Source of the DNA: a virus
Strand: one strand, 5' to 3'
Length of the DNA: 64,000 nucleotides
Virus record (IMG/VR): IMGVR_UViG_3300047470_000115
Location: 1-64,000 of that record
Part shown: positions 1 to 64,000 of the stretch, piece after piece
How the letters are laid out: every line of letters starts with the position of its first letter
How positions within the stretch are numbered: position 1 is the stretch's first letter
Notes under the pieces: generated by a model
Seen by the model: the letters and a program-made list of their open reading frames with translations, nothing else
What the model was told of the DNA's origin: nothing
Databases searched by the model: none
Program-made: the position numbers and the translations under genes

Positions 1-97
1 CGTTCCGCGCAGCCTGATACCCCCTCCGCTACCTCTAGGTAGCCAGTTGTATCGCAGGAAAGTCGTCCGGCCGACACTCCACCTGCGACGCGAGGGG

Positions 98-148
98 AAA
101 GAGCGAAGGCCCGACACCTAGCCTGCTGGTGTCGGGCCTTCGCTCTTT
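98..148. terminator. Intrinsic terminator hairpin, probably bidirectional
   Basis: 21-bp perfect inverted repeat AAAGAGCGAAGGCCCGACACC / GGTGTCGGGCCTTCGCTCTTT with a 9-nt loop, just past the stop of 156..584. Confidence 0.85.
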
Positions 149-155
149 TGTGAAG

Positions 156-584
156 TTACTCTCTGCCGGATGCTTTGATCGCCTTGTTGAGCTCCACGAG
201 TCGAGCGTCCCACCATCGCGAAAGACTTACACCTAGCGGTGGCGGTCCTGCTTTCACCCACTCGTCGCGGAGTTCCACAACGGGATCTTTCGCCCCTCCT
301 TTGCCCATGACATCCCTGAAGAGCGAGTTGAGCTCGGGGGCGGTGTCGGCGATGACTTCTTCGATGGACCGAGTCTCTGGTTCTCGAACCTTGTACTCGC
401 CAGCCTCGATCGCCTTCTTCATGCGGCGAAAGGCTGCACGCTTGTCTCGCGCACTTCCGAGATTGATGCCGAAATCATTCGCGAGAATGTTCGCCTCCTG
501 CAAGCTGACGAACTCTGTGATTTCGCCAGACTTGATCGCCTGTGCGATCTCTTCGAGTGATCGTGGCATCAGTACCTCCACCAA
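156..584 (-). CDS. Hypothetical phage protein
   Basis: 142-aa ORF in a tightly packed minus-strand run; C-terminal WVKAGPPPLG.S.SRWWDARLVEL resembles a motif I recall from Streptomyces phage proteins. Confidence 0.7.
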   Translation of the reverse strand: MVEVLMPRSLEEIAQAIKSGEITEFVSLQEANILANDFGINLGSARDKRAAFRRMKKAIEAGEYKVREPETRSIEEVIADTAPELNSLFRDVMGKGGAKDPVVELRDEWVKAGPPPLGVSLSRWWDARLVELNKAIKASGRE

Positions 585-1147
585 CGCAGGTGCCTCGGGT
601 TGATCGGGTTCATCTCTTGATCCTCTCGGTCCACTCGGTCACCCCAGCGCTCGATGGCGTCGGCAGCGAGTTCTCGCTCGATGTTCGTCATCTTCGTGGA
701 GATGTGCTTCCAGTTGCCGTAGAGCCAGACACTCCCCCATGCGTCGTCGTTGGCCTCGCCCAGCACGTCATGCTGGAAGGCGAGACCCTCCCCCGGGTTG
801 CGCATGGCCTCCAGTAGTATCCTGGCTGACCCGATGATCGGACTCTCGGTCTTCTGCGTCTCAGTGCCAGACGGACTGGCATCCGGTGTCATGAAGCGCC
901 CTGACTCGCCGATCGCGATAGCGACTCGCACGAGCGGGTCCTTCGCGTCGATCAGGCGTTGCAGGCCGATCAGGAGCTGGTCGACAGCCTCGGGCGCTTC
1001 GGGGTCGACCAGAAGGTCATCGACCATCTCGTACGCCATGAGACAGACGCGCCTCCCGACGTCACGAGGGAGGCCTTCCGGCATGTGGTCGTACTCCAGC
1101 CAGCGGAGCTTGTCCATGACCCACTTGGGGTAGTCAGCACTTGCCAC
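569..1147 (-). CDS. Two-domain hypothetical protein; N-terminal helical hairpin possibly Acb2/Tad1-hairpin-like
   Basis: GGAGAG RBS; LRWLEYDHMP...GLQRLIDAKDPLVRVA motif, then an AWGSVWLYGNW domain. Confidence 0.7.
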   Translation of the reverse strand: MASADYPKWVMDKLRWLEYDHMPEGLPRDVGRRVCLMAYEMVDDLLVDPEAPEAVDQLLIGLQRLIDAKDPLVRVAIAIGESGRFMTPDASPSGTETQKTESPIIGSARILLEAMRNPGEGLAFQHDVLGEANDDAWGSVWLYGNWKHISTKMTNIERELAADAIERWGDRVDREDQEMNPINPRHLRWWRY

Positions 1148-1149
1148 AA

Positions 1150-1461
1150 CTACTCTCCTCGGCTGCGAGCTAGACGTTCTTGCTGGAAGGCGTTCAGGAA
1201 AGCATCGACGTTCATCTCGTCAGGCATCCATGTGATGCCAAGCGCGAGGCGAAGTGCGATCTTGAGGCCCTTCATCTCAATGAGGTGACGATCGCGCATC
1301 TTCACGCCCATGCGCTTCGACACTGGCTTTTTGCCGTCGGATTCGAGTGTGTTGATGCGAATCCAGATCTCACTCGCGATGTCGTAGCAGATCTGGCTTT
1401 GAGATTTGTCCTTTCCTGCCTCCATGAATCGACTGATGGTCTCCATGCCGGGCTTACTCAC
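1150..1461 (-). CDS. Hypothetical protein
   Basis: 103-aa ORF packed against its neighbours. Confidence 0.7.
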   Translation of the reverse strand: MSKPGMETISRFMEAGKDKSQSQICYDIASEIWIRINTLESDGKKPVSKRMGVKMRDRHLIEMKGLKIALRLALGITWMPDEMNVDAFLNAFQQERLARSRGE

Positions 1462-1711
1462 TTTTGGCGTCCTTCTTCTTGGACTTGCGCGGATCGATGC
1501 CGTTCAGGTACTCGTCCAGGAAGTACTCGAAGGCGCGAACGAACGAGTCGAGATCCATTGTGGCCTCGACCTCAGCGTGGGTGAACTCGATATCACTCGG
1601 CCAGTTTGTCCAGCCTTCGCTTCGCAGTGTATCTTCCGCCGAGTCACGGACTGCGCTGGATACCTTGTCGATGAAGGTTTCACTGAACCCGCTTGACGCT
1701 TCACTGCTCAC
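1454..1711 (-). CDS. Hypothetical protein
   Basis: 85-aa ORF; GTGA overlap with the upstream gene. Confidence 0.7.
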   Translation of the reverse strand: MSSEASSGFSETFIDKVSSAVRDSAEDTLRSEGWTNWPSDIEFTHAEVEATMDLDSFVRAFEYFLDEYLNGIDPRKSKKKDAKSE

Positions 1712-1962
1712 GGCGCGTACCCCTCCCTGCGAGCTGCCTCATAGAACAGCTCGGCCATCTTGTCCCGGTCGTTCGGATCGTCGACCTGCTCCAGTGGGGA
1801 CGTGTAGAGAATCCAGTCCGGCTTGGGGCTGAGTGTGCCGTGCAGATCGCCGAACCACTTGTGCAGCTCTTCCGCCTCGTCGCTGGTCTTGCACGGCACC
1901 AGCAGGATGGGACCCTCGCTATCAGCTACGACAACAAGGGTCCCATCATACTCTTCGCTCAC
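1708..1962 (-). CDS. Hypothetical protein
   Basis: 84-aa acidic ORF, operon packing. Confidence 0.7.
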   Translation of the reverse strand: MSEEYDGTLVVVADSEGPILLVPCKTSDEAEELHKWFGDLHGTLSPKPDWILYTSPLEQVDDPNDRDKMAELFYEAARREGYAP

Positions 1963-1966
1963 TCTG

Positions 1967-2302
1967 TCACATCCTCACGATGGTCACGTTACTCCCCTGG
2001 GCGCGGACTATCGTTGCCAGCGCCTCGCAGAGTGCGACATCTGGCCTGTCGAACTCGGTGCCTACCGCGCATGTGATCACTGCGCGATCGTAGTCATGCA
2101 GGCCGAATGCGTTCTGTGTGTAGTATTCGACCTTGGCGTAAGCGTTGATCGACTGCTCTGGCCAGCGATCGTTGGCATCCTCTTCGAGGTAGCCAAACTC
2201 GACTGACCTCGCGCCACTACGCTTCAGTGCCTCGACCATCGCAACCACACCCTCGGTGTCCTCAAAGATTGCCAGGTTCAGATCCCAGTCGCTCGACGAC
2301 AT
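1967..2302 (-). CDS. Hypothetical protein
   Basis: 111-aa ORF with GGAGG RBS. Confidence 0.7.
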   Translation of the reverse strand: MSSSDWDLNLAIFEDTEGVVAMVEALKRSGARSVEFGYLEEDANDRWPEQSINAYAKVEYYTQNAFGLHDYDRAVITCAVGTEFDRPDVALCEALATIVRAQGSNVTIVRM

Positions 2303-2447
2303 GCTTTACCTCCATGATCTCGGGTACGCTGGTGTACTCGTGGCAGCTGCCGCAGTACCCGTACTTCACGTCGTTTGGGTTATGCGAGGTTTTCCTGCAT
2401 TCCGGGCAGGTGATGCTCGCAGGCGTACACTTCGAACTCTCGCTCAT
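2262..2447 (-). CDS. Small zinc-finger protein
   Basis: CPEC-x13-CGSCH pattern (ITCPECRKTSHNPNDVKYGYCGSCH). Confidence 0.65.
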   Translation of the reverse strand: MSESSKCTPASITCPECRKTSHNPNDVKYGYCGSCHEYTSVPEIMEVKHVVERLGSEPGNL

Positions 2448-2796
2448 CTACTGGACCTTCTAGCCTTTCTACCTCGTACTCGATATCGATTTCGCCCCAG
2501 TAGTCTTGCTCGGCCCTTGCACGGACGCGCCAGACTCCATACTTGATATCGAGCACTTCGTCAAGCCAGTAGCTCAGTCCGTAGTACTCGCCATCGACGG
2601 CGAGGTTGCACCTGAAGTAGACCTCGGTTGTCACCGACCCATCCCAGTTGGCACTGGTGTGAATCTCGTTCGGACAGTCGAGACTGTGCTTAACTACGGC
2701 CTGGTGACTCTCTTCATCGTTGCCATCTTCATCCTGCACGACGAATGGCACACCGACTTCCACGGTGTGCCATTCGTCGACGCTCAGAACCGTCAC
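2380..2796 (-). CDS. Hypothetical protein
   Basis: 138-aa ORF with phage-like codon usage. Confidence 0.65.
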   Translation of the reverse strand: MTVLSVDEWHTVEVGVPFVVQDEDGNDEESHQAVVKHSLDCPNEIHTSANWDGSVTTEVYFRCNLAVDGEYYGLSYWLDEVLDIKYGVWRVRARAEQDYWGEIDIEYEVERLEGPVDEREFEVYACEHHLPGMQENLA

Positions 2797-2814
2797 GCCC
2801 CTACCCCCCCTTGT

Positions 2815-3180
2815 TCAGTTGCTACTCAGCCAGTCTTCCATCGTCGGCGAATCCTTCTCGCGGAGGGACCCCTCGCGCAGGAAGATTCCCGCAAACAGTA
2901 GCACCACCGCTGTGGGTCCCCACTCCCACTCCCCCAGCCAGATCCAGGCGAGCACGCTCGCGAAGACGCACATGAACGCGGCAGAGGCGGCGTACTTGAG
3001 TGGACCTGCCGAAGTGCGCTTTCCGCCTACCTGCACCTCGTCGATGGTGTCCGGGAGCATCTCGCGCACTGGGATCATTTTGTACGACGGGTGCCCCTGC
3101 GAGCAGCTGAGAGGGTCGAGGCATGTCGGTACAGTGTTGTTGCACCGAGGGCATATCCAGGTGATTTCTTTCGGCATCAC
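2815..3180 (-). CDS. Membrane protein with N-terminal Cys-rich motif
   Basis: CPRC...CSQGH followed by two hydrophobic helices; GTGA overlap. Confidence 0.7.
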   Translation of the reverse strand: MMPKEITWICPRCNNTVPTCLDPLSCSQGHPSYKMIPVREMLPDTIDEVQVGGKRTSAGPLKYAASAAFMCVFASVLAWIWLGEWEWGPTAVVLLFAGIFLREGSLREKDSPTMEDWLSSN

Positions 3181-3638
3181 GCGACCCCCTTGAGGTCAGG
3201 ATTGTTGTTGATGCGCTGCATGTACTGCTCGCAGATGTAGTTCAGCACGGCATCGTCGATCTGACTCTTGCGCCGATTGCGACTCGCGCCAGGGTTGCCC
3301 TTCTGATACCGCTTGCGAGATCGGTCCCGCTCGGCCTTGAGGCACAGTGGGCCCTTGCAGCCTTCGTCGTACAGCTTCCGCCTGTTGTGGGTGCGATCAC
3401 GATACGTCTCGTCGGATAGTTCGAAAAGGATCTGACCGATGAGGACCGTGATACGTCCTTCCAGTTCTTCTGCAATGCTCTCATCCCCCGCCTTCGGGTC
3501 GTAACCCGAAGCTACCGCAGCACGAAAGACTGCCGCCCGGAACTCGGGCGAAGCCTTGATTTCGCTCAGGAACTCGTGAAGTTCCAGCATCCCTCTCCCC
3601 CTCGGAGATGCGTCACTGGTCATCTGACGCAAGGCCAT
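3177..3638 (-). CDS. Hypothetical protein with small Zn-binding, basic module
   Basis: HNRRKLYDEGCKGPLCLKAERDRSRKRY motif. Confidence 0.7.
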   Translation of the reverse strand: MALRQMTSDASPRGRGMLELHEFLSEIKASPEFRAAVFRAAVASGYDPKAGDESIAEELEGRITVLIGQILFELSDETYRDRTHNRRKLYDEGCKGPLCLKAERDRSRKRYQKGNPGASRNRRKSQIDDAVLNYICEQYMQRINNNPDLKGVA

Positions 3639-6264
3639 ACCTCACTGTCTTTCGACCAACCTGAGGCATCGTGGGCAAAGGCCACTGGATCTGCTTCAGG
3701 TCGCCGATCTCAACGAGATTCTTGATAGCCCTGACGAGAACTTCTCCATCGACTCGCGAGCGTCCGAGTGCGTCATGCAGCTCGCGATATGTAGGCGGCT
3801 TGCCGATCTTGAGCGTAAGCCTGCCAGCTTGGTGAAGAATCTTCTCGCGAAGTTCCGACGACTCCGTGGCCGTGAGCGATCGATCGAGGATGTTGTAGCT
3901 GTCCATCAGGTACGGATATACCTTCATGGCAGCCTCGACCGATTCAGTCGTGACCATGCTCTGACGTGAATTCAGCGCAAAGATCAGCATGAGCTTCTTT
4001 GCGATGAGGTCAGTGCGCTTGATGAGCTTGTTGTCGCCGTTCTTCTTCATGTTGGGATGTACGACGTCACCCAGCCAGTCACGACCGAGTGCTAGTGCCG
4101 CCTTATCCCAACCAATCTGCCTACCCTCGTTCTCGACTGCCCATTCGTGAATTGCCTTGAGGTAGGGTCCTGCAGCCTCGACGCTGGTGGGGTCACCACC
4201 AAGCATCTCTTCCTTGGCCATGATCTTCTCGGTCGCGGGTGCGAACACGAAGCGGTTCATGAAGCCGTTGTCTACATGCTCGCGCCCCACGAGGCGCTGG
4301 AGCATGCTAGGCTGTGTAGAGGTGAGCATGGTGACGAACGGGTCAGGTGCGACCTTGTCGCCGGTTGTGAACGAACTGGATTCGACCGGCGCGTACCCGT
4401 CAAAGAGGCCCTGGAGGATCGGAACGAAGTTAGAGGCTGGTCCCGACGACTTCGCCATGACAGTCGCCAGCTCGTCATACTCGACGAGGCCAGCAACTCT
4501 CTTGATCTCCAGGATACTACTTGGCTTGGCTGGGTCGCGCAGCTCGTCACGCAACTTGTCGATGAGCTTCTCGCCCGACGCTACACCCGAGATGAGTCGA
4601 GGTGCTGTGTTGAGCGGGTCGTTCGTCAGCCAAGGCATCGTTTCTCGGATGAGGCCGAGAATGAATGACTTGGCAACCGACTTACCGGCAGTGGTCTCGC
4701 CCAGTAGGCATACGTAGAGATTTGCGTACACCGGCTTAACTGTGTCTTGCAGGCCGAGGCGCTTTCCAACCGCGACACTTAGACCAGCTACACCGTTCCA
4801 GAAGTTCCATTCGTTCGGTGACGAGCTCGCGCGAAGAATGCGACAGTATGTTCCCAGGAAGGTGTCCTCCGCCACCATCAGTGGAACATCCAGAGGTGAG
4901 AACGCGAACTCGGAACTGCCTAGTTCTGCGTCATCCTCGTCGGGCGTCCTGACGCCGTAGTCTTCCAGCATGGCCTTGACGAGCCCGGGGTCAGTCGGGT
5001 CCATCCTGGGTGCAGGCTCGGAGACGAATAGCTTGCCGCCCATGCCGGGCATCAGGCCAATCCCTATGGTGGGAGCCTTCTTGGTGAGCGGCTTGAATCC
5101 AGGCGGGATGACTGCAGGCTGCTGTTCGGTGTCTTCGAGCATCTCCGCAGGAGGCGGAGCGATCGTACTGCCAAACAGTCCACCGAGGCCAGCCACCATC
5201 GGGGGCGGTGCGTCTTTTGAGGTCACGCCGTTTGGCGACCCCTCCGGACCGGCGACCTCCTGGGGTTCCGCTTCGGTTTTGGGTTGCCCGTTGTGCGTCG
5301 CAATCGGAGAGGCACCTGGAATCTGCGTAGGGATCGGCAGAGATGCAGGTGCCTCTTGCTGTGTGTCGTCGCCCTTGTTGTAGTACTTCCGCAGGCGAGT
5401 GTTGTAGTCATCGACCGACCCAAGATACATCTTGGTCAGTGGATCGAGGTTATCGGCAGGTTGACTCGGCTGTGGAATGACGGGCGGCTCAGTGGGGCGT
5501 TCGCGAGTCTCTTGTGGTGCCGTTACCGGCGCCCCCTGGTCGCCTTTCTGGTGATCTTCCTTTTCAGCCAGATATGCCTTCGCTGCCGGGCCGAGCAGGT
5601 GCGAGTCGACATCAACCCCGAGGTCGCGAGCCATGTCCAGTTTGAGCTGGCGAAAGCTTCCGTCAGTTTTGTACTGGAATAGGTTGTACCCGAGGCCGAC
5701 GGCTGCGAGGTCGTACTTGTCACCACCGCGCTGGCATCCGCCACAGTGCCAAAGGCCACCGTCACCCTTTGCGCTGTTGATCCACGCCGAGGGGTCGCTG
5801 TCCTCGTGTCCAGGGATAGGACACGAGATCATAATGCTTTCGACCTGGCCGTCGTAAACCTTCGGCTCCATCTTGCGAATCCACTTGCGGTAGGCGTCGA
5901 GGACGTCCACGCTAGAGATCGCATCATCGACGATGTGGTCGAGTTCGCTCTTCTCGTGACCCGAGTCCAGTTCGGCGCGCATTTCCTGCGCGTCAGCACT
6001 GACCTGGTTCTGAAGCCGCTTGTCGGTCGTAGTCTCCGGTCGACGCCCAAACAGTCCATTAAGTCCAGGAGCTTGCATCGGCGGAATGCGAGGCGGAGAC
6101 GGGCGGCGAACTCCGTTGGAGGCGGGTGCTGGCGGAGCCTGAGTTGAGTAGCCTACCAGTTCATCGAGCTGGCTGTCACGCTTCTCCTCCTGCCTAGCCT
6201 TAACGCGAGCCAGAAAAAAGTCATTATTGATTCCGGGCTCGTCCGTCACTTTCCACCTCCCCAC
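3613..6264 (-). CDS. Primase-associated helicase: CHC2-type Zn finger, Pro-rich linker, DUF3987-like P-loop helicase, C-terminal wHTH
   Basis: CPIPGHEDSDPS...WHCGGCQRGGD Zn finger; Walker A LLGETTAGKS; Walker B VEYDEL; GFMNRF arginine finger. Confidence 0.85.
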   Translation of the reverse strand: MGRWKVTDEPGINNDFFLARVKARQEEKRDSQLDELVGYSTQAPPAPASNGVRRPSPPRIPPMQAPGLNGLFGRRPETTTDKRLQNQVSADAQEMRAELDSGHEKSELDHIVDDAISSVDVLDAYRKWIRKMEPKVYDGQVESIMISCPIPGHEDSDPSAWINSAKGDGGLWHCGGCQRGGDKYDLAAVGLGYNLFQYKTDGSFRQLKLDMARDLGVDVDSHLLGPAAKAYLAEKEDHQKGDQGAPVTAPQETRERPTEPPVIPQPSQPADNLDPLTKMYLGSVDDYNTRLRKYYNKGDDTQQEAPASLPIPTQIPGASPIATHNGQPKTEAEPQEVAGPEGSPNGVTSKDAPPPMVAGLGGLFGSTIAPPPAEMLEDTEQQPAVIPPGFKPLTKKAPTIGIGLMPGMGGKLFVSEPAPRMDPTDPGLVKAMLEDYGVRTPDEDDAELGSSEFAFSPLDVPLMVAEDTFLGTYCRILRASSSPNEWNFWNGVAGLSVAVGKRLGLQDTVKPVYANLYVCLLGETTAGKSVAKSFILGLIRETMPWLTNDPLNTAPRLISGVASGEKLIDKLRDELRDPAKPSSILEIKRVAGLVEYDELATVMAKSSGPASNFVPILQGLFDGYAPVESSSFTTGDKVAPDPFVTMLTSTQPSMLQRLVGREHVDNGFMNRFVFAPATEKIMAKEEMLGGDPTSVEAAGPYLKAIHEWAVENEGRQIGWDKAALALGRDWLGDVVHPNMKKNGDNKLIKRTDLIAKKLMLIFALNSRQSMVTTESVEAAMKVYPYLMDSYNILDRSLTATESSELREKILHQAGRLTLKIGKPPTYRELHDALGRSRVDGEVLVRAIKNLVEIGDLKQIQWPLPTMPQVGRKTVRYGLASDDQ

Positions 6265-7091
6265 GGGTCTAGAGTCTTGAGGGCTACAGCGGGATCTAGT
6301 GGCTTCAGTTCCGCCATGGGGTGACGGCAGTCCACAAAGAACGTTGGATCTGTGGTCTTCTGATTGCGACCGAGTGGAAGGCGCATGAGGTTCCCGAGCC
6401 CCTTATTTTTGTTGTCCACTCGTTCTTGCTTGGGGAAGACCTCGATTGTGAAGTTCGGATACCCGAGTACGGGGTCCTGGTTCACATGCCTGAAGAAGTT
6501 CCTACCGTTGGTTGGCTCAAAGCATCCGAGGCTGTCAAGAACGATATCGATACCCTCCCTAGCCTGCTCTCCGGTGATGGGTCCTGCAAGCGCATAGACG
6601 TGCATGCCCTTGCTTCCGGAATAAGCGATAAGCGTGGGGAGTCCGAGTTCCCTCTTGATCGCCTGTCCAAGCATCTCGGATAGCATCCGAAATTGATACT
6701 TCAGCCAGGATCTCGGGAATTGAGGCTGTCGAGACGTCCAGTACTGAAGCGGACTGAATGCGACCGCATCATGGTTGCCCTCGACGTGTGGACTAGTCGG
6801 CCAGAACCCCTCCTTGTTGAGATCGATGTCAAATGCGAAGACTCGGCACACATTGGCCGAGTCCATCAGGTAATGCCCGTATGTAACTTTTTTATCGAGG
6901 TGATCACGGATATCTTGCACCGTGAACTCTCGATGTCTTATCGGGTGATAACCTCCAGGCTTATGGGGCTTCATTTGATACTTCGGGTCACGGTCCGGAT
7001 CGATCTCGTGGACCTGCATGCACTGGAAAGCTTTGACATCTCTACGCTGTACAAAGTAGCGCATGAGAAGCTCAGCGACCTCATCATTCAC
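6246..7091 (-). CDS. AEP-superfamily primase-polymerase
   Basis: AEP motifs FAFDIDL, AYSGSKGMHVY and EVFPKQ...GNLMRLPLG. GTG at 7091 with an AGGGG RBS is preferred over the longest-ORF start at 7178. Confidence 0.88.
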   Translation of the reverse strand: MNDEVAELLMRYFVQRRDVKAFQCMQVHEIDPDRDPKYQMKPHKPGGYHPIRHREFTVQDIRDHLDKKVTYGHYLMDSANVCRVFAFDIDLNKEGFWPTSPHVEGNHDAVAFSPLQYWTSRQPQFPRSWLKYQFRMLSEMLGQAIKRELGLPTLIAYSGSKGMHVYALAGPITGEQAREGIDIVLDSLGCFEPTNGRNFFRHVNQDPVLGYPNFTIEVFPKQERVDNKNKGLGNLMRLPLGRNQKTTDPTFFVDCRHPMAELKPLDPAVALKTLDPWGGGK

Positions 7092-7198
7092 TGAGACCCC
7101 TACTTGTGGTCGCCCTATCGACTCTTGCGTAAGTCGTTGGGCTAAGATATGCGGTAAGCTGTGCGATAATGTCGGCACAGCGCCGGGGTTTGATCACT

Positions 7199-7228
7199 AT
7201 CCTAGCCCTAGGGGGGGGAGTTTTACAA
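7199..7228 (-). promoter_or_regulatory. Sigma70/HrdB-type promoter for the primase operon
   Basis: TTGTAA-N18-TAGGAT on the minus strand. Confidence 0.55.
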
Positions 7229-7237
7229 CGTTCCTCC

Positions 7238-7267
7238 TTGACCGCGTGTCGCGATCCCGGTTATCAT
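7238..7267 (+). promoter_or_regulatory. Sigma70/HrdB-type promoter, divergent from the primase promoter
   Basis: TTGACC-N18-TATCAT. Confidence 0.7.
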
Positions 7268-7271
7268 CGGC

Positions 7272-7415
7272 ATGAGATATGCGGTGCTTGGTCTGGATTC
7301 CGACGAAGTCTTGCGATCGGCCCTCGGGTCGTTTCTTCGCGGATCAGTTACCCGTTCCGAGTGCTACCTGCTGAAGGCCCCCGTTGAGTTCCGAATCTCG
7401 ACGGGGGCCTTTTCC
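7272..7415 (+). ncRNA. Candidate small RNA (~140 nt), putative antisense regulator of primase mRNA
   Basis: Lies between a good promoter and an intrinsic terminator; folds into an irregular rod; 5' end repeats 7145-7155. Confidence 0.5.
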
Positions 7416-7420
7416 TCTTT
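7374..7420 (+). terminator. Rho-independent terminator
   Basis: AAGGCCCCCGTTGAG / CTCGACGGGGGCCTT stem (one U-G pair, favouring the + strand) followed by a T-rich tail. Confidence 0.85.
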
Positions 7421-7550
7421 ATTGCTCACGCTCCACTCCCCCGGCGTCGAATCGTGGTCCGCAGTAGGACTACGAAGTTAACGTCCGAAATGGCCCGTGG
7501 CCAGCGTTACAACCCGCGTAGCGCATCGGATGCACTGTTGGGGCGGTTTG

Positions 7551-9101
7551 ATGGGCGATCAGGGTATTCGCGAGTTCGATACCGAGATGTGGTTCCGTAA
7601 CCCGAACGGGTACGTGAAGGAGCTTGCCGAGGTTGGCGAGTACCTGGTCTCATGGGATTATGGACTTGTCAAGAAGACGCGTCTAGACCCCGTCAAGACG
7701 TGCGAGCTCTACTTCGGTATCGACAAGCCCTGGCGGGCAATCATTGTGGCCGAGTGGGGCGCGGCCGAGTATGTACCTGGAGACAAGTTCGGTACGCCGT
7801 CTGCGGTGTATCCAGTCTTCACTTACGGCGATAGCCAAGACATCCTCGAAGAGATGCTTGAGCTTCCGTGGGGCGAGGACGAGGAGATGTGCTCGAACCC
7901 TCGCGATCAGGACGCCGACAGGGTGCCCATCAAGGGCCAGGAACATCGAGTCGTCATCACGAGCCTGCCGAACATGCGAGACGCACGCTCGCGCGGCTTC
8001 CTCCGCTTCATGGCTGGGAAGCAGCAGGATTACCCGAACTGCATCGTTCACCTACATGGGCTTACTGCATTCAGGCCCATGTTCGCATACCCGTTCAGAG
8101 CGGTGGACTTCGAGGCACGGACAACCGCACAGGGCGGTAGGGTCTGTATGCCAACGGGTAACATCGTTCCGTATGAGCGTAGCGTGAATACTCCGCAGTG
8201 GCTCAAGCTTCTGGGTTACACGGTCGGTGACCTGGCCGTTCCCAGGAATCGCACGATGTTCAACATACGCTCGGCCGCCTGGGCATCGAAGTACTTCCGT
8301 GCCAGTCTGCGTTTCCGCGTGGGACGCGCAAGCCCGAATGGCTCCGTCTTCCCTGGCATGGGTAACGACGAGGCTGCGAATCAGCCTGACGACGAGCTGT
8401 CGGTGATGATTCGAGCCAGGGAGGCGGAGTGGCGCCGCAAGAACGGCGTACCCGCAGAGAGCGAGCCTGTTGATACGACGTCCAGCGACAAGGACTACAA
8501 ACCTGCCGAGGTGAAGAGCACCACGTCGCTGAAGTCCACGAAGTACCTTCCGGGTGACAAGGTGACATGCGATACATGCTCTGTCGCCCGTACATGCAAG
8601 GTCTACCGAGAAGGGTCGGTGTGCAACTTGTCTCAGTCTGACGGCCAGAAGCTAGCGAAGGCGTTCGGCAGCCGAGACTCAAGCCAGATCATCGACGCGC
8701 TTGGTCACGTACTCGGTATGCAGTCTCGACGCCTCGACACGGCGATGCAGAACGAAGAGGACTTCGGCGAGACCGACCCGAACGTAACCACTCTGATGAA
8801 CTCGTTGTTCAAGAACGGAACCACGCTCGCCAAGCTGGTCGATCCGTCTTTGAATGGAGCTGGGGTGAGTGTAAACGTCGGCGTGGCTGCCGGTGGACAG
8901 GCCCAGGTGATGACTGGCAACCCCAACACCATCATGGCGCAGATCATCAGGGTCCTGGAAGATAAGGGCATCCCTCGTAACGAGATCACCTCCGACATGG
9001 TCGCTGGCGTGCTCAAGGAGATGAATCGCGGCTCATCCGCCGTAGCCTCCGACGAACCGCGCGCTATCGAAGGGGTAGTTACGAAGAGGGCTGACGGATG
9101 A
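7551..9101 (+). CDS. Degenerate TGT/DpdA-like barrel fused to a Zn-finger/helical domain; occupies the small-terminase position
   Basis: VYPVFTYGD, VHLHGLT...MFAYPFRAVDF and GRVCMPTG resemble phage queuine-tRNA-ribosyltransferase-like proteins; CDTCSVARTC...C motif; ATGA overlap with terL. Confidence 0.6.
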   Translation: MGDQGIREFDTEMWFRNPNGYVKELAEVGEYLVSWDYGLVKKTRLDPVKTCELYFGIDKPWRAIIVAEWGAAEYVPGDKFGTPSAVYPVFTYGDSQDILEEMLELPWGEDEEMCSNPRDQDADRVPIKGQEHRVVITSLPNMRDARSRGFLRFMAGKQQDYPNCIVHLHGLTAFRPMFAYPFRAVDFEARTTAQGGRVCMPTGNIVPYERSVNTPQWLKLLGYTVGDLAVPRNRTMFNIRSAAWASKYFRASLRFRVGRASPNGSVFPGMGNDEAANQPDDELSVMIRAREAEWRRKNGVPAESEPVDTTSSDKDYKPAEVKSTTSLKSTKYLPGDKVTCDTCSVARTCKVYREGSVCNLSQSDGQKLAKAFGSRDSSQIIDALGHVLGMQSRRLDTAMQNEEDFGETDPNVTTLMNSLFKNGTTLAKLVDPSLNGAGVSVNVGVAAGGQAQVMTGNPNTIMAQIIRVLEDKGIPRNEITSDMVAGVLKEMNRGSSAVASDEPRAIEGVVTKRADG

Positions 9102-10963
9102 TCCAGAAGACCGCCGAGGAGCGGGCACTGGAAAGTTTCGAGTGGCTCAAGCTACACCCGGACTTCGAACAGAAGCCTGCGAGTATCACGGAGTTCCTGG
9201 GGCCCCTCTACCTCAACATCGAAAGCAAGGTTCGTCCGGCCATCAGGTCCGAGCTGGTTAAGCTCTTCGGGGAGGATGTATCTGGCGCCAGGATTGCCAT
9301 CAAGAAGCTCGGCATGTTCACTGGCGCAATCGGCATCGGCAAGACGACCATTGCCAGCATCATTCTTCCGTACATGGTCCACTGGGTGCTATGCCTTAAG
9401 GACCCGCAAGACTTCTACGGCCTACTGCCCGGATCTCGCATCGCATTTATGATGATGAGTACATCGGAGAAGCAGGCGAAGAACGTTCTGTTCGGAGATA
9501 TCTTTGCGCGCATCCAGAACTCACCGTGGTTCACGGAAAACTATTCTTACGATCCGACGTACACGACGATCATCAAGTTCCCGAAGAGTATCTGGATTCT
9601 TCCTGGCGATAGTGCTGAGACTACCTTTGAGGGCTACAACATCCTCGGGGGAATCCTTGACGAGGCAGACTCCCACAAAGTAACCGACAAGCAGGATTAC
9701 GCTGATACCGGTTATGACACGATCTTCACTCGCATGAGTTCTCGGTTCGATGACAAGGGCTTCGTCATGGTCATCGGGCAGATGAAGAAGGCAACTGGGT
9801 TTGCCGCTCGCAAGTACGAGGAGATGAAGAACGATCCAGATGCGCACGTCATCCGGCTGACCATCTGGGAGTCGTTCGGCTGGGCTAAGTACCTCAAGCC
9901 TGACGGACGCCGGGACAGTTTCTGGTACGACAAGAACCGTCGACAGATTGTGCCGTCTGATGTGATCGAGCTCCTCGAAGACTCGAGTACGCTCATTGAA
10001 GTTCCGAACATGTACAAGCGGGACTTCGAGAACAACCCCGAGAAGGCACTCAAAGACCTCGCTGGCATTCCGCCAGCCGTTGGACATCCCTTCATCTCGC
10101 TGATCCACAAGATCACCGAGTGCGTGGACAAGTGGCAGGAACGGTACGAGTTCGTTGGTTCGCCGGTTGACCAGAATTGCACGAAGCCTCAGCTGGCCAG
10201 CTGGTTCAAGGCACTGGACACGCGAAAGCGTGCTCTGCACATTGACGTGGCTTATTCTGAGCATGGCGATGCTCTTGGCCTCGCTATGGGGCACGTCGAG
10301 TCACTCGAAGAGATAGATGGCGAGGAGAAGCCGTACATTGTCTTCGACATCTTGTATCGGATCAAGGCTCCTGCTGGGTCGGAGATCTTCCTTTCAGACA
10401 TCCGGCGCCTCGTATACCACATCAAGGACGACCTCGGCTTTCGACTCGGCAAGATCACCATGGATGGATTCCAGTCCACTGATAGCCTCCAGCAATTCAG
10501 GAAGCGACGCATCAAGTCGGACTACCTGTCTGTCGACCGGAACACACTCCCTTACGAGGACTTGCGTGAGGCGATCTACGACGGTCGAGTGGAGTTCCCG
10601 CCGTACTTCACACAGTTCGATCGGAGTGGTACACGTAGTGGTGAAATCGCCGTAAAAGAGCTGATGGAGCTAGTCGACAACGGCAAGAAGGTGGACCACC
10701 CTGAAGGCGGATCAAAGGACGTAGCGGATTGCATGGCTGGCGTTGTTACGTCTCTGATGGGTGACCGCAGTTACCGGCGCGGGGTACGGTCGTTTGGTTC
10801 AAGTTCGAGTGATTCTCGTTCTGAAGAGACCACCAGCCCGTACTCGGTTGGGGGAATGCTTCTCGACGGTGGAATGGCTGCGAAGGCTCTCGGGCGTAGT
10901 GCCTCACTGCCGCAAGCACCTGTTCCCGGCGAGTTCATGCCACCTCCCGGACGGCATACCTAA
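9098..10963 (+). CDS. terL: Terminase large subunit
   Basis: Walker A FTGAIGIGKT; Walker B GILDEAD; nuclease motifs LHIDVA, TMDGFQS and KVDHPEGGSKDVADCMAG. Confidence 0.93.
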   Translation: MIQKTAEERALESFEWLKLHPDFEQKPASITEFLGPLYLNIESKVRPAIRSELVKLFGEDVSGARIAIKKLGMFTGAIGIGKTTIASIILPYMVHWVLCLKDPQDFYGLLPGSRIAFMMMSTSEKQAKNVLFGDIFARIQNSPWFTENYSYDPTYTTIIKFPKSIWILPGDSAETTFEGYNILGGILDEADSHKVTDKQDYADTGYDTIFTRMSSRFDDKGFVMVIGQMKKATGFAARKYEEMKNDPDAHVIRLTIWESFGWAKYLKPDGRRDSFWYDKNRRQIVPSDVIELLEDSSTLIEVPNMYKRDFENNPEKALKDLAGIPPAVGHPFISLIHKITECVDKWQERYEFVGSPVDQNCTKPQLASWFKALDTRKRALHIDVAYSEHGDALGLAMGHVESLEEIDGEEKPYIVFDILYRIKAPAGSEIFLSDIRRLVYHIKDDLGFRLGKITMDGFQSTDSLQQFRKRRIKSDYLSVDRNTLPYEDLREAIYDGRVEFPPYFTQFDRSGTRSGEIAVKELMELVDNGKKVDHPEGGSKDVADCMAGVVTSLMGDRSYRRGVRSFGSSSSDSRSEETTSPYSVGGMLLDGGMAAKALGRSASLPQAPVPGEFMPPPGRHT

Positions 10964-10977
10964 GTCTGCGGGTACAC

Positions 10978-12705
10978 ATGGCCACTGGACTTGTCGACAG
11001 GAACGGCAACCCACTGAGTTCGAAGAACCATGCACGGACGGCTCGACCCAAGCCCATTGTTGGCGAGGCGTTCGGAAGCTGGACCGGGCGCGATCAGTTC
11101 ATGTACGAGATGCCCGGCGGAGGCTACGTACAGTTCGACCTGAGCAAGCTCACCCTCGCCGACTTTCGGGGGATGAAGACTCACTACCAGGTGAACGCAT
11201 CGCTCTCGCTGCTTTCGTTCATGATCCACCAGTCCGACTGGCACATTGAGTGCGATCAGGCGAAGATCGTGACCCACGTCGAAGACAATATGCGCAACGT
11301 CTGGTCGCGGCTCGTGAGGGCGATGAGTCAGGCGTTCTGGGCTGGCTACTCCCCCAACGTGCTCCAGTGGGAGAATGACGACAAGACCAGCACGGTCCAG
11401 CTGGAGAAGATCAAGGATCTGATTCCCGAAGAGTGCGACATCAACTGGAAGGAAGTCGAGGGGTACATCCCCCCGGATCGTCGTCCGGGTGTCGCACCGA
11501 AGTTCAAGGTGTATGACGGTATTCGTCAGATCGGTGCGCCCTGGCCGATCCCGGTACGTAACTCGCTCTGGTATCCGCTCCTCATGGAGAACGGCAACAT
11601 GTACGGGCGCCAGCTCCTGAAGGCTGCGTACACGCCGTACTTCTTCAGTATGCTTATGCACCTGTTCGCGAACAGGTACTACGAGCGCTTCGGCGAGCCG
11701 GTGCCCATCGGTCGTGCACCGTGGGACAGTGAAGTCGAGATGGGCGGAACGCGAGTCCGTGGCAACGAGGCCATGGCGACGATCCTCTCGAATCTCCGAA
11801 ACAGGTCGACGGTCGTGCTACCTGCAGACATCGACCAGGAGACCAAGGAGTTCGATTACCAGATCGAGTACCTCGAATCCCAGATGCGAGGTGCCGACTT
11901 CGAGCGTTACATGACGCGCCTCGACGAAGAGATCTCGCTTGCACTCTTCACTCCGCTTCTCATGATGCGGACTGCAGACATCGGCTCGTACAACCTCGGC
12001 GTCGGCCACACGCAGGTGTACCTGTGGCTGCTCAATGCGATCCTTGCGGACCTCACCGAGTACGTCAACAAGTACATCCTGTCTCCGATGGTGGACTTCA
12101 ACTTTGGCGAGAAGGCTCCACGCGCGAAGATCGTGTTCCGGAAGCTCGGAACGAAGAACGAAGAGACCATTCGCGCCATCATCACGGAGTTGATCCGTAA
12201 GGGTGCGGCAAAGGTCGACGTGGTCGAGCTGGGCGAGTCTCTGGGCATGAAGGTCGAAGAGGTTGAGGTTGTCACCGAGCCTGCACCTGCACCGACAGAC
12301 CCGTCGGCTGACCCGAACGCGGACCCTAACGCAGACCCGAATGCTGACCCCAACGCACCCAAGCAAGATAATCGTACGGGACGCGATAAGCCGAAGTCGC
12401 CGAAGGGAATCCAGAAGACTTCAAAGGTTCTCGACCTGATTCAGGGTCGCGTCTTTGCGCAGCTCCAGAAGGCAGAGAAGGATGGCTCGTCGCCGAGGAT
12501 TGACCTGGGCTACCTCGGCCAGCTGTCGGACTCGCTGATCGGGAGGGTGCCTCGTCCGAGCGAGACGGCTGGGCAGATGCACTCGCGATTCGAGGCGGCC
12601 CTCGGCGACCTCATGGCTGCCGATGAGTCAAGCGAGGCCATTTCTACGGACTTCGCCTGGTATCTCAAGGCTATCGCAGAGGAGGTTCTTGGTGAGCCAG
12701 CCTGA
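10978..12705 (+). CDS. Portal protein (DUF935/Mu gp29-like)
   Basis: Follows terL; YYERFGEPVPIGR and GSYNLG motifs; 575 aa. Confidence 0.88.
   Translation: MATGLVDRNGNPLSSKNHARTARPKPIVGEAFGSWTGRDQFMYEMPGGGYVQFDLSKLTLADFRGMKTHYQVNASLSLLSFMIHQSDWHIECDQAKIVTHVEDNMRNVWSRLVRAMSQAFWAGYSPNVLQWENDDKTSTVQLEKIKDLIPEECDINWKEVEGYIPPDRRPGVAPKFKVYDGIRQIGAPWPIPVRNSLWYPLLMENGNMYGRQLLKAAYTPYFFSMLMHLFANRYYERFGEPVPIGRAPWDSEVEMGGTRVRGNEAMATILSNLRNRSTVVLPADIDQETKEFDYQIEYLESQMRGADFERYMTRLDEEISLALFTPLLMMRTADIGSYNLGVGHTQVYLWLLNAILADLTEYVNKYILSPMVDFNFGEKAPRAKIVFRKLGTKNEETIRAIITELIRKGAAKVDVVELGESLGMKVEEVEVVTEPAPAPTDPSADPNADPNADPNADPNAPKQDNRTGRDKPKSPKGIQKTSKVLDLIQGRVFAQLQKAEKDGSSPRIDLGYLGQLSDSLIGRVPRPSETAGQMHSRFEAALGDLMAADESSEAISTDFAWYLKAIAEEVLGEPA
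12307..12357 (+). repeat. Coding tandem repeat (ADPN)x4 in the portal C-terminus
   Basis: ADPNADPNADPNADPN with synonymous codon variation. Confidence 0.85.
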
Positions 12706-13006
12706 CGGAAAGACTGAGGTCAGGTGTCCATTCTGTGCGAGGAGTCCCCTCCTTGCCGTGTGCGGTAGGGATGCAAAGGGTAACCCCTTTGTTCATGTCA
12801 GGATCTACAAGCAGAAGCGCATCTTTGGAAACGTGGTTGCTACAGGTGGTCCAGTCCATCTGCAATGTCGCGAGTGCTTCCGGTGGCTCCGAATTCGGTT
12901 CGTCCGAATCTCCGACGTAAACCTCGACGAGGTCAAGGCACAAGATGTTCCGGGATCGGATACACCGACCCCTGCCCGAATGATGGACGCCGCGCAAACC
13001 GCCTAG
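12692..13006 (+). CDS. Zn-ribbon protein (Mu Com-like)
   Basis: GGAGG RBS at 12681 and GTG start; VRCPFC...LQCREC. Confidence 0.75.
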   Translation: MSQPDGKTEVRCPFCARSPLLAVCGRDAKGNPFVHVRIYKQKRIFGNVVATGGPVHLQCRECFRWLRIRFVRISDVNLDEVKAQDVPGSDTPTPARMMDAAQTA

Positions 13007-13023
13007 CTAAGGTGGCAACCGAG

Positions 13024-14166
13024 ATGAGTAACGCACTGAGGGCGCCCCTCGCACCACGTTCTACCGTCTTCGCGACGGGCGCTGTAGCCATGGGACCGAA
13101 GCCCCAGTACTACCGTCGAGGAGACGGAGCACTGGTGGTGGAGAAGCATGCTGTGTTTCGCACGGGCACCTTCCGTGACAGTATGGGTCGCCAAGGTTCC
13201 TGGGAGGCACTCCACCTCGACCAGATGGCTTCACACTTCGACATGCTCAAGAATCGAGGCATTCTCACTGATGTCCCGGTTCGTGATGGTCACCCAGGGT
13301 TCCTCATCTCTGGCGCGGAGGGCAACGGTAAGGTAGTAGGGTGGCACACCGCACTTGAAACCAAGACCGTTGAGTCTGACTCCGGTGACACTACGTACCT
13401 GCTTGCCAGCTACGTTCTCACTGAGCCGGACGCTGCGGATCGATACGAGCGCGGCACTTACCGCAACCGGTCGGCCGAGATCGGCACCTACGTGACGAAC
13501 GCCGAGGCTGAATTCTGGCCCGTCTATATGGGTGTCGCCTTCGTCGACATCCCGGCGGTTGAGGGTCTGAACAGCGTCGAGTTCTCGAAGTCAAACTCCA
13601 ATGTCTACGCCGAACGAGACGTCGTCTTTCTGTTCGACAGGGAGAATCCCTTGACCAGTTCCCAGCAGCAGCCGAACTTCCCGGCCCCCGTGATGCCCGG
13701 TATGCATTCTGCACCGACACAGCAGCCCGCCCAGTTCATGATCAACGGCGCGGCATCCACCGACGTGGGCGCGATCCAGGCGCACATCACCACCCTGGAG
13801 AACTTCCGCTCCGAGACGCTCGACGGCGCGCGAGTCGCCTTCGTCAGCGACCTCGTCAAGGGTGGGAAGATCCTCGCTCCGCAGCAGCAGTCGATGACGG
13901 ACTTCGCGAAGGGCCTCACCGACGACCAGTTCGCCAACTGGAAGACCGCGATGGACGCGGCCCCGCAGATGTCGGTTCTCGGTCAGCACGGCGCGTCGAC
14001 CTCGGAGCACGGCAAGCCTGCTACCGGCGCCGAGAACAGCGAGCTCTCTCAGGCGAAGGCGATCGTGCGCATGCACGAGCTCGCTGGCAAGCCCGAGGAG
14101 TTCATCAAGACCACCGCCTCCTACCAGACGGTACAGCGCCTCACGGCGGCTGGCGTCCAGAGCTGA
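13024..14166 (+). CDS. Capsid maturation protease/scaffold (Mu gpI-like)
   Basis: VFRTGTF, DGHPG, TYRNRSAEI and GVAFVDIPAVEGL motifs; helical C-terminal scaffold; position before capsid genes. Confidence 0.8.
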   Translation: MSNALRAPLAPRSTVFATGAVAMGPKPQYYRRGDGALVVEKHAVFRTGTFRDSMGRQGSWEALHLDQMASHFDMLKNRGILTDVPVRDGHPGFLISGAEGNGKVVGWHTALETKTVESDSGDTTYLLASYVLTEPDAADRYERGTYRNRSAEIGTYVTNAEAEFWPVYMGVAFVDIPAVEGLNSVEFSKSNSNVYAERDVVFLFDRENPLTSSQQQPNFPAPVMPGMHSAPTQQPAQFMINGAASTDVGAIQAHITTLENFRSETLDGARVAFVSDLVKGGKILAPQQQSMTDFAKGLTDDQFANWKTAMDAAPQMSVLGQHGASTSEHGKPATGAENSELSQAKAIVRMHELAGKPEEFIKTTASYQTVQRLTAAGVQS

Positions 14167-14178
14167 AGGGCCTGAAGA

Positions 14179-14646
14179 ATGCCTGCATTCGTCAAGGGTG
14201 GTGCCCTCCGCCAGCCGTTCGGTCGGAACCAGTACCTGCGTTCCACGCGGGGGATGAAGTTCAACTCGTTCACGATCGCCGCCAGTACCGTTCCGGCTGT
14301 CACGATCGACGGGTTCGCGAACCAGAAGATCCTGCAGCCCGGCACGGTACTCGCGAAGATCACGAGCGGCCCCGAGGCCGGAAAGGTCGGGCCGTACTCG
14401 ACCGACACCGCGGGTGTTACGGATGGAAGGCAGACTGCCGCGAACATCGTCGGCATCTGCGACACCTTCCTCCCGTGGCAGCTCATGGAGCGAGACGTCG
14501 AGGTCGCCGTGCTGTACGACGGCACCGTGGTTCAGGGCTGGTGCTTCGAGTACACGCTCGCCGGTGGTACTGCGCCGCAGGCGCTTTCGAACACCACCGC
14601 AACGGCCATGGTCTCCACCAAGTCCATGAGCATCACGTTCAACTGA
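14179..14646 (+). CDS. Head decoration protein
   Basis: ILQPGTVLAKITSG...VGPY...DGRQT motif; upstream of the MCP; high GC3. Confidence 0.85.
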   Translation: MPAFVKGGALRQPFGRNQYLRSTRGMKFNSFTIAASTVPAVTIDGFANQKILQPGTVLAKITSGPEAGKVGPYSTDTAGVTDGRQTAANIVGICDTFLPWQLMERDVEVAVLYDGTVVQGWCFEYTLAGGTAPQALSNTTATAMVSTKSMSITFN

Positions 14647-14659
14647 TCGGAGACAAGAC

Positions 14660-15856
14660 GTGACTCTGTCTTTTGCGCCGAAGGGGCGTACCCGGAGTGA
14701 CTTCGTGTCCCCGGCCTTCCCCCAGGATCGGCTCATCCGCAAGGAGGAGTCTCTCGGAATGCTCCGGGAGATCGTCCCTCCGCAGGACCACATCGGCCTC
14801 AGCCTCGTGCCATGGCTCGAAGTGGCAAGTGATGATGTCATCTTCGACTACGCCGTCGGCCTCGCCGAGGGACTGGCCCCGGCGCGAGCCGAGGACGCCG
14901 AGTCGGAGCTGGCCCAGAAGGACGTCCTCTTCGCCGGGCAGGGCCGCGCTGCGGTCATCGACTGGGCGATGAAGGATCACTACAACGCTTCCGACGTGAA
15001 CCGCTACCAGGAGATTCTGCGGATCGTCAACGGCATGCAGGACGGCGGCAACCTGCCGCTCCAGATGTCGACGATCCTCGGCGACTTCCAGGCGATGGTG
15101 GTCCGCGACGACGCCCTCCGCAAGAAGAAGCTCGACAACCGGCTCGAGTGGCTGATCATGTCGGGGCTCTCCAACGGCGCGATCAGTTACAACGACGGCC
15201 GAATCAAGTTCACCGTCGACTACGGACGGCCCAGCGACCAGGTCGTCACCAAGGACTACTCGGGCACCACTCACGACCCGATCGGCGACATCCTGCGCAT
15301 GCAGGACTTCATGTACGAGCGGTACGGCATCCGCATGACGCGAGTCGTGTCCAGCCGTCGCTCGATCAACACCTTCATGAACTCCGACCGGTTCCTCGCA
15401 AGGTCCGGCTTCGTCGTCGGCGGTACGCCCAGTGCGACCATCGATCCGAACTACGTACTCGACGGCTGGGGTCCGAACGCCGCGCTCGACCTGGTCAAGC
15501 GCGCGTGCAACCTCGACGAGTGGATCGAGTACGACTCGGTCTACCGTACTCGTCCCGTCGGGTCGAAGGTCACCACGGTGAACAGGTTCTTCCCGGAGAA
15601 CCGACTCCTGTTCCTCCCGGCCATCGAGGACATCAACTCCTTCGACGAGACCGAGATCGGCTTCGGACGTACGCTGACCTCGCCGCACCCGGAAGGTAAC
15701 TGGTCCGCCGGTTACTACGAGTGGGAGAAGGACACTGGCCCCGACCCGTGGGGGCGTGACCGTGGGACCGGTGTCAAGGCGTTCCCCGTTCTGCCGCACA
15801 TGGACATGACGGCCGCCTTCGACCTGACCCTGCCCGCCACGATCAGCAGCCTGTAG
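14660..15856 (+). CDS. Major capsid protein (lambda gpE-like family)
   Basis: DNRLEWLIMSGLSNG, VDYGRP and DPIGDI motifs; strong codon bias; 398 aa. Confidence 0.9.
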   Translation: MTLSFAPKGRTRSDFVSPAFPQDRLIRKEESLGMLREIVPPQDHIGLSLVPWLEVASDDVIFDYAVGLAEGLAPARAEDAESELAQKDVLFAGQGRAAVIDWAMKDHYNASDVNRYQEILRIVNGMQDGGNLPLQMSTILGDFQAMVVRDDALRKKKLDNRLEWLIMSGLSNGAISYNDGRIKFTVDYGRPSDQVVTKDYSGTTHDPIGDILRMQDFMYERYGIRMTRVVSSRRSINTFMNSDRFLARSGFVVGGTPSATIDPNYVLDGWGPNAALDLVKRACNLDEWIEYDSVYRTRPVGSKVTTVNRFFPENRLLFLPAIEDINSFDETEIGFGRTLTSPHPEGNWSAGYYEWEKDTGPDPWGRDRGTGVKAFPVLPHMDMTAAFDLTLPATISSL

Positions 15857-15868
15857 GAGGTCGCCGGT

Positions 15869-16063
15869 ATGGCACAGCGAAACGCTGACGGTACAGTCAC
15901 CATCAAGACCAAGGGCAAGACCGGGCGCCCCGGCGGCACCACTGTCGCCAAGGGTACACCGGGCGGTGTCCCCGCCAAGGACATGGGTGCCGCGAGTCCC
16001 AAGCGTGTCCGCACCAAGAACAAGGCGACTCCGAAGAACCAGCCGAACAGCACGGAGTCCTGA
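15869..16063 (+). CDS. Small Lys/Thr-rich basic protein
   Basis: AGGAGG RBS, high GC3. Confidence 0.75.
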   Translation: MAQRNADGTVTIKTKGKTGRPGGTTVAKGTPGGVPAKDMGAASPKRVRTKNKATPKNQPNSTES

Positions 16064-16065
16064 TT

Positions 16066-16102
16066 GTCCGTCGGGGTCTTTTGGGGAAGGCTCCGACGGG
16101 CC
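16066..16102 (+). terminator. Stem-loop after the capsid genes
   Basis: GTCCGTCGGGGTC / GGCTCCGACGGGC pairing with G-U pairs; no clear U-tract. Confidence 0.45.
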
Positions 16103-16122
16103 TCTAATCGGAGGGATGGGTC

Positions 16123-16488
16123 ATGGCGGACACCGCCGAAGAGAAGGCCGACAAGGCCCCGGAGAACATCACCGGTGACTGGCTGGGCGACGACGAGGCG
16201 CGAAACTTCGGCGTCGAGGGCAACGACCTGAGCGGGTACATCGGAGTTTCGCCCGAGTACATGACGTACGCGGACGACACGCACAAGCCGTACTCTACGG
16301 ACGAGGAGGTGCTTCCGCCTGCGGAGCAGCTCATGTTCGCCGAGGACGGCGCGGATGCAACCGAGGCCGACGACAAGTCAAGCGACGCGGACTCAAAGAA
16401 GGAGGAGCCGAAGAAGACTGCGGCTCCCTCTTCCGCCAAGGCACCGACCGGCGCGACGACAAGCAAGACGGCTTCTACCTCGAAGTGA
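16123..16488 (+). CDS. Acidic hypothetical virion-associated protein
   Basis: GGAGGG RBS; YIGVSPEYMTYA motif; high GC3. Confidence 0.8.
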   Translation: MADTAEEKADKAPENITGDWLGDDEARNFGVEGNDLSGYIGVSPEYMTYADDTHKPYSTDEEVLPPAEQLMFAEDGADATEADDKSSDADSKKEEPKKTAAPSSAKAPTGATTSKTASTSK

Positions 16489-16497
16489 GGCTCGGGC

Positions 16498-16989
16498 GTG
16501 GCGTATTCTGAAGTTGGCGATCTGCTGTTCGGGTCGGTCCCGACCGTCGGTCAGGATCTGGCCGCATGGGTGGATCGTGCTGACGAAGAGATCGACGCAG
16601 CAATCGGCAACATCTACGTCACGCCAGTCTCCTTCCCCTCGACCACAGAGGCGCGACCCGGCAAGCTCCTGGTCAAAAAGATCAGTTCGCAGCTGGCCAC
16701 CGGTCGCGCCATCATGTCTATGGACGCTGGCAGTGAGGAGAGTACCCTCCACCAGTATGGACTGTATCTGATCAAGGAGGCCAACGCCTCTCTCAAGTGC
16801 ATCAAGGATGGCGACGTTATCCTCCCTGGTGTACAGATGATCAGCCCCGATGACTTGACGTCGGCGCCGAAGGTCTACAACGTCGACAGTAGTAGCGCAG
16901 TCGAGGATTTCTTCGGGCAGTTCAACACTGCCAATCGAGGGCCGCAAGGCGTGCCCTACTGGATCAATGCAGATAGGTGGGGAGGCTGA
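16498..16989 (+). CDS. Head-to-tail adaptor (Mu gp36-like)
   Basis: MAYS...ADEEIDAAIGNIYVTPV pattern; position. Confidence 0.75.
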   Translation: MAYSEVGDLLFGSVPTVGQDLAAWVDRADEEIDAAIGNIYVTPVSFPSTTEARPGKLLVKKISSQLATGRAIMSMDAGSEESTLHQYGLYLIKEANASLKCIKDGDVILPGVQMISPDDLTSAPKVYNVDSSSAVEDFFGQFNTANRGPQGVPYWINADRWGG

Positions 16990-17552
16990 TGGCAAGGGCT
17001 AGCCGCACACCCTCCTCATCTGGTAGCGGTGGATCTGTTTCGGTAAGTCTCATCGGTGACTCTAAGGCCGTGGATCTTATGATCACACGGCTTGAATATC
17101 TGTTGGGGCCGCTCGGGATGAGCGCCTTCCTGGTCGGGCAGGTCACTCCCTACCTCAAGGCTCGCGCCGCAAACAGGTTTGCGAACGAGGGCGACTCGGT
17201 CTCTGGGCCATGGCCTGCACTCTCCCCTGTGACAGTGTCGATTCGAAACAGCCTGGGCTATGGCGGAGAACATCCGATCAACCGTCGATCTGGGGCACTA
17301 GAGCGTTGGGTTACCGGATCGACGCCGACACTAGTAACCAGTCCTGTCCTGTCGGTCCTCACGTACCCAGGCAACCCTCCTTCGGGACGATTGAAGGACA
17401 AGGTTGTCACTGCCCAGACGGGACAGATCGCTGGAAAGACATCTGGCACTGTTCCCCGCCCGGTGCTCGGCATGGACGCGACAGACTATGTCGCCATTCT
17501 CGGAATGCTCGCACTTAGTGTCGAGGCCGTTGGAAGGACTGGCAGGATTTGA
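16989..17552 (+). CDS. Virion morphogenesis/tail completion protein (Mu gpG-like)
   Basis: RFANEGD...WPALSPVT...INRRSGAL...VPRPVLG motifs. Confidence 0.75.
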   Translation: MARASRTPSSSGSGGSVSVSLIGDSKAVDLMITRLEYLLGPLGMSAFLVGQVTPYLKARAANRFANEGDSVSGPWPALSPVTVSIRNSLGYGGEHPINRRSGALERWVTGSTPTLVTSPVLSVLTYPGNPPSGRLKDKVVTAQTGQIAGKTSGTVPRPVLGMDATDYVAILGMLALSVEAVGRTGRI

Positions 17553-18037
17553 TTAACGCCGACTCGACAGCTTTCCCCGGCAATGTCATCGAGAAGGTCC
17601 GTCCGCGAGCGCAGGCTCTGGATGCAGACCTGTTCGTTGTGGCACGTCCACTGCAGCCCACTGATCCGATTCAATCGGTGGGAATTTTCCCGGCGCAATG
17701 GGGGCCGCAAGAAGGATCGCAGGAGATGGGACGCCAGTTCCCTGGCGAGCCAACACTCCAGAGGTACGACTTCGTGATCCAGGCACTCGTCAAGCATACG
17801 GATCAGGTTGAGGGCACTGCAATCATTTCAGCATTGTCGTCGATGATCCGTCGGATGCTGTACCGGGACGCAGCCTTGACGGTAGCTTTGACAAGCCTGA
17901 GCTCGTCGGCCCTGGGCTCAATCGAGAGGACCCAGCGCTGGGGTGTTGGGAGTCAAAGGTATCTGACGAACGAAATCTCGGGCAACTGGGTGTTCGTCAG
18001 CACATCCGAGTTCTGGGTCGAGACAGAGTCCACATAG
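17549..18037 (+). CDS. Tail terminator-like protein
   Basis: Position and size; TTGA overlap with upstream stop. Confidence 0.6.
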   Translation: MINADSTAFPGNVIEKVRPRAQALDADLFVVARPLQPTDPIQSVGIFPAQWGPQEGSQEMGRQFPGEPTLQRYDFVIQALVKHTDQVEGTAIISALSSMIRRMLYRDAALTVALTSLSSSALGSIERTQRWGVGSQRYLTNEISGNWVFVSTSEFWVETEST

Positions 18038-18046
18038 GGAGTACGC

Positions 18047-18403
18047 GTGGCGACGACGGATGAGGAACTGCAGCAACTGCAGAGTGAGATCAAAAACAAG
18101 AAGAAGTCGCTGGAGGAGAAGCAGCGCAAGGGCGCAGAGCTGCAGCGACTCATTCAGAACGACCAGACCAAGGACGCCCTCGCCAAGGAGTCCGAGAACC
18201 TGGACGCCGCGCTCGCGCAGGCCGACGCCCACCTCGGCGCCCTCGAAGAGGCGTCCGGCGTGAGTGCCGATTCCATCAAGCTCGCGGTCACCCGCAGTGC
18301 GTCGGAAACGCCTGCAACTCCAGCTGTCGCAACTGCGCCGGTTCCGGACAGCGCAACGCCGACCGAGGCTGCGACCTCGACCAGCGCCAAGCGCGGCAAG
18401 TAG
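18047..18403 (+). CDS. Coiled-coil hypothetical protein
   Basis: GGGAG RBS; heptad-rich N-terminus. Confidence 0.75.
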   Translation: MATTDEELQQLQSEIKNKKKSLEEKQRKGAELQRLIQNDQTKDALAKESENLDAALAQADAHLGALEEASGVSADSIKLAVTRSASETPATPAVATAPVPDSATPTEAATSTSAKRGK

Positions 18404-18416
18404 AGGGGGCAGTTAA

Positions 18417-19427
18417 GTGGGATTCTCTTCCCAGGGCGGCGCGGTACTCGTCAAGACGCAGGCGGTCAAGGGCACCTTCCCGGCCGACTTCGACGCGACA
18501 GCGATCGGCGTCAAGCTTCGTTCTGGAGCACTCGGCGCCAGCCGAGACCTCCTCATTCCGGACCCCGAGATCGGTGGCGGTCGAGACACTGCCGACGCAT
18601 ACCTCGGTGCGATCTCGTTCTCCGGAGACTACGAGTTCTATGCGCGCATGGAGAGCGTCGGCTCGTTCCTGGCTGCCGCCCTCGGTGTCACGAACAGTGC
18701 ACTCGTGACCGGCGTGGGAACTCACACCATCACGCCGAGCGATGCGGCGCAGTTGCCGTACATCGCAGTCCAGGAGCAGATCGGCGCCGGTCTCGATGCC
18801 TTCAACTACACGGACGCTGTCGTCAACACCTTTCACCTCGAAGCCGAGGCGAACGGGTACCTGATGGGCACGGCGGGTTTGATCGCGCGCACCCAGCTGC
18901 CGGTCGCATCGCCTGTGGCCTCGCCCGAGTTCGACAACACGCCGATGACTGTTGGCACGAACATCACGGCGACTTACAACGGCGTGACCGTACCCGCGAA
19001 GTCCTTCAGCCTCGACATCAACAACAACTTCGAAGACGACGACTTCCGCCTCGGCTCGTTCTTCCTCGGGGACCTGACTCCGAAGACTCGCGAGATCACG
19101 GCCCAGCTGTCGATCCGTCACGACTCGAAGGACATCTGGCGGCAGGCCACCTACGGGTCTTCGGCAGCCGTGGCCCCGGGCGGCATCGCGACGAAGCAGC
19201 CGCTCGTCATCACGATGACGACGTACGAGGACATCGTCGGCAGCACGCCGCTCACCAAGGCGAGCCTCCAGTTCACGATCCCCAAGGCGATCATCAGTCC
19301 GTTCGCGTACGGACCCTCGGGTGACGACATCCTGGAGAACGACATCGACCTGCGCGGACTTCGCCCCGACCCGGCGAACCCGATCCTCACGGCCGTGCTG
19401 AAGAACAGCCTGGCAACCCTCCCGTAA
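18417..19427 (+). CDS. Major tail (tube) protein
   Basis: 336 aa, high GC3; THTITP and FSLDINNN motifs; position. Confidence 0.88.
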   Translation: MGFSSQGGAVLVKTQAVKGTFPADFDATAIGVKLRSGALGASRDLLIPDPEIGGGRDTADAYLGAISFSGDYEFYARMESVGSFLAAALGVTNSALVTGVGTHTITPSDAAQLPYIAVQEQIGAGLDAFNYTDAVVNTFHLEAEANGYLMGTAGLIARTQLPVASPVASPEFDNTPMTVGTNITATYNGVTVPAKSFSLDINNNFEDDDFRLGSFFLGDLTPKTREITAQLSIRHDSKDIWRQATYGSSAAVAPGGIATKQPLVITMTTYEDIVGSTPLTKASLQFTIPKAIISPFAYGPSGDDILENDIDLRGLRPDPANPILTAVLKNSLATLP

Positions 19428-19474
19428 CCCAGATCAATTCGAGATAGCTAGACCTAGAAAGGGTCATCAGTCTC

Positions 19475-20035
19475 ATGGAATCCACCATGGAAGTGAAGCA
19501 CTTGAGCGAGAGCGCGGACGCTGCGATGTCGGCTGCTGGAGTCGACGTCGCGGTCTCACAGGAGGTCGACTACTTCGACTTCGAGGAGCTTGGTGAGTTC
19601 CTCATGCCGGACGGCCGCCAGAAGATCTTCCTGAAGGCGCTGAACGAGGGCGCCAAGCGGAAGTTCCAGAAGGAGACCAGCCGGGACCTTCGCGTGCAGC
19701 GATCGAGCGGTGACGCGCTCGTGAAGATGGACCCGGGCCAGGAGCGTTACACGCTCTGCATGGAGTCCATCACCGGCTGGACGCTGCGTCGGCGGAACCC
19801 GAAGAACCGCGAGGTTTGGGAGAACGCACCGTTCGACCCCTCCAACGTCAAGCGGTTCTTGGAGGCGACGAACCCGGCCCTCATCGAGGATCTGGAGAAG
19901 GAGATCCGCAAGCTCAACCCCTGGCTGCTCGACGAGTTGTCGGTCAAGGAGATCGACAAGGAGATCGAGAACCTCCAGGAGCTTCGCGCGAAGGCGGTGG
20001 AACGGGAAGCGGCAAAAGCCGATTCCGCGAGCTAG
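19475..20035 (+). CDS. Tail assembly chaperone (gpG analog)
   Basis: Lies between the tail tube and tape measure genes. Confidence 0.85.
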   Translation: MESTMEVKHLSESADAAMSAAGVDVAVSQEVDYFDFEELGEFLMPDGRQKIFLKALNEGAKRKFQKETSRDLRVQRSSGDALVKMDPGQERYTLCMESITGWTLRRRNPKNREVWENAPFDPSNVKRFLEATNPALIEDLEKEIRKLNPWLLDELSVKEIDKEIENLQELRAKAVEREAAKADSAS

Positions 20036-20274
20036 TCTTCAACTGGGCCTTCGATAAGAAACTCGAATGGATTCCAGAAAGTCTCCGACTGTACGTCTTC
20101 TGTAAATCGATCAAGTTCACGCACCTCCCGGTCGCCGGTGGCCTGTACGATCAGCACCCGGACTTGATTGAACAGTGGGAAGTCATCATGGAGGCCGAAG
20201 CTACTCGCCAGAGGCGCGACGAGGAAAAACGCGAGGCGGAATCTCGCCGAAATCAAAGGCGTCGCGCTAGATAG
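20011..20274 (+). CDS. Tail assembly chaperone -1 frameshift extension (gpGT analog)
   Basis: Open -1 frame encoding LPVAGGLYDQ; slippery site G GCA AAA at 20011-20017. Confidence 0.75.
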   Translation, partial: GKSRFRELVFNWAFDKKLEWIPESLRLYVFCKSIKFTHLPVAGGLYDQHPDLIEQWEVIMEAEATRQRRDEEKREAESRRNQRRRAR

Positions 20275-20370
20275 CCCCCGGTGCTTTACGGTGCCGGGGG
20301 TTGTCCTTTATCTTCAACAGTAGTCGGGTACGTGAGACCCTTTTGGACACTATAAGTCCTAGGGGTCTCG

Positions 20371-23300
20371 TTGAGCGCAGCAGTGATGAACATCCAGGTC
20401 CGAGTTATCAACGGCAATGCCCGCTCGGTTCTTCGGTCTCTGCGCTCCGACATCGACAACGTGAACCGTGCACTTGGGGACACGAATAAGCGGTCTGCAC
20501 TTTCAGGTCGAGGCATGACCTCCCTGGGTAACCAGATCCAATGGACTGGACGACAGATCCAGACCAACTTCACCTTGCCACTCATCGCTGCAGGTGCTGC
20601 TGCAGTCCATTGGCAACTCCAAAACGAACAGGCGATGACAAGAGTCGCCAAGGTTTACGGGGACGCCTCTCTCTCTGCAGCCACAATGAAGAACGAGCTC
20701 CATGCACTGAGTGGTGCATTCGAGGAACTGTCGAACCACTTCGGCGTGCAGCAGTCCGAGGTCATCGGCATCGCGGGTGACTGGGCTGCAGCCGGTGCAT
20801 CAGGCCTTGCCCTCGCCAAGAGTGTCAAGCTCACCCTTGAGACCATGGTCCTCGGCGAGATGGACGCAGCCGAAGCGACGCAGGCACTCATCGCGATCCA
20901 GGCACAGTACGGATTCAGCACTACTCGCCTCGCTGAAACGATCGGCTACCTGAACGCCGTCGAGAACCAGACCGGTATCTCGATGAAGGGCCTCATTCAG
21001 GGCTTCGCGCGTTCTGCTGGTGTAGCACGTCAGGCAGGTGTCGACGTCCGGCACCTGGCCGCCATGCTCGCAGCCATCAGCCCCGCTGCAGGTGGTGCGG
21101 CTGAAGCCGGTAACGCACTCAAGACTATCTTCTCTCGACTTGCATCTCCAACTCGCGAAACAAGTCAGGTGCTGAACCTCATGGGTATCAGCATGAAGGA
21201 CTTGGAGTGGAAGTCGTCGACGGCCACCGAGCAGCTTCAGATCATGTCGAAGAAGTTCAAAGAGCTGTCGGACAAGCAGAAGGAAGTCGTCTCGACGGTT
21301 GTCGCGTCGCGTTGGCAGATCAACAAGTTCTCCATCCTCATGCGTGAGTTGTCATCGGAGAACGGCTACTACCAGAAGGCGCTTGATGCGACAGCGAGTC
21401 GTCAGCACGTCTTCAACCTGTACCAGAAGGAGCTCAACACTGTACTGAGCTCTAATCCGCGTCGGCTGCAGATCATCTGGACGATGATGCAGAACGCTGC
21501 GACCGACATCATCCAGCCGATGATCCCACTTCTCCTGTATGTGGCGAACTCGGTTCGCATGGTGGTCCAAGCATTCTCGAGCTTGGACCCGGCACTCCAG
21601 AAGCTTATCCTGTTCGGACTGGTAGCCCTCGCGTTTGTTGGGCCGTTCGTCAGGTACGTCGGATCGTTGCTGACGCTGATTGGCGCACTCGTCACGATCG
21701 TCAGTGCCATGGCTGCGCCATTTATAGCTGGCTTCGCGGCCATCGGAACTGGCGCAGCAGCATTCGCTAAGGGTATTGGTTTCGTCTGGACCACCATCAT
21801 GGTGAACCTGAGAGCCATTACTTATATCGGGATGGCCTGGATTCAAGGTGTCTGGGCTGCTGGCATGTTTGGACTGCGCCCCATCCTGTCGCTGGTCGGA
21901 ATGATCATCGCGAGCAGGTGGGCAACGCTGATGGCAGCGCTCCCCCGTACCATGGCGGCAGCCCAGATCCTCATGAGGACGATCTGGATCAATGGTCTGC
22001 TCGCCCTGGCCGCAGCACAGATCGTGGTAGGTGCCCTACTGACCCGCGCTTGGCTGGCGACCATGAGGGCGCAGGCTGTGATCACCTCGGTTGCGGGTAC
22101 CGCAATCAGGGCAGCCTATACAGGTTTGATGCTGAGTATCGCGGCTATCTCGTCCGTGGTGTACCCGCTCGTTGTGCGCATGTGGACTGCGATGATGACA
22201 GGCGTCTTCATCGTGGTGAACGCTTGGAGCAGGTTCACTACGATGATCTACCGCGCCTTTGCGATGGGCCTTACGCCCATCAGCGTGGCGGCTGGCGCGC
22301 TCCTCACTGCAGCCTGGACCGCAATTACCACTGCTGTACAGTACGTGCTCCTCGCTGGCACGATTGCGTACACAGCTATTTGGCGCCTGTTCGCCTTCGG
22401 CCTCGCGCCCATCACCGCAGCTGCAGGCAGGCTACTCACTGCAGCGTGGGTCGCGACAATGCGCGCCCAGATGATCGTGATGGCGGCAGCTCAGAGAGCG
22501 TGGGCTCTTGCGTGGTCCGGCATGGTCGCGATTGCTGCAGCTGGCTCCAGAGCCATCGCCCTCGTAACCACCATGGCCACGGGCGCGATCACCCTCCTGG
22601 CGGCGTTCCCCGGACGCGTGGCAGCCCTCTTCCGTGGCGGTTGGGCCCTATTGCTAATAGTGGCGAGAGCCGGACTTGCCGGTCTCGCGTCGCTCATTAC
22701 CGGCGCGGTTGGTGCGATCAGTTGGCCCGTCGTAGCAGTGATTGCTGCCGTCGTTCTGTTGATCGCAGGGTTCTGGGATCAGATCCAGGCCATCTGGAAC
22801 AACATAGTCAACTACTTCAGCAACAGTGGGAACTCGCTAGTTACGGCAGTCAGGAACACCTTTGGCAGCCTGGGCAGCATGATGTCCAGGGTGTTCAACA
22901 AGCTGCCCGAGAGTGTGAAGAACGCAATGCTGGCGGTGGTCAGCCTGGTCGCCGCAGCCGCACGCAAGGTGTACGAACTCTTCAGCTACATCAACCCGTT
23001 CGCGCATCACTCGCCCTCGCTCGTCGAGAATGTCACGAACGGTATGGCGATAGTTCGCAAGCAGTTCGCGACACTCTCCGAGGTTGAGGGTTACGTCAAG
23101 TCTGCCTACGCAACGATCAGTGCATTCGGGCGCGCGACGGCAGGCCTCGCCTCGAAGAACCAGGCAGCCGACTTCGCGGAGAAGCGCGCCTCGATCGTCA
23201 AGCAGTCCCCGAGTGCCGGGCCTGCGTTTGACTCGATGGTGGCACAGATCAATAAGCTGACGCCTGTACTTAACCAGCTGAAGTCTGCAGTAGCAGCACA

Positions 23301-26300
23301 GCAGGCTGTCGTTGATCAGTGGTCCAAGGCTCTTGACGATGCCAACGCCAAGCTGGACGTTCAGCAGGATAAGCTAGAGAAGCTGAAGAAGGTTGCTGAC
23401 GACCTACAGAACCAGCTCGATGCTGCGAAGTCGACTCTCGACACCTGGGCGGACACTCCCATCCAGGGTCAGCAGGCAATGTCTGATGCGATCTTCGATA
23501 ACACGATGGCGCAGAAGAAGCTCCAACTTCAGATGATGGAGATGGAGAAGATCACCGGCCCGCTTGATGACATCAAGAGTAAGATGTCTGCGATCAACGG
23601 CCAGATGGATCAGCTGCAGGGCATGCGTACAAGCCTTCAGCAGGGTGGCGCTGGATCTGACATCCTCAAGTTCTATGACGACCAGCTCGCTGGCCTGCAG
23701 GGTCAGAGTGATGGACTTGGAGAGCAGGCGAAGGCGCTCCAGGATATGCAGGATCAGCTCGACGAGTTGGCGCGCAAGGGCCAGGAGCTTGACCTGCAAA
23801 ACAGCATCCAGTTCGATCCGCTGATTCGGCAGATCGAGCAGGCGTCGAAGGATATGAAGGAGATGCCCTTCGACACCATCATGGCTGGGATTAAGGGCAG
23901 CAAGGCTGAAGTCGACAGCCTGACTGATGCGTACAACAAGGCTAACGCCGAGGTCGAGAAGCAGCAGAAGGTCGTTGACGCAGCCACGGCGGCGCGTGAC
24001 GCGATCCAGAAGCGTTACGATGAAGAGAACAAGAAGCTTCAGACCCTCAAGGACTCGTACGACAAGATCAACCAGGCCATCCAGGACATCACCAACAGCC
24101 TGAATGACATGGCATCGGCAGCTGATGCTGCTACCCGTCGGGCTACCGATAAGAAGGCAAAGAAGAAGGGTGGCGACAGCCTCAGCCCTGGTGCGCAAAA
24201 CTTTATCGATGCAGCCGGTGGCAACTTCCCCGACCCGGGCATGGATGCCGCGATTGGCCGAGAAGGCGGTATAGGGGATCAGTCGTCGGCCATTGACGAC
24301 TTCACGAAGGATCTTGCTAAGCAGACGTCCGGTATGTTTGCTGGACTCAATCCCCTTGGCCCGCTCAAGAAGTGGTGGGACAAGGCGTGGAGCTGGCTCA
24401 AGAAGTACATCGGCCCGCTGTTCTCCGGACTGGGAGACTTCATCGGCTCCGCCTTCGAGGGTATGGGAGACCCCTTCGGTGGCGCGATGAGCGGATGGAT
24501 GGACAGCATCAAGGGTTTCGTTGACACTTCGGTAAAGGTGTTCGGCGAGATCGTTAGCGGCGTGTCCACATTCGTCGGACAAGTCTGGGGATTCATCCAA
24601 GGGTTCTGGGACTTTGCGCAGCCTATCTTTGAGCACCTATGGGACGGCATTGTCGATGGACTCAAGAAGATGTGGGACAAGATTGGTCCACAGCTTGCAG
24701 CGTTCGGCGACCTCGTCAAGCCCGTCGGTGACGCGATCAGTAACCTGTGGACACTGATCGGACCTATCATTGGACTGATCTTCGCTGATCTTGCTGCAGG
24801 CGTAATGCTCGTGGTGGACATCATCGCGCACACCATCGGTCCAGTACTCGAGACCATTGGTGCCATCATCGGTGGAGTCATCCGCATCATTCGAGGAGTC
24901 ATCGAGTTCCTCGTCGGAGTCTTTACCCTCGACTGGGATATGGCCTGGAAGGGCATCACTGATATCTTCGGTGGCGTCTGGGACATCATTGCAGGCATCG
25001 TTACAGGCGCCTGGAATATCGTGGTCGGTATCCTCGTAGGTGCACTTGACTGGGTTGGCCATGTCTTCGCGTTCATCTGGAACAAGGTCAAGGGGCCGTT
25101 CAAGGATGCATGGGACTGGATCACAAAGAAGCTGACAGGCTGGAAGGATAGCTTCGTCGGCACTATGCGAGACCTGTCGAACTGGCTCGGCACGAAACTC
25201 GCCAACGCATGGAAGCCCGTAAGTGACTGGTGGAGCTCGACTTGGGGCACCATCAAGAAGAATGCGATCGGCGCCAAGGACGCGATCATTAAGCCCTTCG
25301 TCGATATGTATAACTGGATCTCCAGCAAGCTCACTGGTGTCATGGGGACCATGTCGGCGAAGTGGAAAGAAAAGTGGACAGACCTTAAGAAGTGGTTCAA
25401 CGACGCGAAGAAGTGGATCAGCGATCCGCTGAAGGACGGCATCAACTTCGCGATCTCGGCGATCAACCTGCTCATCAGTGGACTGAACAAGGTAGCCGAC
25501 CTACTGCCAGGTCTGGACTGGCACATCAGCCCCATCCCGAAGCTGGCAGCCGGTGGTGGCATTCCGACTAAGCATGTCGGCGGAGGCTTCAAGACGACTG
25601 GTCCGAGGGCCATCGTCGGCGAGGGTAACCAGCGATACCCAGAGTATGTCATCCCGACTGATCCGATGTATCGAGGTCGAGCGTTCAACCTGCTCGGCGG
25701 TCTTACGTCTGACCTTGGAATCGCGCAGAGTTCGATCGGAGGCGTCCCGGCCTACAAGGGCGGTGGCATCCTCGGCTCGATCGGTGACGCGATCGGAAGT
25801 GCAGGAAACTTCTTCAAGGGCCTGGGCGACGACCTACTGAGTCACATCAGCGACGGTGTGGCAAGTTACATTGTCGATCCATTCTTCAAGATGGCTGACC
25901 CCTGGGTAAGCAAGATTAATTGGAAGTTCGTCAAGGGTATGTGGAATGCCGGAAAGGCGAAGATCAAGGACTGGCTGTCGTTCACTGATGACGCCGCGAA
26001 GGAGAAGTACGAGGAGGGTGGCGCCGCTGGAATCCCTGCTGGAAAGCTGAAGACCTGGATCACCAAGGCCCTCGGCATCATCAAGGAATCCCTGAGTCTC
26101 TCCAAGGGCGTCTACAACATCGCCATGCATGAGTCTGGCGGTAACCCTCGGGCTATCAACCTCACGGACAGCAATGCCAAGGCGGGTCACCCGTCCAAGG
26201 GCGTTATGCAGACTATCGACGGCACGTTCAACGCGTACTCGATCAAGGGCCACAAGGATATCTGGAACCCGGTCGACAACATCATCGCGGGTACCAGGTA

Positions 26301-26634
26301 TGCAATCTCTAGGTACGGACGCAAGTGGCTCCAGAAGGGTGGCAACCGAGACAAGAACGGAAATTACATTGGTTACGAGATGGGTGGCATTTTGGGGTCC
26401 ATCCCGAGCCTCGCGCAGGGTGCTTACATCCGGCGCAAGGCGGGCGGTACGATCGTCCGGGTTGGAGAGGGTCAGCACGACGAAGCTGTTCTGCCACTGC
26501 CTAGGGGTGCACAGGATCTCAAGGGTGGGACGACGAACAACTTCTACGGCGACCTGTCCTTCCCGAACATCAAGTCTGGCGACGACGCCCAGGCGTTCCT
26601 CGATAACCTTGAGACCCTAACGGCAGGTAAGTGA
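20371..26634 (+). CDS. Tape measure protein with C-terminal lytic transglycosylase (SLT) domain
   Basis: 2087 aa; TP901-like N-terminal core, hydrophobic and coiled-coil segments, Trp-periodic repeats; HESGGNPRAIN...SKGVMQTI...NPVDNIIAG SLT motif. Confidence 0.93.
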   Translation: MSAAVMNIQVRVINGNARSVLRSLRSDIDNVNRALGDTNKRSALSGRGMTSLGNQIQWTGRQIQTNFTLPLIAAGAAAVHWQLQNEQAMTRVAKVYGDASLSAATMKNELHALSGAFEELSNHFGVQQSEVIGIAGDWAAAGASGLALAKSVKLTLETMVLGEMDAAEATQALIAIQAQYGFSTTRLAETIGYLNAVENQTGISMKGLIQGFARSAGVARQAGVDVRHLAAMLAAISPAAGGAAEAGNALKTIFSRLASPTRETSQVLNLMGISMKDLEWKSSTATEQLQIMSKKFKELSDKQKEVVSTVVASRWQINKFSILMRELSSENGYYQKALDATASRQHVFNLYQKELNTVLSSNPRRLQIIWTMMQNAATDIIQPMIPLLLYVANSVRMVVQAFSSLDPALQKLILFGLVALAFVGPFVRYVGSLLTLIGALVTIVSAMAAPFIAGFAAIGTGAAAFAKGIGFVWTTIMVNLRAITYIGMAWIQGVWAAGMFGLRPILSLVGMIIASRWATLMAALPRTMAAAQILMRTIWINGLLALAAAQIVVGALLTRAWLATMRAQAVITSVAGTAIRAAYTGLMLSIAAISSVVYPLVVRMWTAMMTGVFIVVNAWSRFTTMIYRAFAMGLTPISVAAGALLTAAWTAITTAVQYVLLAGTIAYTAIWRLFAFGLAPITAAAGRLLTAAWVATMRAQMIVMAAAQRAWALAWSGMVAIAAAGSRAIALVTTMATGAITLLAAFPGRVAALFRGGWALLLIVARAGLAGLASLITGAVGAISWPVVAVIAAVVLLIAGFWDQIQAIWNNIVNYFSNSGNSLVTAVRNTFGSLGSMMSRVFNKLPESVKNAMLAVVSLVAAAARKVYELFSYINPFAHHSPSLVENVTNGMAIVRKQFATLSEVEGYVKSAYATISAFGRATAGLASKNQAADFAEKRASIVKQSPSAGPAFDSMVAQINKLTPVLNQLKSAVAAQQAVVDQWSKALDDANAKLDVQQDKLEKLKKVADDLQNQLDAAKSTLDTWADTPIQGQQAMSDAIFDNTMAQKKLQLQMMEMEKITGPLDDIKSKMSAINGQMDQLQGMRTSLQQGGAGSDILKFYDDQLAGLQGQSDGLGEQAKALQDMQDQLDELARKGQELDLQNSIQFDPLIRQIEQASKDMKEMPFDTIMAGIKGSKAEVDSLTDAYNKANAEVEKQQKVVDAATAARDAIQKRYDEENKKLQTLKDSYDKINQAIQDITNSLNDMASAADAATRRATDKKAKKKGGDSLSPGAQNFIDAAGGNFPDPGMDAAIGREGGIGDQSSAIDDFTKDLAKQTSGMFAGLNPLGPLKKWWDKAWSWLKKYIGPLFSGLGDFIGSAFEGMGDPFGGAMSGWMDSIKGFVDTSVKVFGEIVSGVSTFVGQVWGFIQGFWDFAQPIFEHLWDGIVDGLKKMWDKIGPQLAAFGDLVKPVGDAISNLWTLIGPIIGLIFADLAAGVMLVVDIIAHTIGPVLETIGAIIGGVIRIIRGVIEFLVGVFTLDWDMAWKGITDIFGGVWDIIAGIVTGAWNIVVGILVGALDWVGHVFAFIWNKVKGPFKDAWDWITKKLTGWKDSFVGTMRDLSNWLGTKLANAWKPVSDWWSSTWGTIKKNAIGAKDAIIKPFVDMYNWISSKLTGVMGTMSAKWKEKWTDLKKWFNDAKKWISDPLKDGINFAISAINLLISGLNKVADLLPGLDWHISPIPKLAAGGGIPTKHVGGGFKTTGPRAIVGEGNQRYPEYVIPTDPMYRGRAFNLLGGLTSDLGIAQSSIGGVPAYKGGGILGSIGDAIGSAGNFFKGLGDDLLSHISDGVASYIVDPFFKMADPWVSKINWKFVKGMWNAGKAKIKDWLSFTDDAAKEKYEEGGAAGIPAGKLKTWITKALGIIKESLSLSKGVYNIAMHESGGNPRAINLTDSNAKAGHPSKGVMQTIDGTFNAYSIKGHKDIWNPVDNIIAGTRYAISRYGRKWLQKGGNRDKNGNYIGYEMGGILGSIPSLAQGAYIRRKAGGTIVRVGEGQHDEAVLPLPRGAQDLKGGTTNNFYGDLSFPNIKSGDDAQAFLDNLETLTAGK

Positions 26635-29600
26635 TGGCGACGGAACCGGCAAGCATTCAGAACTCTTCGTTCGTGACTGATTTCACGAACGCGGTGTCGC
26701 CGATCATCAAGCGTCCGATCCACATTCTGGATGACGGAGCGCTCGTCGCAGTAATCCCCCAGCAGAACTCCCCTGATTCGCCCTACGGATCAGGGGATAG
26801 CGTTAACAAGATCGAGATCTGGTACAGTCCTGCGGACAGGTCTACATGGACCAAGAAGGCTACTTACAACCTTCCAACCGCCTTTGATATTTCACCGGGT
26901 GCTCATATCCACTGTGGATCGGTCCTGCTGAACGATGGAAGTGTCTACTTCGCGTGGCGCACTCCATCCCCAGACTTCATCATTAAGGCTGTAGTATTTA
27001 GCAAGACTGCAACCGCAACCTGGACGGCACCAGGCTCGGTTGAGACTGTATTCACGCCCGTCGGTCGCTTCCCGTACCGGCTCGACCTGGACGTGAACCG
27101 AGCTAACAATCGAGTCTTCCTCGGTTGGGCGTATCGAGGTATCAACTCGACCACCGACACCATCGGCGCAGATGTCATCGTTCGTACGGCAGCCAATACG
27201 TACGACTTCATTACGGGGTCGTACGACCTCGGAGGCAACGCTCAGCAGAAGGACAGCACTGAAGACTTCACGATTGCGATCGACCCAGCGTCCACCACTA
27301 CCTGGACACGCCTTGCCTACTGCGTCACCGTGGTCAGTACGACCAAGGATTACGGCGACAAGGTTTACATGCAGGTAGTGCGAAACTCTGACAACACCAC
27401 ACAGGGGAGTCAGCTGTATCGCACGATCAACACGGGAAGGTCTGCGAGTCGCAGGAGCAGCTGGCTATTCGCACCCAAGAACGGCATTTTCACTCTAGTA
27501 GGCGTGGGCGGTGCCGGGGCGGGGAGCGAAGCGTGGGGGATGCGCTTCAAGACATCTGACCCCATCACGGACACTACGCCTGCAATCGCGCAAGTCGCGC
27601 CGATTACCTACTCGCCGCTCAAGTTCAACACGAACCGGAGTAACTCGCTCTTCTCCGACGTGACTGTAACTTACGCGAACGACAACTTCAACATCCTTTG
27701 GCATGACACGTCTTACGTCTACAACATGCCTGGAAAGTTCAAAGGCGTTTCGATCTTCAACGCCGACACTCTTGCGAGTGTCAGCTTTGAGACCTCGCAG
27801 TACTCGTGGGACAACAGGCGTGTTTACGATCCAGCGACCGGGCGAGGTGCTGGTGTCGCCTCCGGCCTGTACGGCGGAGCACGAAATGCGGCTGCCACAA
27901 ATATGCACGATGTGCTGATGTCATACTTCGTGCGTACGTCGATCAGCAACAAGGATGCCGCCTGGCTGCACCAGTATAACAGGCCGTCGCGAGCGCCACA
28001 GAGTGCCGTTCCCGGAAAGAATACCGTTCAGAACACTAGCTTGCCACTGATCGGGATCTACGCTGACCTGGATCAGAAGTACCCACGCACTCCGATCAGG
28101 CCGAAGATTCAGATTGCTAAGGATGCCGGATTCACGACCGGCCTTATCGAGTACACCAAGTCTGGCTACACGGCAGTAAACAACACCAACGCCGATAACA
28201 CTTATGTCTACATCGCAGAGAAGCTCGCGCAGGGAAATGCGCTCCAGTCCGGCGCGTGGTACATCAGGGCGGCACACGAGGATTCGTTCGGAACTCGTGG
28301 AGCCTGGACTGTGGCGCAGCCGTTCAGTGTTCTACACAAGCCCTTCGCTTCGCCGGTGTCGCCTGTTCGTGGGGCAACGTTCAACTACGGGGCGTCTGGA
28401 CAGGTAACGTTCACCTGGACATTCGGTGATGGCTACGAGTTCGACTCTCAGACTGCGTATCGCATTCTGATCGAGACGAACGACAGCGACGATCCCGTAG
28501 TGGTACTCGATACTGGCAAGATCGCCTCGACCGATACCTTCGTGACGCTGGAGATCCCAAGCACCTCCAAGAACATCCAGCTGCGCTGGAGTATGCAGGT
28601 CTGGGACATCGACGACACTGCTGGTGACATGAGCGACTATGGCCTGTTCATGGTCGCTGATCCGCCGACGATAACCATTACGACACCAGTCGATGGCTCT
28701 GTCGTGGATAACGCCCGACCCTTTGTGCAGTGGACTTACGTGGACCCGACCGACTCGACACAGGCAGCGTACCGAGTTGTCATCCTCAAGGAGGGTGTCG
28801 CTGTATTCGACTCGGGATGGAAGACTGGAGTTGAGACTGTCTTCCAGGCGGACTCGCTTCTGTTGAGTAACGAGTCGTCGTACACGACCGTGCTGTATGT
28901 ACGAAACAGTATTGCGCTAGAGTCAAGCGTATCTTCGTCGTACACGACAGAGTGGATTGCACCACCAGACCCTGACCTGAGTAGCCTGTTCATTGACGTG
29001 ACGGGATACGATCAGCGCGGCCAGGGGTATGTGCTCATCTCGTGGGCGAACCTGACGGCGGATGACGAGTTCCTGTCGTGGAGGCTATACAGGCGATACA
29101 AGCTGTCGGACTCGGCCATCGTGGAGGACCCCGGAATCGACTGGGAGCTCGTTCACGAGGAATTCTCCGTCTCGCCTCCACTGGACGAGCCTGCATACAC
29201 GTTCCTGGATTACACGGCTCCGTCTGGGTATGACGTGCACTATACACTCACTCAGACTGTGATGCGCTTTGGGTCCATCGTGGAGTCTCGGAAGGTGACG
29301 ATTGACGATCTCGGGAAGATGGTGCACCTCGCGTCCGCCTCGTACTGGCTGATCGATCCAGAGGCTGACGGCAATCCAGACGATGCCATTCAGCTGTATG
29401 GAGCCTCTTCGGACTCATACACGGACGAGTACGAGACCGAGATCATGAACATCATCGGTCGAGGACGGCACGTCGAGATTGGCGACCGCCTCGGATACTC
29501 TGGTTCACTCAAGGTGCCGCTCCGGTTCATTCGAGGTAGCGAGGCACTTGATGGACCGCGCAGGCAAAAGCTTGACCTTGAGCGATTCAAGGCGAAGGGC

Positions 29601-29738
29601 AAGGCCGTGATTCTTCGATCTCCGTTTGGAGACGTGTTCATGGCCAACACGGGAGACCTTCAGTTCGACCGCATCCCCGGGGTAGGGTCGAGTGAGTTCA
29701 TTGATGTCACTCTGCCCTACTCGGAGGTGTTCAAGTGA
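26631..29738 (+). CDS. Large minor tail protein (Dit-like C-terminus, Ig/FN3-like middle)
   Basis: Follows the TMP; beta-rich; C-terminal VILRSPFGDV. Confidence 0.75.
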   Translation: MMATEPASIQNSSFVTDFTNAVSPIIKRPIHILDDGALVAVIPQQNSPDSPYGSGDSVNKIEIWYSPADRSTWTKKATYNLPTAFDISPGAHIHCGSVLLNDGSVYFAWRTPSPDFIIKAVVFSKTATATWTAPGSVETVFTPVGRFPYRLDLDVNRANNRVFLGWAYRGINSTTDTIGADVIVRTAANTYDFITGSYDLGGNAQQKDSTEDFTIAIDPASTTTWTRLAYCVTVVSTTKDYGDKVYMQVVRNSDNTTQGSQLYRTINTGRSASRRSSWLFAPKNGIFTLVGVGGAGAGSEAWGMRFKTSDPITDTTPAIAQVAPITYSPLKFNTNRSNSLFSDVTVTYANDNFNILWHDTSYVYNMPGKFKGVSIFNADTLASVSFETSQYSWDNRRVYDPATGRGAGVASGLYGGARNAAATNMHDVLMSYFVRTSISNKDAAWLHQYNRPSRAPQSAVPGKNTVQNTSLPLIGIYADLDQKYPRTPIRPKIQIAKDAGFTTGLIEYTKSGYTAVNNTNADNTYVYIAEKLAQGNALQSGAWYIRAAHEDSFGTRGAWTVAQPFSVLHKPFASPVSPVRGATFNYGASGQVTFTWTFGDGYEFDSQTAYRILIETNDSDDPVVVLDTGKIASTDTFVTLEIPSTSKNIQLRWSMQVWDIDDTAGDMSDYGLFMVADPPTITITTPVDGSVVDNARPFVQWTYVDPTDSTQAAYRVVILKEGVAVFDSGWKTGVETVFQADSLLLSNESSYTTVLYVRNSIALESSVSSSYTTEWIAPPDPDLSSLFIDVTGYDQRGQGYVLISWANLTADDEFLSWRLYRRYKLSDSAIVEDPGIDWELVHEEFSVSPPLDEPAYTFLDYTAPSGYDVHYTLTQTVMRFGSIVESRKVTIDDLGKMVHLASASYWLIDPEADGNPDDAIQLYGASSDSYTDEYETEIMNIIGRGRHVEIGDRLGYSGSLKVPLRFIRGSEALDGPRRQKLDLERFKAKGKAVILRSPFGDVFMANTGDLQFDRIPGVGSSEFIDVTLPYSEVFK

Positions 29739-31582
29739 TCCAGCCTCCTGCGTCAGTACTCAATGCGGTAATGGCACCAGTCACTACGGTGACGCGTCGT
29801 GTCGAGTTCTATGAGGCGGATGGCGTAACACCTTGGGGTGACAGCGAGGAGGCGTCGAGTTCACTCAAGGACGGCAGCGTTAGCGTAGACTCTACGCGGG
29901 ATGAGCGCCGCTCTCTGGACATGACCCTCGATAACTCCAGTGGCGCCTTCGTGCGAGATCCGAACAACGGATTCTGGTACGACAAGGTTGTCAAGGTCTA
30001 TCGCGGTATTCAGTACACATCATTCGAGGAGTACGAGCAGCTCATTCTCGGATTCCACCCAGACCTCTACTGGCGGATGGACGGGGCGCTTGTAACTCGC
30101 GACCGATCCAACAACGGGATGCATGCCAGGCGAGTCGGATGGCCTGTGCTCACGCGCCCCCTCGTGGACACGCCCGACTCGATGGGGAGTGTTCGGTTCG
30201 GCGAAGATGCGACGTTCATGAGGACGGCCGACATCTTGACGACCCATCCGGCGTACGCTGGCGCTACCTGGACGCTAGAGGCGTGGGTCAGGCCGATTGG
30301 ACTTAGCCCAGCATTCGGTGGTCAGATCTTCGGACGTGACGGCATAGACTGCCGAATCCAGATCGCAACCGACCTGAAGATTCAGGCCATCGTCCGCAAT
30401 GCAGCTGGTACGCTATTCGTTGCGAGTCCATCGTGGTCCGCGACGCCAGGCAACATCTATCACGTGGCTGCCACACTCGACGGCTCGTTTCTGCGGCTCT
30501 ATGTTAATGGCAACCTTGAGGCGAGCGTAACCTTCTCTGGAGTTTCAATCCAGTCAACGACTGGATTTTCGACAGGTAATGCAGGCGACGGCTCGACAAA
30601 ACAGCTTCGGGGTGACGTGGACGAGTGCGTCTACTTCGCGCGCGTACTTCGTCAGGATGAGATCGCACAGCACTACCAGTCCGGTCGTGGTCGCCGCGAG
30701 GTAAAGCACAGCTGGGAAGCGCAGATCGGAGAGTTCCTCATCGATAAGATCGATGAGGCTCGCTTCCCAAAGGAGACGAAGATCACGGGGAGGGACTACA
30801 CCAAGAAGTGCCTCCTTGCCCAGTTGCCTGTGGCGATGAGCTTCGACACGAAGACGCCACTCGAAGACTTCGTCCGCGCCATGGCCGCCAACGCTGGCAT
30901 CAAGAAGATGACGCTGCCGAAGACTGGTGTCACGATCGGTACGGCAACCGACTTCGACCAGGGCACTGAGCGCTGGAATGTCATGAGCAAGGCGTGCGAG
31001 ACGGCAGCCTACGAGCTGTTCTTTACGCCCGATGGATACCTGACGATGCGCAAGCAGCTCGACCCGTCAACGAGTCCCGTGACGCTAACCTTCGAGACTG
31101 GACCCAAGGGCAACCTGGTCGACTGGAGCAAGTCTAGTACTGACACCGAGATCCGTAACAGGATCATCTGCGTGAGCGACGGAAGCGACCAGGTGCTCCC
31201 GTTCTATGGCGAGGCTGTTAACACTGAGATAACTTCGCCCACCAATACCACTCGGCTGGGCGAGCGTACGTTCATCTACACCTCGCCATTCTTTACCAGT
31301 AACGATCAGTGCAAGGCCACGGCGCAACAGATGCTGAAGATCAAGGCACTAGAGAGCTTCAACGTCGACTTCAGTTCACTGGTGTTCCCGTGGACCGAGG
31401 CCGGAGAGATTGTCGAGTTCCTTGATCCAGATGCTGCTGCGTATGACCCGACGCGCTTTCTGCTCAGTTCGTTCACGATCCCGCTCAAGCTCGGACCGAT
31501 GACTGCGACCGCAAAGCGCATCATCATCGTTGGCGAGTTGGCCAACCCCCTGGATGTAGCGCTCGCGGCAGTGGAGGACTGA
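29735..31582 (+). CDS. Minor tail/baseplate hub protein with LamG/ConA-like insertion
   Basis: GSVSVDSTRDERRSL N-terminus; WTLEAWVRP...YHVAATLDGSFLRLYVNG...GDVDECVYF LamG motif. Confidence 0.8.
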   Translation: MIQPPASVLNAVMAPVTTVTRRVEFYEADGVTPWGDSEEASSSLKDGSVSVDSTRDERRSLDMTLDNSSGAFVRDPNNGFWYDKVVKVYRGIQYTSFEEYEQLILGFHPDLYWRMDGALVTRDRSNNGMHARRVGWPVLTRPLVDTPDSMGSVRFGEDATFMRTADILTTHPAYAGATWTLEAWVRPIGLSPAFGGQIFGRDGIDCRIQIATDLKIQAIVRNAAGTLFVASPSWSATPGNIYHVAATLDGSFLRLYVNGNLEASVTFSGVSIQSTTGFSTGNAGDGSTKQLRGDVDECVYFARVLRQDEIAQHYQSGRGRREVKHSWEAQIGEFLIDKIDEARFPKETKITGRDYTKKCLLAQLPVAMSFDTKTPLEDFVRAMAANAGIKKMTLPKTGVTIGTATDFDQGTERWNVMSKACETAAYELFFTPDGYLTMRKQLDPSTSPVTLTFETGPKGNLVDWSKSSTDTEIRNRIICVSDGSDQVLPFYGEAVNTEITSPTNTTRLGERTFIYTSPFFTSNDQCKATAQQMLKIKALESFNVDFSSLVFPWTEAGEIVEFLDPDAAAYDPTRFLLSSFTIPLKLGPMTATAKRIIIVGELANPLDVALAAVED

Positions 31583-32352
31583 TGGCCGGGTTCGATGAGT
31601 ACGCGTTCGCGCTGAAGTTTCGCGACACCATCAAGCGCATCGTTCGGGACATCCTGGATCAGGAGAGACCTCAGCCAAAGATCGGCCGAGTTGTCGACAT
31701 AGATCGTGCATCGGGTATCGCTTACGTGGTCTACCCAGGTAGTGACGAGACCACGATGAAGGTCACTGTTTACCCAGGCGGTCAGCCGCTCAACACGGAC
31801 CGACTTAACGGAGAAGGTCAGGGCAGTGTTGTCCGCGTGGCTGGAACACTCGGCTCGCGCTACATCGCTGAGGTTCTGAGTACCGGCAAGCAGTTCATGA
31901 ACCCGAGGCTGTTCCGGGCAGCGTTCGCTGGCGGTGGATCTGGTGACACTACAGTTCGCAACATCTTCAGTTTTAACTCGCCGACCGTCCCACCAGCCGA
32001 CGGTAGCGATTTGCCAGTCGCAACCTTCTTGTTTCCGAACCTGTGCGGCCGAGCTCGAATCTACCTTGAGCTTGCGAGTGACACGGACGGCTGGAACCTG
32101 TACAGCGACATCCCGTTCGATCAGACTACAACGAAGAACACGCTACTGAACTGGAGTGGCGGACTTCAGAGTTCGGCGGGGATGCTGGCCAGTATGAACT
32201 ACACGATCACGGCAGATCCTGGCGGACTCCTGGTCGTATTCAGTATTACCAGGAGTGCATCAAGTACGCGAACACCTACTCGTACGGCTATCGACTTCGA
32301 CATGGCGGGAGCCAACGTAACCCTGACGGCAGTAGGGGATACCTTCGTATAG
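31582..32352 (+). CDS. Minor tail protein
   Basis: N-terminal OB-like GRVVDID segment; TGATG coupling. Confidence 0.7.
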   Translation: MAGFDEYAFALKFRDTIKRIVRDILDQERPQPKIGRVVDIDRASGIAYVVYPGSDETTMKVTVYPGGQPLNTDRLNGEGQGSVVRVAGTLGSRYIAEVLSTGKQFMNPRLFRAAFAGGGSGDTTVRNIFSFNSPTVPPADGSDLPVATFLFPNLCGRARIYLELASDTDGWNLYSDIPFDQTTTKNTLLNWSGGLQSSAGMLASMNYTITADPGGLLVVFSITRSASSTRTPTRTAIDFDMAGANVTLTAVGDTFV

Positions 32353-32426
32353 GGCCCTATGCGTCGAATGATTGCTCGCGGGCAACTCTGAAGCTTAGTC
32401 TCGTGGTCTACCTAGGAGGTCACGGC

Positions 32427-32735
32427 ATGGTGGGAGAGAACAAGAACTGGTTCCGTCGTCTGGTCGAGGCGAACCCGGTCATGGTGCGCGGCGTGATCGT
32501 CGCAATCTTCGGCCTCGTCGCCATGGGGCTGAACATCCAGTTCGCCAGCGGTGCCGTCGAGAACATCGCGAACGGCGTCATCAGTGTCTTCGCGCTGATA
32601 TCCAGCTCCTGGGCGCGGCCGAAGGTCACGCCGAACACGAAGGTCGTGAGCTACATGCCGCGACCGGACACGAACCCCAGCGTCGTACTGCCGGGGAAGG
32701 CCAACGACTCGGTGATAGGCGGAGTACAACAGTGA
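32427..32735 (+). CDS. Holin
   Basis: AGGAGG RBS; two TM helices; WARPKVTP motif; directly upstream of the endolysin. Confidence 0.8.
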   Translation: MVGENKNWFRRLVEANPVMVRGVIVAIFGLVAMGLNIQFASGAVENIANGVISVFALISSSWARPKVTPNTKVVSYMPRPDTNPSVVLPGKANDSVIGGVQQ

Positions 32736-33709
32736 CAAGAACAGGCCCGCAGATCTACCCCGGAGCCATCCAGGGCAGCCACTGGTACCAGGACACCTGG
32801 GGCGGTGACGCGATGGAGAGCAACGTCATCCTCGTGCACAGCACCGAGGGTACTGACGTCACGAGCTACCGGGCAGGCGCCGACGCGCCGAACTTCACCC
32901 TGATGCCGAGGATCTCGAAGAAGAAGCTGGACGTCTACCAGCACTTCGGCGTGGACACCTCCTCGCGTGCGCTCGTCAACCTGTACGGCGGCGTCGAGAC
33001 GAACACGATGAACGTCGTGCAGTTCGAGCTCGTCGGCACCTGCGACGAGCGGCACAAGAGCAGCTGGGGAAGCCTCAAGGCGGGCGTCGACTACATCTTC
33101 TGGCCGGACGCCCCGGACTGGCTTCTCAACGAGGTTGGCAAGGTCTTCGGCTGGCACAACCTGCACCACGGCATCAAGCTGCAGTCGTCCGTCTCCTGGG
33201 CGCCGTACAACAAGGGCCAGGTCGGCGGCTCGTACGGCAAGAACAACGGCGTCCGCCTCACCGGCACGCAGTGGGTCGAGTACTACGGCATCCTGGGCCA
33301 CCAGCACGCTCCGGAGAACGAGCATGGCGACCCCGGCAACATCAACATCAAGAAGATCATCGACTACGCGAAGGCGTGGGTCAAGGCCCAGACCGGCACT
33401 TCAACGGGCGGCACCACCCCGACCAAGCCGAACGCGCCCAAGTTCAAGCCGTACCCCGGCGTCGCCTTCTTCATGAACGGCAAGGAACCGGCGTTCGGTA
33501 AGTCCTCGGTCGTCTTCACGAACATGGGCAAGCAGCTCGTGAAGAAGGGCTTCGGCAGGTACTACAAGGAAGGTCCCGGGCCGAAGCTGGGAAGGGCTGA
33601 CGTGAACGCGTACGAGTCCTTCATGCGGAGCCTCGGCCTCACCGACAAGGATGCCGAGTGGCCGCCCGGCCCGTGGAGTTGGGGCAAGCTCGAAGTCCCC
33701 AACAACTGA
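32732..33709 (+). CDS. Endolysin: N-acetylmuramoyl-L-alanine amidase with C-terminal peptidoglycan-binding domain
   Basis: LVHSTEG, VQFELVG and GILGHQHAPENEHGDPG Zn-amidase motifs; PYPG...F...PGPWSWGKL binding domain. Confidence 0.9.
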   Translation: MTRTGPQIYPGAIQGSHWYQDTWGGDAMESNVILVHSTEGTDVTSYRAGADAPNFTLMPRISKKKLDVYQHFGVDTSSRALVNLYGGVETNTMNVVQFELVGTCDERHKSSWGSLKAGVDYIFWPDAPDWLLNEVGKVFGWHNLHHGIKLQSSVSWAPYNKGQVGGSYGKNNGVRLTGTQWVEYYGILGHQHAPENEHGDPGNINIKKIIDYAKAWVKAQTGTSTGGTTPTKPNAPKFKPYPGVAFFMNGKEPAFGKSSVVFTNMGKQLVKKGFGRYYKEGPGPKLGRADVNAYESFMRSLGLTDKDAEWPPGPWSWGKLEVPNN

Positions 33710-33720
33710 CACCCCAAGTT

Positions 33721-33759
33721 CCCCAGGGGCAGTCCATGAGCCCTTGCCTGCCCCTGGGG
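33721..33759 (+). terminator. Stem-loop after the endolysin
   Basis: CCCCAGGGGCAG / CTGCCCCTGGGG, 12-bp perfect IR. Confidence 0.6.
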
Positions 33760-33781
33760 TCCCCCGATTGTAGAGGTTGAG

Positions 33782-34021
33782 ATGACGAAGAAGGGTAACA
33801 CCGAGAAGATCTTGCCCAACCCGAATCGCATGACCATCTTCAATGCGTTCGGGCTGGACTCGGAGGGGATGTGGGTACCCAAGGGGGAGCAGCTTATCCT
33901 CTGCGCCTGCGGCTGGAAGGATGGGTTTCGGGTCTTCCCGGAGGGTGACATCTCCAAGTCGGTCCAGGACCACAACCAGAGCTGCGAACTCCTCGAAGGC
34001 CGCGACCGCTCGAAGATTTAG
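33782..34021 (+). CDS. Small hypothetical protein (CACGW...H...C)
   Basis: GAGG RBS; fills the gap before the tail spike. Confidence 0.7.
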   Translation: MTKKGNTEKILPNPNRMTIFNAFGLDSEGMWVPKGEQLILCACGWKDGFRVFPEGDISKSVQDHNQSCELLEGRDRSKI

Positions 34022-34032
34022 GGGAGAGCTTC

Positions 34033-36204
34033 ATGGCATTGCCGGGAAACCTGACACTGCGTCCGGTTCAGGGTACTTACCTCAATCTAGAGGGTACGCC
34101 CTTGACCGGCACGATCGAGTTCACGATCGAGCCGATCCTCACTGATCCGACAGCGGGTGTCGTGATCATCCCGACAGCGCTGATCGCGAAGCTCGACGCG
34201 AACGGATTCTTCACCAAGTCGATCCTCACCACAGACGATCCCGACACTGACCCAACCGGGTTCAGGTACAAGGTCGTCGAGAAGTTCAACGGCGCGACAG
34301 GTCGAACCTTCTATCTGGATGTACCAGGTGACTCGGCCACCCCGATCGACCTCTCGACTGTCGCGGTAACGGCACCGCCTTCGGGGGGTAGCACCTCGTA
34401 CGCAACGGCCGCTGCCCTGACCGCCGAGATTGGCGCCAGGCAGTCAGGTGACAATGACCTGATTGCGCGCTCGTATGACATCGTCAACGCTGGCGGCTTC
34501 CCGTACTACGTCAAGTGTGACGACGTCACTGACGACACGAGCGCACTACAGACGGCGCTGTATTCGTGCCCCGAGGGCGGAACGGTCTATGTGCCGGTTG
34601 GCAAGTGCCGCACGAGTGTACCCATCATTATTCCGCCTCACGTCACGTTCCAGCAGAGCCACGCGAACGGTGAGCAACTCCCGACTGACACGGCACCCAG
34701 GTCTTGCATCAAGCCTCTCGCTAGCTTCGTCGGCGACGCGGTAATCAAGATCAACGACAAGCTCACGGGCGGTTACGCCGACGAGTCGCGCGAGCAGCGC
34801 CTGTACAACGTCAGCATCGACGGTAGTGCAGTGCCGGGCGGGACCGCAGTCGATGGCATCAAGATCTACGGGTACGTGCAGTCGGTCGAGCTGCGAGACG
34901 TGTGCATCTGGAAGGTGACAGGCAACGGCATCATCTGCCTGGTCAACGGTTCGGTCACGTCGGGCTCGCAGGCGCCGCTCGCGATGAAGTGGCAGCGCGT
35001 CATCGCGTACGAGGTCGGAGCAACAGGCTTCATTGCCTTCAACTGCACTGACTGCACCTTCACGGATGTCCTCGCCCTTGGCTGTAACGGTGACGGCTGG
35101 TACATCGAGGGTCCGGCGAACAGCACCTTCGCCGAGTGCCGCGCCGAGTGGTCGTCGGGTGAGGGCTTCAAGATCCAGCCGAAGTTCGGTCCTGTGACGC
35201 TGACCGGCTGCAGTACTGACCGTAACGACAAGAACGGCATCAGCATCATCGGTGGCGACTGGGACAGCTCGGTCATCATCAGTGGAGTCAGGCTTAACCG
35301 CGATGGTCGCAACGGAGGCGCCGGGGGAGGCGGGTATTCTGGCCTTCGCGTGGACAGCAATTGCCCGGTCCTGGTCAGCGGCATCATGGTCAACGCGCGC
35401 CGTGACGACAACGTCACGGGTCCTCTCGGGCCGGACTATGCCGTGTCCGCCATCAATTCGCAAGAGGTTGTACTTCACTCTGGTTACCTCAACGCGATCC
35501 TCGGAGGCGTCAACGACCTGGGTGGCAACTCCACACTTCTTCGAGGCATCAACGTCGAGGAGAAGATCGGAAACATGATCGGCTCGGCCACCGTTCGTAA
35601 GCGCGGTGTGCGAGCTGACCTGACCTCGGTCGCCTTCTTCGACACAGCAGGTGTCGAGACGAACCTGCTTCGTCCGGCGGTGCCTGTATCTACAGATCAG
35701 AACGTCGCGGCTTGGTCGGCAGACTTCGCGCTGGTGACGTCTGGTGCGCAGATCACTGCGGGGCAGATTCACCTAACAAAGGTCATCCTGTCTTCGCCGC
35801 GCAGCATCAGCAAGCTGGCGCACCACGTATTCACGGCAGGTGCCACGCTGACGGCAGCGCAGAACCTCATCGGGCTGTATGACGCCACAGGTCTGAAGCT
35901 CGCACAGTGTGCCGACCAAGCCACAGCCTGGACGACTGTCGGCTACAAGAACCCAGCCCTTGTGGGCGGAGCCCTGAACCTCGCGGCAGGTGTGTACTAC
36001 GTCGCGCTGCTTTCGAACGGTACGACTCCACCGTTTATCTCTCGAGTCGGTTCGGGCGCCGGTTCGCTGATGAACGCAGAGCTCGCCGCCACGGCGGTAC
36101 GATCTGCAACCTACGGCACAGGACAGACCACGCTACCGACAAACCTGACCATGGCGAGCATGGCTGTCAACTCGGCCCTGTTCGCCGTCGGTCTGGTCGC
36201 GTAA
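34033..36204 (+). CDS. Tail spike/fibre with pectate-lyase-like parallel beta-helix
   Basis: N-terminal anchor LDANGFF...TDDPDTDPTGFRYKVVE; DDVTDDTSALQTAL...GGTVYVPVG; repeated beta-helix rungs. Confidence 0.85.
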   Translation: MALPGNLTLRPVQGTYLNLEGTPLTGTIEFTIEPILTDPTAGVVIIPTALIAKLDANGFFTKSILTTDDPDTDPTGFRYKVVEKFNGATGRTFYLDVPGDSATPIDLSTVAVTAPPSGGSTSYATAAALTAEIGARQSGDNDLIARSYDIVNAGGFPYYVKCDDVTDDTSALQTALYSCPEGGTVYVPVGKCRTSVPIIIPPHVTFQQSHANGEQLPTDTAPRSCIKPLASFVGDAVIKINDKLTGGYADESREQRLYNVSIDGSAVPGGTAVDGIKIYGYVQSVELRDVCIWKVTGNGIICLVNGSVTSGSQAPLAMKWQRVIAYEVGATGFIAFNCTDCTFTDVLALGCNGDGWYIEGPANSTFAECRAEWSSGEGFKIQPKFGPVTLTGCSTDRNDKNGISIIGGDWDSSVIISGVRLNRDGRNGGAGGGGYSGLRVDSNCPVLVSGIMVNARRDDNVTGPLGPDYAVSAINSQEVVLHSGYLNAILGGVNDLGGNSTLLRGINVEEKIGNMIGSATVRKRGVRADLTSVAFFDTAGVETNLLRPAVPVSTDQNVAAWSADFALVTSGAQITAGQIHLTKVILSSPRSISKLAHHVFTAGATLTAAQNLIGLYDATGLKLAQCADQATAWTTVGYKNPALVGGALNLAAGVYYVALLSNGTTPPFISRVGSGAGSLMNAELAATAVRSATYGTGQTTLPTNLTMASMAVNSALFAVGLVA

Positions 36205-36268
36205 GGAACGGATCTAGACGGGGGAGAGGGGTGTGGTACTGAAAGTGCGCATGTAACGGGAGGACTGC

Positions 36269-36601
36269 GTGAACGAGGTTATGCAACTCCTTCCGTCGCT
36301 CGCAGTACCCGGCAGTGCATTGGGTGCGCTGGCAATCGGCATCGTGTCACTGCTGCGGGTACGAAGTACGGACAGAGACGCACTATCAACTTCACAGCGA
36401 ACCTATATCGAGATGGTCGAGAAGGCTCGCAACGACGCCGAGGCTAGAGCTCAGCGTTACATCGATCAAGTTGATGCCGAACGACAGAAGAGAATCGAGA
36501 CCGAGTATTCACTGGCCACCTCGGAGGCTACTAAGGGGGAGCTTCAGCGCCAGGTGGAACGCCTGCAGGAGCTTCTACAGCAAAGTAGACCTCGTGAGTA
36601 A
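36269..36601 (+). CDS. Membrane protein (N-terminal TM plus coiled coil)
   Basis: GGGAGG RBS; hydrophobic helix followed by a heptad region. Confidence 0.8.
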   Translation: MNEVMQLLPSLAVPGSALGALAIGIVSLLRVRSTDRDALSTSQRTYIEMVEKARNDAEARAQRYIDQVDAERQKRIETEYSLATSEATKGELQRQVERLQELLQQSRPRE

Positions 36602-37394
36602 CGCCAAACATAAGACTCGGAGTGGTGACAGGATGAGTGCCTTGAAGGTCGTGGACAGGTGGTGGAGTAGGCGGGCGCCCATATTCTTGGGCGGGGCACT
36701 CCTTGTTCTCGCTACCATGACGGTGATGCTCTATATCGGTCAGCTTCAGAGTGCTGATGCTAACAGCAGGCAGACCGATCAGATCGCGAGCCTCGCAAAG
36801 GCGCTCGATGATCAGCGCGAAGCAGCTCGCGAGGGTGGCGCCAAGGTTGTAGCGCCTCCCGCATCCAAGATCAAGGAAGACCCCAACATCATTGAGGGGG
36901 TCAAGGGCGACAAGGGAGACACTGGTGCATCAGGAGCGTCCGGCCCGTCAGGGCCTCCCGGGCCCTCGGGTCCGCCTGGACCATCCGGCACGCCCGGCTC
37001 AGAGGGAAGCGACGGGTCCAACGGGCAGAACGGCGCTAACGGAGCTGATGGAACAGACGGCTCGAATGGTGCGGACGGCGTGGGACAAGTTGGTCCAACT
37101 GGTCCGCCTGGCCCGACCGGCCCTGCAGGCAGCGATGGAGCGGATGGCAAGGATGGTGCAGATGGTAAAGACGGCAAGTCGCCATCTTCAATCCGCATCC
37201 CAGTCGGAGCGATCACGTACGTCTGTACGCCGACAGAGTCTGGCTCGACGGACTACACCTGCAGCCCGGAGGTCGGAGATGGCGGGTCTCAGGCGTCAGC
37301 AAACAAGTCAAGCCAGCTCCCCGTACCAGTACATCCCGCCGCGATACTCCCGGCCCTCGCGTTCATACGCAGGGTGAAAATGAGCTCGCGGTGA
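36594..37394 (+). CDS. Membrane-anchored collagen-like protein
   Basis: TM helix, coiled coil, about 30 Gly-X-Y triplets, C-terminal Cys pair; start either GTG 36594 or ATG 36633. Confidence 0.85.
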   Translation: MSNAKHKTRSGDRMSALKVVDRWWSRRAPIFLGGALLVLATMTVMLYIGQLQSADANSRQTDQIASLAKALDDQREAAREGGAKVVAPPASKIKEDPNIIEGVKGDKGDTGASGASGPSGPPGPSGPPGPSGTPGSEGSDGSNGQNGANGADGTDGSNGADGVGQVGPTGPPGPTGPAGSDGADGKDGADGKDGKSPSSIRIPVGAITYVCTPTESGSTDYTCSPEVGDGGSQASANKSSQLPVPVHPAAILPALAFIRRVKMSSR

Positions 37395-37534
37395 TTGCGT
37401 GGTTCAAGGCCGAGTGGGAGTTCCTTCTCTGGAGGATCAACTTCCGAAGGTACTGTCAGCAGTGTGACGAGATTTACGATTGGCCCACAGGGAAGCACAA
37501 GACCTGCACCTGTGCCGGGTTCTGGCGAATTTGA
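37391..37534 (+). CDS. 47-aa Cys-rich micro-protein (not in the ORF track)
   Basis: GTGA overlap with the collagen gene stop; MIAWFKAEWEFLLWRINFRRYCQQCDEIYDWPTGKHKTCTCAGFWRI. Confidence 0.6.
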   Translation: MIAWFKAEWEFLLWRINFRRYCQQCDEIYDWPTGKHKTCTCAGFWRI

Positions 37535-37715
37535 TCAGGCCGTGAAGAGCTTGTAAAGATAATGCCAGTACGTGTCACCCGAATGCAAATTCGGATTGTT
37601 CCCCATTTGATACGAAGTCGGAACAATGTTCTTGCGGAAACCACTAGACAATGGGTCAACAGGGGGTAATATATTACCAGCAGGTAGGACACGTGGGACA
37701 GGTGACACCAGCAGA

Positions 37716-37761
37716 GATGACCCACCATGCGCTTTCCTCCGAGTGCGCATGGTGGGTCATC
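37716..37761. terminator. Hairpin at the convergence of the late and early arms
   Basis: 17-bp perfect IR GATGACCCACCATGCGC / GCGCATGGTGGGTCATC. Confidence 0.8.
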
Positions 37762-37803
37762 TTCTGTTTCGAAGTCTTCTTATTGAGCGTATGGCTTGCG
37801 CTC

Positions 37804-38070
37804 TTACGGCTCCTCGCTGTCCAGCTGTATCACCTTGCCGAACTCGCCAAGTGCGCCGATCAGCTCTTCATCCCGTTCGGTCTCGGTCATCCCAGGGCGC
37901 AACCGTTCCATCAGGACGCGATACACCTTCCAGGCGAACTCGTACTCCGCGCTGTTGGGGTAGTCTTCGAGCTTCGGCATCGGAGGCAGTATCGGGGGAG
38001 GTGGATCGGGCAGCTTCGCGGGCTGTAATGCACTGAAGCTGGTACCAGTCTCCGATGGCTTCGAGCTCAT
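37804..38070 (-). CDS. Hypothetical protein
   Basis: GGAG RBS; 88 aa. Confidence 0.65.
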   Translation of the reverse strand: MSSKPSETGTSFSALQPAKLPDPPPPILPPMPKLEDYPNSAEYEFAWKVYRVLMERLRPGMTETERDEELIGALGEFGKVIQLDSEEP

Positions 38071-38085
38071 CGAGTATGACTCCGT

Positions 38086-38304
38086 TCATTCCGACCTTGC
38101 CTCCTGGTACGGGATCTCCTCGCCCTCGTATCCGACGTACGGCTCGATGATCCCACGTACTGTGATGTGATGACCGCACTTCTTCTGGCCAGGAACCTTG
38201 CCAGCCTCCGTGGTGACGACAGATCGCCACTCGCGATCACCATCAGACGGCAGGATCACGAGATCGCCGATCTCTAGATCCTCGATGGCCTTCTTGATGG
38301 CCAT
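38086..38304 (-). CDS. Hypothetical protein (SH3/KOW-like beta fold possible)
   Basis: IEDLEIGDLVIL motif; TGATG coupling. Confidence 0.7.
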   Translation of the reverse strand: MAIKKAIEDLEIGDLVILPSDGDREWRSVVTTEAGKVPGQKKCGHHITVRGIIEPYVGYEGEEIPYQEARSE

Positions 38305-38561
38305 CAGAACGTTTGCCTCTCCCGAATGCCCGGGGTCGACGTGTCCCCGGCGTGGGAGTGGTTGATGGGGGAGTCCTCCATGTCCGCCGTGACGGCCGGT
38401 GTTTCCCGCCCTTCGAGCAGCTTCTGCGCTCGCGTTACGCGACTGTCACCCGTCGGATGGTGCTGACAGGTCTGACAGTTCCGACCGTACTCGCCCGGCT
38501 TGCCGCAGTGGAGACTCTGGTCCCCGGTAGTGGCGGCATCCATACAGCCCTGACACATCAT
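38304..38561 (-). CDS. Cys-rich hypothetical protein
   Basis: AGGAGG RBS; CQGC...HC...CQTCQH. Confidence 0.7.
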   Translation of the reverse strand: MMCQGCMDAATTGDQSLHCGKPGEYGRNCQTCQHHPTGDSRVTRAQKLLEGRETPAVTADMEDSPINHSHAGDTSTPGIRERQTF

Positions 38562-38569
38562 GAGTCCTC

Positions 38570-38764
38570 CTAGGAGGCGTCGTTGTTCATGCTGGCGAGG
38601 CGACGCTCGACAGGAAAGGGGATGACGGTGGCGAGCGGACGAGTGTCCCAGTGACTCGCATGCGCCATCATGAGGCCGTCCACGTACCTTGACTCCGTCT
38701 TGAGTGCCCTCAGAACGGTCCTGGGCGCTATCTTGACTCCCTGACCCATACGCAGTACAGCCAT
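38570..38764 (-). CDS. Hypothetical protein
   Basis: 64 aa, packed between neighbours. Confidence 0.6.
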   Translation of the reverse strand: MAVLRMGQGVKIAPRTVLRALKTESRYVDGLMMAHASHWDTRPLATVIPFPVERRLASMNNDAS

Positions 38765-38766
38765 GG

Positions 38767-39930
38767 TTATCCCTTCTTCTCCTTGAAGTCGAGCGACATC
38801 GGCTTCGCAGTGCGCTTGCGAAGTTCCTTTAGACTGACGACCTGCTCGGGGGAGAGCCGCTCGTCGTTGAGCATCCTCTTGTGACCGGCCGTGCCGATCT
38901 TTGCGTACTCGAAGTAGACTTTATCGCCAACGAGTGCCCGCACGTCTTCCTCGATCACGAACGACGTGTAATGAGCTTTCATGCGAGCTTCGAGCTCGGT
39001 TCCGTCTTCCTTTGTGTGGTACAGTTCGCTATCCTCGTCAGCGTCCACGCGAGCCTGCAGGAGCTGCTCGATCTCCGTTAGGGCCGACGCGATCATCGAA
39101 GAGGTACTCTTGAGTTCTACAGCGCGCACCAGAATCTGCTCGTCCGTGAGGCCGTGAATCCCACCAGCCTCCTTGTGCTTACGGAACGAACCGCAGTTGT
39201 TCTTCTTAACGCAGAACCCGCACTCGGGGTTGATCGTCTCCTTGATGTCCTCGTCTTCGAGGGCAAGCAAGTACTTTACCCGGCCCTGCAACCAGCGCCA
39301 GCATTCCGCTAGGTCCCGCTCGTTGAAGTAAACCCCGACCTCGGTGTATCTGAGCTGATCGTACACGACGTGTACGCGCTTGACGTCGGGGTAAAGAATC
39401 TTCGTCGCGACAGCGTAGATGCGCGCCTGGGTTGTTCTCTTGACGTCTTCGGGGTAGAGCTTCTTTTGCCACGACTTGTAGTCGACAACTCGCATCGTGG
39501 TCTCATCGATCCGGTCGAGACGGTCGATGATGAAGTTGCAAGGCACCTCCCCCGCGGAAGTGCTAACCTGCACCGTCCTCTTTGACTCAAGAGAAACCAC
39601 CTCGAATTCCCAGGGCGCCTTGTTCCGCTTGAACCAGGTACGCATCATGGCGACGCCGTCCTGATACTGCGGAAGCTCGAACTCGTGATCCTTGAAGATC
39701 TTCAGGTAATACATCTGATAGAAGTCAAGGAGCGTCTGCTCGGTGTGCGGGTGGCTGCCATTGATCACGGCCGTCTTGACGAACCACTCAAGAGCAGAGT
39801 GGCACACGGTACCGAGATCGGCGGCCGAGCTGCTGAAGCCTCGACCGCCGATTACGTTCTCCGCGTACCACCGTGATGTGCACAGCCCCGCCGTCAAGAG
39901 TGCTGTCGGACTTACGGAGCGGAACTTCAT
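38767..39930 (-). CDS. Cas4/RecB-family PD-(D/E)XK exonuclease
   Basis: LGTVCHSALE, IIDRLD...VVDYKS, QARIYA and C-terminal CGFC...C motifs. Confidence 0.88.
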   Translation of the reverse strand: MKFRSVSPTALLTAGLCTSRWYAENVIGGRGFSSSAADLGTVCHSALEWFVKTAVINGSHPHTEQTLLDFYQMYYLKIFKDHEFELPQYQDGVAMMRTWFKRNKAPWEFEVVSLESKRTVQVSTSAGEVPCNFIIDRLDRIDETTMRVVDYKSWQKKLYPEDVKRTTQARIYAVATKILYPDVKRVHVVYDQLRYTEVGVYFNERDLAECWRWLQGRVKYLLALEDEDIKETINPECGFCVKKNNCGSFRKHKEAGGIHGLTDEQILVRAVELKSTSSMIASALTEIEQLLQARVDADEDSELYHTKEDGTELEARMKAHYTSFVIEEDVRALVGDKVYFEYAKIGTAGHKRMLNDERLSPEQVVSLKELRKRTAKPMSLDFKEKKG

Positions 39931-40175
39931 TAGCTCGCCTTCTTTGTGCCTTGCTTCTTCGTTGCACTCCCCCGACGAATTATTCCGCCAGCCCATACGC
40001 CGTACTCAGGCTTAACGCTCAAGCGCAATTCTTTGCACTCAAGCCTGACCGGACACCAGAAGCACGTTTCCATCGCACTTCGATACCCCTGGCCGCGTTC
40101 CGGGAAGAACGCATCGCGGTATACCTCGTCACGCCTGCGAGAAGGCGCCGACCCCAGGCAGGCCGCTCGATCCAT
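39930..40175 (-). CDS. whiB: WhiB-family transcriptional regulator
   Basis: AAC...FFP...CFWCPVRLEC...YGVWAG with four conserved Cys; basic tail. Confidence 0.88.
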   Translation of the reverse strand: MDRAACLGSAPSRRRDEVYRDAFFPERGQGYRSAMETCFWCPVRLECKELRLSVKPEYGVWAGGIIRRGSATKKQGTKKAS

Positions 40176-40216
40176 CCACTGGAGTTCGGATGAGCGCTGC
40201 GCGGGAAGCGAGTACC

Positions 40217-40528
40217 CTACTCCGTCGGAGTCTTGTCCTTCGTCAGGCTGGCCTTCTCCGCATTCGCAGGGTCCGCCTCGCTCGCCGGGTTCGCACCCTT
40301 GTCGCTGATCGGCGGAGAGGTAGGCGCAGATGCCGGTGCAGATGAGGGGGCAACTTTTGGGTCAGCACCATCTCCCGTCTCTCCCCCGTCGGCGACCGTG
40401 GCCTCGTCCTCATCGGGAGCGCTAGCAGGAAGCACGGCTGGGGAGAAATCTTTCAGGCCGTCGTTGTCCGCGTTCGCCGTAAGAAAGGTGAACGGCACAA
40501 CCACGCGAGGAAACTTGATGTCGGACAT
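40217..40528 (-). CDS. Hypothetical protein, mostly low-complexity Ala/Pro/Asp
   Basis: AAAGGA RBS-like upstream of ATG 40528. Confidence 0.6.
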   Translation of the reverse strand: MSDIKFPRVVVPFTFLTANADNDGLKDFSPAVLPASAPDEDEATVADGGETGDGADPKVAPSSAPASAPTSPPISDKGANPASEADPANAEKASLTKDKTPTE

Positions 40529-40561
40529 ATTCGGCCTGAATCCTTTCGATGGTGCACTTAC

Positions 40562-40600
40562 ACAACAGCACCAGCTCCCTGAATGAGCTGGTGCTGTTGT
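40562..40600. terminator. Stem-loop downstream of the MTase
   Basis: 16-bp perfect IR ACAACAGCACCAGCTC / GAGCTGGTGCTGTTGT. Confidence 0.7.
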
Positions 40601-40626
40601 ATGTGCCTGGTATGGTCTGTGCGTCG

Positions 40627-41367
40627 CTACAGGAGCTGGTCTCCAGTGTTGCGCCACTTTTCCATAGCGAGTTTGTGGTTTTTCTCGTCGTACTCGGTCG
40701 ACACGCAGGATCTGTCGGTCGCTCGCGCCGCGCGTGCAGTCGCGTACGAGCCTCCATAGGGATCGACCACCAGCTCGCCGGGCTCCGTACTGAACTGGAT
40801 CAGGTCAGTCAGAAGCTTCAGTGGCTTCTCGTGCGGATGGATGATCTTGCTGGAAGGAAGTTTCGGGCAGTCGATCACGGCACCTCGACGGTCACCGTAC
40901 ATCGGCTTGCGACCCTTCTTGGCGTAGAGAATAAACTCCACGCCACTCCCCCACGTAGCCAAGTCCCCGATCCCAGGCGTCATCGCGCCGTTCTCCAGCC
41001 CCTTGCGCCAGATGAGCGTACGGGTGAACTTGAATCCGTGAGTCTTCTCGACCCATCCCCTCATCAGCTGCAGCCATTCCATCAGGACGGCGTCGTTGCA
41101 GAAGACGTAGAGGTCACAGTGTTCTTTTGTCTTCGGAAGCAGCACATCCATGACAGACTTGAACGTAGCTTCCGCCTTCTCGAAAGTATCGTCGTTCTCG
41201 ATCTTCCGAGCGAACGTCTGACCCTCTGATGTGGTCGACATGTTCGAGTGGTTGTCCGACCCGAAGGGCGGGTCAGTCAAAACCAGGTCCACCGAGTCTG
41301 CAGGCAGTACGGCGAGCCGGTCTTCGGCCTTGCCCTGCCAGAGGCGGTGAAAAGGCTCGTTACTCAT
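40627..41367 (-). CDS. DNA methyltransferase (N6-A/N4-C, beta class)
   Basis: Catalytic motif VDLVLTDPPF, HPHEKP, and SAM motif VVDPYGGS in beta-class order. Confidence 0.9.
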   Translation of the reverse strand: MSNEPFHRLWQGKAEDRLAVLPADSVDLVLTDPPFGSDNHSNMSTTSEGQTFARKIENDDTFEKAEATFKSVMDVLLPKTKEHCDLYVFCNDAVLMEWLQLMRGWVEKTHGFKFTRTLIWRKGLENGAMTPGIGDLATWGSGVEFILYAKKGRKPMYGDRRGAVIDCPKLPSSKIIHPHEKPLKLLTDLIQFSTEPGELVVDPYGGSYATARAARATDRSCVSTEYDEKNHKLAMEKWRNTGDQLL

Positions 41368-41427
41368 TGGCAAGAATCTCCACGGTTGGCGTAGCTCTCC
41401 CAAACGTGGCGGATGACCAACGTCTGG

Positions 41428-41457
41428 AGTATATGCGTTTTAGTCGGAGCGTGACAA
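41428..41457 (-). promoter_or_regulatory. Promoter for the MTase
   Basis: TTGTCA-N18-TATACT. Confidence 0.65.
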
Positions 41458-41504
41458 TCCGTTGGTACAACTCTGTCCGACCCCGAAATGGTTGTACTCA
41501 ATTA

Positions 41505-42014
41505 TCACAAAACTTCCACCAATTCATCACGGATCAGTTGCGGGACTAGGGAACGAATATCTTCATCCTCTACGACTCGCACGCCGATGGCGACGTAGGG
41601 CTCAAGTTCTGGACCCTGCTCCAGGATGATCGAGCTGACCACCCGGTTCTGGTTGTCGTTGTGAAACAGGATGCCTTGCAGTGCATCCTCGACAGCCTTC
41701 TGCATGTTGGTCGCGTCAGCCTGGTGGGCACGCGACTTGCGAGTCCCTCCCCTGTGGATCTCGTCGAGCGACCTGACGAAGACGAAGGTCACGTCCATGT
41801 CATCTGCGAACGGGATGGTGATCCAGCGCTCCATCTCCTGCTGTACTGCAGACTGGAACGTCTTGAGGTCTTTGCTCGGCCGCATGTATACGCGCTTCTT
41901 GCCGCCAGTCCCTGCCGCAAAGGCCACCTCGCCCGGCGTCCAGGGGACCGGGTTCAGGTTCAGAACGTACCACAGTCGCCCCTCGTGCCTGATGGGCTGC
42001 CTTAGCTTGGCCAT
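41505..42014 (-). CDS. rusA: RusA-like Holliday junction resolvase
   Basis: ADATNMQKAVEDALQGILFHNDNQ matches the RusA D-x-D/N-N...K...D-x-L...DD pattern. Confidence 0.82.
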   Translation of the reverse strand: MAKLRQPIRHEGRLWYVLNLNPVPWTPGEVAFAAGTGGKKRVYMRPSKDLKTFQSAVQQEMERWITIPFADDMDVTFVFVRSLDEIHRGGTRKSRAHQADATNMQKAVEDALQGILFHNDNQNRVVSSIILEQGPELEPYVAIGVRVVEDEDIRSLVPQLIRDELVEVL

Positions 42015-42214
42015 GACTCGTCCTCCGTCGTGGGCAGGGGCTCCGTGGGAAGTGTAGCGGAAGATCCTACCGGAACGTGATTGTGCTCATTCCAGCAGTA
42101 CCCGTGAAGAACTCTGAACTCGCAAGTGCCCCACTTGGCCTCTGCCTGACAGAGTGGAACACCATCCCCGTCATAGAACTTTGACTCTTCGGTTTCGTCG
42201 TCCCCTGCAGTCAC
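42002..42214 (-). CDS. Small Cys/His-rich hypothetical protein
   Basis: GGAG RBS; 70 aa. Confidence 0.6.
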   Translation of the reverse strand: MTAGDDETEESKFYDGDGVPLCQAEAKWGTCEFRVLHGYCWNEHNHVPVGSSATLPTEPLPTTEDESWPS

Positions 42215-42307
42215 TTCTTTGCTCTCCGGGAATCGGCGGATTGGGTCACACGCAAGCCGGAGGGGCCGCTACACGCGGCCCCCGGCCGCCCTCCTGGGGC
42301 CCCTCCG

Positions 42308-42589
42308 CTACCCCCCACCCTGCATGGGCGGCAACGTCGGCAGCCCTGATGTGGGACGAGTTTTCGGTGGAGGTGTAGCTCTTTTGCCAGCCTCGACACG
42401 GATCGGCTTCTCGATCGTACCCTCCTCGTACTCCTTGAGGCGGGCCAGCAAGACGACGACGTGCGACATGAGCACGGCGTAGCGCATCTCGCCCAGGGTC
42501 AGCGCGTGATTGCGATGCTCGACCAGTTCACCGCGAATCTGCTCGATCCCCTCGGGCGAGTAGTCGACTCCCTCGACCTCGACTGTCAC
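42308..42589 (-). CDS. Hypothetical protein
   Basis: 93 aa; GTGA overlap. Confidence 0.7.
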   Translation of the reverse strand: MTVEVEGVDYSPEGIEQIRGELVEHRNHALTLGEMRYAVLMSHVVVLLARLKEYEEGTIEKPIRVEAGKRATPPPKTRPTSGLPTLPPMQGGG

Positions 42590-42804
42590 TTGTTCGTCAC
42601 CACCTTGCTGTAGTAGTACCTGAACATACGAGTCGGCATGGCACCTGAATTACCCCCGGCAGTGTCGGCAGCGTAGAAAGTCTTACTACCGATCACCTCC
42701 GTGACGAGTACCTTTCCAGTGCCATGGTTTGACGACCAGTATTCCCCTGGTTCGGGGATGTCTTCTGTGATGTCTGATGTCACGCGCGCCCGTCTCCCTG
42801 CCAT
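42586..42804 (-). CDS. Hypothetical protein
   Basis: 72 aa, operon packing. Confidence 0.65.
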   Translation of the reverse strand: MAGRRARVTSDITEDIPEPGEYWSSNHGTGKVLVTEVIGSKTFYAADTAGGNSGAMPTRMFRYYYSKVVTNK

Positions 42805-42815
42805 GATTGCCCCTG

Positions 42816-43994
42816 CTACTTACGCGCCTTGCCTGTGTTCGGCATGCACCAAGCCTGGAAGTTCCGCCCCAGCGTGAACCGCAGGTTGGATGCCATCTTC
42901 ATCGACTTCGGAGTGTTCTCCGGGTGGTCGGTGTACTGATGGCCTGCACGGTAATGCATCGTGATCAGTTCGTCGCCCGCCTGGATCATGTCCAGGAAGA
43001 ACTCGGGCATCACTCTGATCTTCGTAACCTCGTGCGTCGCCTGGCCGGGAAGATCCATCGCGTCGCCCAGGTACCCCATATCACTGTCGGCACAGAATAC
43101 TGCCAACTGCTCCTGGCCGACGAACAGGTCCAACTTCGCCGTGCGCTTCGAGGTGTTCATCTGAAGTGCACGGCGACACATCGCCACGAGGTCATCGCGT
43201 GAGAACTCGATGGAGTGCGTCTGATCGACACGCTCCAGGAACGTCCTCACGTTCGGCCACTTGACTGAGTACAGCCGAGACGAGTACTGCGTATCCTCGT
43301 CGATCTGGGCGAGGAAGTTGTTGCCGTCCTTCGAGACCGCGACGTCAGGCTCCACCTTCAGGTTCGCCATGACTGTGCGCGGCACAGCGAGCGGGACGCA
43401 GTGGTCTTCCGTGAAGGGCAGCCCATCCAGGTGAACAGCTGCGAACCGGAGTCCATCGAAGGCGGCGACCATGTCGGACGCGAGCATGAGGCCGATCTTC
43501 GGCGGCGTGCCGTCCTTGGAGACCGCGAACGAGACCCTGTTCATCGCCTCGCGGAGGCCGGGAACCTTTACGAGGTCTACATCCACGAAGGGGTCCCAGT
43601 TCGGGTATCCGTCAGGATCGATCAGGTTGAAGCTCGCCTGCGCCTTACCTGAGTTGACCTTGAGCTGCCTGCCCTCCTGTTCTAGGGAGACAACCTTGCC
43701 AGCCCCACCTGGCAGCGACCCGATCACTCCACTGAACGCCTTCGAAGGCAGACGCCACACCTGGTCGGAAAGGTCACCAGCGAGAAGCTCAACTTCGCAA
43801 GGAATCCAACTGCTATAGAAGGTCTCGGCATCGGTCGAGCGCACGCGAACGGTCTTCTCGGTCACGTTGACCTCGATGATCACGCCCGCGAAAGCGGTGA
43901 TATCTTTCCCGCTGTTCGGCGAGACGTCGGCGGCACGCTTAAGCGTCTCCGCGAACAGCCCGGTCTCGATATCAACTCGTACTCGCCCAGGCAT
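42816..43994 (-). CDS. dnaN: DNA polymerase III sliding clamp (beta) homolog
   Basis: VRSTDAE, RVSFAVSKD, AAFDGLRFA and SRLYSVKWPNVRTFL motifs; three-domain length; ATG at 43994. Confidence 0.88.
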   Translation of the reverse strand: MPGRVRVDIETGLFAETLKRAADVSPNSGKDITAFAGVIIEVNVTEKTVRVRSTDAETFYSSWIPCEVELLAGDLSDQVWRLPSKAFSGVIGSLPGGAGKVVSLEQEGRQLKVNSGKAQASFNLIDPDGYPNWDPFVDVDLVKVPGLREAMNRVSFAVSKDGTPPKIGLMLASDMVAAFDGLRFAAVHLDGLPFTEDHCVPLAVPRTVMANLKVEPDVAVSKDGNNFLAQIDEDTQYSSRLYSVKWPNVRTFLERVDQTHSIEFSRDDLVAMCRRALQMNTSKRTAKLDLFVGQEQLAVFCADSDMGYLGDAMDLPGQATHEVTKIRVMPEFFLDMIQAGDELITMHYRAGHQYTDHPENTPKSMKMASNLRFTLGRNFQAWCMPNTGKARK

Positions 43995-44646
43995 CGATGC
44001 CCCCCTTGCTGAAGAAGAATTCCTGTGCCCACTGGTAGTAGTGGATCGCGTCCTTGATGTCATCCAGGACGCGGTGATTGCCTCGCTTTTCGGGCTCGTT
44101 CTTTGCGAGGTCGGGTCGAAGCAGAGCCACGGCCTTGCGGATAGTGCTGACGTCAAAGTTCCTGTAGTGGAACCCCTCCTCCACCGACGGCCAGAAATGA
44201 GCGAGCCATCGCCTGTCGAAGTGCGGAGTGGCGCCCGCCATGGTGAGTCCATGGGTGCCGTACTCGACACCCATCTCCGCCAGGGCCTCCTGGGTGAGGT
44301 ACATCGCCGACATCATCGGATAAGTCCGAATGGCCATCATCCAGGCTTCGGCCGGTGCTCGCTTGTGGCCCTCCTCGAAGTCTTCAACCTCTCCGATTTG
44401 CACATCACGCAGCTCGTCCATCAAGCCAGACTTTGTGTGCATGTCCGTACACACCTCGTCCATCTTGCTGAAAGTGTAATCCAAGAAGTTAGTCGGATAC
44501 CGCGGAACTACCGAGTACTCACCGAGGATCGTGCCGAACTTGTCGGTAAGGACGAAGCCAGCCTCGAAGATCGCCGACCACGGTTCGAGGTGCTCCAGGC
44601 CCGGAGTCTCCAGATCGGTCCAGAGAAGTGCAGCGTCCTTGTTCAT
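43972..44646 (-). CDS. orn: Oligoribonuclease (DEDDh)
   Basis: LLWTDLETPGL, MHTKSGL, AGATPHFDRRWL, FHYRNFDVSTI and HRVLDDIKD motifs. Confidence 0.9.
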   Translation of the reverse strand: MNKDAALLWTDLETPGLEHLEPWSAIFEAGFVLTDKFGTILGEYSVVPRYPTNFLDYTFSKMDEVCTDMHTKSGLMDELRDVQIGEVEDFEEGHKRAPAEAWMMAIRTYPMMSAMYLTQEALAEMGVEYGTHGLTMAGATPHFDRRWLAHFWPSVEEGFHYRNFDVSTIRKAVALLRPDLAKNEPEKRGNHRVLDDIKDAIHYYQWAQEFFFSKGGIDAWASTS

Positions 44647-44843
44647 GTCTTTCTCCGTCCATACCGTCGGTTGACGTATTCAACCAGGCTGTCAGTGTCG
44701 ATGTCGCGATAACCCATCTCCCCGACGTATTTGAGGTCACCTGAATGCGCCAGGGTCTTGATAGTCGCAACACTCAAACCGAGCATATCGGCCGTCTCGT
44801 TCACCGTCAGCTTATCCGGCAATTCATCACGGGAGACCATCAT
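44643..44843 (-). CDS. Excisionase/MerR-like HTH protein
   Basis: LTVNETADMLGLSVATIKTLAHSGDL. Confidence 0.82.
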   Translation of the reverse strand: MMVSRDELPDKLTVNETADMLGLSVATIKTLAHSGDLKYVGEMGYRDIDTDSLVEYVNRRYGRRKT

Positions 44844-46519
44844 GACGCCTTGGCTAGCAGCTTGCGGGCGTCATCGCGAACACTGTTCATGACGTCCTTG
44901 ATGAGGTCTCGCTCGTCCACGATGGTGTCGAACAGGTCCCGTTTGGCCTTGCAGATGTCTTCGACTCGAACCTCAACCGAGAATCGAGTGATGATCTCGT
45001 AGACCGTAACAGGATGCACAGTCTGCTGGCCGATCCTGTTCGCCCTGTCGATAGCCTGATCGTTGAGCTTCGGAACCAACAACTTATCCAAGAAGATCAC
45101 ATCTCGGGCCGCCGTCATGTTCAGGCCCTCGGCCGTAACCTGCAGACCACAGACGATTACACCTGGTCCATCATGGTTGCTCCACTCGCGGATCACGCTT
45201 GTACGATCACGACCAGGCACGTCACCGTGAAGCTGCCAGGCCGCCATGTTGCGACCTTCGCGCAGGCGCTTGACCATCAGGTCGTTGATAGCTCGGAACG
45301 TCGTGAAGACGATGACCTTACGTCCGCCCTTGGTTGCCCCCTCGTCATCTTTGATGATGTCGTCGATTAGATCGATAGCACGATCTAGTTTCGCACTGTG
45401 ATCCTCGCCGGTGAAGTCGAACGTCGACCCACAGATCTGACGCAGGCGAGTGAACTTCGCCCGGTCGTCAGTGATGTCCTTGTCCTCCTTGCCGGGGCGC
45501 TCGATGACCATGTCCTCGATGGCTTTCAAGTACAGCGCGCGCTGCTTGTCGTTCATGTCGACCCATACCTGCTGCTTCACAACAGGCGGCAGTTCAAGGT
45601 CAGGAATCTCACTCTTGAGTCGGCGAATCATCCTGCCGTACACGCGCACCCTGAAGTCCGGATCGTCCTTGACTTGTTGCTGCAGCTCGGGACTCGCTGC
45701 AACCTGAGCCTGCAAGTCAGTATTACCGTAGAGAAGCTGGCGCAACTCAGATACACGCTTTGCGCCAGTGACAACCTTCTCGTTCTTCGTGAGGGCGGGC
45801 CTGTAATCCGGGTCGCCCTCTTTTCCGTGGGCAGGTCGCACAGTAAAGGTGCGAGTCTCGAACTGGGCATACCTGTTCATGAACGAGTCGACCGGCCTGT
45901 CGATCGCCCCAACCATGGTGAGCGGCGCCCACAGGCTGCCTACGTCGTTCATGTACAGTGTGCCAGTCAACGCAAAGACTCGCGTCACCGATTTGGCGAA
46001 TGCGACTGACGCCTGCGTACGGTTAGACTCGGGATTCTGTGTCTTGTGGGCCTCATCAAAGACGCCGAGGTGAAAGTTGAGCTTGGATAGTAGGGTGCCA
46101 TGCTTGATGAGCATCTCATAGCTGCAGATCAGTGCGGAGGGCCCGTCGCCGTCGTAACTGGCAAACTCGGCAATCTGGAGCTTACGGGCCCTCGCGTCCA
46201 GGCGAGTCTTGCGACCCTCCGCTTGTCCAAGTACCGTGACGGGAAAGGTGCAGAACGAAGCAATCTCCTCGGCCCAGTTGGGGACGACCGAGTTGGGCGC
46301 CACGACGACGAGACGCTTAGTCCCCGCCATGCCTGCCTTGACATCTACACCAAAGGCTACAAGGGTCTGCAGCGTCTTGCCGAGGCCCATATCGTCACCC
46401 TGGATGAGGTGTCGACGATGCCTCATCCACTCGACGCCGCGCATCTGATGTTTGTAAAACTCAATTCCATCTTTGAGGTAAAATGCGGTCAGATTCACCC
46501 GAGTCACCCTACTTATCAC
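44840..46519 (-). CDS. SNF2-family helicase
   Basis: DDMGLGKT, FDEAH, LTGT, EGLNMTAA and QAIDRANRIGQ motifs. Confidence 0.93.
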   Translation of the reverse strand: MISRVTRVNLTAFYLKDGIEFYKHQMRGVEWMRHRRHLIQGDDMGLGKTLQTLVAFGVDVKAGMAGTKRLVVVAPNSVVPNWAEEIASFCTFPVTVLGQAEGRKTRLDARARKLQIAEFASYDGDGPSALICSYEMLIKHGTLLSKLNFHLGVFDEAHKTQNPESNRTQASVAFAKSVTRVFALTGTLYMNDVGSLWAPLTMVGAIDRPVDSFMNRYAQFETRTFTVRPAHGKEGDPDYRPALTKNEKVVTGAKRVSELRQLLYGNTDLQAQVAASPELQQQVKDDPDFRVRVYGRMIRRLKSEIPDLELPPVVKQQVWVDMNDKQRALYLKAIEDMVIERPGKEDKDITDDRAKFTRLRQICGSTFDFTGEDHSAKLDRAIDLIDDIIKDDEGATKGGRKVIVFTTFRAINDLMVKRLREGRNMAAWQLHGDVPGRDRTSVIREWSNHDGPGVIVCGLQVTAEGLNMTAARDVIFLDKLLVPKLNDQAIDRANRIGQQTVHPVTVYEIITRFSVEVRVEDICKAKRDLFDTIVDERDLIKDVMNSVRDDARKLLAKAS

Positions 46520-46521
46520 TA

Positions 46522-46570
46522 TCCCTCTCCGGATCGCAGCGTATCGGCGTCGCTACAATCCGAAGAGGGA
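46522..46570 (-). promoter_or_regulatory. RBS-sequestering hairpin in the helicase leader
   Basis: 20-bp stem with three G-U pairs on minus-strand RNA; 3' arm contains GGAGAGGG. Confidence 0.65.
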
Positions 46571-46613
46571 ATCCATTCCCACCACACAGCCCCGCGATGA
46601 GGTACAGACTCGC

Positions 46614-47117
46614 CTAGAGTTCAAGCAACTCCTGGGTCGTATCCTTCTTCGCGAGTTGGGCCTCGATACATTTCTTGTGTGCGTACGCTCCCGTGTACGT
46701 CCGCATGCGTGTGTTCTGCGACTTCGGACCCGACACCCACAGGGTCGCCTGCTTGCAGGCGTTCTCGACGTCGGCGAGGTCGACCACCTCCAGGCAGTAG
46801 TCGCAGACAGGCTCCTGACCCTCCATGGCCTTGACGACCACCAGAAGCATCTCGGTCAGTGACCGAGTGAACAGGTACTCGACACCTGGCGGGACCTCGA
46901 CTCCCGTGACGTCCTGACCCGTCGCCGAGAAGCTCTGTGATCCCCTGGATGCGAGAAGTTCGATCAGGGCTACCCTCTGGCGGTCATTCAGTTCGGTAGC
47001 CCGCTGCGCGAATTCATCACGGGCCAGGTCGGCGTCAACGACGCTCTTGTGGCCCACAAGCTCTCCGACTCCGAAGAGTGCCTCGGAGAGCCAGTCTTCC
47101 CCCTTGCGCTCACCCAT
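46614..47117 (-). CDS. Hypothetical protein with C-terminal Zn-binding motif
   Basis: CDYC...HKKC; AGGAG RBS. Confidence 0.75.
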   Translation of the reverse strand: MGERKGEDWLSEALFGVGELVGHKSVVDADLARDEFAQRATELNDRQRVALIELLASRGSQSFSATGQDVTGVEVPPGVEYLFTRSLTEMLLVVVKAMEGQEPVCDYCLEVVDLADVENACKQATLWVSGPKSQNTRMRTYTGAYAHKKCIEAQLAKKDTTQELLEL

Positions 47118-47136
47118 CTTTGCCCCTAGCTCCTAC

Positions 47137-47679
47137 TCAGATCTTTTTTGCTGCGGTGGCTGGTGTGCATCCCGGGCAGGCAGGTTCCCCCGAAGCGACC
47201 ATACGTGCAGCAAGAGTGTCGTACACCGAACCGCAGTCTCGGCATGTGACAGATCCAGATGCGAAATCGCCTGAAGTAAGCGCTTCGGGAGTGACATTAA
47301 ATCTGTCGCAGGCTGCCCGGTATCCTCGTTTTGAGGACATCACCTCGTCGTAGCACTGGTTCGTCTCGTGCGACTTCATACAACGAGGACAAAGCCCGAA
47401 CTTAAATCGCAGAAGAGACTCGGCATAGCCAAGGTGGTAGAGGGCGTTCGGGTCTACGTTCTCGCCTGCACCCGCTATTCCGAGCATCATCACGCGGATG
47501 TAGTGAAGCTGTTCTGCGTCCAGCGAGCCCCAGAACTGCGCAGTCCTGACCTCGTGGTCAAGGTGCTCCAGTTTGGGCACTTCTGTTTGATCCGACTCCG
47601 AGGTGTCACCGAGCATCTTCATAATGCGATCGATGTCATCTTCGGCGCCCTCTCCAGTCCAGCTAAAGTAGCCATCCAT
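47137..47679 (-). CDS. Zn-finger hypothetical protein
   Basis: GGAGG RBS; CPRC, CRDC and CPGC motifs. Confidence 0.8.
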   Translation of the reverse strand: MDGYFSWTGEGAEDDIDRIMKMLGDTSESDQTEVPKLEHLDHEVRTAQFWGSLDAEQLHYIRVMMLGIAGAGENVDPNALYHLGYAESLLRFKFGLCPRCMKSHETNQCYDEVMSSKRGYRAACDRFNVTPEALTSGDFASGSVTCRDCGSVYDTLAARMVASGEPACPGCTPATAAKKI

Positions 47680-47702
47680 TCTTACGATTCACCTCCTAGG
47701 TG

Positions 47703-47761
47703 AAATAGAAAAAGCGAGACTACGCCCAACCAGTCGCGAGGACCGGTTGGGCGTAGTCTCG
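47703..47761 (-). terminator. Rho-independent terminator after the SSB-like gene
   Basis: 17-bp IR CGAGACTACGCCCAACC / GGTTGGGCGTAGTCTCG, then CTTTTTCTATTT on the minus strand. Confidence 0.88.
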
Positions 47762-47771
47762 TATGAAGTTG

Positions 47772-49217
47772 TTACGTCCAGGGCAGGGCGCCTTCGGTTT
47801 CATCCGCAGGCTCTTCGTACTGATCCACGCCAGGCTCTGCGAAGCCCTGGGGCGGACCGGGTACTTCTGCTGCCCAGACGGGCATGCTACTGCTTACCGC
47901 ACCCCCCGCACCGTCGGGCACGACTTCAGCGACCTGTACGGCTTGCGGCATGCCCATTGGAGCGAAGGGAATGCCGCTTGACGCGCGGGCCGGTGAAGGT
48001 GCACTCTGTGCGGGGGGCGGAGGTGCAGCTGCCGTTGCGACCGGGGTTCCGGAGGGCTGTCCGGTCTGGACCGGCGCGGCGGCGGGCTGCGGTTGCGGAG
48101 CAGGCTGTACCTGCTGTGCTGGAGCAGGCGTCTGTTGTGCCATGTACTGCGGTTGCGGTTGCTGCTGCTCTTGCTGCGGCTGCGGTTGCGTGGGTGCAGT
48201 ATTCGGAACCACACTCCCCTGAATGGTCTGATGACCACCCATGAGGCGGGCCAACGGGTCGGGGGCTCCCGACGAGACGAGCTCCTTCACCCGACTGGGC
48301 GGCGGCGCACTTCGGCGACCTCCACCCATCGAGGACGGGTCTACGCCGTCCTTCAGTTCGTCGACACTCATGACGAAGTTCGGGTCCTCCGAGCGCGGCG
48401 GCTGGAGGCCGTTGACCGCGTGCTCCTTGTCTTCGGCTTCGATGATGATGTTCTTGGTGAAGTCACGCATCTGCGAGAATTGACCCGACAGTGCAGCCCA
48501 GTGGTCTGCAGGAATCGTTCCGGTCACCTCGACACGCGGGGTGCAGAACTGCACTTCCCCGCTGGTGTGCATATCGAGCGCAAGGTTGACCATGAACTGG
48601 TACGGCGACGCGTTCTTGCCGCTGCTGAACACCTTCCTGAAGAACTTCTTCATCGGCTTGATGCCCGCGCCCTTGATAGACAGGAACGCGGTGACCGGCT
48701 GCTCTGCACCAGGGGGCTGGTACATCACATACACGTTCATGATCAGGCCGCACGCCGGACGGCTGCCGTCGCTGCCCCAGATCTGGAAACTGCACTTCGT
48801 GCAGTCCAGAATCACCCGGTTGTAAACCGGGTTTACCTGGGCCTTTGTCGGCTCGAAGACGCTCGTGTTCCAGGGGAACAGGACCGGCTTCTCGACGTCC
48901 GTGTTGGGCTGGCCGTGCTCGTTGTCGTTCGACCTGCACTGAGGCATTTCGTCCGACTTGAAGCCCTGGCCTGGCTTGGTGGGCTTCCACATGACGCGCG
49001 AGTAGCTGAAGCCGAGGATCACGACGTTCGCGAGAATGTCGTACTCGGTGTCGCTGACGGACTCGACGAATCGGCCGTCCTTGTGGTTGATCCTGAGTCG
49101 GGGATAACCTCCCTCCTCAAGTTCATCCATGCCGGTTTCGAGGTCTTCCGGCACACCACCCGCGTGCTGCTTTACGAGTTCAGACCCAACCATCGAGTCT
49201 TCGACGGGTACGCTCAA
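47772..49217 (-). CDS. Putative ssDNA-binding protein with Zn motif and long Pro/Gln-rich tail
   Basis: PRLRINH...SRVMW...CRSND...CTKC...PACG OB-like core; acidic C-terminus ending GALPWT; high GC3. Confidence 0.65.
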   Translation of the reverse strand: MSVPVEDSMVGSELVKQHAGGVPEDLETGMDELEEGGYPRLRINHKDGRFVESVSDTEYDILANVVILGFSYSRVMWKPTKPGQGFKSDEMPQCRSNDNEHGQPNTDVEKPVLFPWNTSVFEPTKAQVNPVYNRVILDCTKCSFQIWGSDGSRPACGLIMNVYVMYQPPGAEQPVTAFLSIKGAGIKPMKKFFRKVFSSGKNASPYQFMVNLALDMHTSGEVQFCTPRVEVTGTIPADHWAALSGQFSQMRDFTKNIIIEAEDKEHAVNGLQPPRSEDPNFVMSVDELKDGVDPSSMGGGRRSAPPPSRVKELVSSGAPDPLARLMGGHQTIQGSVVPNTAPTQPQPQQEQQQPQPQYMAQQTPAPAQQVQPAPQPQPAAAPVQTGQPSGTPVATAAAPPPPAQSAPSPARASSGIPFAPMGMPQAVQVAEVVPDGAGGAVSSSMPVWAAEVPGPPQGFAEPGVDQYEEPADETEGALPWT

Positions 49218-49349
49218 GGTTTCCTGCCTTGTTTGATCCGATATGGACTGGTGTTTTGTCTCAGCGTAAACCGCTCGAAGCGGCGTGTACCCCGAAGAGT
49301 ACGACGTCGCCCACCACTTGACGACCCCAAGGCGCTACCCTCGCAGTCG

Positions 49350-49643
49350 CTAGTGATAAGCGACGATCCCAACCCGGAAGCACCAATCGACAAGGTCTGC
49401 TTCAGACACTCGCCATTCGGGCTGCCGATCCTTTGGGGCTATATTTACCGCCTTAAGGCGGTCGCCGTTCGCAAGGTAACTACCCTCGCTCCTGCCCCAA
49501 AAGTATATGTAGTTATTCTCCAGCTCGGGCTGCGTCAACGCCAGCAGTCCGGCGACTTGGTCCATGGTGTACAGAAAGGGTCGCACCGGAAGGCCGACCT
49601 TTTGCGCTTTGGCCAACCTACTCGATGTGCGACCCTGACTCAC
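49350..49643 (-). CDS. HTH DNA-binding protein
   Basis: PFLYTMDQVAGLLAL...WRVSEADLVDW, MerR/Xis-like; has its own promoter. Confidence 0.75.
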   Translation of the reverse strand: MSQGRTSSRLAKAQKVGLPVRPFLYTMDQVAGLLALTQPELENNYIYFWGRSEGSYLANGDRLKAVNIAPKDRQPEWRVSEADLVDWCFRVGIVAYH

Positions 49644-49687
49644 GAGACCCCCAGGTCGATCTGGACGCCCCCGCTATGAGTAGTGCT

Positions 49688-49722
49688 ACCATAGCAAACG
49701 GGCTCGTCTTTGTCAAACGGGC
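49688..49722 (-). promoter_or_regulatory. Consensus promoter overlapped by a direct-repeat operator
   Basis: TTGACA-N17-TATGGT; GCCCGTTTG repeated at 49695-49703 and 49714-49722. Confidence 0.75.
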
Positions 49723-49730
49723 AAACTCTC

Positions 49731-50780
49731 CTAGCGCCGATGGAACCCGTGGAGCTCTTTGGTGGCAGCTCCGCGTGCACTACGCCCCTGATTCGAGATC
49801 AGGGCTGCAATGCCCTGCTCGATACCTTCAGGCGTGTATCCACCGAACCGGTGAGGTCCCGTTTGATGCACTGCGAATCCTACCTCAGACCATCGCTTGA
49901 GGACATTCGTAATCGCGCCGGTCGATGGCGGGTTATCAACGTTGATCGCTCTTGCGATCTCGGTGACGGTGAGCTCTGTCACCTCGACCATGAGACCGAT
50001 GGTGTACTTGTCGCACACCTCCTTGACCTCACGCTCCAGCTGGCCAGCCTTGCGAAGGTTCTTGGACTCAACCTCGGGAGCCACACCCTCGCGGAGCGAC
50101 AGGCCCATGTGCTTGAGGCCGGTCGCGAGCGCCTGCTCCTCACTGACACTGTTGGACGCGCGCCGACCAGACTCCACGTAGTCCGGATTCGGCGGCAGAA
50201 TGCCCACCTTGATGGCCCGACGCACACGCATCTGATCCTTGGTCAGCTCGCCCTTCTCGGCGAGCTCCTCCTCGCGCTGGTTGGCAGTCACCGTGGGCGC
50301 AACCTCGGATGCAGCCTGCGCTCGATTGAGGCCGTAGCTCGGGTCATCCCAGGGTCGCACGAAGTGCTCGACGGGAACGATGCCCTCGTCGTCCTCTCTC
50401 CACCACTTGCCGGTGAACCAGATGCGCTCGCCCGGTTCCCACGCGATGGACGTAAAGAACTCCGGCTGGCGGGCGACCCTCTCCACCACATCGGGGGTAG
50501 TATCGCACATCTCCGCGAGCAGGTCCACCTCCAGGCCGGTGACCGACCCCTTAATGATGCGGAGGATCGCCTTTCGTTCGAGCTTCATCACGCGAGTGAT
50601 CACATCGTGGCAGCCACAGGCGCATGAGTGATGGGTATGAGTGCCGTGCAGGTGCGTGGTCCAATCCCCACGACAGAACTGCATCGGCTCGCCTCGGTAG
50701 TTCCGATTCTGCTCGGCCTCGTGATTGCCGTTCTGGCAAAAACCCGTCACGTACCCAGACGGCAAATTCTTAGTAGCCAC
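49731..50780 (-). CDS. Hypothetical DNA-binding protein (N-terminal Cys/His Zn motif, C-terminal winged HTH)
   Basis: GFC...H...C...CACGCH; LTVTEIARAINVDNPPSTGAITNVLKRW. Confidence 0.75.
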   Translation of the reverse strand: MATKNLPSGYVTGFCQNGNHEAEQNRNYRGEPMQFCRGDWTTHLHGTHTHHSCACGCHDVITRVMKLERKAILRIIKGSVTGLEVDLLAEMCDTTPDVVERVARQPEFFTSIAWEPGERIWFTGKWWREDDEGIVPVEHFVRPWDDPSYGLNRAQAASEVAPTVTANQREEELAEKGELTKDQMRVRRAIKVGILPPNPDYVESGRRASNSVSEEQALATGLKHMGLSLREGVAPEVESKNLRKAGQLEREVKEVCDKYTIGLMVEVTELTVTEIARAINVDNPPSTGAITNVLKRWSEVGFAVHQTGPHRFGGYTPEGIEQGIAALISNQGRSARGAATKELHGFHRR

Positions 50781-51704
50781 TCACGCACTCCTCTGATCCT
50801 CGTCGTGCCCTTCGAGTGCGGCTCGAAGTTCGCTCTGCTTGATATCGACATAAACAGCGGCACTGCGTATGTCTCTCTGTCGCAGTACCCGTTGAACCAG
50901 TAGTAGACTCTTGCTCTTGTCGTACACCCTCGTGCCAACCGTATGCCGTCCCGAGTGTGAACCCTCCGACCCGTCGGTCTTGGTCGGCCGCCCTAACGCC
51001 AGTTCAAGAAGCTCGCTCCACCACAGTCGAGCGGTGCGATCGGCTGCACTGATAATCGAAGATCGACCCTCATTCTCGGCAGTCATCGCAGCCATGAACA
51101 GGGGTCGGCGAGCCTTCTTCGGGATCGGGTAGCGCTTGACCTGGCCACCCTTGCCGATCATAATCAGTTCCCAGTTCACGAAGTCGAGCTGCTCGGGTGC
51201 GATCGACCTCGCCTCACTGATGCGGAAGGCCATGTAGCCCGTGAAGGCTACGAGTGCCTCCTTCTCGTTGTGGCCGTCAGCCTTCTCCATCATCTTGTCT
51301 ATGGTGGCATCGCCACCCTCGACCGGGTGAGGCTTCCCGTCCGGTGACGAAGGCTGCTTGTAATCCTTGAGGGGCTCCACCATCCCCAGCGAGGCCATGA
51401 ATCGCCGGAACCCAGCCAGGTGACGAAGGCAGGACTTTACGCGCTCCGGATCGGCAGCCTCCTCGTTGAGGAACTCGGCGGCGATGAACTCCGCCTCCTC
51501 CTGGGAGACCTGTATCGAAAGCCGCTCACGCTCGACCTCGATCCACTTGAGGTCAAGTCGCTCCAGCTTCACCTGCATCAGGAGGAGCGTCAGCACCTTG
51601 GCGTCCGACTGATACGCCCTTCGGGTGTTGGGCTTTCTTCCTTGCGAAATCAGTTGACGTCGGAGACGCTCGAGTGAGTCGGTAGAGACCGTAAAATCCT
51701 TCAT
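50781..51704 (-). CDS. Tyrosine recombinase (Xer/integrase family)
   Basis: FRISEA (R), GKGG (K), SHSGRH (HxxR), AAVY (Y); core-binding N-terminus GRKPNTRRAYQSD. Confidence 0.85.
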   Translation of the reverse strand: MKDFTVSTDSLERLRRQLISQGRKPNTRRAYQSDAKVLTLLLMQVKLERLDLKWIEVERERLSIQVSQEEAEFIAAEFLNEEAADPERVKSCLRHLAGFRRFMASLGMVEPLKDYKQPSSPDGKPHPVEGGDATIDKMMEKADGHNEKEALVAFTGYMAFRISEARSIAPEQLDFVNWELIMIGKGGQVKRYPIPKKARRPLFMAAMTAENEGRSSIISAADRTARLWWSELLELALGRPTKTDGSEGSHSGRHTVGTRVYDKSKSLLLVQRVLRQRDIRSAAVYVDIKQSELRAALEGHDEDQRSA

Positions 51705-52119
51705 CTTCTGCCTGCCTAGCCCTTTCATCACGGCGCTTCACCTCGGGCAAGGCTGCTTCGACTGCTCGATTTACGGCGTCCTGAAGGGCTAGCAACTCTT
51801 CCTCAGTGCATCGGGACAGATTCGTTCGCATCGTGCGACCATCTGGCTGCGACGTCCAGCCGAACCACACGGCAGTCCCGGATTCGAGATTGCCATACTC
51901 GGCGTAGAGTTGTGCACCTTCAGCGCCTTCCTCGACCAGCCGAGCAGCTTCTTCCTCGAATCCCTCCCTTCCGGGGTCCTTGGCTTTGTCTACGACAATC
52001 ACGCCAGGGTAGAAATCGAGTTGGAACTGTCGACCCAGTGGAACTGCACTGAAGCCACCTAGGGGGCGCCTGCCCCCACCGTCTTTTTGATTACGCCTGC
52101 CAGGCTGATAGAGAGTCAC
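51553..52119 (-). CDS. Hypothetical protein overlapping the recombinase 5' end
   Basis: GTGA overlap with the upstream gene; natural-looking composition (NLSRCTEEELLALQDAVNRAVEAALPEV). Confidence 0.7.
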   Translation of the reverse strand: MTLYQPGRRNQKDGGGRRPLGGFSAVPLGRQFQLDFYPGVIVVDKAKDPGREGFEEEAARLVEEGAEGAQLYAEYGNLESGTAVWFGWTSQPDGRTMRTNLSRCTEEELLALQDAVNRAVEAALPEVKRRDERARQAEDEGFYGLYRLTRASPTSTDFARKKAQHPKGVSVGRQGADAPPDAGEAGAT

Positions 52120-52643
52120 TGCGCAGCACCCCTCGACTCTGCTTCACGGGCTCCAGGTGATGACCTGTATTCGGGGAGGTTGTATACCTCATCCTTCGCC
52201 ATGCAGCATGTCGGTTCAAGCACCACGTTGCGCCCGGAAGCGTCCGCCTCAAGGACGATGTAGCACTTCCAGGCACGAGTGCGAGACCGGACAGTCCGGC
52301 TCGCCTCGCCGAGTGGGTAGAAGATTACCTTCGAGACCATGATCTGACCCCGAGGGAACTGTCCACTGCACTCGTCACAGGTGACTTCACCCTTACCAAC
52401 CTTGGTGTGGCTGCGCTGCGGAATGTTCCACTCGTCAGACTTGCCGAGGCATTCCGGGCACAGCCAGTCAACCGTTCGAGACCTCTTCTGGCTCGACGGT
52501 TCACCAAGCATATGAAAGGCGACCTTCATCACGAAGATTTCAGATCGCCTCACGTCGTTGCCACACCTTGTGCACCTTTTCATGGTGTCACTGGCAGCAT
52601 TGACGGCCTTTTTTAGAGTCACCCGTACCTCGCTTGGGACCAT
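52116..52643 (-). CDS. Tandem Zn-finger protein (internal duplication)
   Basis: Two copies of CxxC...KV.F..LGE....RSRT..W.C. Confidence 0.75.
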   Translation of the reverse strand: MVPSEVRVTLKKAVNAASDTMKRCTRCGNDVRRSEIFVMKVAFHMLGEPSSQKRSRTVDWLCPECLGKSDEWNIPQRSHTKVGKGEVTCDECSGQFPRGQIMVSKVIFYPLGEASRTVRSRTRAWKCYIVLEADASGRNVVLEPTCCMAKDEVYNLPEYRSSPGAREAESRGAAQ

Positions 52644-52993
52644 TCGCCAACTTCCGAACGGAACCTTTTGCGACGCTCTTCAAGCATAGGCGCCCGAAGC
52701 ACTCCAGTGTGGCGACGAAGTTCGGCGTCGCTCAGTAGTGGAGCCAGACACATAATCGCAGCCAGGAGGGCGGGATCGTCTTCCTCGGATACAGTTTCTG
52801 TGTCGATGGGTTCTTTTGTTTGAGCGGCTACCCCGACAGGGGCGCTACTAAACTTGGGAACACCCTTTCGAATCGGTTTTACCTGCGCCGGTTCTGCTGT
52901 CAAGCGACGAGAGGCCCGCGCGGTTACCTTCTTGACTGGTTTGTCATTGGGGCATTCGCACGGGCTCTCACAGCAGATCAAGCATTCGTCCAT
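52619..52993 (-). CDS. Hypothetical protein
   Basis: GAGG RBS; N-terminal CLICCESPCEC. Confidence 0.65.
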   Translation of the reverse strand: MDECLICCESPCECPNDKPVKKVTARASRRLTAEPAQVKPIRKGVPKFSSAPVGVAAQTKEPIDTETVSEEDDPALLAAIMCLAPLLSDAELRRHTGVLRAPMLEERRKRFRSEVGEWSQARYG

Positions 52994-53042
52994 GACGACC
53001 TCACTAAATCCGCTTCGCATCGTTCCATGGTCGATTATAGAC

Positions 53043-53729
53043 CTATCCCCCGGTCGGGGCAAACCTATTCGGCTGAGCGGCAATTCGCTTAACCAAGGGA
53101 AGTTCGACGTTGTTGACCTCGGCGAGGAAGTCCGCATCCATACCGGCGCGCAGGCCCTTGATCAGGCGAGACAGAACCTTGCTGTCCAGCGCCTCGATCT
53201 TGAAGTCGAGAGGATGCTTGGTTACCGGCACCGCCTTGGCAGTGGTCACGCGGGTTCGGGCGCCAAGTTCCTGCACCGAGTGCGGTACCTCGCAGCCGGG
53301 CGTGGCACGCTTCGGGATCTCACCCTTGCGCATCTTCAGGCGCTCGGCACCTTCAGCCATCACGGCATGCGGCGACTTCCAGAACGGCTGGTCCATCAGG
53401 AAGATGCACTTGGCGATGCCGAGGATCTCGCCCTTGGCCTGCTCCTTCTGGGGCGGGTCAGTCTCGGGGTCAACTGCGCGGTCAACCGCCAGGTCGAGCT
53501 GGTCCCACTGCATCTCGCGAAGACTCTTACCAACGGGCATGAACTGTGATGCCTCTCGTGCTCCGAACGGGCAGGGCCCGTTGGTCTCATGCTTCAGGAG
53601 GATGCCGTCAGCCTCTTCTACGGAGCCAGCACACACGTAGAAGTTGCAGCTGATCGCACTGCAACTTACCGAGTACGGCCAACGAGCCGAATCGTACGTG
53701 TTAGTGAAACCGCGAGTGTTAACTGGCAT
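53043..53729 (-). CDS. Hypothetical protein (Zn motif, possible C-terminal HTH)
   Basis: C...C...H...C N-terminus; GMDADFLAEVNNVELPLVKRI. Confidence 0.7.
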   Translation of the reverse strand: MPVNTRGFTNTYDSARWPYSVSCSAISCNFYVCAGSVEEADGILLKHETNGPCPFGAREASQFMPVGKSLREMQWDQLDLAVDRAVDPETDPPQKEQAKGEILGIAKCIFLMDQPFWKSPHAVMAEGAERLKMRKGEIPKRATPGCEVPHSVQELGARTRVTTAKAVPVTKHPLDFKIEALDSKVLSRLIKGLRAGMDADFLAEVNNVELPLVKRIAAQPNRFAPTGG

Positions 53730-54084
53730 CCGTGGGACCGTCTTTCTGGGTGAACGTGAACGCCTTGCCGTCCTCGGTGCGGATGATGCCCCATGCTTCC
53801 AGCATGGTAGAGTACACGTCCCAGAGGTGCGACGCACGCAACTTGCGCACGTCATCCAGCTTCGGGTCCGGCTTGGGATCGTCAGGCGGTCCGTACTCGT
53901 CTACGATGTTGTTTGCGTACTGCAGGAGGATGCGACGAAGGTGCGTGTACCTGTGCTCCCAGGTGCGCTCCTCCCCCTGGATGGCCTCGTCATTCTCGAC
54001 CCACGGCTCTATGGCGGTGTTGCACGCCCAGAGGAGGTGCTTAAGGTGAGCCAATGCTCGATCCACCGTAATCTCCTGATCCAT
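53719..54084 (-). CDS. Hypothetical protein
   Basis: 121 aa, phage-like codon usage. Confidence 0.75.
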   Translation of the reverse strand: MDQEITVDRALAHLKHLLWACNTAIEPWVENDEAIQGEERTWEHRYTHLRRILLQYANNIVDEYGPPDDPKPDPKLDDVRKLRASHLWDVYSTMLEAWGIIRTEDGKAFTFTQKDGPTDAS

Positions 54085-54102
54085 TGCTAGCCCCTACCCC
54101 AT

Positions 54103-54146
54103 ACAAAGAGACCTGCACGGCAGCCTTGCGACTGCCGTGCAGGTCT
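54103..54146 (-). terminator. Intrinsic terminator
   Basis: 15-bp IR AGACCTGCACGGCAG / CTGCCGTGCAGGTCT, then CTTTGT on the minus strand. Confidence 0.75.
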
Positions 54147-54160
54147 TCGAACTTCTGATA

Positions 54161-54664
54161 CTACGCCGACCGCTGAAGCGAGGCCGCCTCGATGCGCGCC
54201 CTCACGTCGGGCGACACGCCCTGAAGTGCGTTGGACGACTTGGTGTTGCTACCCGAGTCGTTGTGGTCGTGCGCGAGGGGCTCGTGGTCGATCTTCTCAT
54301 GCTCGACCAGTGCCGCCTCGTCACTCATGCCGTTCACCTTGTCGAGCGACCAGCCGTGAGCGTCGGCAAGGTGGCGCCGCACCGTGGCCGCCTTGGCGGG
54401 GTGCAGGCTACGCTTGCTGACGAGACGAAGGCGTGTCTCGGTGGCCTCGAACCCGAGGATGTTCCCGCCCTCCACGAGGATGGGAACTCCGCGACCTCGC
54501 GGATTGAAGAACACCAGAGGGTCCTTGATGTTGACCTTGAGATTCTTGATCTCCCCCGTCTTGGAGACCTCTTCGTCGTCCTCGATGTATCGAAGAGTGA
54601 TGGTCTTGCCGACGTAGGGGACCAGCTGCTCAAGGTCGAACGATGTCTGAGTGTCGCCAGGCAT
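54161..54664 (-). CDS. Hypothetical protein
   Basis: GAGGAG RBS; VRRHLADAHGW...HEKIDHEPLAHDH His-rich motif. Confidence 0.8.
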   Translation of the reverse strand: MPGDTQTSFDLEQLVPYVGKTITLRYIEDDEEVSKTGEIKNLKVNIKDPLVFFNPRGRGVPILVEGGNILGFEATETRLRLVSKRSLHPAKAATVRRHLADAHGWSLDKVNGMSDEAALVEHEKIDHEPLAHDHNDSGSNTKSSNALQGVSPDVRARIEAASLQRSA

Positions 54665-54730
54665 CCCGTTTTCTCCTCATCGCCGAAGGCCGATCCGACT
54701 ACCATTGCTCGACAGTCTCTCAAGACTTGA

Positions 54731-54819
54731 CCGCCGTTACCGCTAGTATGCATATTACCGGAACACACCGCACTCAGCAAGCGAAATAAAACGGGGTGTT
54801 GCGGGTACGGTAACGGCGG
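54731..54819 (-). promoter_or_regulatory. Promoter bracketed by a 12-bp inverted repeat
   Basis: TTGCTG-N17-TAATAT (54780-54752); CCGCCGTTACCG (54731-42) / CGGTAACGGCGG (54808-19). Confidence 0.65.
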
Positions 54820-54823
54820 GCTC

Positions 54824-57700
54824 TTATGACAGAAGCCTCTCGCGAAGTTTCTCGGAGACGAGATGAACATCCTGCGGACCGCTGACGACCACCGTATCAA
54901 GGCCATACGCCGAAGGGCTATCCGTGTTAATGCCCACACCCACGAGGTGAATTCCGGCAGCCTTGCACAGTTCGATGTTGTCCGTGAGGATATCCAGTTC
55001 CTCGTTGTAGTTGGCTTGCGGCATGCGGCCGTCAGTGAAGTAGAAGAATACCTTGTCGGTCGCTCGAATCCCCTGCATCTGCTTACGGTAGAACTCGAGC
55101 GTATGTCCGTCGAGGTTCTCCGAGTCCGGGCCGAGAGTCGACACGGCCTCACGCGCACGAGCACTCCACGGCTCATTGAACGGCTTACACTCGTACATGT
55201 TCGCAACGAGCTTCGTGTCGTACGTCATGACAGGCTGACGGCTACGTCCGCGCCCCTGCCACTGCCTCCACTGCCACTGCGCCGAGTGACCCCAGACTGC
55301 GAACTTGACACCAGGCAGGGCGTTCATCGCATCAGCCATGACCAGGGCACACTGCTTGAGTAGCAGGAGGTTTATGCCGGTCGTGCTGGCCGACAGGTCA
55401 ATGCCCATACCAACTGCATACTCGCGCTTAGCGGGACGCTGCTTCTTCTGGAAGACGCGATCGTCTCCGAAGGGGACGCGTCGCGCCAGCATCGAGCCTG
55501 CAATGTCGCCAGTCTTGCGGTTTCGAACCTGACTCGACCTTTTATTGAAGTCGAAGATCGGCCTGACCGCACCAATGAAACGACTGATGTCCGCAATGCT
55601 CGGCTCGAATGCACCCTCGATGCCGAGCTGCGCATTGTTGTAGTTCGCAAGCGACCGATAAGGCTCGTAGGCATGCGTCCAGGCGAGTGCTGCATCTCGA
55701 CCGTTCTCGTCGAGTGCATGTCGATCTGGGCGTGAAATCAACAGGCCAGTGACATCTCGACGGACAACGTCGAAGGCCATGATCTGGGAATCTGCTGTTC
55801 CCATCTCCTCTTCGAGTGTCTTGATCTGCTCTGGACTGACGGTGTCCTTGCTGGCCGTAGCCTGGTGGGCGAACTGCTCGAAGCCCTTCTCTAGATCTTC
55901 CGGCGTGCCGTACTCGCTCGGATCGATCTGCTGCGGCTGGCGGTCTAGAGGCTCATCACCCTTCTCGTCAAGGTTCTCGCGATCGAAGTCCTCGTCCTCG
56001 TCGCCATCCCACGGACTGTCTTCGGAGTCGTCGTCGCCCTGCTCTGTCGAGTCGGAAGCCTCACCATCAGCCTCGCCGTCAACTTCACCGTCAGAGTCGT
56101 CATCAGAGTCACCGTCACCCTCGCCTTCGCCAGAGCCGGTGCCGCCCGATCCACTTCCGCCATCGGGCGCCTCGTCCTCTCCGTCACCGTCCCCGGTATC
56201 GGGCGTGACTGATGAAGAGGAGTCGTCGTCCCCGTCCTCCGAGCCATCCTGGGCCGGTTCCCCGCCACCGTCCGACGATTCCGAATCGTCGCCTTCACCC
56301 TCAGATTCCTCGCCTGTGCCGCCAGGGCCACCAGAGTCCGACTCCTTGTCGGCATCTTCGGCGTCTCCCTGACCGCTACCCTCGTCGGCGTCGTCGCCGC
56401 CTTCATCCTCGTCGGACTCATCCGACCCCTGGCCGCCGTCAGCGTCGTCGCCCTCGTCGGAGTTCGACTCATCATCCTGCTGGTCAGTACCACCAGACGA
56501 GTCAGACTCCTCGGCATCTTCCGACTCCTCGTCGGACTCGCCATCACTCTGGCCGCCGTCGGAGTCGGAATCCGAGTCAGACTCTTCTTGCCCGTCGTTG
56601 TCACCAGAGTCTTCGTCGGAATCCTCGTCGGACGAGTCATCGGACTCTTCGAACTGAATTTCAGTCTGTTCGCCAGGTCCAGCCGAGTCGTCCGGCTCGC
56701 TGTCGTCCTCATCCTTCGGCTCGGGCTGCGGCTGGGGCTCGCCGTCCTGGTCGTCCTCGTCCTCGTCCTCGCTGTCCTGCTCCGGGAAGAACCCGAGCTC
56801 CTGCGCGATAGACAGGAAGTCCTGTGATGCATGGAAGGCGTCGCGAACGGTCCTCATGCCGCCTTCGAGCGACCTCGCGAACTCCTGCATGACGGGATTC
56901 TCGATCGCCTCTACGACCGGCTCGCTGTACGCAGTTGGCACAAACGAATCCAGCACCAGGTTATAGAACGCGACCACGAGCTGGACGTTGAGGGGCTGAC
57001 CCCTGAAGGGCATCCACACCTTCTCGCCCTCGTCACCCTCGATCATCTCGCCGCCGGACTCCTGGCGACGGATAATGTCAGCGCGACGCACGCGAGCTGA
57101 ACCAGGGCGAACCTTACCCATCTTCAGGTCGACGCGCACATCTTCCATGATGTTGACGATCGCCGGAAGATACGGCGACGAGACGGCTGCGACAGTCATC
57201 CAGTCGGGCGACCGCATCAGTGCCTCGCGGAGCTTCTCACCCGTAGCCTGATCGACCTTTCCGGTCGAGATCATGCGACGGATGGCAGACATGATGTCAG
57301 CATCCTTAGCGGGCTCGAAAGTATTGTGTGCTACGTGCGAGATCTCGTGAACCATGCGGGACATAACGAGATCGTTGATAGCGCAGCGCCTGCACCTCGA
57401 CTCGCCATAGGAGGTCCGAAGATCACAGAAGTTCGGCTGGTGCGAACCGGCCTTGCCGAGGGCGAGAGGCGGACGCACGTAGATGTCCTGGTTGTCGGTC
57501 CAAGACTTGTCCCATGTCAGCCGCACTCGAAGTGAAGGCCGCTTAGTGACTACCCTCGCGAACGACTCAAGCATCGGACGCATGGCTGCGAACTCCTGCG
57601 CCGTCTGTCGAACCAACTCGCGCAGGGCGTGATTCGCCATGTCCTGCGTATCGACTGCAACCTCAAGGGGATCTCCCCCCTCGTACACACTGCTAACCAT
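54824..57700 (-). CDS. CobT-like VWA protein: HExxH domain, long acidic linker, VWA domain
   Basis: VHEISHVAH and NIMEDVRVD motifs; about 280-aa D/E/S/G tract; MIDAS GIDLSAST and FYFTDGRMP. Confidence 0.88.
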   Translation of the reverse strand: MVSSVYEGGDPLEVAVDTQDMANHALRELVRQTAQEFAAMRPMLESFARVVTKRPSLRVRLTWDKSWTDNQDIYVRPPLALGKAGSHQPNFCDLRTSYGESRCRRCAINDLVMSRMVHEISHVAHNTFEPAKDADIMSAIRRMISTGKVDQATGEKLREALMRSPDWMTVAAVSSPYLPAIVNIMEDVRVDLKMGKVRPGSARVRRADIIRRQESGGEMIEGDEGEKVWMPFRGQPLNVQLVVAFYNLVLDSFVPTAYSEPVVEAIENPVMQEFARSLEGGMRTVRDAFHASQDFLSIAQELGFFPEQDSEDEDEDDQDGEPQPQPEPKDEDDSEPDDSAGPGEQTEIQFEESDDSSDEDSDEDSGDNDGQEESDSDSDSDGGQSDGESDEESEDAEESDSSGGTDQQDDESNSDEGDDADGGQGSDESDEDEGGDDADEGSGQGDAEDADKESDSGGPGGTGEESEGEGDDSESSDGGGEPAQDGSEDGDDDSSSSVTPDTGDGDGEDEAPDGGSGSGGTGSGEGEGDGDSDDDSDGEVDGEADGEASDSTEQGDDDSEDSPWDGDEDEDFDRENLDEKGDEPLDRQPQQIDPSEYGTPEDLEKGFEQFAHQATASKDTVSPEQIKTLEEEMGTADSQIMAFDVVRRDVTGLLISRPDRHALDENGRDAALAWTHAYEPYRSLANYNNAQLGIEGAFEPSIADISRFIGAVRPIFDFNKRSSQVRNRKTGDIAGSMLARRVPFGDDRVFQKKQRPAKREYAVGMGIDLSASTTGINLLLLKQCALVMADAMNALPGVKFAVWGHSAQWQWRQWQGRGRSRQPVMTYDTKLVANMYECKPFNEPWSARAREAVSTLGPDSENLDGHTLEFYRKQMQGIRATDKVFFYFTDGRMPQANYNEELDILTDNIELCKAAGIHLVGVGINTDSPSAYGLDTVVVSGPQDVHLVSEKLRERLLS

Positions 57701-57792
57701 TTCGCGTCACGCCCCAAAGTATTACGCCCCAACTTCCACTGCCCAGCCCGGAGGCATCGCTACCCCCGGACCAGGTCGAAGCTGCTGGTACG

Positions 57793-58062
57793 TCAGTTCG
57801 TGCGGAGCTTCTCGCCGATGATCTCCAGGCCGACCTCGTCGGACAGCTCGGCCAGTCGCTCCAGCGCCGCCCGGTCCCACGTGGACAGCTGCGCCTTCTC
57901 GTCGAGGGTCAGTCGCTCCCAGAGGAGCGACGCGAACCCGAGGGCTGCCACCGATGCCTCGGCAGGCAGCTCGTCGACCAGCTCGTAGGCGACCTCGGGG
58001 AACTCGGGCATCGCCGACTCGTCGTCGAAGACCGTGTGCGTGTTGATGGTGGACTCAGTCAT
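57793..58062 (-). CDS. Acidic hypothetical protein
   Basis: GGAGG RBS; high GC3. Confidence 0.75.
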   Translation of the reverse strand: MTESTINTHTVFDDESAMPEFPEVAYELVDELPAEASVAALGFASLLWERLTLDEKAQLSTWDRAALERLAELSDEVGLEIIGEKLRTN

Positions 58063-58354
58063 TGGATTCCTCCGAGTTGATACCTGTTGCGTCACCGACG
58101 GCCTGCGTGGACTCGTCGGGGCTTGTGGGCGGCGCAGGCCAGTAGAGCTCGACCTGTATCTTCGAGTGCATGAACTCGATGGCGCCGGTGTGGGTCGCGG
58201 CCAGCTGGTCGAAGATCGGCGTGCCGGGGTCTGCCTGCGGACGTACGAACCAGTCAGCCGACTCGTCGGTAGTGGGCCTGGGTCCTGTTCGCTGGAAGAA
58301 TGCTGTCGCGTTCACGCTGCTCCTCAGTGTGAGAACTGGTTTCGGCGCCCCCAT
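58055..58354 (-). CDS. Hypothetical protein
   Basis: Fills the gap between the HNH and the next gene; start uncertain. Confidence 0.5.
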   Translation of the reverse strand: MGAPKPVLTLRSSVNATAFFQRTGPRPTTDESADWFVRPQADPGTPIFDQLAATHTGAIEFMHSKIQVELYWPAPPTSPDESTQAVGDATGINSEESND

Positions 58355-58665
58355 GGACGTCGCTCTGCGGCCAGAGCCAAGTTTTCCATGTTGCTGATCT
58401 GCTTCAGGTGAACGGGGTTGCAGCACCCCTTGTTGTTGCACTTGTGGTCAACAACAAAGCCTTCGATCAGGTCACCCACCCAGTGATCGAAGGCTAGTCT
58501 GTGAGATAGAACCGTCTTGCCGCTCGCAATGCAGAAGCGACCGTACCCCTTGCCAGTGACAGATCCCTGCCACACCCAGCAGGGACCGAGTTCCCAGTCG
58601 GGATCTGTCACGATTCTGACCCGGCGAACCTTTGCCAGGAACTTGTCTAGTTGCTCGCGTGTCAT
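58324..58665 (-). CDS. HNH endonuclease (HNH_3/NUMOD-like)
   Basis: CWVWQG...GYGRF...SHRLAF...VDHKCNNKGCCNPVHL...N. Confidence 0.9.
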   Translation of the reverse strand: MTREQLDKFLAKVRRVRIVTDPDWELGPCWVWQGSVTGKGYGRFCIASGKTVLSHRLAFDHWVGDLIEGFVVDHKCNNKGCCNPVHLKQISNMENLALAAERRPWGRRNQFSH

Positions 58666-58725
58666 CGTAGCCTCCCCGACCAGATCTTAGGAGGCTACGA
58701 TGACGAAACCATGCGCACAACTATT

Positions 58726-60333
58726 TCAGCCGACGCGCGTTTTGACCGTTCCGCGTACCAAGTCGCGTTCGCGCGGGTCGAGGAAGTTGACCAGCGCGAT
58801 GTCGTACGCCTTAGTGAGCGGCCAGATGCGAGACAGCTTCGCCACCTTGATGCTGTGACGGACACCCCATGAAGTCGTGATCGAGTGATTGGCGGCGAGG
58901 CCACGCAGATCTTCGGCGATCCCGACGATCTGATCGAGCGTCTCCTCGCCGATCTTCCAGCCGATGTCAGGGTCGTCGGCCCACTCGCGCAGAATCTCGC
59001 GCTCGATATCGAACGGCGGATAGTCCACAGCGAGGTGCGCGAGACGAGAACTGTCTGCGTCGGCGATCATGTCAGCGCCCACGTTACGTGTATCCCAGGC
59101 AGGGTTCATCGCCAGGGCGAACACCGAGTCGGGATGGCGCTCGATGATCTCGCCAGCGTTCTTGTCGATGACGAACTGCTTCGAGTTGTCCGTGAGTGGA
59201 CGCACCGCCTGCCAGACCTCGACCGGCCCCACGTTGGGCTCGTCAAGGCAGATGACACCGGGCGACTGCCACGCACGAGGGAGGCGACCGTGGGCGAACT
59301 TGGTCGCGTTGTCCTGCAGGGTGAACTGGCCGACCAGTTCCTCGACCTCGGTGCTGGCCGTGATGCTGATCCGATGGAACGGCAACTGCATCAGCCACGC
59401 CATGTGTCGCAGGACTTCGGTCTTGCCGACACCTGCCGGACCCCACAGGGCGGGCGTCTCGTCCATCTCCCACCACAGGGCGGCGAGCATGAACACAAGG
59501 CCCAGGTAGTCGATGAAGTTCTCGGGGTGCTCGTCGTCGCCAGTGGTCGGTACCAGAGCCTGCAGGTTCTTGGGGAATCGCGCCTTGTCGTAGACCGGAA
59601 TGAACACCGAGGCTCCAGTGTCATGGTCAACGATCTCACGCCATGCCCTTATGCCGCGATCCTTGTCCTCGACACTCAGGGTGCGATCCGTCGGATACTG
59701 TGACGGATCGACGAAGTTGACACGCTCCGACTTCCACCGCTCCAAGGGTGTCATCATCTTGAAGTACGCGTCAACGAGCTCGGGGATGAGCCGCATCTGA
59801 CCGTCCATCTGACGATTGTGCACCGGCGTACCGCCGTAGCGCATCAGGCGAACAGCCGACCCGCACCGCTGCGACTTCTCGGCGACCTGCCCCTGAAAGA
59901 CCAGCTCGTTGCGTGAGCTGCAAATGCCGGTCCCCCGCCAGCCGAGACGAACCGTCTCGGCCCTGTTGTAGAAGATGCACTCCGTACAGGTCTCGACCTT
60001 CGGGATTCCATCGTTCTCGTCATCCTCCCCGAGCATGACCTGTGCCGCAACAGCCTCCCTACTCGGGAGCGTGACAGGCGGATTCACCTTCGACCAAGTC
60101 ACAGTCGACGGACGGGGCAAGCCGTACTCCTGGCACTTCCCCGCCGTCGCCTTGCGGAGTCCGTCGGCCTGCCTCGGATGCATCTCTTCACGTCCGAGAA
60201 TGTACCCGAACCTTGCGCAGTGGTCCATGCCGGTTCGAGTTCCGAAAAGCTTCTCGGACTCGGGACCGTCAGGAACGAACGAAGGGCACCCTACGCAAGA
60301 GCGCTTCTTCTCGCCGACAGCCTCGGTTGTCAT
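58726..60333 (-). CDS. MoxR/CobS-like AAA+ ATPase with Cys-rich N-terminal extension
   Basis: LWGPAGVGKT, ELVGQF, CLDEPN and ALAMNP...ADSSRL motifs. Confidence 0.9.
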   Translation of the reverse strand: MTTEAVGEKKRSCVGCPSFVPDGPESEKLFGTRTGMDHCARFGYILGREEMHPRQADGLRKATAGKCQEYGLPRPSTVTWSKVNPPVTLPSREAVAAQVMLGEDDENDGIPKVETCTECIFYNRAETVRLGWRGTGICSSRNELVFQGQVAEKSQRCGSAVRLMRYGGTPVHNRQMDGQMRLIPELVDAYFKMMTPLERWKSERVNFVDPSQYPTDRTLSVEDKDRGIRAWREIVDHDTGASVFIPVYDKARFPKNLQALVPTTGDDEHPENFIDYLGLVFMLAALWWEMDETPALWGPAGVGKTEVLRHMAWLMQLPFHRISITASTEVEELVGQFTLQDNATKFAHGRLPRAWQSPGVICLDEPNVGPVEVWQAVRPLTDNSKQFVIDKNAGEIIERHPDSVFALAMNPAWDTRNVGADMIADADSSRLAHLAVDYPPFDIEREILREWADDPDIGWKIGEETLDQIVGIAEDLRGLAANHSITTSWGVRHSIKVAKLSRIWPLTKAYDIALVNFLDPRERDLVRGTVKTRVG

Positions 60334-60345
60334 CCCGCACACCCC

Positions 60346-60792
60346 TCACTCGGCGGCCTTGCATTCCTTCTCGTACCGTCGATAGTACGGAAGAAGGTCC
60401 ACCTCTAGATTCTTGACATGTTCAGTAGTCTTGTCGTTCAACTTGTTCTGCCGGTCCTGAAGTTTAACCAGCCTCTGGAAATCCTTCTCCGCGATGGCCT
60501 CATGAGCCTGACTCATGAGATCGAGTTGCGGATTGCCAGCATCCCCCAGACCTGACGCCGCCTTGATGATGGCATCCAGGTTCTCCAACGCCTTCATACA
60601 AGAGCCAGGCGTCTTGTACTTCGTTACCGTCTTCGTGTCACCCTTTACAACCTCGGTGACTACAGGTGCCGGTTCCCTCTCCGATTGGTCGGGCCCATCG
60701 GGACCCCCGGGGGCGGAGCACCGTCCCATACTGAACACCATGGCCCCCACGAGGACCACCGCACCCGCACACCTGAGCGGAGTCATCGTCAC
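60346..60792 (-). CDS. Secreted/membrane-anchored protein (possible lipoprotein)
   Basis: N-terminal hydrophobic helix ending MGRC; coiled-coil C-terminus. Confidence 0.75.
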   Translation of the reverse strand: MTMTPLRCAGAVVLVGAMVFSMGRCSAPGGPDGPDQSEREPAPVVTEVVKGDTKTVTKYKTPGSCMKALENLDAIIKAASGLGDAGNPQLDLMSQAHEAIAEKDFQRLVKLQDRQNKLNDKTTEHVKNLEVDLLPYYRRYEKECKAAE

Positions 60793-61511
60793 TCCTCGGT
60801 GTCGTCGAGTTCCGCCATGGTCTCCAGGTAGTGCGGGTTATCGCGCAGGCAGATGGGACCGATGCCAAGTGATGTCGACTGCGGGTCGGTCAGCTCCTTG
60901 CCACATACGCCGCAGTATCCTTCCTGGCGTCCATAGATGATCTGCATCTTCGGGCCCTCAATGAAGATCTTCTTGAGGACCAGGTTGATGTGATCTGCCA
61001 TGCTCTCGACAATCGACGCCCAGGGCTTTACGCCTCGGTTGTCAATCAGGAGAACCTCGCGCAGCTTAAGCTGCGTCTTGGCCGTGCGCTTCGGCACGGA
61101 CTGAAGGCGCCAGCTGACGATCTTCTTCTCGTCACCCTCGCCCTCGGTCTGGACACCGATACGCCAGAACTCGTAGGACTGCCCGTCAGGCTTCGCCATG
61201 GCGAAGTAACCTTCAGGGATACCCATGATCATGTCCGGCTGCCACTTCAGGTGCTGAAGTCCGCCGGTCTTCTGTGGCTGCGCCACGGTCATCCCTCCTA
61301 GCCCACCAGTCCCCTTACGGAGATTAGCCACGTACGTAAAGCACTCATCGAAGGACATGGCCGCAGCCTTAACGAGGTCGCCACGCATGCGCCTCACCTC
61401 GTTAAGCATGCTCTCGGTCGGCTTGCGCTGACCCTGAACACAACTCCGAACCTCGGCAACACTTTCGTGACTGTGAGGCTCACCCCCCGACGTGCAGCGA
61501 ATCCTTGCCAT
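60789..61511 (-). CDS. DUF6011-like Zn-finger domain protein
   Basis: YGRQEGYCGVCGKELTDPQSTSLGIGPIC; N-terminal C...H.H.SVAEVRSC. Confidence 0.82.
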   Translation of the reverse strand: MARIRCTSGGEPHSHESVAEVRSCVQGQRKPTESMLNEVRRMRGDLVKAAAMSFDECFTYVANLRKGTGGLGGMTVAQPQKTGGLQHLKWQPDMIMGIPEGYFAMAKPDGQSYEFWRIGVQTEGEGDEKKIVSWRLQSVPKRTAKTQLKLREVLLIDNRGVKPWASIVESMADHINLVLKKIFIEGPKMQIIYGRQEGYCGVCGKELTDPQSTSLGIGPICLRDNPHYLETMAELDDTEE

Positions 61512-61577
61512 GAGACCCTAACCTCCGGATCAAATCGGACGCACGCATTGCACGCATTGGCGCATCATACACTATGG

Positions 61578-61617
61578 ACAAAGTCAGGCCCCTCACTCAC
61601 GGGAGTGAGGGGCCTGA
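61578..61617 (-). terminator. Intrinsic terminator
   Basis: 15-bp IR TCAGGCCCCTCACTC / GAGTGAGGGGCCTGA, then CTTTGT on the minus strand. Confidence 0.8.
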
Positions 61618-61636
61618 TGCTCATTGTGGATCTCGC

Positions 61637-62095
61637 CTAGGAGCCCAGACGTTTGATCTGTTCCTTGCGTGCAGTGTTCATCATGGGGTGTCGAGACGAC
61701 CCAGGCCGGTGACACATCTCCTCATGGGCGATGCGTTCCATTACCTCGTCGGGAGACTCGACACGACCCCGGTGAATCTCTTCCACCGGCCTGTCAGTGT
61801 CAGTCAGAGCCGACGTGTCGTTTACGACACTCCAGGTCTCTACGACCTTCGTCAGCATCACGGCACGAATACCCTCGCGGGCGAGGATGCGACCCCGCCG
61901 AGTGCGAGTGAACTCTTTTACCGTGAACACCAACTTAATGAGTGTCGGTGTGGCGATCACGCGCGCCAGGGTATCCTCCCTGACTTCGCTACGCTCCGCG
62001 TGAACCAGGATGCCAGTATCAGTCCGAACTCGACCAATGACTTGCATGGGAGTGAGGTTGTCAACGCCCCCGTACTGCAGCTGCCCAGTTTTCAA
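61637..62095 (-). CDS. Hypothetical protein
   Basis: 152 aa; TTGA overlap with the upstream stop. Confidence 0.6.
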   Translation of the reverse strand: MKTGQLQYGGVDNLTPMQVIGRVRTDTGILVHAERSEVREDTLARVIATPTLIKLVFTVKEFTRTRRGRILAREGIRAVMLTKVVETWSVVNDTSALTDTDRPVEEIHRGRVESPDEVMERIAHEEMCHRPGSSRHPMMNTARKEQIKRLGS

Positions 62096-62379
62096 CTCTG
62101 CTCTACCCCCACCAACTTGTCGAAGCAGTCGCCAGGCTCAGCCGTGACAATTCCGTGGGAAGTGCCACTCTGACCATGGATCGTAACACGGATGCGGCAT
62201 TTGGGCCGCTTCCTAGCACGCATCGACGACCCGGGGGAATGCAGGGTCACGGGCCCAACTGTCGCAATCGAACCGTCAGGCATGACGATCTGATCGGTTG
62301 CGACGAGCTGGACTGCAGCTATCGGTTCGGTTCTCACTCCCTCCGCCTGTTCGACACTCATGTTGCGCTTATCACTCAT
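62092..62379 (-). CDS. Hypothetical protein
   Basis: GGGGAG RBS before ATG 62379. Confidence 0.6.
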   Translation of the reverse strand: MSDKRNMSVEQAEGVRTEPIAAVQLVATDQIVMPDGSIATVGPVTLHSPGSSMRARKRPKCRIRVTIHGQSGTSHGIVTAEPGDCFDKLVGVEQS

Positions 62380-62399
62380 TCGCTGCTCCCCAGGTGGAG

Positions 62400-62548
62400 A
62401 TCCGAATACAACGAAGAGACCTGCTGTACGGCTTGCGACCGTATACCTCAACAAGTCAGGACCACCACCCAGTATAGGAAACGCGGCGCAGCGTGCGCAT
62501 ACTGGGGGGTGGACCTCACTTGATCGAGTACTCGACTCGATCATGGTG
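62400..62548 (-). ncRNA. Structured leader or small RNA candidate
   Basis: Downstream of a strong promoter; three consecutive hairpins, including a 21-bp interrupted stem and a GCAA-loop stem. Confidence 0.5.
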
Positions 62549-62554
62549 ATACCG

Positions 62555-62602
62555 ATTCTAGCACTACGTGCCCCCAACCGTCAACAGTTAGGGTACCCTA
62601 AC
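62555..62602 (-). promoter_or_regulatory. Strong promoter with an upstream palindromic operator
   Basis: TTGACG-N18-TAGAAT; perfect 16-bp palindrome GTTAGGGTACCCTAAC at 62587-62602. Confidence 0.75.
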
Positions 62603-62630
62603 CTAGCGCTGACGATTTGTCGACATGTCG

Positions 62631-62789
62631 CTACTCGCCCGGAGTGGCCATACTCAGATCAAGTTTGGCGCGGATGTTGTGATAGTTGGTCTCGTCACTC
62701 TCCGACCAGTCGCCGTCGTCAGAGTACTTCTGGCGGTGCGCGTCAAGCGCCTCCAGGACCAACGCATACTCGCCTTCAGTGAATTGCAT
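62631..62789 (-). CDS. 52-aa acidic micro-protein (not in the ORF track)
   Basis: GGAAGG RBS; MQFTEGEYALVLEALDAHRQKYSDDGDWSESDETNYHNIRAKLDLSMATPGE. Confidence 0.7.
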   Translation of the reverse strand: MQFTEGEYALVLEALDAHRQKYSDDGDWSESDETNYHNIRAKLDLSMATPGE

Positions 62790-62807
62790 ACTTGACCTTC
62801 CCCGGTA

Positions 62808-62932
62808 AGTAAAAACAAGGCGCTAGGGCGCTGCGCCGCAACCCAGAACTCAGGGCCACCCGAGTCTGGTTACCGGTCCAACCCGTTCAGGAAGACCGTG
62901 CGGCGCAGCTTCCTAGCGCCTTGTGTTTCGTT
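62808..62932 (-). ncRNA. Y-shaped (three-way junction) RNA with its own promoter and U-tail
   Basis: 13+11-bp closing stem, two internal hairpins, ends in TTTTTACTT. Confidence 0.6.
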
Positions 62933-62937
62933 GCCCG

Positions 62938-62966
62938 ATGATAACACGGGTGATCGCATCACACAA
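62938..62966 (-). promoter_or_regulatory. Promoter for the Y-shaped RNA
   Basis: TTGTGT-N17-TATCAT; shares GCGATC..CCG.GTTATCATCGG with the 7238 promoter. Confidence 0.55.
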
Positions 62967-62976
62967 CCCCCAACAA

Positions 62977-63019
62977 GTACTGAATCCCCCCGCATCTTGC
63001 TCTCGGGGGGATTCAGTAC
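62977..63019 (-). terminator. Intrinsic terminator
   Basis: 16-bp perfect IR GTACTGAATCCCCCCG / CGGGGGGATTCAGTAC, then TTGTT on the minus strand. Confidence 0.8.
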
Positions 63020-63037
63020 CGGGCTGGGAGACCCGCG

Positions 63038-64000
63038 TCAGGCAGTCCGACGCGCACCCTTCTTGCCCTCCGGCGAGTCCTCGGCCGTGACACCCTCGAT
63101 GTTCGGGATGGTGCTGGGGCCGCCGGACGACGGGAACAGGCGGGCGCTGACGGCACCGGCCGAGGGCGGGTTCTTGCCCTCGTACTCCTTCGACGGGAAC
63201 TTCGAGATCCAGGCGATGGCCTTGAACTCGCCGACCGGCACGTCAGCCATGGCCTCGGCGACGTGCTTGCCGATGTCACCCTGGGCACCACCCGGGACGC
63301 GCGGACGACTGCCGCCACCCGCCGAGGCGCGGCGCCGGGCACCGGCCGCCTTGCCGTCGGCCGCCTTGAAGGCGCGCTTCACGTACTCGGGCACCTCGGG
63401 CTCGTCGCCCCGGTTCTCGGTGTCCGTGTTCCGGTACCACTCGGCGTACGCCTCGAAGGACTTGTGCTCGTTGGTCTCCGGGTCCTGGTACGCGTTGACC
63501 AGGGCGTGGATCGACTCGCCCGCCTTCTCCTTGTCGACCTCGTCCGCGATCGGCAGCGCCATGGTGGCGAGCGACAGGGACAGGAACTGGTCGACGTACG
63601 CCTCGGTCGGGTCGACCTTCGCCGCCGTCGCGGTGGCGCGGGTCGCCGTGGCCGCCTTCTTGGTCTCGTTGACCAGGAGGTTGTACGACTTGGCGCGCAT
63701 GATCGAGTCGTACATCGTGTCTTCGCCCTCGTCGTCCAGGAGCTCCTGGACCTTGCCCGTCAGCATCGGGCGGGCCTTGCGCTTCTCGCTGGCGTCGAGC
63801 TTGCGGTACGCCTCGCCGAACTTGGCGATGAGGGCCTCGGGGAGGGAGCCGGTCTGCTTGTCGCGACCCTCGTCCTCCATGATCTCGGCGCACAGCTTCA
63901 TCAGGTCGGCGACCGGGTCGGCCTCGGGCTCGGTGGTCGCGTCCGCCTCGGCGGGCGCGTCGCCCTCGGAAGCCTGGGCCTCGCCGGTCGCCTCGGTGAC
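63038..64000 (-). CDS. Probably highly expressed hypothetical protein with C-terminal winged-HTH-like domain (5' truncated by the window)
   Basis: Extreme GC3; frame appears open to the window edge; C-terminal KNPPSAGAVSARLF. Confidence 0.8.
   Translation of the reverse strand, partial: VTEATGEAQASEGDAPAEADATTEPEADPVADLMKLCAEIMEDEGRDKQTGSLPEALIAKFGEAYRKLDASEKRKARPMLTGKVQELLDDEGEDTMYDSIMRAKSYNLLVNETKKAATATRATATAAKVDPTEAYVDQFLSLSLATMALPIADEVDKEKAGESIHALVNAYQDPETNEHKSFEAYAEWYRNTDTENRGDEPEVPEYVKRAFKAADGKAAGARRRASAGGGSRPRVPGGAQGDIGKHVAEAMADVPVGEFKAIAWISKFPSKEYEGKNPPSAGAVSARLFPSSGGPSTIPNIEGVTAEDSPEGKKGARRTA

Follow-up and report, generated by a model that had tools for sequence, protein, structure and literature searches.

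The gap between the leftward early replication operon and the rightward packaging/late operon of an uncultured soil phage appears to encode a short RNA that faces the packaging genes, and the question that it raises is whether this RNA could act back on the first gene of the replication operon. The sequence examined here, referred to as the window, is the stretch of 64,000 nucleotides that makes up the first 64 kb of a 79,487-base IMG/VR virus record (IMGVR_UViG_3300047470_000115), rated complete. An original prediction had proposed that a non-overlapping antisense RNA controls translation of the primase-helicase message by pairing with an exposed part of its leader. We assign a probability of about one half to the reading that the locus specifies a trans-antisense RNA, divergently encoded, whose target is the leader of the early replication operon.

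Genomic context of the control region

The source phage, whose genome is ~79 kb, is by its sequence an actinophage related to Gordonia and Rhodococcus phages. The first gene of its leftward early operon encodes an AEP-type DNA primase/polymerase (minus strand, 6249..7091; Pfam PF22548, E 2e-14; phrog_5362, E 4.5e-66), a protein of 281 amino acids with a GTG start codon at 7091, and the next is a helicase gene (minus strand, 3616-6264; phrog_5311 match). Plus-strand genes for the small terminase (terS), the large terminase (terL) and the portal begin at about 7551; the two operons, early replication and packaging/late, diverge from the control region (7092-7550) that lies between them. This divergent primase/terS layout is common to all of the nearest cultured relatives, namely the Gordonia phages Woes, Monty-like and Demosthenes-like, the Rhodococcus phages ReqiDocB7, Reynauld, Perlina and Mbo2, and Tsukamurella phages, with primases that are 35-39% identical to that of the window. 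The closest primase relatives (P0002-P0011, from Logan/ENA) are 63-80% identical. A DNA search of a phage collection with a query from the 7-kb region (6900-7700) gave no match. In protein-pattern scans of a viral contig collection, no match to the primase, whether queried singly or as an alignment, exceeded 47%; the same kind of scan with terS gave nothing, and a protein-pattern scan of a genome contig collection was likewise empty.

The start of terS is probably the ATG at 7551 (MGDQGIREFDTEMWFRNP) rather than the GTG at 7497. The WFRNP motif lies 5-12 residues from the start of terS in relatives, and 7497-7550 is unlikely to be coding because one close strain (X3) has lost one nucleotide at 7513 and gained one at 7526. 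The close strains are Logan contigs from four soil and rhizosphere runs, 95-99% alike, and among them the plus-strand spacer from the terminator to the probable terS start (7421..7550) is more variable than positions 7092-7384. Inside the late operon, a second 16-pair terminator-like hairpin (plus strand, 20270-20305; GATAGCCCCCGGTGC...GCCGGGGGTTGTC followed by CTTTATC) is found just upstream of an ORF of tape-measure size (2087 aa, 20371-26634), where late transcription may read through or step down.

Promoters, terminator and the predicted plus-strand RNA

Back-to-back promoters had been proposed for the gap, and the two differ in their match scores. The rightward promoter (TTGACC-18-TATCAT, plus strand, 7238..7267) matches at 10 of 12 positions and is the sole plus-strand site to do so between 7 and 47 kb. 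The leftward promoter (TTGTAA-18-TAGGAT, minus strand, 7199..7228), found by pattern match, agrees at only 8 of 12 positions and falls below the calling level of the promoter scan, but it is kept in the relative L018 discussed below. A sequence near 46.5 kb that resembled the leftward promoter was rejected as a second copy, the site being a ribosome-binding site and start region.

The strong terminator of the original prediction is borne out by a hairpin of 16 pairs (7373-7412), of which 10 are G-C, followed by a T-rich tail (plus strand, 7373..7420). With its ends set by the promoter and the terminator, the predicted non-coding RNA would cover 7273..7420 of the plus strand (~145 nt). Its fold as a whole is more stable than that of shuffled sequences (z -4.46), which is due to the terminator; the body without the terminator (7273-7372) has a z of -0.52, a stability equal to that of shuffles, and this does not support the rod-like fold that had been suggested for the RNA. 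The first 8 nt are predicted to be open (1.05 kcal/mol), and freeing all of the first 14 nt would cost 6.9 kcal/mol. An Rfam search of 6500-8000 with all families (E<=10) returned only chance-level hits to ar7 and L21_leader, and among the sequencing runs holding this phage sequence none is listed as an RNA run. A 14-mer of the plus-strand RNA (GGATTCCGACGAAG, 7295-7308) recurs in inverted form at 56611-56624, within a 958-aa minus-strand gene; pairing with this copy would require an antisense transcript of the gene, and the recurrence is probably due to chance (~0.2 expected).

The RNA overlaps an ORF of 69 amino acids (7272-7481), and translation of this ORF had been named as one outcome that would speak against a regulatory RNA. 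Both this ORF and one of 31 amino acids (7279-7374) are present, an ATG is located near the predicted 5' end of the RNA, and actinobacteria commonly have leaderless mRNAs. However, single-nucleotide deletions shift the frame of the 69-aa ORF at 7351 in strain X6 and at 7414 in strain X2, and in L018 both the start (ATG) and the frame are changed. The ORF also runs through the terminator, has no Pfam or PHROG match, and has a flat G+C content by codon position (0.57/0.51/0.63) as compared with that of the primase gene (0.61/0.37/0.62). A small protein as the product of this region is thus highly improbable. Because near-identical strains frameshift the ORF and changes in the terminator preserve its pairing, the best reading of the stretch 7273-7420 appears to be that it is non-coding.

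The X2 contig covers the whole stretch and differs from the window at 19 positions, at least 18 of which are listed; a further 22 differences exist across the strains, and the counts that follow refer to the differences listed. Ten of the X2 differences fall within 242 nt of the primase gene, eight of them at third codon positions, and none among those listed falls within the 293 nt of 7092-7384. Two others lie in the terminator stem, where 7385 T>C (U.G to C-G) and 7401 A>G (U-A to U.G) both keep the pairing. In X6, differences amount to ~2% over 6987-7404 as compared with 5-7% in the coding flanks, and the deletion at 7351 is within a predicted internal loop. Recent recombination may account for part of the conservation in X2, since the identical block extends 80 nt into the primase gene. 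Overall, the existence of a non-coding, terminated plus-strand RNA unit is considered quite probable.

Complementarity between the RNA and the primase leader

The primase mRNA leader (minus strand, 7092..7192; ~100 nt), with its transcription start placed by the -10 box, is predicted to fold stably (dG -37.2, z -3.28). Its elements, in order, are a 5' ACCCC, a first hairpin (GCUGUGC/GCACAGC), an unpaired linker, a second hairpin and the ribosome-binding site AGGGGU. As had been suggested, the 5' ACCCC is predicted to pair with the GGGGU at the ribosome-binding site in the window (P ~0.85, with an opening cost of 6.1 kcal/mol), but this closing helix is absent from the prediction for L018.

An exact 11-mer, AGATATGCGGT, occurs as a direct repeat at 7145-7155 and 7275-7285, 130 bp apart, as the original prediction had stated. 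It has no other copy with one mismatch or fewer in the 79.5-kb genome, and none of 200 shuffles of the 405-nt region contained an exact repeat of 11. Because the repeat is direct and the two transcripts are divergent, the 5' end of the plus-strand RNA can pair with the minus-strand leader: the first 14 nt of the RNA (UGAGAUAUGCGGUG, plus strand, 7273..7286) are complementary over 14 bp, including 2 G-U pairs, to the leader at 7156-7143. This target (UACCGCAUAUCUUA, minus strand, 7143..7156) is the linker between the two hairpins, and its predicted openness agrees with the single-stranded state that had been claimed for it (mean unpaired probability 0.88, opening cost 0.6 kcal/mol).

The predicted energy of the hybrid is about -22.9 kcal/mol, a raw value that ~10 other sites in the window equal. 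When G-U pairs are allowed, 10 of 200 shuffles also reached a run of 14 nt and many such runs exist genome-wide, and unconstrained RNAduplex on long sequences placed the window no better than shuffles. A global 7-mer accessibility screen was too noisy to separate a signal, and a scan of the viral contig collection for the 14-mer TTGTAAAACTCCCC yielded chance hits only. The loop of the terminator in the window has no match to its own primase leader. A second short complementarity connects UCUUGCG of the plus-strand RNA (7309-7315) with CGCAAGA (7123-7129) in the apical loop of leader hairpin 2; at 7 nt it is at chance level alone, and it could be a second contact.

Co-variation of the two copies in a relative

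The original prediction had pointed to co-variation of the two copies in related phages as a means of evaluating the pairing. The sole informative relative for the window's own pairing is L018, a 1,106-base JGI contig with a primase 70% identical and 227 nt of sequence upstream of the primase. Both promoters are kept in L018 (TTGTAA-17-TAGGAT and TTGACC-18-TATCAT). From the transcription start to the ribosome-binding site the leader is otherwise barely alignable with that of the window, and its two hairpins are replaced by different ones in the same places. The 5' end of the L018 RNA is nevertheless AGATGTGTGGTGCTTT and the leader carries GAAGUGUCACACAUC, with a spacing of 129 bp as compared with 130 bp in the window, and the two can form 15 bp with 4 G-U pairs, a length reached by 1 of 200 shuffles.

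Relative to the helix of the window, that of L018 has two double changes (A-U to G-C and C-G to U-A) and two one-sided changes to G-U; it lacks a pair at one end and is longer at the other. The double changes would fit a site for a protein equally well. The one-sided changes favour RNA, since it is on the transcribed strands alone that they preserve pairing, and applying the opposite wobble rule gives no extension of the repeat. Coming from one relative, the co-variation is suggestive of RNA pairing. By prediction, the window RNA would bind the L018 leader poorly, at -7.1 kcal/mol as compared with -18.1 kcal/mol for the cognate pair. In L018, again by prediction, the ribosome-binding site has another pairing partner and the target is harder to open, requiring 5.25 kcal/mol to free.

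Two other sequence elements were noted in this comparison. The word GTGGTGCTT occurs twice in L018 (77-85 and 26-34), once abutting the -35 box of the rightward promoter on its upstream side and once within the 5' portion of the small RNA; such a second copy is absent from the window. TGAGAT/TAAGAT was considered as a -10-like pause element and dropped because its key positions are changed in L018.

Loop-to-leader matches in distant relatives

More distant loci from IMG/VR and JGI, with primases 34-47% identical, were also compared. Four of them (L006, L007, L008 and L010) have a promoter, then 70-100 nt, then a G+C-rich hairpin and T-rich tail in the primase-terS gap, and strong hairpins are likewise present in L009, L011, L012, L015 and L019. 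The 11-mer of the window was not found in these distant relatives. A different kind of complementarity, between the loop of the hairpin and the phage's own leader, is found in relatives with primases 38-47% identical. In L008 the hairpin loop GAAUGGGAAAGC matches CUUUCCCA of its leader over 8 bp, loop to loop, CUUUCCCA being within a 14-nt loop of a leader hairpin; the equivalent match in L009 and L019 is 7 bp, and a C-G pair in the stem of the leader hairpin of L008 is U-A in L009. In L006 the loop GUCGGAC matches GUCCGAC over 7 nt, located 3 nt upstream of the ribosome-binding site. The L007 loop GACCCCAAGC matches CUUGGGG (7 nt), which is the ribosome-binding site itself, and in L012 UUCCGGAGG matches CCUCCGGAA over 9 nt just upstream of the ribosome-binding site, its loop being partly self-paired. 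Three of the seven clades (L010, L011 and L015) have no loop-to-leader match.

Compared with dinucleotide-shuffled leaders, the matches have p values of 0.018 (L008), 0.097 (L006), 0.006 (L007) and 0.007 (L012), and the Fisher combined value over the seven metagenomic clades is p = 0.0012, for a test that was devised after the L008 match and is partly post hoc. Same-sense and reversed loops, as controls, gave 4-7 nt, and leaders of other loci reached at least 7 nt in 10 of 134 comparisons.

Assessed apart from these seven clades, the cultured Rhodococcus phage Reynauld (L003, OR159659.1) carries CCGGACAGGG(G/A)AT at 1748-1760 and 1900-1912, 152 bp apart, in the gap between gene 13 and gene 14. 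Ten nucleotides are exact (6 of 200 shuffles) and the match extends over 10-13 nt. One copy forms the apical hairpin (loop GGACAG) of a long terminator-like hairpin that is followed by UUUUCAU on the terminase side, and the other copy lies in the leftward leader. No terminated unit was found in the gap of the cultured Gordonia phages Woes, Diabla and Teatealatte or of the Rhodococcus phages Perlina and ReqiDocB7, and the gaps of these five phages measure 140-185 bp.

A separate repeat was observed in L006 (IMG/VR 3300037193_000386, ~2860-2930), in which the 10-mer GGGGTGCCAT occurs twice, 58 bp apart (3 of 200 shuffles), with one copy in the spacer of the primase promoter and one immediately before the -35 box of the promoter that faces the other way. 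This pair looks like a protein operator pair and is distinct from the loop match.

Alternative explanations

The promoter, short RNA and terminator could instead form a late-operon leader or attenuator comparable to lambda pR'-6S-tR', where host polymerase would start early and stop at the terminator until a phage factor permits read-through, the repeat being incidental or a site for that factor. The position of the unit directly upstream of terS, terL and portal is as expected for such a leader, as are the uniqueness of its promoter between 7 and 47 kb and the recurrence of promoter, 70-100 nt and hairpin before terS in L006, L007, L008 and L010; the terminator-like hairpin at 20270-20305 suggests, moreover, that late transcription reads through terminators. 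A Q-type gene is nevertheless absent, in that PF03589 and PF06530 have no match in the 79.5-kb record under conditions in which E. coli controls were positive, although an unrelated antiterminator is possible. The 130 nt between the terminator and terS leave room for a separate late promoter, and cultured relatives that do not have the unit still express their late genes. A late leader leaves unexplained both the co-varying complementarity to the primase leader and the loop matches of the relatives. As the sole explanation it is considered unlikely, and it may coexist with an antisense role.

The two 11-mers might also be DNA sites for a single phage regulator, one covering +2 to +12 from the rightward promoter and the other +38 to +48 from the leftward promoter; the bound protein would loop the 130 bp holding both promoters and shut both. 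That the genome has only two copies, which flank both promoters, is in keeping with an operator pair, and so are the near-constant spacing in L018, the two positions changed alike in both copies there, and the arrangement of GGGGTGCCAT in L006. Asymmetric direct repeats are not what such a pair would lead one to expect, however, and 130 bp corresponds to ~12.4 helical turns, a spacing that is not in phase for loop formation. All differences between the copies are of the kind that preserves G-U pairing on the transcribed strands, and the words of the relatives sit in the apical loops of hairpins (both partners in L008), which is odd for a duplex-DNA site; an operator pair is accordingly regarded as rather improbable. 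Even more doubtful is a chance or historical duplication devoid of function, with any short RNA made from the locus acting on host targets or merely stopping transcription. The frequency of G-U-allowing 14-nt runs in the genome and in shuffles, and the unremarkable unconstrained duplex energies, are what chance would produce. The exact 11-mer repeat is not, given its absence from 200 shuffles, and neither are the retention of the pairing at the same position, with co-variation, beside a diverged leader in L018 and the enrichment of loop-to-leader matches across the family.

Proposed mechanism and implications

In the antisense reading, transcription of the early replication operon, primase first and helicase second, would start from the leftward promoter and open with a structured leader of ~100 nt, and the rightward promoter would make a non-coding RNA of ~145 nt whose 3' end is set by the strong terminator, before the packaging genes begin. 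This RNA would use its first 14 nt to pair in trans with the exposed linker of the primase leader, and would thereby serve as an antisense regulator of the early operon, coupling a fall in early-gene expression to the dose of rightward transcripts. We infer the synthesis of the RNA, its binding, and the direction and route of its effect from sequence.

The route is constrained by the position of the target. The target lies 52-65 nt upstream of the primase GTG (7091) in an already open stretch between two hairpins, and the ribosome-binding site ~55 nt downstream of it is predicted to be sequestered. Holding the target single-stranded leaves the predicted access to the ribosome-binding site unchanged (6.1 versus 6.4 kcal/mol). 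Because the target is far from the start and already open and access is unchanged, direct occlusion of the ribosome-binding site is unlikely in the clade of the window. The likeliest routes to translational control would be a block of a standby site or cleavage triggered by the duplex, as for IstR-1 on tisB. A simple translational block would fit L006, L007 and L012, whose matches overlap or adjoin the ribosome-binding site. The proposal of a non-overlapping antisense RNA on the primase-helicase operon is partly supported, by the non-coding unit, the co-variation in L018 and the loops of the relatives, with the unchanged predicted access counting against it.

More tentatively, and at somewhat less than even odds, the family-wide pattern may reflect a fast-evolving trans-antisense RNA at the early/packaging junction of a family of soil actinophages that silences or tunes the whole early operon in step with genome copy number or late transcription. 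The pairing part would have shifted its place during evolution, lying at the 5' end of the RNA in the window and L018 and in the apical loop of the terminator hairpin in L006, L007, L008/L009/L019, L012 and Reynauld, and the target in the leader would have moved along with it. If this is true, plasmid-like copy-control logic would have been rebuilt in trans in lytic phages, and the family would hold a natural set of orthogonal RNA/target pairs.

Little is known about the timing of early and late gene expression in actinophages. If the antisense reading is correct, the gene at the head of the replication operon would be controlled by an RNA made where the packaging side begins, by way of pairing pieces that evolve fast yet stay matched, and this would offer a simple mechanism for an early-to-late switch or for the dosing of replication. 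Mutually specific RNA/leader pairs might also be usable as regulators in Mycobacterium, Rhodococcus or Gordonia. The presence of a candidate version in cultured Reynauld opens the idea to bench work.

Comparison with known systems

The closest parallels are the divergent type I antitoxin RNAs of E. coli, namely IstR-1/tisB, OhsC/shoB, OrzO/zorO and AgrB/dinQ, in which the antisense RNA pairs far upstream in a 5' UTR (PMC4147584). The true ribosome-binding site of tisB is structured and IstR-1 competes with standby ribosomes at an open stretch; both standby block and cleavage have been described for this pair, and for OhsC, OrzO and AgrB they have been proposed (PMC4147584). The locus in the window resembles the IstR-1/tisB type in having what appears to be a separate small RNA gene, with its own predicted promoter and terminator, that faces away from the primase gene without overlap, and in its potential to pair over a short stretch with the 5' UTR at some distance from the start (14 bp, and 15 bp in L018). 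In the window the leader is predicted to combine a structured ribosome-binding site (P ~0.85) with an open stretch, as in tisB; in L018 the site is predicted to have another partner and the target to be less accessible. It differs in that the target is a primase/helicase operon instead of a small toxic peptide and that the host is an actinobacterium, and there is no sequence relation.

A likeness to the CopA/CopT system of plasmid R1 and to RNA I of ColE1 lies in the copy-number-linked dose of an RNA that would act on the leader of a replication gene, and the loop-to-loop match in L008 and L009 resembles the kissing recognition of plasmid countertranscripts. Those RNAs are, however, encoded in cis and overlap their targets fully, whereas the window RNA is trans-encoded and its pairing is 14-15 bp (7-13 nt in relatives). 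Lambda pR'-6S-tR' shares the strong promoter, the short terminated transcript and the late genes directly next to it; unlike in lambda, no Q homologue was found here, and the lambda 6S RNA has no known antisense target. The CI RNA of phage P4 and the c4 RNA of P1/P7 are likewise encoded by phages and regulate a phage operon in trans through a leader site that they do not overlap; the P4 operon under CI holds the primase gene alpha. These RNAs are processed from the transcript of their own target, and CI acts via transcription termination, in contrast to the divergent promoter and opposite strands of the present locus; unlike c4 (RF01695), the window RNA matches no Rfam family.

Among phages of related hosts, cluster A mycobacteriophages and Rhodococcus phage WC1 have intergenic non-coding RNAs that are highly expressed by RNA-seq and whose function is unknown (PMC10986025). 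Their position differs from that of the RNA proposed here, they have no sequence relation to it, and no target pairing is described for them (PMC10986025). The repeat also differs from the stoperators of cluster A mycobacteriophages and cluster CA Rhodococcus phages, which consist of many asymmetric sites of 13-14 bp scattered genome-wide, as opposed to the two copies found here; hits to the 11-mer with 2 mismatches are at control level, and the stoperator-type site of WC1 has 16 copies. Phage antisense RNAs on non-overlapping sites and the divergent trans-antisense RNAs of type I toxin-antitoxin loci are thus kinds of regulator that are already known. What would be new here is an RNA with its own promoter, divergent from the replication operon, in actinophages, with a pairing piece that shifts between the 5' end and the terminator loop.

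Follow-up and report, generated by a model that had tools for sequence, protein, structure and literature searches.

Small terminases select DNA for packaging, and the known ones use helix-turn-helix domains to do so. In the viral DNA analysed here (a stretch of 64,000 nucleotides, hereafter the window) the gene directly in front of terL encodes a protein that carries no helix-turn-helix and has a TIM barrel in its place. This raises the question whether the protein serves as the small terminase of the virus, and whether its barrel reads DNA or still modifies it. We give about an even chance to the reading that the gene is the small terminase and that it recognises DNA with an exapted DpdA barrel, which is probably not catalytic.

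Position of the gene and search for a separate small terminase

The gene (P0001; 7551..9101, plus strand) was delimited by its open reading frame and translation and codes for a protein of 516 aa, a putative small terminase whose N-terminal barrel is DpdA/TGT-like. Translation could also start at an in-frame GTG (7497), but 7551 is favoured, since the N-termini of homologues lie about 10 aa ahead of TEVWFRNP. The stop codon TGA (9099-9101) overlaps the ATG of terL (9098-9100) in an ATGA at 9098-9101, which bears out the statement in the initial annotation that the first late gene is coupled to terL. The terL gene (9098..10963, plus strand; 621 aa) matches the terminase large subunit phrog_2 (8.8e-21) and is followed by a gene for a Mu gp29-like portal protein (10978..12705, plus strand; PF06074 4.4e-31, phrog_113 9.3e-80). 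On the other side, 140 nt upstream of the gene, a strong terminator-like hairpin is located at 7373..7412 (plus strand), consisting of a 16-pair stem and a following T-run. The stretch is also present in sequencing runs of rhizosphere and soil metagenomes; no RNA run is listed among them, which speaks neither for nor against expression.

Proteins with the same fusion of barrel and C-terminal module form a family of 386 clusters at 50% identity. It is a large family of soil and actinobacterial phages and includes more than 100 cultured phages of Gordonia, Rhodococcus and Tsukamurella, and in cultured relatives the genome ends are defined by 192-bp direct terminal repeats (PMC4982279). At all 70 related viral loci the family gene lies upstream of terL, with the primase gene divergent upstream, and the phages Demosthenes and ReqiDocB7 have the same gene layout around terL. 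The gene thus stands in the small-terminase position, as had been proposed. In about one third of the relatives other genes are inserted between the family gene and terL; these are variable, heterogeneous morons with no conserved gene among them.

The position could also be that of a protein which is not TerS, namely a DNA-end-binding, anti-defence or regulatory product of the first late gene that travels with terL, while the true TerS is an unrecognised small ORF or is dispensable. Such a role would agree with the size of 516 aa, which far exceeds that of a typical TerS, with the lack of a match to any TerS family model or solved structure, with the many ORFs of the genome that have no recognisable function, and with the inserts before terL, by which tight coupling is not universal. 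We nevertheless regard it as rather improbable, because the place of the gene is conserved at 70/70 loci, the inserted genes are heterogeneous instead of conserved, and a scan of about 87 ORFs detected no other TerS-like or ParB-like gene. A separate terS elsewhere in the genome, for which the initial annotation had suggested a search, was not among them.

Kinship and putative active site of the N-terminal barrel

Residues 1-255 (7551..8315, plus strand) were assigned to a TIM-barrel domain of the TGT/DpdA superfamily by AF2, Foldseek, VIA and hhalign. The AF2 pLDDT of this part is mostly above 90, and all 50 best Foldseek matches of the domain are TGT. In a wide search independent of Foldseek, five of the six best places were taken by ArcTGT, Cap10, bacterial TGT, DpdA 7UI4 and QTRT2. 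VIA gave Z 12.3 against ArcTGT 1iq8 (rmsd 4.1, 218 residues aligned), and further values were obtained against Cap10 (9ntn; Z 10.4), 3unt (Z 10.3), DpdA 7UI4 (Z 10.2) and QTRT2 (6fv5; Z 10.0). When residues 65-251 were aligned by hhalign to the profile of 80 phage DpdAs, the Prob was 95.7% (E 8.9e-9) and the motifs P-x-[FW]...G-[DE], H-G, D and R...N were collinear, and PHROG 887 (DpdA) matched the protein as a remote HMM hit (6.5e-7). The nearest named ESM Atlas cluster carries DpdA PF23859, the neighbours belong to DpdA/TGT whether features or structures are compared, and the structure search reached TM 0.59-0.63 against DpdA/TGT clusters.

A generic resemblance among TIM barrels of unrelated origin would be one way to explain this likeness. 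Sequence identity to TGT is only 7-12%, the Z of generic TIM barrels in the wide search (8-10.3) is not much lower than that of TGT, and neither the whole protein nor the family profiles had a meaningful match in Pfam or among PDB sequences; at E<=1 the protein matched none of the curated Pfam models (PF23859 DpdA, PF01702 TGT, PF20314 DUF6610/DpdA4). However, TGT-superfamily chains align over 200-218 residues compared with about 160 for other barrels and dominate the best places, and the hhalign match with its motif order, the independent PHROG HMM and the ESM Atlas neighbours all lead to the same superfamily, so that we consider a generic resemblance very improbable. On the predicted model and the profile comparisons, the N-terminal half is a TIM barrel of the TGT/DpdA superfamily and a remote homologue of DpdA, and for the TGT-like N-half read earlier from the letters alone Foldseek, VIA, hhalign and PHROG 887 are in agreement.

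The strings on which that earlier assignment was based are found in the translation as PVF (88-90), HLHGLT (167-172), YPFRAVD (180-186), GRV (196-198), IVAEWGAAEY (65-74) and AVDF (184-187), and two of them have to be read differently. IVAEWGAAEY (7743..7772, plus strand) had been taken as the replacement of the first catalytic motif lDSGaf, which is a misalignment: the string aligns to the second DpdA motif (aaLDvIGD), whose base-recognition Asp is not conserved here. In AVDF, proposed as the replacement of SvDS, the Asp is kept as D186. This residue lies in the segment H167-L-H169-G170...A184-V-D186-F...R190 (8049..8120, plus strand), which corresponds to the 'HGxG' strand and the nucleophile-Asp strand of DpdA. 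The hhalign alignment places H169-G170 on the DpdA HG and D186 on the Asp of DSS, i.e., at the position of the nucleophile (bDpdA D256; Z. mobilis TGT D280; phage 'DSS'). By column frequencies, 92% of the members have D186 and 84% have H169.

A counterpart of the DSGAF acid/base residue is more tentative. The candidate W35-D36-Y37-G38 (7653..7664, plus strand), with D36 kept in 76% of 261 members, was placed from secondary-structure order only. No significant alignment was obtained for the N-terminal 64 residues (segment E 0.11), and the DSGAF equivalent is W35-D36-x-G38 or absent. The pattern W35-D36-x-G38-x-[LV] fits the order of secondary structures in the model, whereas the segment-only alignment prefers another register. 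Placement at residue level was tried with small and large profiles and with the segment alone, and none of these fixed a position.

As a control the base-recognition residues of DpdA were compared. D67 (the 'LD' Asp) and H95 (the 'PxFH' His), which correspond to bDpdA D130 and bDpdA H181, are invariant in 80/80 phage DpdAs. They align to I64-Q69 (W69 in the present protein) and to T91, in columns that vary or hold no acidic residue, and both residues are without a conserved counterpart throughout the family. The full set D36, D186, H169, R234 and Q130 is kept in 65% of the family, including the present protein and ReqiDocB7, and therefore the pocket is under selection in the core clade and may retain a residual or altered enzymatic activity. 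The other 35% are without D36, D186 or HxHG. They include all cultured phages of Gordonia and Tsukamurella, which lack D186, HxHG and R234 without exception, and the Asp set is lost in Demosthenes and Woes; in 37 members D36 is lost but D186 kept. Judged from these alignments, the pocket is nevertheless degenerate, as the base-recognition residues are gone and the family as a whole tends to loss. The description of the barrel as eroded agrees with both of these points and would be hypothetical for the two catalytic Asp of the present protein.

The barrel might still be an enzyme, either a divergent DpdA of a sixth kind or a DNA glycosylase, joined to the terminase, by which a base is exchanged or removed during or just before packaging. 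It would then use a substrate supplied by the host, or a base different from preQ0. The strongly conserved D186 at the nucleophile position, the retained HG motif and the joint presence of all five residues in most members speak for this possibility. There are also precedents: some phages have DpdA alone and depend on host preQ0 (PMC6884629), and DpdA3 and DpdA4 were likewise discovered only through remote homology (PMC10516641). On the other side, the Asp and His found in 80/80 DpdAs have no conserved counterpart, the members with D186 and without D36 do not fit a two-Asp mechanism, and whole cultured clades without D186 and HxHG still have the gene in place. QueC, QueD, FolE, TGT and DpdA genes are absent from the whole 79.5-kb genome, as had been seen in the window for a 7-deazaguanine pathway, and from four complete relatives; QueC was not found in five cultured relatives, and preQ0 genes were detected in 0/10 genomes. 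The curated HMMs for TGT (PF01702, E<=1) and DpdA (PF23859, E<=10) match nowhere in the genome, and the scan of the ORFs reported neither a ParB/DpdB-like partner nor a radical-SAM family. We therefore judge an enzymatic barrel of this kind unlikely. DpdA-type base exchange (guanine to 7-deazaguanine) by the barrel is unlikely because the residues with which DpdA reads the guanine/preQ0 base are gone, because no preQ0 pathway gene is present, and because the protein persists in many lineages from which the putative catalytic Asp/His have disappeared. Of the two options offered initially, an enzyme that is active and takes preQ0 from the host is disfavoured, and a repurposed packaging factor is the best-supported.

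A related and distinctly unlikely variant is a catalytic barrel of changed specificity, a base-exchange or excision enzyme built into the terminase that acts at packaging initiation and may mark or process the phage DNA, e.g., where the terminal repeats are defined. If true, the barrel would in effect found a sixth subfamily of DpdA, and it would be the first example of a small terminase that links the modification or processing of DNA with the packaging motor.

The C-terminal module and its comparison with small terminases

Behind the barrel a disordered linker of variable length follows (residues 256-330; 8316..8540, plus strand), for which the pLDDT is below 50-60. Most homologues have a large alignment gap in this part, the mean identity is 28%, and in ReqiDocB7 the gene is split within the linker region. 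The linker leads to a four-Cys knuckle, D336 + C340-x2-C343-x5-C349-x8-C358 (8550..8624, plus strand), the four Cys being kept in 271/271 members and D336 in 259/261. The CxxC-x5-C-x8-C finger and the helical domain described before were both recovered, the latter in the AF2 model. It forms a core with a long helical hairpin (residues 364-435; 8640..8855, plus strand) built from helices 364-372, 377-405 and 410-430, presumably the oligomerisation module. Within this core the conservation of R394 and E402 is about 100%, E402 occurring in 271/271 members. A two-helix C-terminal unit, presumably the tail that contacts TerL or DNA, covers residues 458-492 (8922..9026, plus strand) with the motif G473-I-P-R476-x2-I479-T480; its pLDDT is 84-96 in the domain model, and G473 is found in 260/261 and T480 in 252/261 members. 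On average the C core shows 49% identity and the N-domain 39%, and by its conservation the C-terminal module is the constrained, invariant core of the family. This invariance, together with the missing 80/80 Asp/His and the lineages without D186 and HxHG, is the stronger sign that the ancestral chemistry was lost.

The protein matches phrog_6902 (8e-63) and phrog_16015 (2.7e-31), both labelled TerS, but both represent the same family and are named from position, and it is apparently from gene position that PHROGs and RefSeq take the label 'terminase small subunit' (PMC4524720). The C-domain matches neither a curated TerS model of Pfam nor a solved structure of a TerS. In the model, the predicted helical hairpin (377-430) and the conserved C-terminal unit (458-492) would fit the organisation of a TerS, and this fit, with weak recurring matches to T4- and T5-type TerS, argues against a protein of another kind. 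The matches of the C-terminal module to the T4-type gp16 TerS of PhiW-14 are weak Foldseek matches (prob 0.84-0.96), and the ESM Atlas match to T5_Terminase_small clusters (0.86) serves as a lead only. This lead to the T5-type TerS (PF26823) was followed by hhalign against T5 gp156 and gave E 0.33, which is not significant. When the C-domain was folded alone, the mean pLDDT was 66 and the zinc knuckle was unresolved, and a PDB-wide structural search returned generic helical hairpins only (Z<=8.1). The protein is acidic to neutral overall, and the isoelectric points of the domains give no support for DNA binding.

Stand-alone C-domain proteins of less than 283 aa were not found, and the shorter family matches are N-terminally truncated fragments. 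Among 80 DpdAs examined none carries the C-terminal module of about 190 aa. In actinophages, DpdA cassettes adjoin the terminase directly upstream, and a DpdA beside the terminase is a plausible origin of the fusion.

In the preferred reading, the N-terminal barrel of about 255 residues would descend from a phage DpdA, a 7-deazaguanine DNA transglycosylase, and would occupy the usual place of the helix-turn-helix DNA-binding domain of small terminases, having been exapted to recognise DNA for packaging initiation. The C-terminal part of about 190 residues, with four-Cys zinc knuckle, long hairpin, Gly-rich linker and two-helix tail, probably provides ring assembly and the contact to TerL. We infer the TerS role, the recognition of DNA by the barrel and the absence of catalysis in the present member, which has D36, H167/H169 and D186.

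Among open-access papers none was found in which small terminases are connected with the fold of TGT or DpdA. If a TIM barrel from a base-flipping DNA transglycosylase indeed replaces the helix-turn-helix, it would be a different way to read a packaging site and a clear case of an anti-restriction enzyme exapted into the virion-assembly machinery. The proteins are now labelled 'hypothetical protein' or, by position, 'terminase small subunit'. When 7-deazaguanine-modified genomes are predicted, members of this family should not be scored as DpdA. ReqiDocB7, which keeps the Asp set, and Demosthenes and Woes, which lost it, offer tractable test systems.

Comparison with known systems

Among the closest known systems is phage DpdA1 (PHROG 887/PF23859; e.g., phage 9g gp03, Mycobacterium phage Rosebush-type gp2). 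The present protein shares with it the TGT-type barrel, in which the motifs are collinear from the third strand on (P-x-[FW]-x-x-G-[DE], H-G, nucleophile Asp, R...N); both are phage-encoded, and in actinophages DpdA also stands beside the terminase gene. Unlike DpdA1, the present protein matches no curated DpdA HMM and lacks the base-recognition Asp/His and the Ser flanking the nucleophile, its barrel is fused to the C-terminal module of about 190 aa, and its genome is without preQ0 pathway genes and a ParB-like partner.

With bacterial DpdA 7UI4 and the TGTs (1iq8, 1p0d, 7nq4) the protein shares the fold and an Asp at the covalent-nucleophile position assigned by the profiles. Its barrel of 255 aa is much smaller, and the CxCxxC...H zinc subdomain that follows the barrel in these enzymes is missing; the four-Cys knuckle lies beyond the disordered linker and differs in spacing. 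The DpdA/TGT active site was described with three Asp (PMC10164549), which are not conserved as a set in the present family.

TGT folds have been recruited beyond canonical tRNA base exchange in QTRT2 (6fv5) and in Cap10 (9ntn), a TGT-like CBASS accessory. QTRT2, the non-catalytic subunit of eukaryotic TGT, is a TGT-fold pseudoenzyme. In difference to the present protein, both are cellular, have no link to DNA packaging, lack the knuckle/hairpin module and show no sequence kinship that could be detected.

Compared to phage TerS (T4 gp16-type, T5-type PF26823, Sf6/P22-type) the protein is 3-4 times larger, carries a four-Cys knuckle and a 255-aa TIM barrel instead of the N-terminal helix-turn-helix, and has no significant profile match to T5 TerS or any Pfam TerS family. 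Nevertheless, its gene shares with theirs the place 5' of terL, co-oriented and with overlapping codons, and the predicted hairpin and short conserved tail of its C-terminal module resemble the oligomerisation core and the TerL-binding end of a TerS.

The gene before terL and its family

The source record is a 79,487-bp virus genome rated complete by CheckV, of which the window covers bases 1-64000. The ORF at 7551-9101 (+) encodes a protein of 516 aa (P0001), with an alternative in-frame GTG start at 7497. Homologues start about ten residues ahead of the conserved TEVWFRNP, and the exact 516-aa form is present in the public protein collection. All strings quoted from this protein in the initial annotation were found in its translation where they had been placed. 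The stop codon TGA (9099-9101) overlaps the ATG at 9098 of the next gene (direct reading ...GGATGATCC...), which encodes the large terminase (+; phrog_2, 8.8e-21) and is followed by a Mu-type portal gene (+; PF06074, 4.4e-31). Upstream and on the opposite strand, Pfam/PHROG scans identified an AEP primase and a DUF3987 helicase-primase. A sigma-70-like promoter (TTGACC-18-TATCAT, 7238-7267, +) precedes a 16-pair terminator-like hairpin (7373-7412, +) that lies 140 nt before the P0001 gene; downstream of this hairpin, no consensus promoter precedes the start codon. Just past the portal gene, a Cys-rich (CxxC...CxxC) ORF of 127 aa (12623-13006, +) matched only PHROGs of unknown function (phrog_20049, 1e-16).

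P0001 has 161 word-sharing homologues, and an exhaustive HMMER search delimited a family of 386 clusters at 50% identity, with E values below 1e-30 for 221. Nearly all members have 430-530 aa and match across both halves; shorter matches are fragments truncated N-terminally. By tblastn, homologues were found in 116 cultured Gordonia, Tsukamurella and Rhodococcus phages, always just upstream of the terminase and annotated as hypothetical protein or terminase small subunit. P0001 itself matches phrog_6902 (8e-63) and phrog_16015, both labelled small terminase (TerS), a label whose published basis in these phages is gene position (PMC4524720). The family is already present in databases under a positional TerS label. 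A further match is phrog_887 'queuine tRNA-ribosyltransferase' (6.5e-7), which contains canonical phage DpdAs, for example 9g gp03 (6.9e-98). A search of open-access literature found no publication describing a TGT- or DpdA-fold domain within a small terminase. In Rhodococcus phage ReqiDocB7 (152-1548 of stretch L161) the gene is annotated as two ORFs, gp001 (the barrel, 295 aa) and gp002 (the C-terminal module, 151 aa). The tblastn match of the module begins 22 codons ahead of gp002, in the gp002 frame and overlapping the end of gp001, so the frame changes within the linker; candidate causes are a genuine split of the gene, a programmed frameshift and an error of sequencing.

Predicted fold and alignment to DpdA

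In an AlphaFold2 model made from a 47-sequence alignment, residues 1-255 (the N-domain) show alternating strands and helices with pLDDT mostly >90, the linker 256-330, which is length-variable among homologues, is disordered and the C-terminal part is helical. The top 50 Foldseek matches in the PDB are exclusively tRNA-guanine transglycosylases (best E 3e-4, prob 1.0), and VIA-align of the N-domain to TGT gave Z 12.0-12.3 across 213-219 residues. A search across 48,161 representative chains that does not depend on Foldseek ranked archaeosine TGT first (Z 12.3, 218 aligned), Cap10 second (Z 10.4), bacterial TGT fourth (Z 10.3), DpdA 7UI4 fifth (Z 10.2) and the non-catalytic QTRT2 sixth (Z 10.0). 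Unrelated TIM barrels reach Z 8-10.3 in this search, but with only about 160 residues aligned. BFVD returned phage 'queuine tRNA-ribosyltransferases', and structural neighbours in the ESM Atlas are DpdA/TGT (TM 0.59-0.63); the named clusters nearest to the protein there carry PF23859 (DpdA) and PF20314 (DpdA4). The fold call of the initial annotation is correct. That the relationship is spurious, as the Z-scores of unrelated barrels might suggest, is very improbable.

Small-profile comparisons of the family with DpdA gave weak but consistent alignments. When 261 family N-domains were aligned by hhalign with 80 DpdA1-type proteins recovered from viral contigs, residues 65-251 matched with Prob 95.7% and E 8.9e-9. 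In the confident part of this alignment I65-V-A-E-W69 pairs with V-I-G-D-x of the second DpdA motif (aaLDvIGD), Y87-P88-V-F-T91-Y-G93-D94 with l-P-x-F-H-x-G-E, H169-G170 with the HG of VHGFG, A184-V-D186 with S-x-D of the nucleophile motif DSS, and R234...N238 with the downstream R...N. Reading IVAEWGAAEY as a replaced DSGAF motif was thus a mis-alignment. AVDF, in turn, does correspond to SvDS as had been proposed, and its Asp is kept as D186. The first 64 residues align to DpdA without significance (E 0.11). The model places strand 12-16, a helix, strand 32-36, two helices and strand 62-66 in succession, and in Rosebush-type DpdAs a first strand is followed by the DSGAF strand, a pair of helices and the LD strand. 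On the basis of this shared order W35-D36-x-G38-x-[LV] would be the natural counterpart of G-D-S-G-A-F; in the other possible register, a low-confidence alignment path, DSGAF would face a gap.

A variable pocket and an invariant C-terminal module

The 80 DpdAs share 33% mean pairwise identity, and every one of them (80/80) carries D(DSG), D(LD), H(PxFH), H(HG) and D(DSS); D(DSG) and D(DSS) belonged to the retrieval patterns, the other three did not. The family N-domains share 39% mean identity (261-271 members), and the LD-Asp and PxFH-His have no conserved counterpart among them: column 64 is L/I/M, column 67 is G, column 68 is D/E in only 55%, column 69 is Q in 63% (W in P0001) and column 91 varies between E, S, D, T and Q. 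D186 is retained in 92%, H169 in 84% and D36 in 76%, and 37 members have lost D36 but kept D186. No cultured Gordonia or Tsukamurella member (Demosthenes, Woes, GTE7 and TIN2 types) has D186, the HxHG motif or R234. In contrast to this variable pocket, C340, C343, C349, C358 and E402 are found in 271/271 members and R394, G473 and D336 are near-invariant; the indispensable part is therefore the C-terminal module (a four-Cys knuckle, helical hairpin and two-helix tail). Judged from these alignments, the DpdA-type pocket is dispensable across the family, with the residues that read guanine/preQ0 lost. The proposed catalytic erosion is thus better evidenced by missing base-recognition residues and lineage-wise loss of the Asp/His set, against the invariant module, than by the motif argument originally offered.

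The full set D36, D186, H169, R234 and Q130 occurs in 173/265 members (65%), including P0001 and ReqiDocB7 gp001, and in the core clade, which includes P0001's phage, selection still acts on the pocket. A still-active enzyme of altered specificity, coupled to packaging, would account for this retention, although with the base-recognition residues missing we consider it rather unlikely. Matches to PF01702 (TGT), PF23859 (DpdA), QueC, QueD/PTPS and GTP cyclohydrolase I were absent from the entire record, and these models found nothing in four other complete (93-100%) relatives, whereas control genomes do respond to them; five cultured relatives likewise lack QueC. Queuosine, ParB and radical-SAM families were lacking when about 87 ORFs were scanned against Pfam and PHROG; one of the PHROG scans covered the best 25 of 49 families, and a weak match may have escaped it. 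The absence of a queuosine pathway, noted for the window, thus extends by profile searches to the complete record and the relatives.

A DNA methyltransferase gene (40627-41403, -; phrog_67, 4e-37) is the sole one for DNA modification that was recognised in the genome. Other recognisable genes encode a tyrosine-recombinase-like protein (50781-51731, -; phrog_216, 1e-15), a Cas4/RecB-like exonuclease (38767-39996, -; phrog_69, 7e-27) and a match to PF11195 (Tad2-like, Thoeris anti-defence 2; 5.9e-17). A 958-aa CobT/VWA-like protein (phrog_5298, 2e-125) and a 538-aa MoxR-like ATPase (phrog_5424, 2e-153), a pair typical of this phage group, are encoded at 54824-57700 (-) and 58726-60342 (-), respectively.

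Packaging context and possible origin

The order family gene, terL, portal gene is shared by 70/70 related viral loci, with the divergent primase upstream wherever the contig extends that far. In about one third, the family gene and terL are separated by 0.2-1.6 kb of unrelated genes (L004 7152-8731, L007 2665-3755, L010 5328-5708, L026 6298-7059, L003 6111-6428 and others), and the junction looks like a preferred site of moron insertion. Among the inserts are small membrane ORFs and genes for a peptidoglycan-binding protein, an SNase-like nuclease, an HNH endonuclease and a papain-like Cys peptidase; none resembles a TerS, and none is conserved. The search for a separate terS suggested by the initial annotation found none in the genome (about 87 ORFs, best 25 of 49 PHROG families).

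The genomes of Woes, Monty and Hotorobo end in 192-bp direct terminal repeats (PMC4982279), therefore their terminase must cut at defined sites. IMG/VR assigns the class 'direct terminal repeats' to the records of three cultured relatives and one metagenomic relative. The P0001 genome has an exact 126-bp direct repeat at its ends (1-126 and 79356-79481; L080 19357-19482), the right copy followed by 6 unmatched bases, and is listed by IMG/VR as without end repeats. Since relatives share the left-arm layout of this genome and have 192-bp repeats, this may be a genuine short terminal repeat, but it could also be an assembler k-mer overlap from a circular or concatemeric assembly.

In the C-domain model, a long helical hairpin spans model residues 52-105 and the two-helix tail is predicted with confidence. 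Outside the family, the domain shows only weak likeness to the T4-type gp16 of PhiW-14 (Foldseek prob 0.84-0.96) and, as a lead only, to T5_Terminase_small clusters of the ESM Atlas (0.86); direct profile comparison with T5 TerS was not significant. We therefore infer the TerS assignment from invariant position, architecture and the absence of an alternative, not from a family match. That P0001 stands in for the small terminase, as proposed, is the reading best supported, and the initial observation was largely right. A role other than TerS, which the lack of a family match would allow, is improbable given the invariant position. A TerS that uses an exapted, non-catalytic DpdA barrel as DNA-recognition module has, in our estimate, about an even chance of being correct.

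DpdA genes recur beside packaging genes in the phages that infect this host group. The Mycobacterium phages MasterPo (Rosebush-type; L073 1-5924), Quesadilla (L075 1-6175) and Nadezda (L078 202-5654) carry at the left genome end a ParB-like nuclease gene, canonical DpdA and the preQ0 genes (QueC/D/E/FolE), directly upstream of the terminase. Microbacterium phage Nicole72 (L077 1-6403) has the same leftmost block, with two DpdA paralogues, in a stretch that stops short of a terminase gene. The annotation of these four stretches lists no separate TerS. This recurrent adjacency makes fusion of DpdA to a small terminase, with the ancestral chemistry then lost, a plausible route by which the P0001 family may have arisen. 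The ParB-like gene and DpdA of these actinophages echo the bacterial DpdA/DpdB pair (PMC10164549).

Follow-up and report, generated by a model that had tools for sequence, protein, structure and literature searches.

A candidate self-terminating small RNA downstream of the phrog_6708 gene in an uncultured soil actinophage

The intergenic region downstream of a phrog_6708 gene in an uncultured soil actinophage may specify a structured small RNA of ∼120 nt that is transcribed from its own promoter and terminates itself. We propose this tentatively, as a reading whose chances fall a little short of even; what argues for it in the sequence is a rare promoter-like site, a set of invariant non-stem bases 5′ of the helix, and a conserved block that ends at a U-run. 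Host RNA polymerase would start at an extended −10 promoter (62966–62938), at ∼62931; the two inner hairpins would fold first, and the 3′ arm, on emerging, would then pair with the 5′ arm to form a 24-bp helix directly before the U-run. Because this helix closes before the U-run, the RNA would be its own intrinsic terminator, with both of its ends in duplex. Some polymerases would read through, which is the only visible route to expression of an open reading frame (ORF) of 52 amino acids (aa) that follows. Action of the RNA in trans, if any, would most likely run via the apical loop of hairpin 1. Where transcription starts and stops, how abundant the RNA is, and how it acts, we only infer.

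The window, by which we mean the whole 64,000-nt stretch that was analyzed, comprises bases 1 to 64000 of an IMG/VR virus record of 79,487 bp that is rated complete. Structural genes occupy the plus strand (∼7.5 to 37.4 kb), and the minus strand carries a long leftward arm in which the small-RNA unit lies; all elements of the unit are read on the minus strand. Genes neighboring the unit have distant relatives in phages of Gordonia (Montyvirus), Tsukamurella (TIN), and Rhodococcus, of ∼75 kb, and near-identical copies of the phage are found in DNA runs whose sample type is soil or rhizosphere.

Elements of the unit

Read 5′ to 3′ on the minus strand, the elements between the upstream gene and the next transcription unit follow one another in this order, with the parts of the fold given directly below it.

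63038–64000 in the window, continuing to 64153 of the genome, minus strand: upstream gene, encoding a 371-aa protein, phrog_6708 (from the ORF list)
62977–62992 and 63004–63019, minus strand: hairpin T1, a perfect 16-bp stem with an 11-nt loop and the tail UUGUUGGGGG
62938–62966, minus strand: promoter-like site, TTGTGT (62966–62961), a 17-nt spacer, and TATCAT (62943–62938)
62815–62924, minus strand: Y-shaped fold of 110 nt with a three-way junction
62912–62924 and 62815–62827, minus strand: lower closing stem of the fold, 13 bp
62899–62909 and 62830–62840, minus strand: upper closing stem of the fold, 11 bp
62874–62898, minus strand: hairpin 1 of the fold, with a 13-nt apical loop region (62880–62892)
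62843–62869, minus strand: hairpin 2 of the fold, with a UGGC loop
62815–62807, minus strand: U-run TTTTTACTT, abutting the closing helix
62796–62801, minus strand: Shine-Dalgarno sequence GGAAGG, 6 nt 5′ of the ATG
62631–62789, minus strand: 52-aa acidic ORF, with its ATG at 62789 and a pI of 4.35
62555–62602, minus strand: next transcription unit, a 16-bp palindrome GTTAGGGTACCCTAAC (62587–62602) abutting TTGACG-18-TAGAAT

Hairpin T1, which begins 18 nt past the stop codon of the upstream gene, is probably a terminator or 3′ stabilizer of that gene, and equivalent hairpins lie 3′ of the gene in most relatives. The 16-bp hairpin that the earlier note on this DNA had placed upstream of the unit is this one, and its stem, at 62977–63019, is perfect. 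The same note had proposed TTGTGT-17-TATCAT as a promoter, and we found these hexamers at 62966–62938 on the minus strand, with a TG two bases 5′ of the −10 hexamer that makes the site an extended −10; it lies 6 to 7 nt 5′ of the A-rich tail of the fold. A consensus promoter scan did not call the site at 62938–62966, because its −35 hexamer matches at only three of six positions. We scanned both strands of the 79.5-kb genome (159 kb in all) for sites having a −10 hexamer with at least five of six matches, A2 and T6 among them, a TG extension, TTG at −35, and a spacer of 16 to 18 nt. This combination is rare: exactly two sites in the genome qualified, namely 62938–62966 and a neighbor at 62584–62555, both of them intergenic and on the gene strand. 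The neighbor is the operator-flanked promoter of the next transcription unit, 380 nt from the promoter-like site. We also considered a 13-nt palindrome in the spacer of the promoter-like site as an operator, and rejected it because it is broken in a natural variant (X4; see below).

The fold bears out what the earlier note had drawn, a Y-shaped RNA with a 24-bp closing helix and two hairpins that meet in a three-way junction. Its minimum free energy is −78.5 kcal/mol, compared to −45.7 ± 3.9 kcal/mol for shuffled sequences (z −8.5; none of 200 shuffles equaled it). The centroid fold agrees with the minimum-energy fold, and the Y shape is retained when the RNA is folded in a 291-nt context. An internal loop does interrupt the closing helix, between its lower and upper stems, but it is a 2×2 loop (AA/GC) and not, as had been supposed, AA opposite a single G. 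Apart from the apical loop region of hairpin 1, the fold has no sizeable single-stranded part. RNA from the plus strand (−73 kcal/mol) is less stable, by 5.5 kcal/mol, than RNA from the minus strand, and three G-U pairs of the sense strand would turn into A-C mismatches on the opposite one; because of this stability gap and these pairs, a role at the RNA level on the gene strand is favored.

Directly 3′ of the closing helix is the U-run UUUUUACUU, the U-tail of the earlier note, and an A-rich tail, AACGAAAC, mirrors it on the 5′ side. No other long hairpin in the genome is followed by as good a T-run, and the T tails of other terminator-like hairpins are poorer. Tandem hairpin terminators have been described computationally in actinobacteria, and the fold resembles an intrinsic terminator in that a GC-rich helix (13 bp plus 11 bp) is followed by a U-rich tract, has an A-rich 5′ flank, and would be the second of a tandem pair after the upstream gene. 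Ordinary intrinsic terminators have loops of 3 to 8 nt; here, in contrast, the helix encloses 58 nt that form two hairpins, the element comes with its own promoter-like site, and conservation is as strict in its interior as in its stem. A terminator scan of 60000–64000 returned no terminator-like sites. At 24 bp plus the 2×2 loop, the duplex is also long enough for a substrate of RNase III (∼20 bp or more of near-continuous duplex).

The earlier note had recognized no RNA family in this element, and database searches gave the same answer. Rfam 15, with its Y RNA, 6S, 6C, SRP, and riboswitch families (cmscan of 60000–64000, E values up to 10), placed nothing over 62807–62932, its nearest matches being spurious miRNA models on T1; ARAGORN, whose result covers tRNA and tmRNA genes only, called none of either over the whole window; and blastn of the region against 50,697 phage records found no match. 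The fold is single copy, with only self-matches in the 79.5-kb genome, and no true copies of it were found in phage records, IMG/VR, or genome collections. Exact-pattern scans, which covered IMG/VR and 185,579 genomes, produced chance matches in unrelated DNA (L060 and L061 were inspected). Nor is the element a known MITE- or REP-like repeat, the outcome that the earlier note had set against its own reading: it is single copy, with no copies elsewhere. In a covariance-model search the fold was absent from L060, L062, and L063, and a match in L061 (E = 0.00035), considered as a copy of the fold, proved to be an unrelated simple hairpin. Covariance model R1, built on the fold, found only generic hairpins (E of 0.02 or worse) among all the loci that we fetched. 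A literature search turned up nothing specific. As a separate observation, the 8-mer GCGCTAGG occurs three times near the fold; it is not enriched in relatives (8 occurrences seen versus 14 expected).

Natural variants and the 52-aa ORF

Contigs of close relatives in four soil and rhizosphere DNA runs supplied natural variants of the unit (X2 to X5). Most of their differences are listed by position; the exceptions are one in X4, one in X5, and, probably near the end of the contig, 5 of the 21 in X2. X2 has no listed changes in 62811–62971 and only two upstream; it has 14 listed in 62712–62810, the first of them at 62810, which puts its mosaic boundary at the end of the U-run. X4 has no listed changes in 62853–62959 and 14 in 62960–63044, none of them in the T1 stems (loop and flanks only); past 62637, in the place of the ORF, its sequence is unlike that of the window. 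X3 is unchanged over 62927–62971, and its sole change in a T1 stem, at 63010, leaves a G-U pair in place. X2, X3, and X4 are unchanged in the −10 hexamer, TG, and TTG of the promoter-like site, and the only changes that X4 has within the site are at 62960 and 62963. In X5, 62635 is joined to 62806 via 14 other letters and the ribosome binding site (RBS) and ORF are absent; the contig keeps 62806–62889, its indel boundary at 62806 lies at the U-run, and the fold there adjoins the palindrome and promoter at 62555–62602, where the variable ORF slot ends on its downstream side.

Within the fold, X2 has no listed change, X4 at most one (unlisted), and X5 one (unlisted). Among these contigs, the conserved block starts inside the promoter-like site and ends at the U-run, and both of its flanks diverge. 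Because the ORF-less X5 keeps the fold and the boundary in X2 falls at the U-run, the fold is, on this comparison, inherited with the upstream phrog_6708 gene and not with the ORF. Recent recombination could also explain the identity of the fold among the variants, which are clearly mosaic. Covariation in relatives, to which the earlier note had looked as a check, is absent from the fold itself among the available variants, since all of them are identical there, but one hairpin family at the same slot in more distant phages does covary (described below).

As for the 52-aa ORF, both the RBS and the hidden acidic reading frame that the earlier note had pointed out are in place, with the RBS beginning 14 nt past the U-run. 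GC content by codon position is 0.60/0.36/0.75. All seven changes listed in the body of the ORF in X2 are third-position and synonymous, and none is non-synonymous, which argues that the ORF is coding; at its start, X2 has ATA for ATG and TTG as the next codon, and a start codon is thus kept. As judged from these substitutions, the ORF is a real coding gene under purifying selection. It is likewise, from the structure of the contigs, an optional, dispensable cassette, because X5 keeps the fold without it. Since the ORF has an RBS and no promoter of its own, it would be expressible by read-through only. It has no homologue in 5.8 billion proteins, in the phage records (tblastn against 50,697), in Pfam, or in PHROGs, and a search of Atlas features with it gave sub-threshold leads only.

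What follows the phrog_6708 gene in distant relatives

The upstream protein, whose assignment to phrog_6708 comes from a PHROGs match (3e−34), has no Pfam family and no sequence match in the PDB. It has 118 homologues, none of them named, and homologues in Gordonia and Tsukamurella phages; closer relatives of the protein (P0002 to P0008, at 61 to 44% identity) are found on Logan contigs. In the GC profile, its gene stands out as a 70% GC island inside a phage of 59% GC; we regard it as a putative highly expressed gene, or one for an abundant protein. The AlphaFold model of the protein has a pLDDT of 73. Its conserved C-terminal 80 residues gave a weak LOTUS/winged-helix-like match in a fold search (probability 0.89, E of 0.5), and further matches were either helical folds at background level (Z up to 8.3) or the uncharacterized TIN2 and GMA3 proteins; we consider the fold searches uninformative.

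With this protein as an anchor, an alignment search yielded 9 viral and 44 metagenome loci; the single protein as a query had found no related loci in IMG/VR. The anchor loci are 30 to 39% identical over most of the gene, with a few short C-terminal pieces of up to 68%, and our comparison of the slot after the gene rests on the loci of 30 to 39% identity. We scored as a long inverted repeat any pair of arms of at least 9, at a spacing of 25 to 130, within 250 nt after the gene. Such repeats were present in 19 of the 34 loci with enough sequence, at 3.3 per kb, which is a 4-fold enrichment over the rest of those loci (0.8 per kb). In the typical slot, a perfect T1-like hairpin of 13 to 17 bp is followed directly by a hairpin of 75 to 130 nt whose mismatches are small and symmetric. 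Another 25 to 40 nt on comes the RBS of the next gene, which varies, and a DUF6011 gene further downstream confirms the synteny. The long hairpins of these relatives are without a U-run, and they abut the T1-like hairpin, with no room for a promoter.

Seven loci (L007, L019, L021, L030, L031, L037, and L044) share one hairpin family, which we designated R2 (E of 1e−15 to 3e−5). The copy in L044 is upstream of the phrog_6708 gene, and the remainder are mostly in the slot after it. The core of R2, A-GGCUG / CAGYCC, is invariant and includes an A-C mismatch; compensatory changes are seen in 16 of the 22 pairs of the family, and G-U pairs are frequent on the sense strand, with no A-C in paired columns. 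Because of this covariation and the sense-strand G-U pairs, we regard R2 as a selected RNA structure of the sense transcript. The hairpins of relatives gave only spurious miRNA matches in Rfam, and R2 has no Rfam family. In Tsukamurella phage TIN4, the 440-nt gap after the homologue of the upstream gene (Orf89) contains a branched fold of 120 nt with a long closing helix (z −3.9), which ends ∼30 nt before the start of Orf88.

With default filters, the R2 model found no match at the fold in the window. With filters off, the fold was its best local match, on the correct strand, but scored only 10.5 bits (E of 0.098 in 2 kb). The core of the fold reads AAGCUG / CAGCGCC, compared to A-GGCUG / CAGYCC in R2. 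Both are on the same strand, and in both the long helix has a stem beginning G(G)CUG / CAG(Y)C and, beneath it, a small internal mismatch; unlike the window fold, R2 is unbranched, lacks a U-run and a promoter, and has an invariant core. The window fold is equivalent to the hairpins of relatives by position and architecture, and is at most a putative homologue of them.

Alternative readings and known systems

The comparison with relatives also supports a different account, in which the fold would act in cis, at the 3′ end of the phrog_6708 module, serving as a second terminator that backs up T1, as an RNase III site, or as both; we consider this possible, though we lean against it. As an RNase III site, it would uncouple the abundant upstream mRNA from the downstream genes, as in T7. 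The early-mRNA sites of T7 (R1.1 and others) are intercistronic helices of about two turns with a small internal loop, each between a strongly expressed gene (putatively so here) and the next gene; they differ from the window fold in having asymmetric internal loops and in lacking a U-run or promoter. With its 13-bp helix, 2×2 loop, and 11-bp helix, the fold resembles an RNase III substrate in size and shape. The enriched inverted repeats, usually right after a T1-like hairpin, and the covariation of R2 point to RNA-level elements of the sense transcript, and since the mosaic and indel boundaries lie at the U-run, the fold goes with the upstream gene. Since the slot hairpins of relatives have neither promoter nor U-run, all of them, the window fold included, may by parsimony be cis-acting mRNA elements, and this counts against a small RNA. 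A cis-acting role leaves unexplained, however, why a rare promoter-like site should lie between T1 and the fold, and why X4 has 34 invariant nt between that site and the stem when the next 85 nt contain 14 changes; the absence of U-runs from the hairpins of relatives and the low score of the fold with the R2 model speak against it as well. A helix of 24 to 26 bp is a textbook RNase III substrate, and for this reason the small RNA may be cut and not accumulate. The small-RNA and cis-element readings are not mutually exclusive.

Two further accounts have much less in their favor. The earlier note had offered, beside a discrete and novel structured RNA unit, which is the part of its interpretation that we retain, a riboswitch or attenuator leader gating the 52-aa ORF. 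This we consider very unlikely. Expression of the ORF by read-through, from an RBS so close to the U-run, would suit such a leader, and CUUCC in loop 1 is complementary to GGAAG before the ORF. The ORF is not linked to the fold, however: X5 retains the fold but has 14 nt where the RBS and ORF would be, the corresponding stretch of X4 is unlike the ORF, and the divergence boundary in X2 falls exactly between fold and ORF. Our predictions also gave a single dominant fold with no alternative antiterminator pairing, the 291-nt context included, so that mutually exclusive structures are lacking, and no Rfam riboswitch matched. An element acting at the DNA level, such as a repeat of the MITE or REP type, a site of recombination, or a signal for replication or packaging, seems the most improbable of all. 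The fold is a long imperfect palindrome that can form on both strands, as such an element might be, but it is single copy, with no copies found elsewhere and no terminal inverted repeats with a target duplication; moreover, its three sense-strand G-U pairs are lost as A-C mismatches on the other strand, and its center consists of two different hairpins and not of a continued palindrome.

If the small-RNA reading holds, one sub-case is a trans-acting antisense regulator, in which loop 1 would pair with a duplicated 5′ leader of two genes at the right end of the genome; we think this unlikely. Within the apical loop region of hairpin 1 lies UGAACGGGUUG (62889–62879), which is exactly antisense over 11 nt to genome positions 75844–75854 and over 10 nt to 75113–75122; both matches can be extended to 12 bp, with one G-U each. 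The two genes start at genome positions 75821 and 75090, and the matched leader element is just 5′ of a small hairpin that holds their Shine-Dalgarno sequence. The matched bases are in the only large loop of the fold, and shuffled loops reached a run of 11 in 2.15% of trials (316 candidate initiation regions). The two targets are copies of one element, however, and so count as a single event; the test was post hoc, with no penalty for other loops, and the true P is perhaps 0.05; the 11-mer has a BLAST E of 1.8 against the whole genome; and the pairing site overlaps neither the Shine-Dalgarno sequence nor the start codon and is without comparative support. Because of this duplication and the post hoc nature of the test, we treat the pairing as a lead and not as a finding.

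Among known phage RNAs, the nearest counterpart of the proposed small RNA is the OOP RNA of lambda, a small transcript with its own promoter and intrinsic terminator. Both are short non-coding units in an early region with a host-type promoter and a hairpin plus U-run (predicted here), and both have a loop available for antisense pairing. OOP differs in being antisense to a neighboring gene and in having a simple terminal hairpin, whereas the whole window RNA would be one branched hairpin with paired ends and nothing transcribed opposite; there is no sequence relation. To our knowledge, very few non-coding RNAs are known from actinobacterial phages, and none matches the window fold. A discrete RNA, if one is made, would exemplify with unusual clarity an RNA that serves over its full length as its own terminator; if the fold is only a second terminator, it is ordinary.

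Bacterial Y RNAs (YrlA), partners of Rsr/Ro60, are ∼110 to 125 nt long and also occur in some actinophages. Like them, the window fold pairs its 5′ and 3′ ends in a long helix that closes a multibranched domain, and it adjoins a conserved protein gene. The likeness is one of outline only: no Rfam Y RNA matched at E values up to 10, and no TROVE (Ro60) protein was found among the neighboring genes, where a nearby VWA protein matches only CobT_C. It is conceivable, though improbable, that the slot after the phrog_6708 gene holds partner RNAs of that protein, namely the R2 family, the TIN4 fold, and the window RNA, in a conserved gene-plus-RNA module (a ribonucleoprotein or an RNA operator); the window version would then be an independent small RNA and may also repress the two right-end genes. 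That the upstream protein binds the adjacent RNA is speculation. The slot nonetheless marks out, for a large group of actinophages, a defined place where RNA-based control or processing might be sought, and because the group has cultured members (Tsukamurella TIN phages and Gordonia phages), the idea is testable at the bench.

A hairpin family beside the phrog_6708 gene in distant relatives

Hairpins found in loci of distant relatives that carry a phrog_6708 homologue constitute an RNA family not previously described; an Rfam search with the members listed here returned no match.

L037:2718-2792, family hairpin
L021:3313-3381, family hairpin
L030:2180-2278, family hairpin
L007:4054-4129, family hairpin
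L031:1775-1852, family hairpin
L019:3293-3368, family hairpin
L044:1716-1782, family hairpin

In most loci, the family hairpin lies directly 3' of the phrog_6708 gene and the first hairpin after it; the L044 copy, unlike most, is 5' of the gene. The core, A-GGCUG/CAG(Y)CC, is invariant and keeps its A-C mismatch throughout. Covariation is seen at 16 of 22 pairs, and many G-U pairs occur on the sense strand.

Five relatives' loci share a further arrangement, in which the first hairpin's 3' arm also serves as the 5' base of the second and the same arm word recurs 3' of the second hairpin.

L043:1059-1253, re-used arm
L041:3387-3584, re-used arm
L018:3464-3623, re-used arm
L007:4012-4157, re-used arm
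L030:2137-2299, re-used arm

The arm words thus run in the order a, a', ..., a, which would allow either of two pairings, each excluding the other, in these five loci.

The phrog_6708 gene and the fold in phage TIN4

In our phage, the phrog_6708 gene (63038-64000, continuing to genome position 64153, minus strand) is an island of 70% GC in a genome of 59% GC. The N terminus of its protein is acidic and predicted to be disordered (pLDDT of <50 over residues 1 to 75); the C-terminal 80 residues are highly conserved. Tsukamurella phage TIN4 carries a branched fold in its Orf89-Orf88 gap.

L014:3519-3638, branched fold of ∼120 nt

Its long closing helix is broken by 1x1 mismatches, its energy is −60.4 kcal/mol (z, −3.9), and its 3' end lies ∼30 nt 5' of the Orf88 start codon. 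Since TIN4 is a cultured phage, the slot after the phrog_6708 gene is open to study there.

Surroundings of the Y-shaped fold and its near-identical variants

A stretch of 320 nt contains the word GCGCTAGG, or its complement, at three places.

62602-62609, GCGCTAGG or complement
62820-62827, GCGCTAGG or complement
62912-62919, GCGCTAGG or complement

The closing helix of the Y-shaped fold has two of these copies as its arms, and the third copy adjoins the operator palindrome; in relatives, the word is rarer than chance (8 observed versus 14 expected). In X5, the variant contig without the 52-amino-acid ORF, ∼60 nt would separate the third copy from the closing helix's 3' arm. In another variant, X2, changes at 62784-62789 convert the ORF's ATG to ATA and its second codon from CAA to TTG, which shifts the start codon by one codon; the remainder of the protein is identical.

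The next operon's structured leader contains a second small variable patch (62464-62510). The match to X2, X4, and X5 stops at 62463 and restarts at 62511 in all three contigs, whose intervening letters (GCACCCAGGTGC...) are unlike those of the window.

A duplicated leader at the right end of the genome

A leader element occurs twice near the right end.

Genome 75088-75122 (L059:11088-11122), leader element
Genome 75819-75853 (L059:11819-11853), leader element

The copies precede two genes unrelated to each other, and a Pfam search assigned no family to either protein. The element's Shine-Dalgarno sequence sits in a 4-bp stem, and within that stem there is a compensatory C-G to U-A change between the copies.
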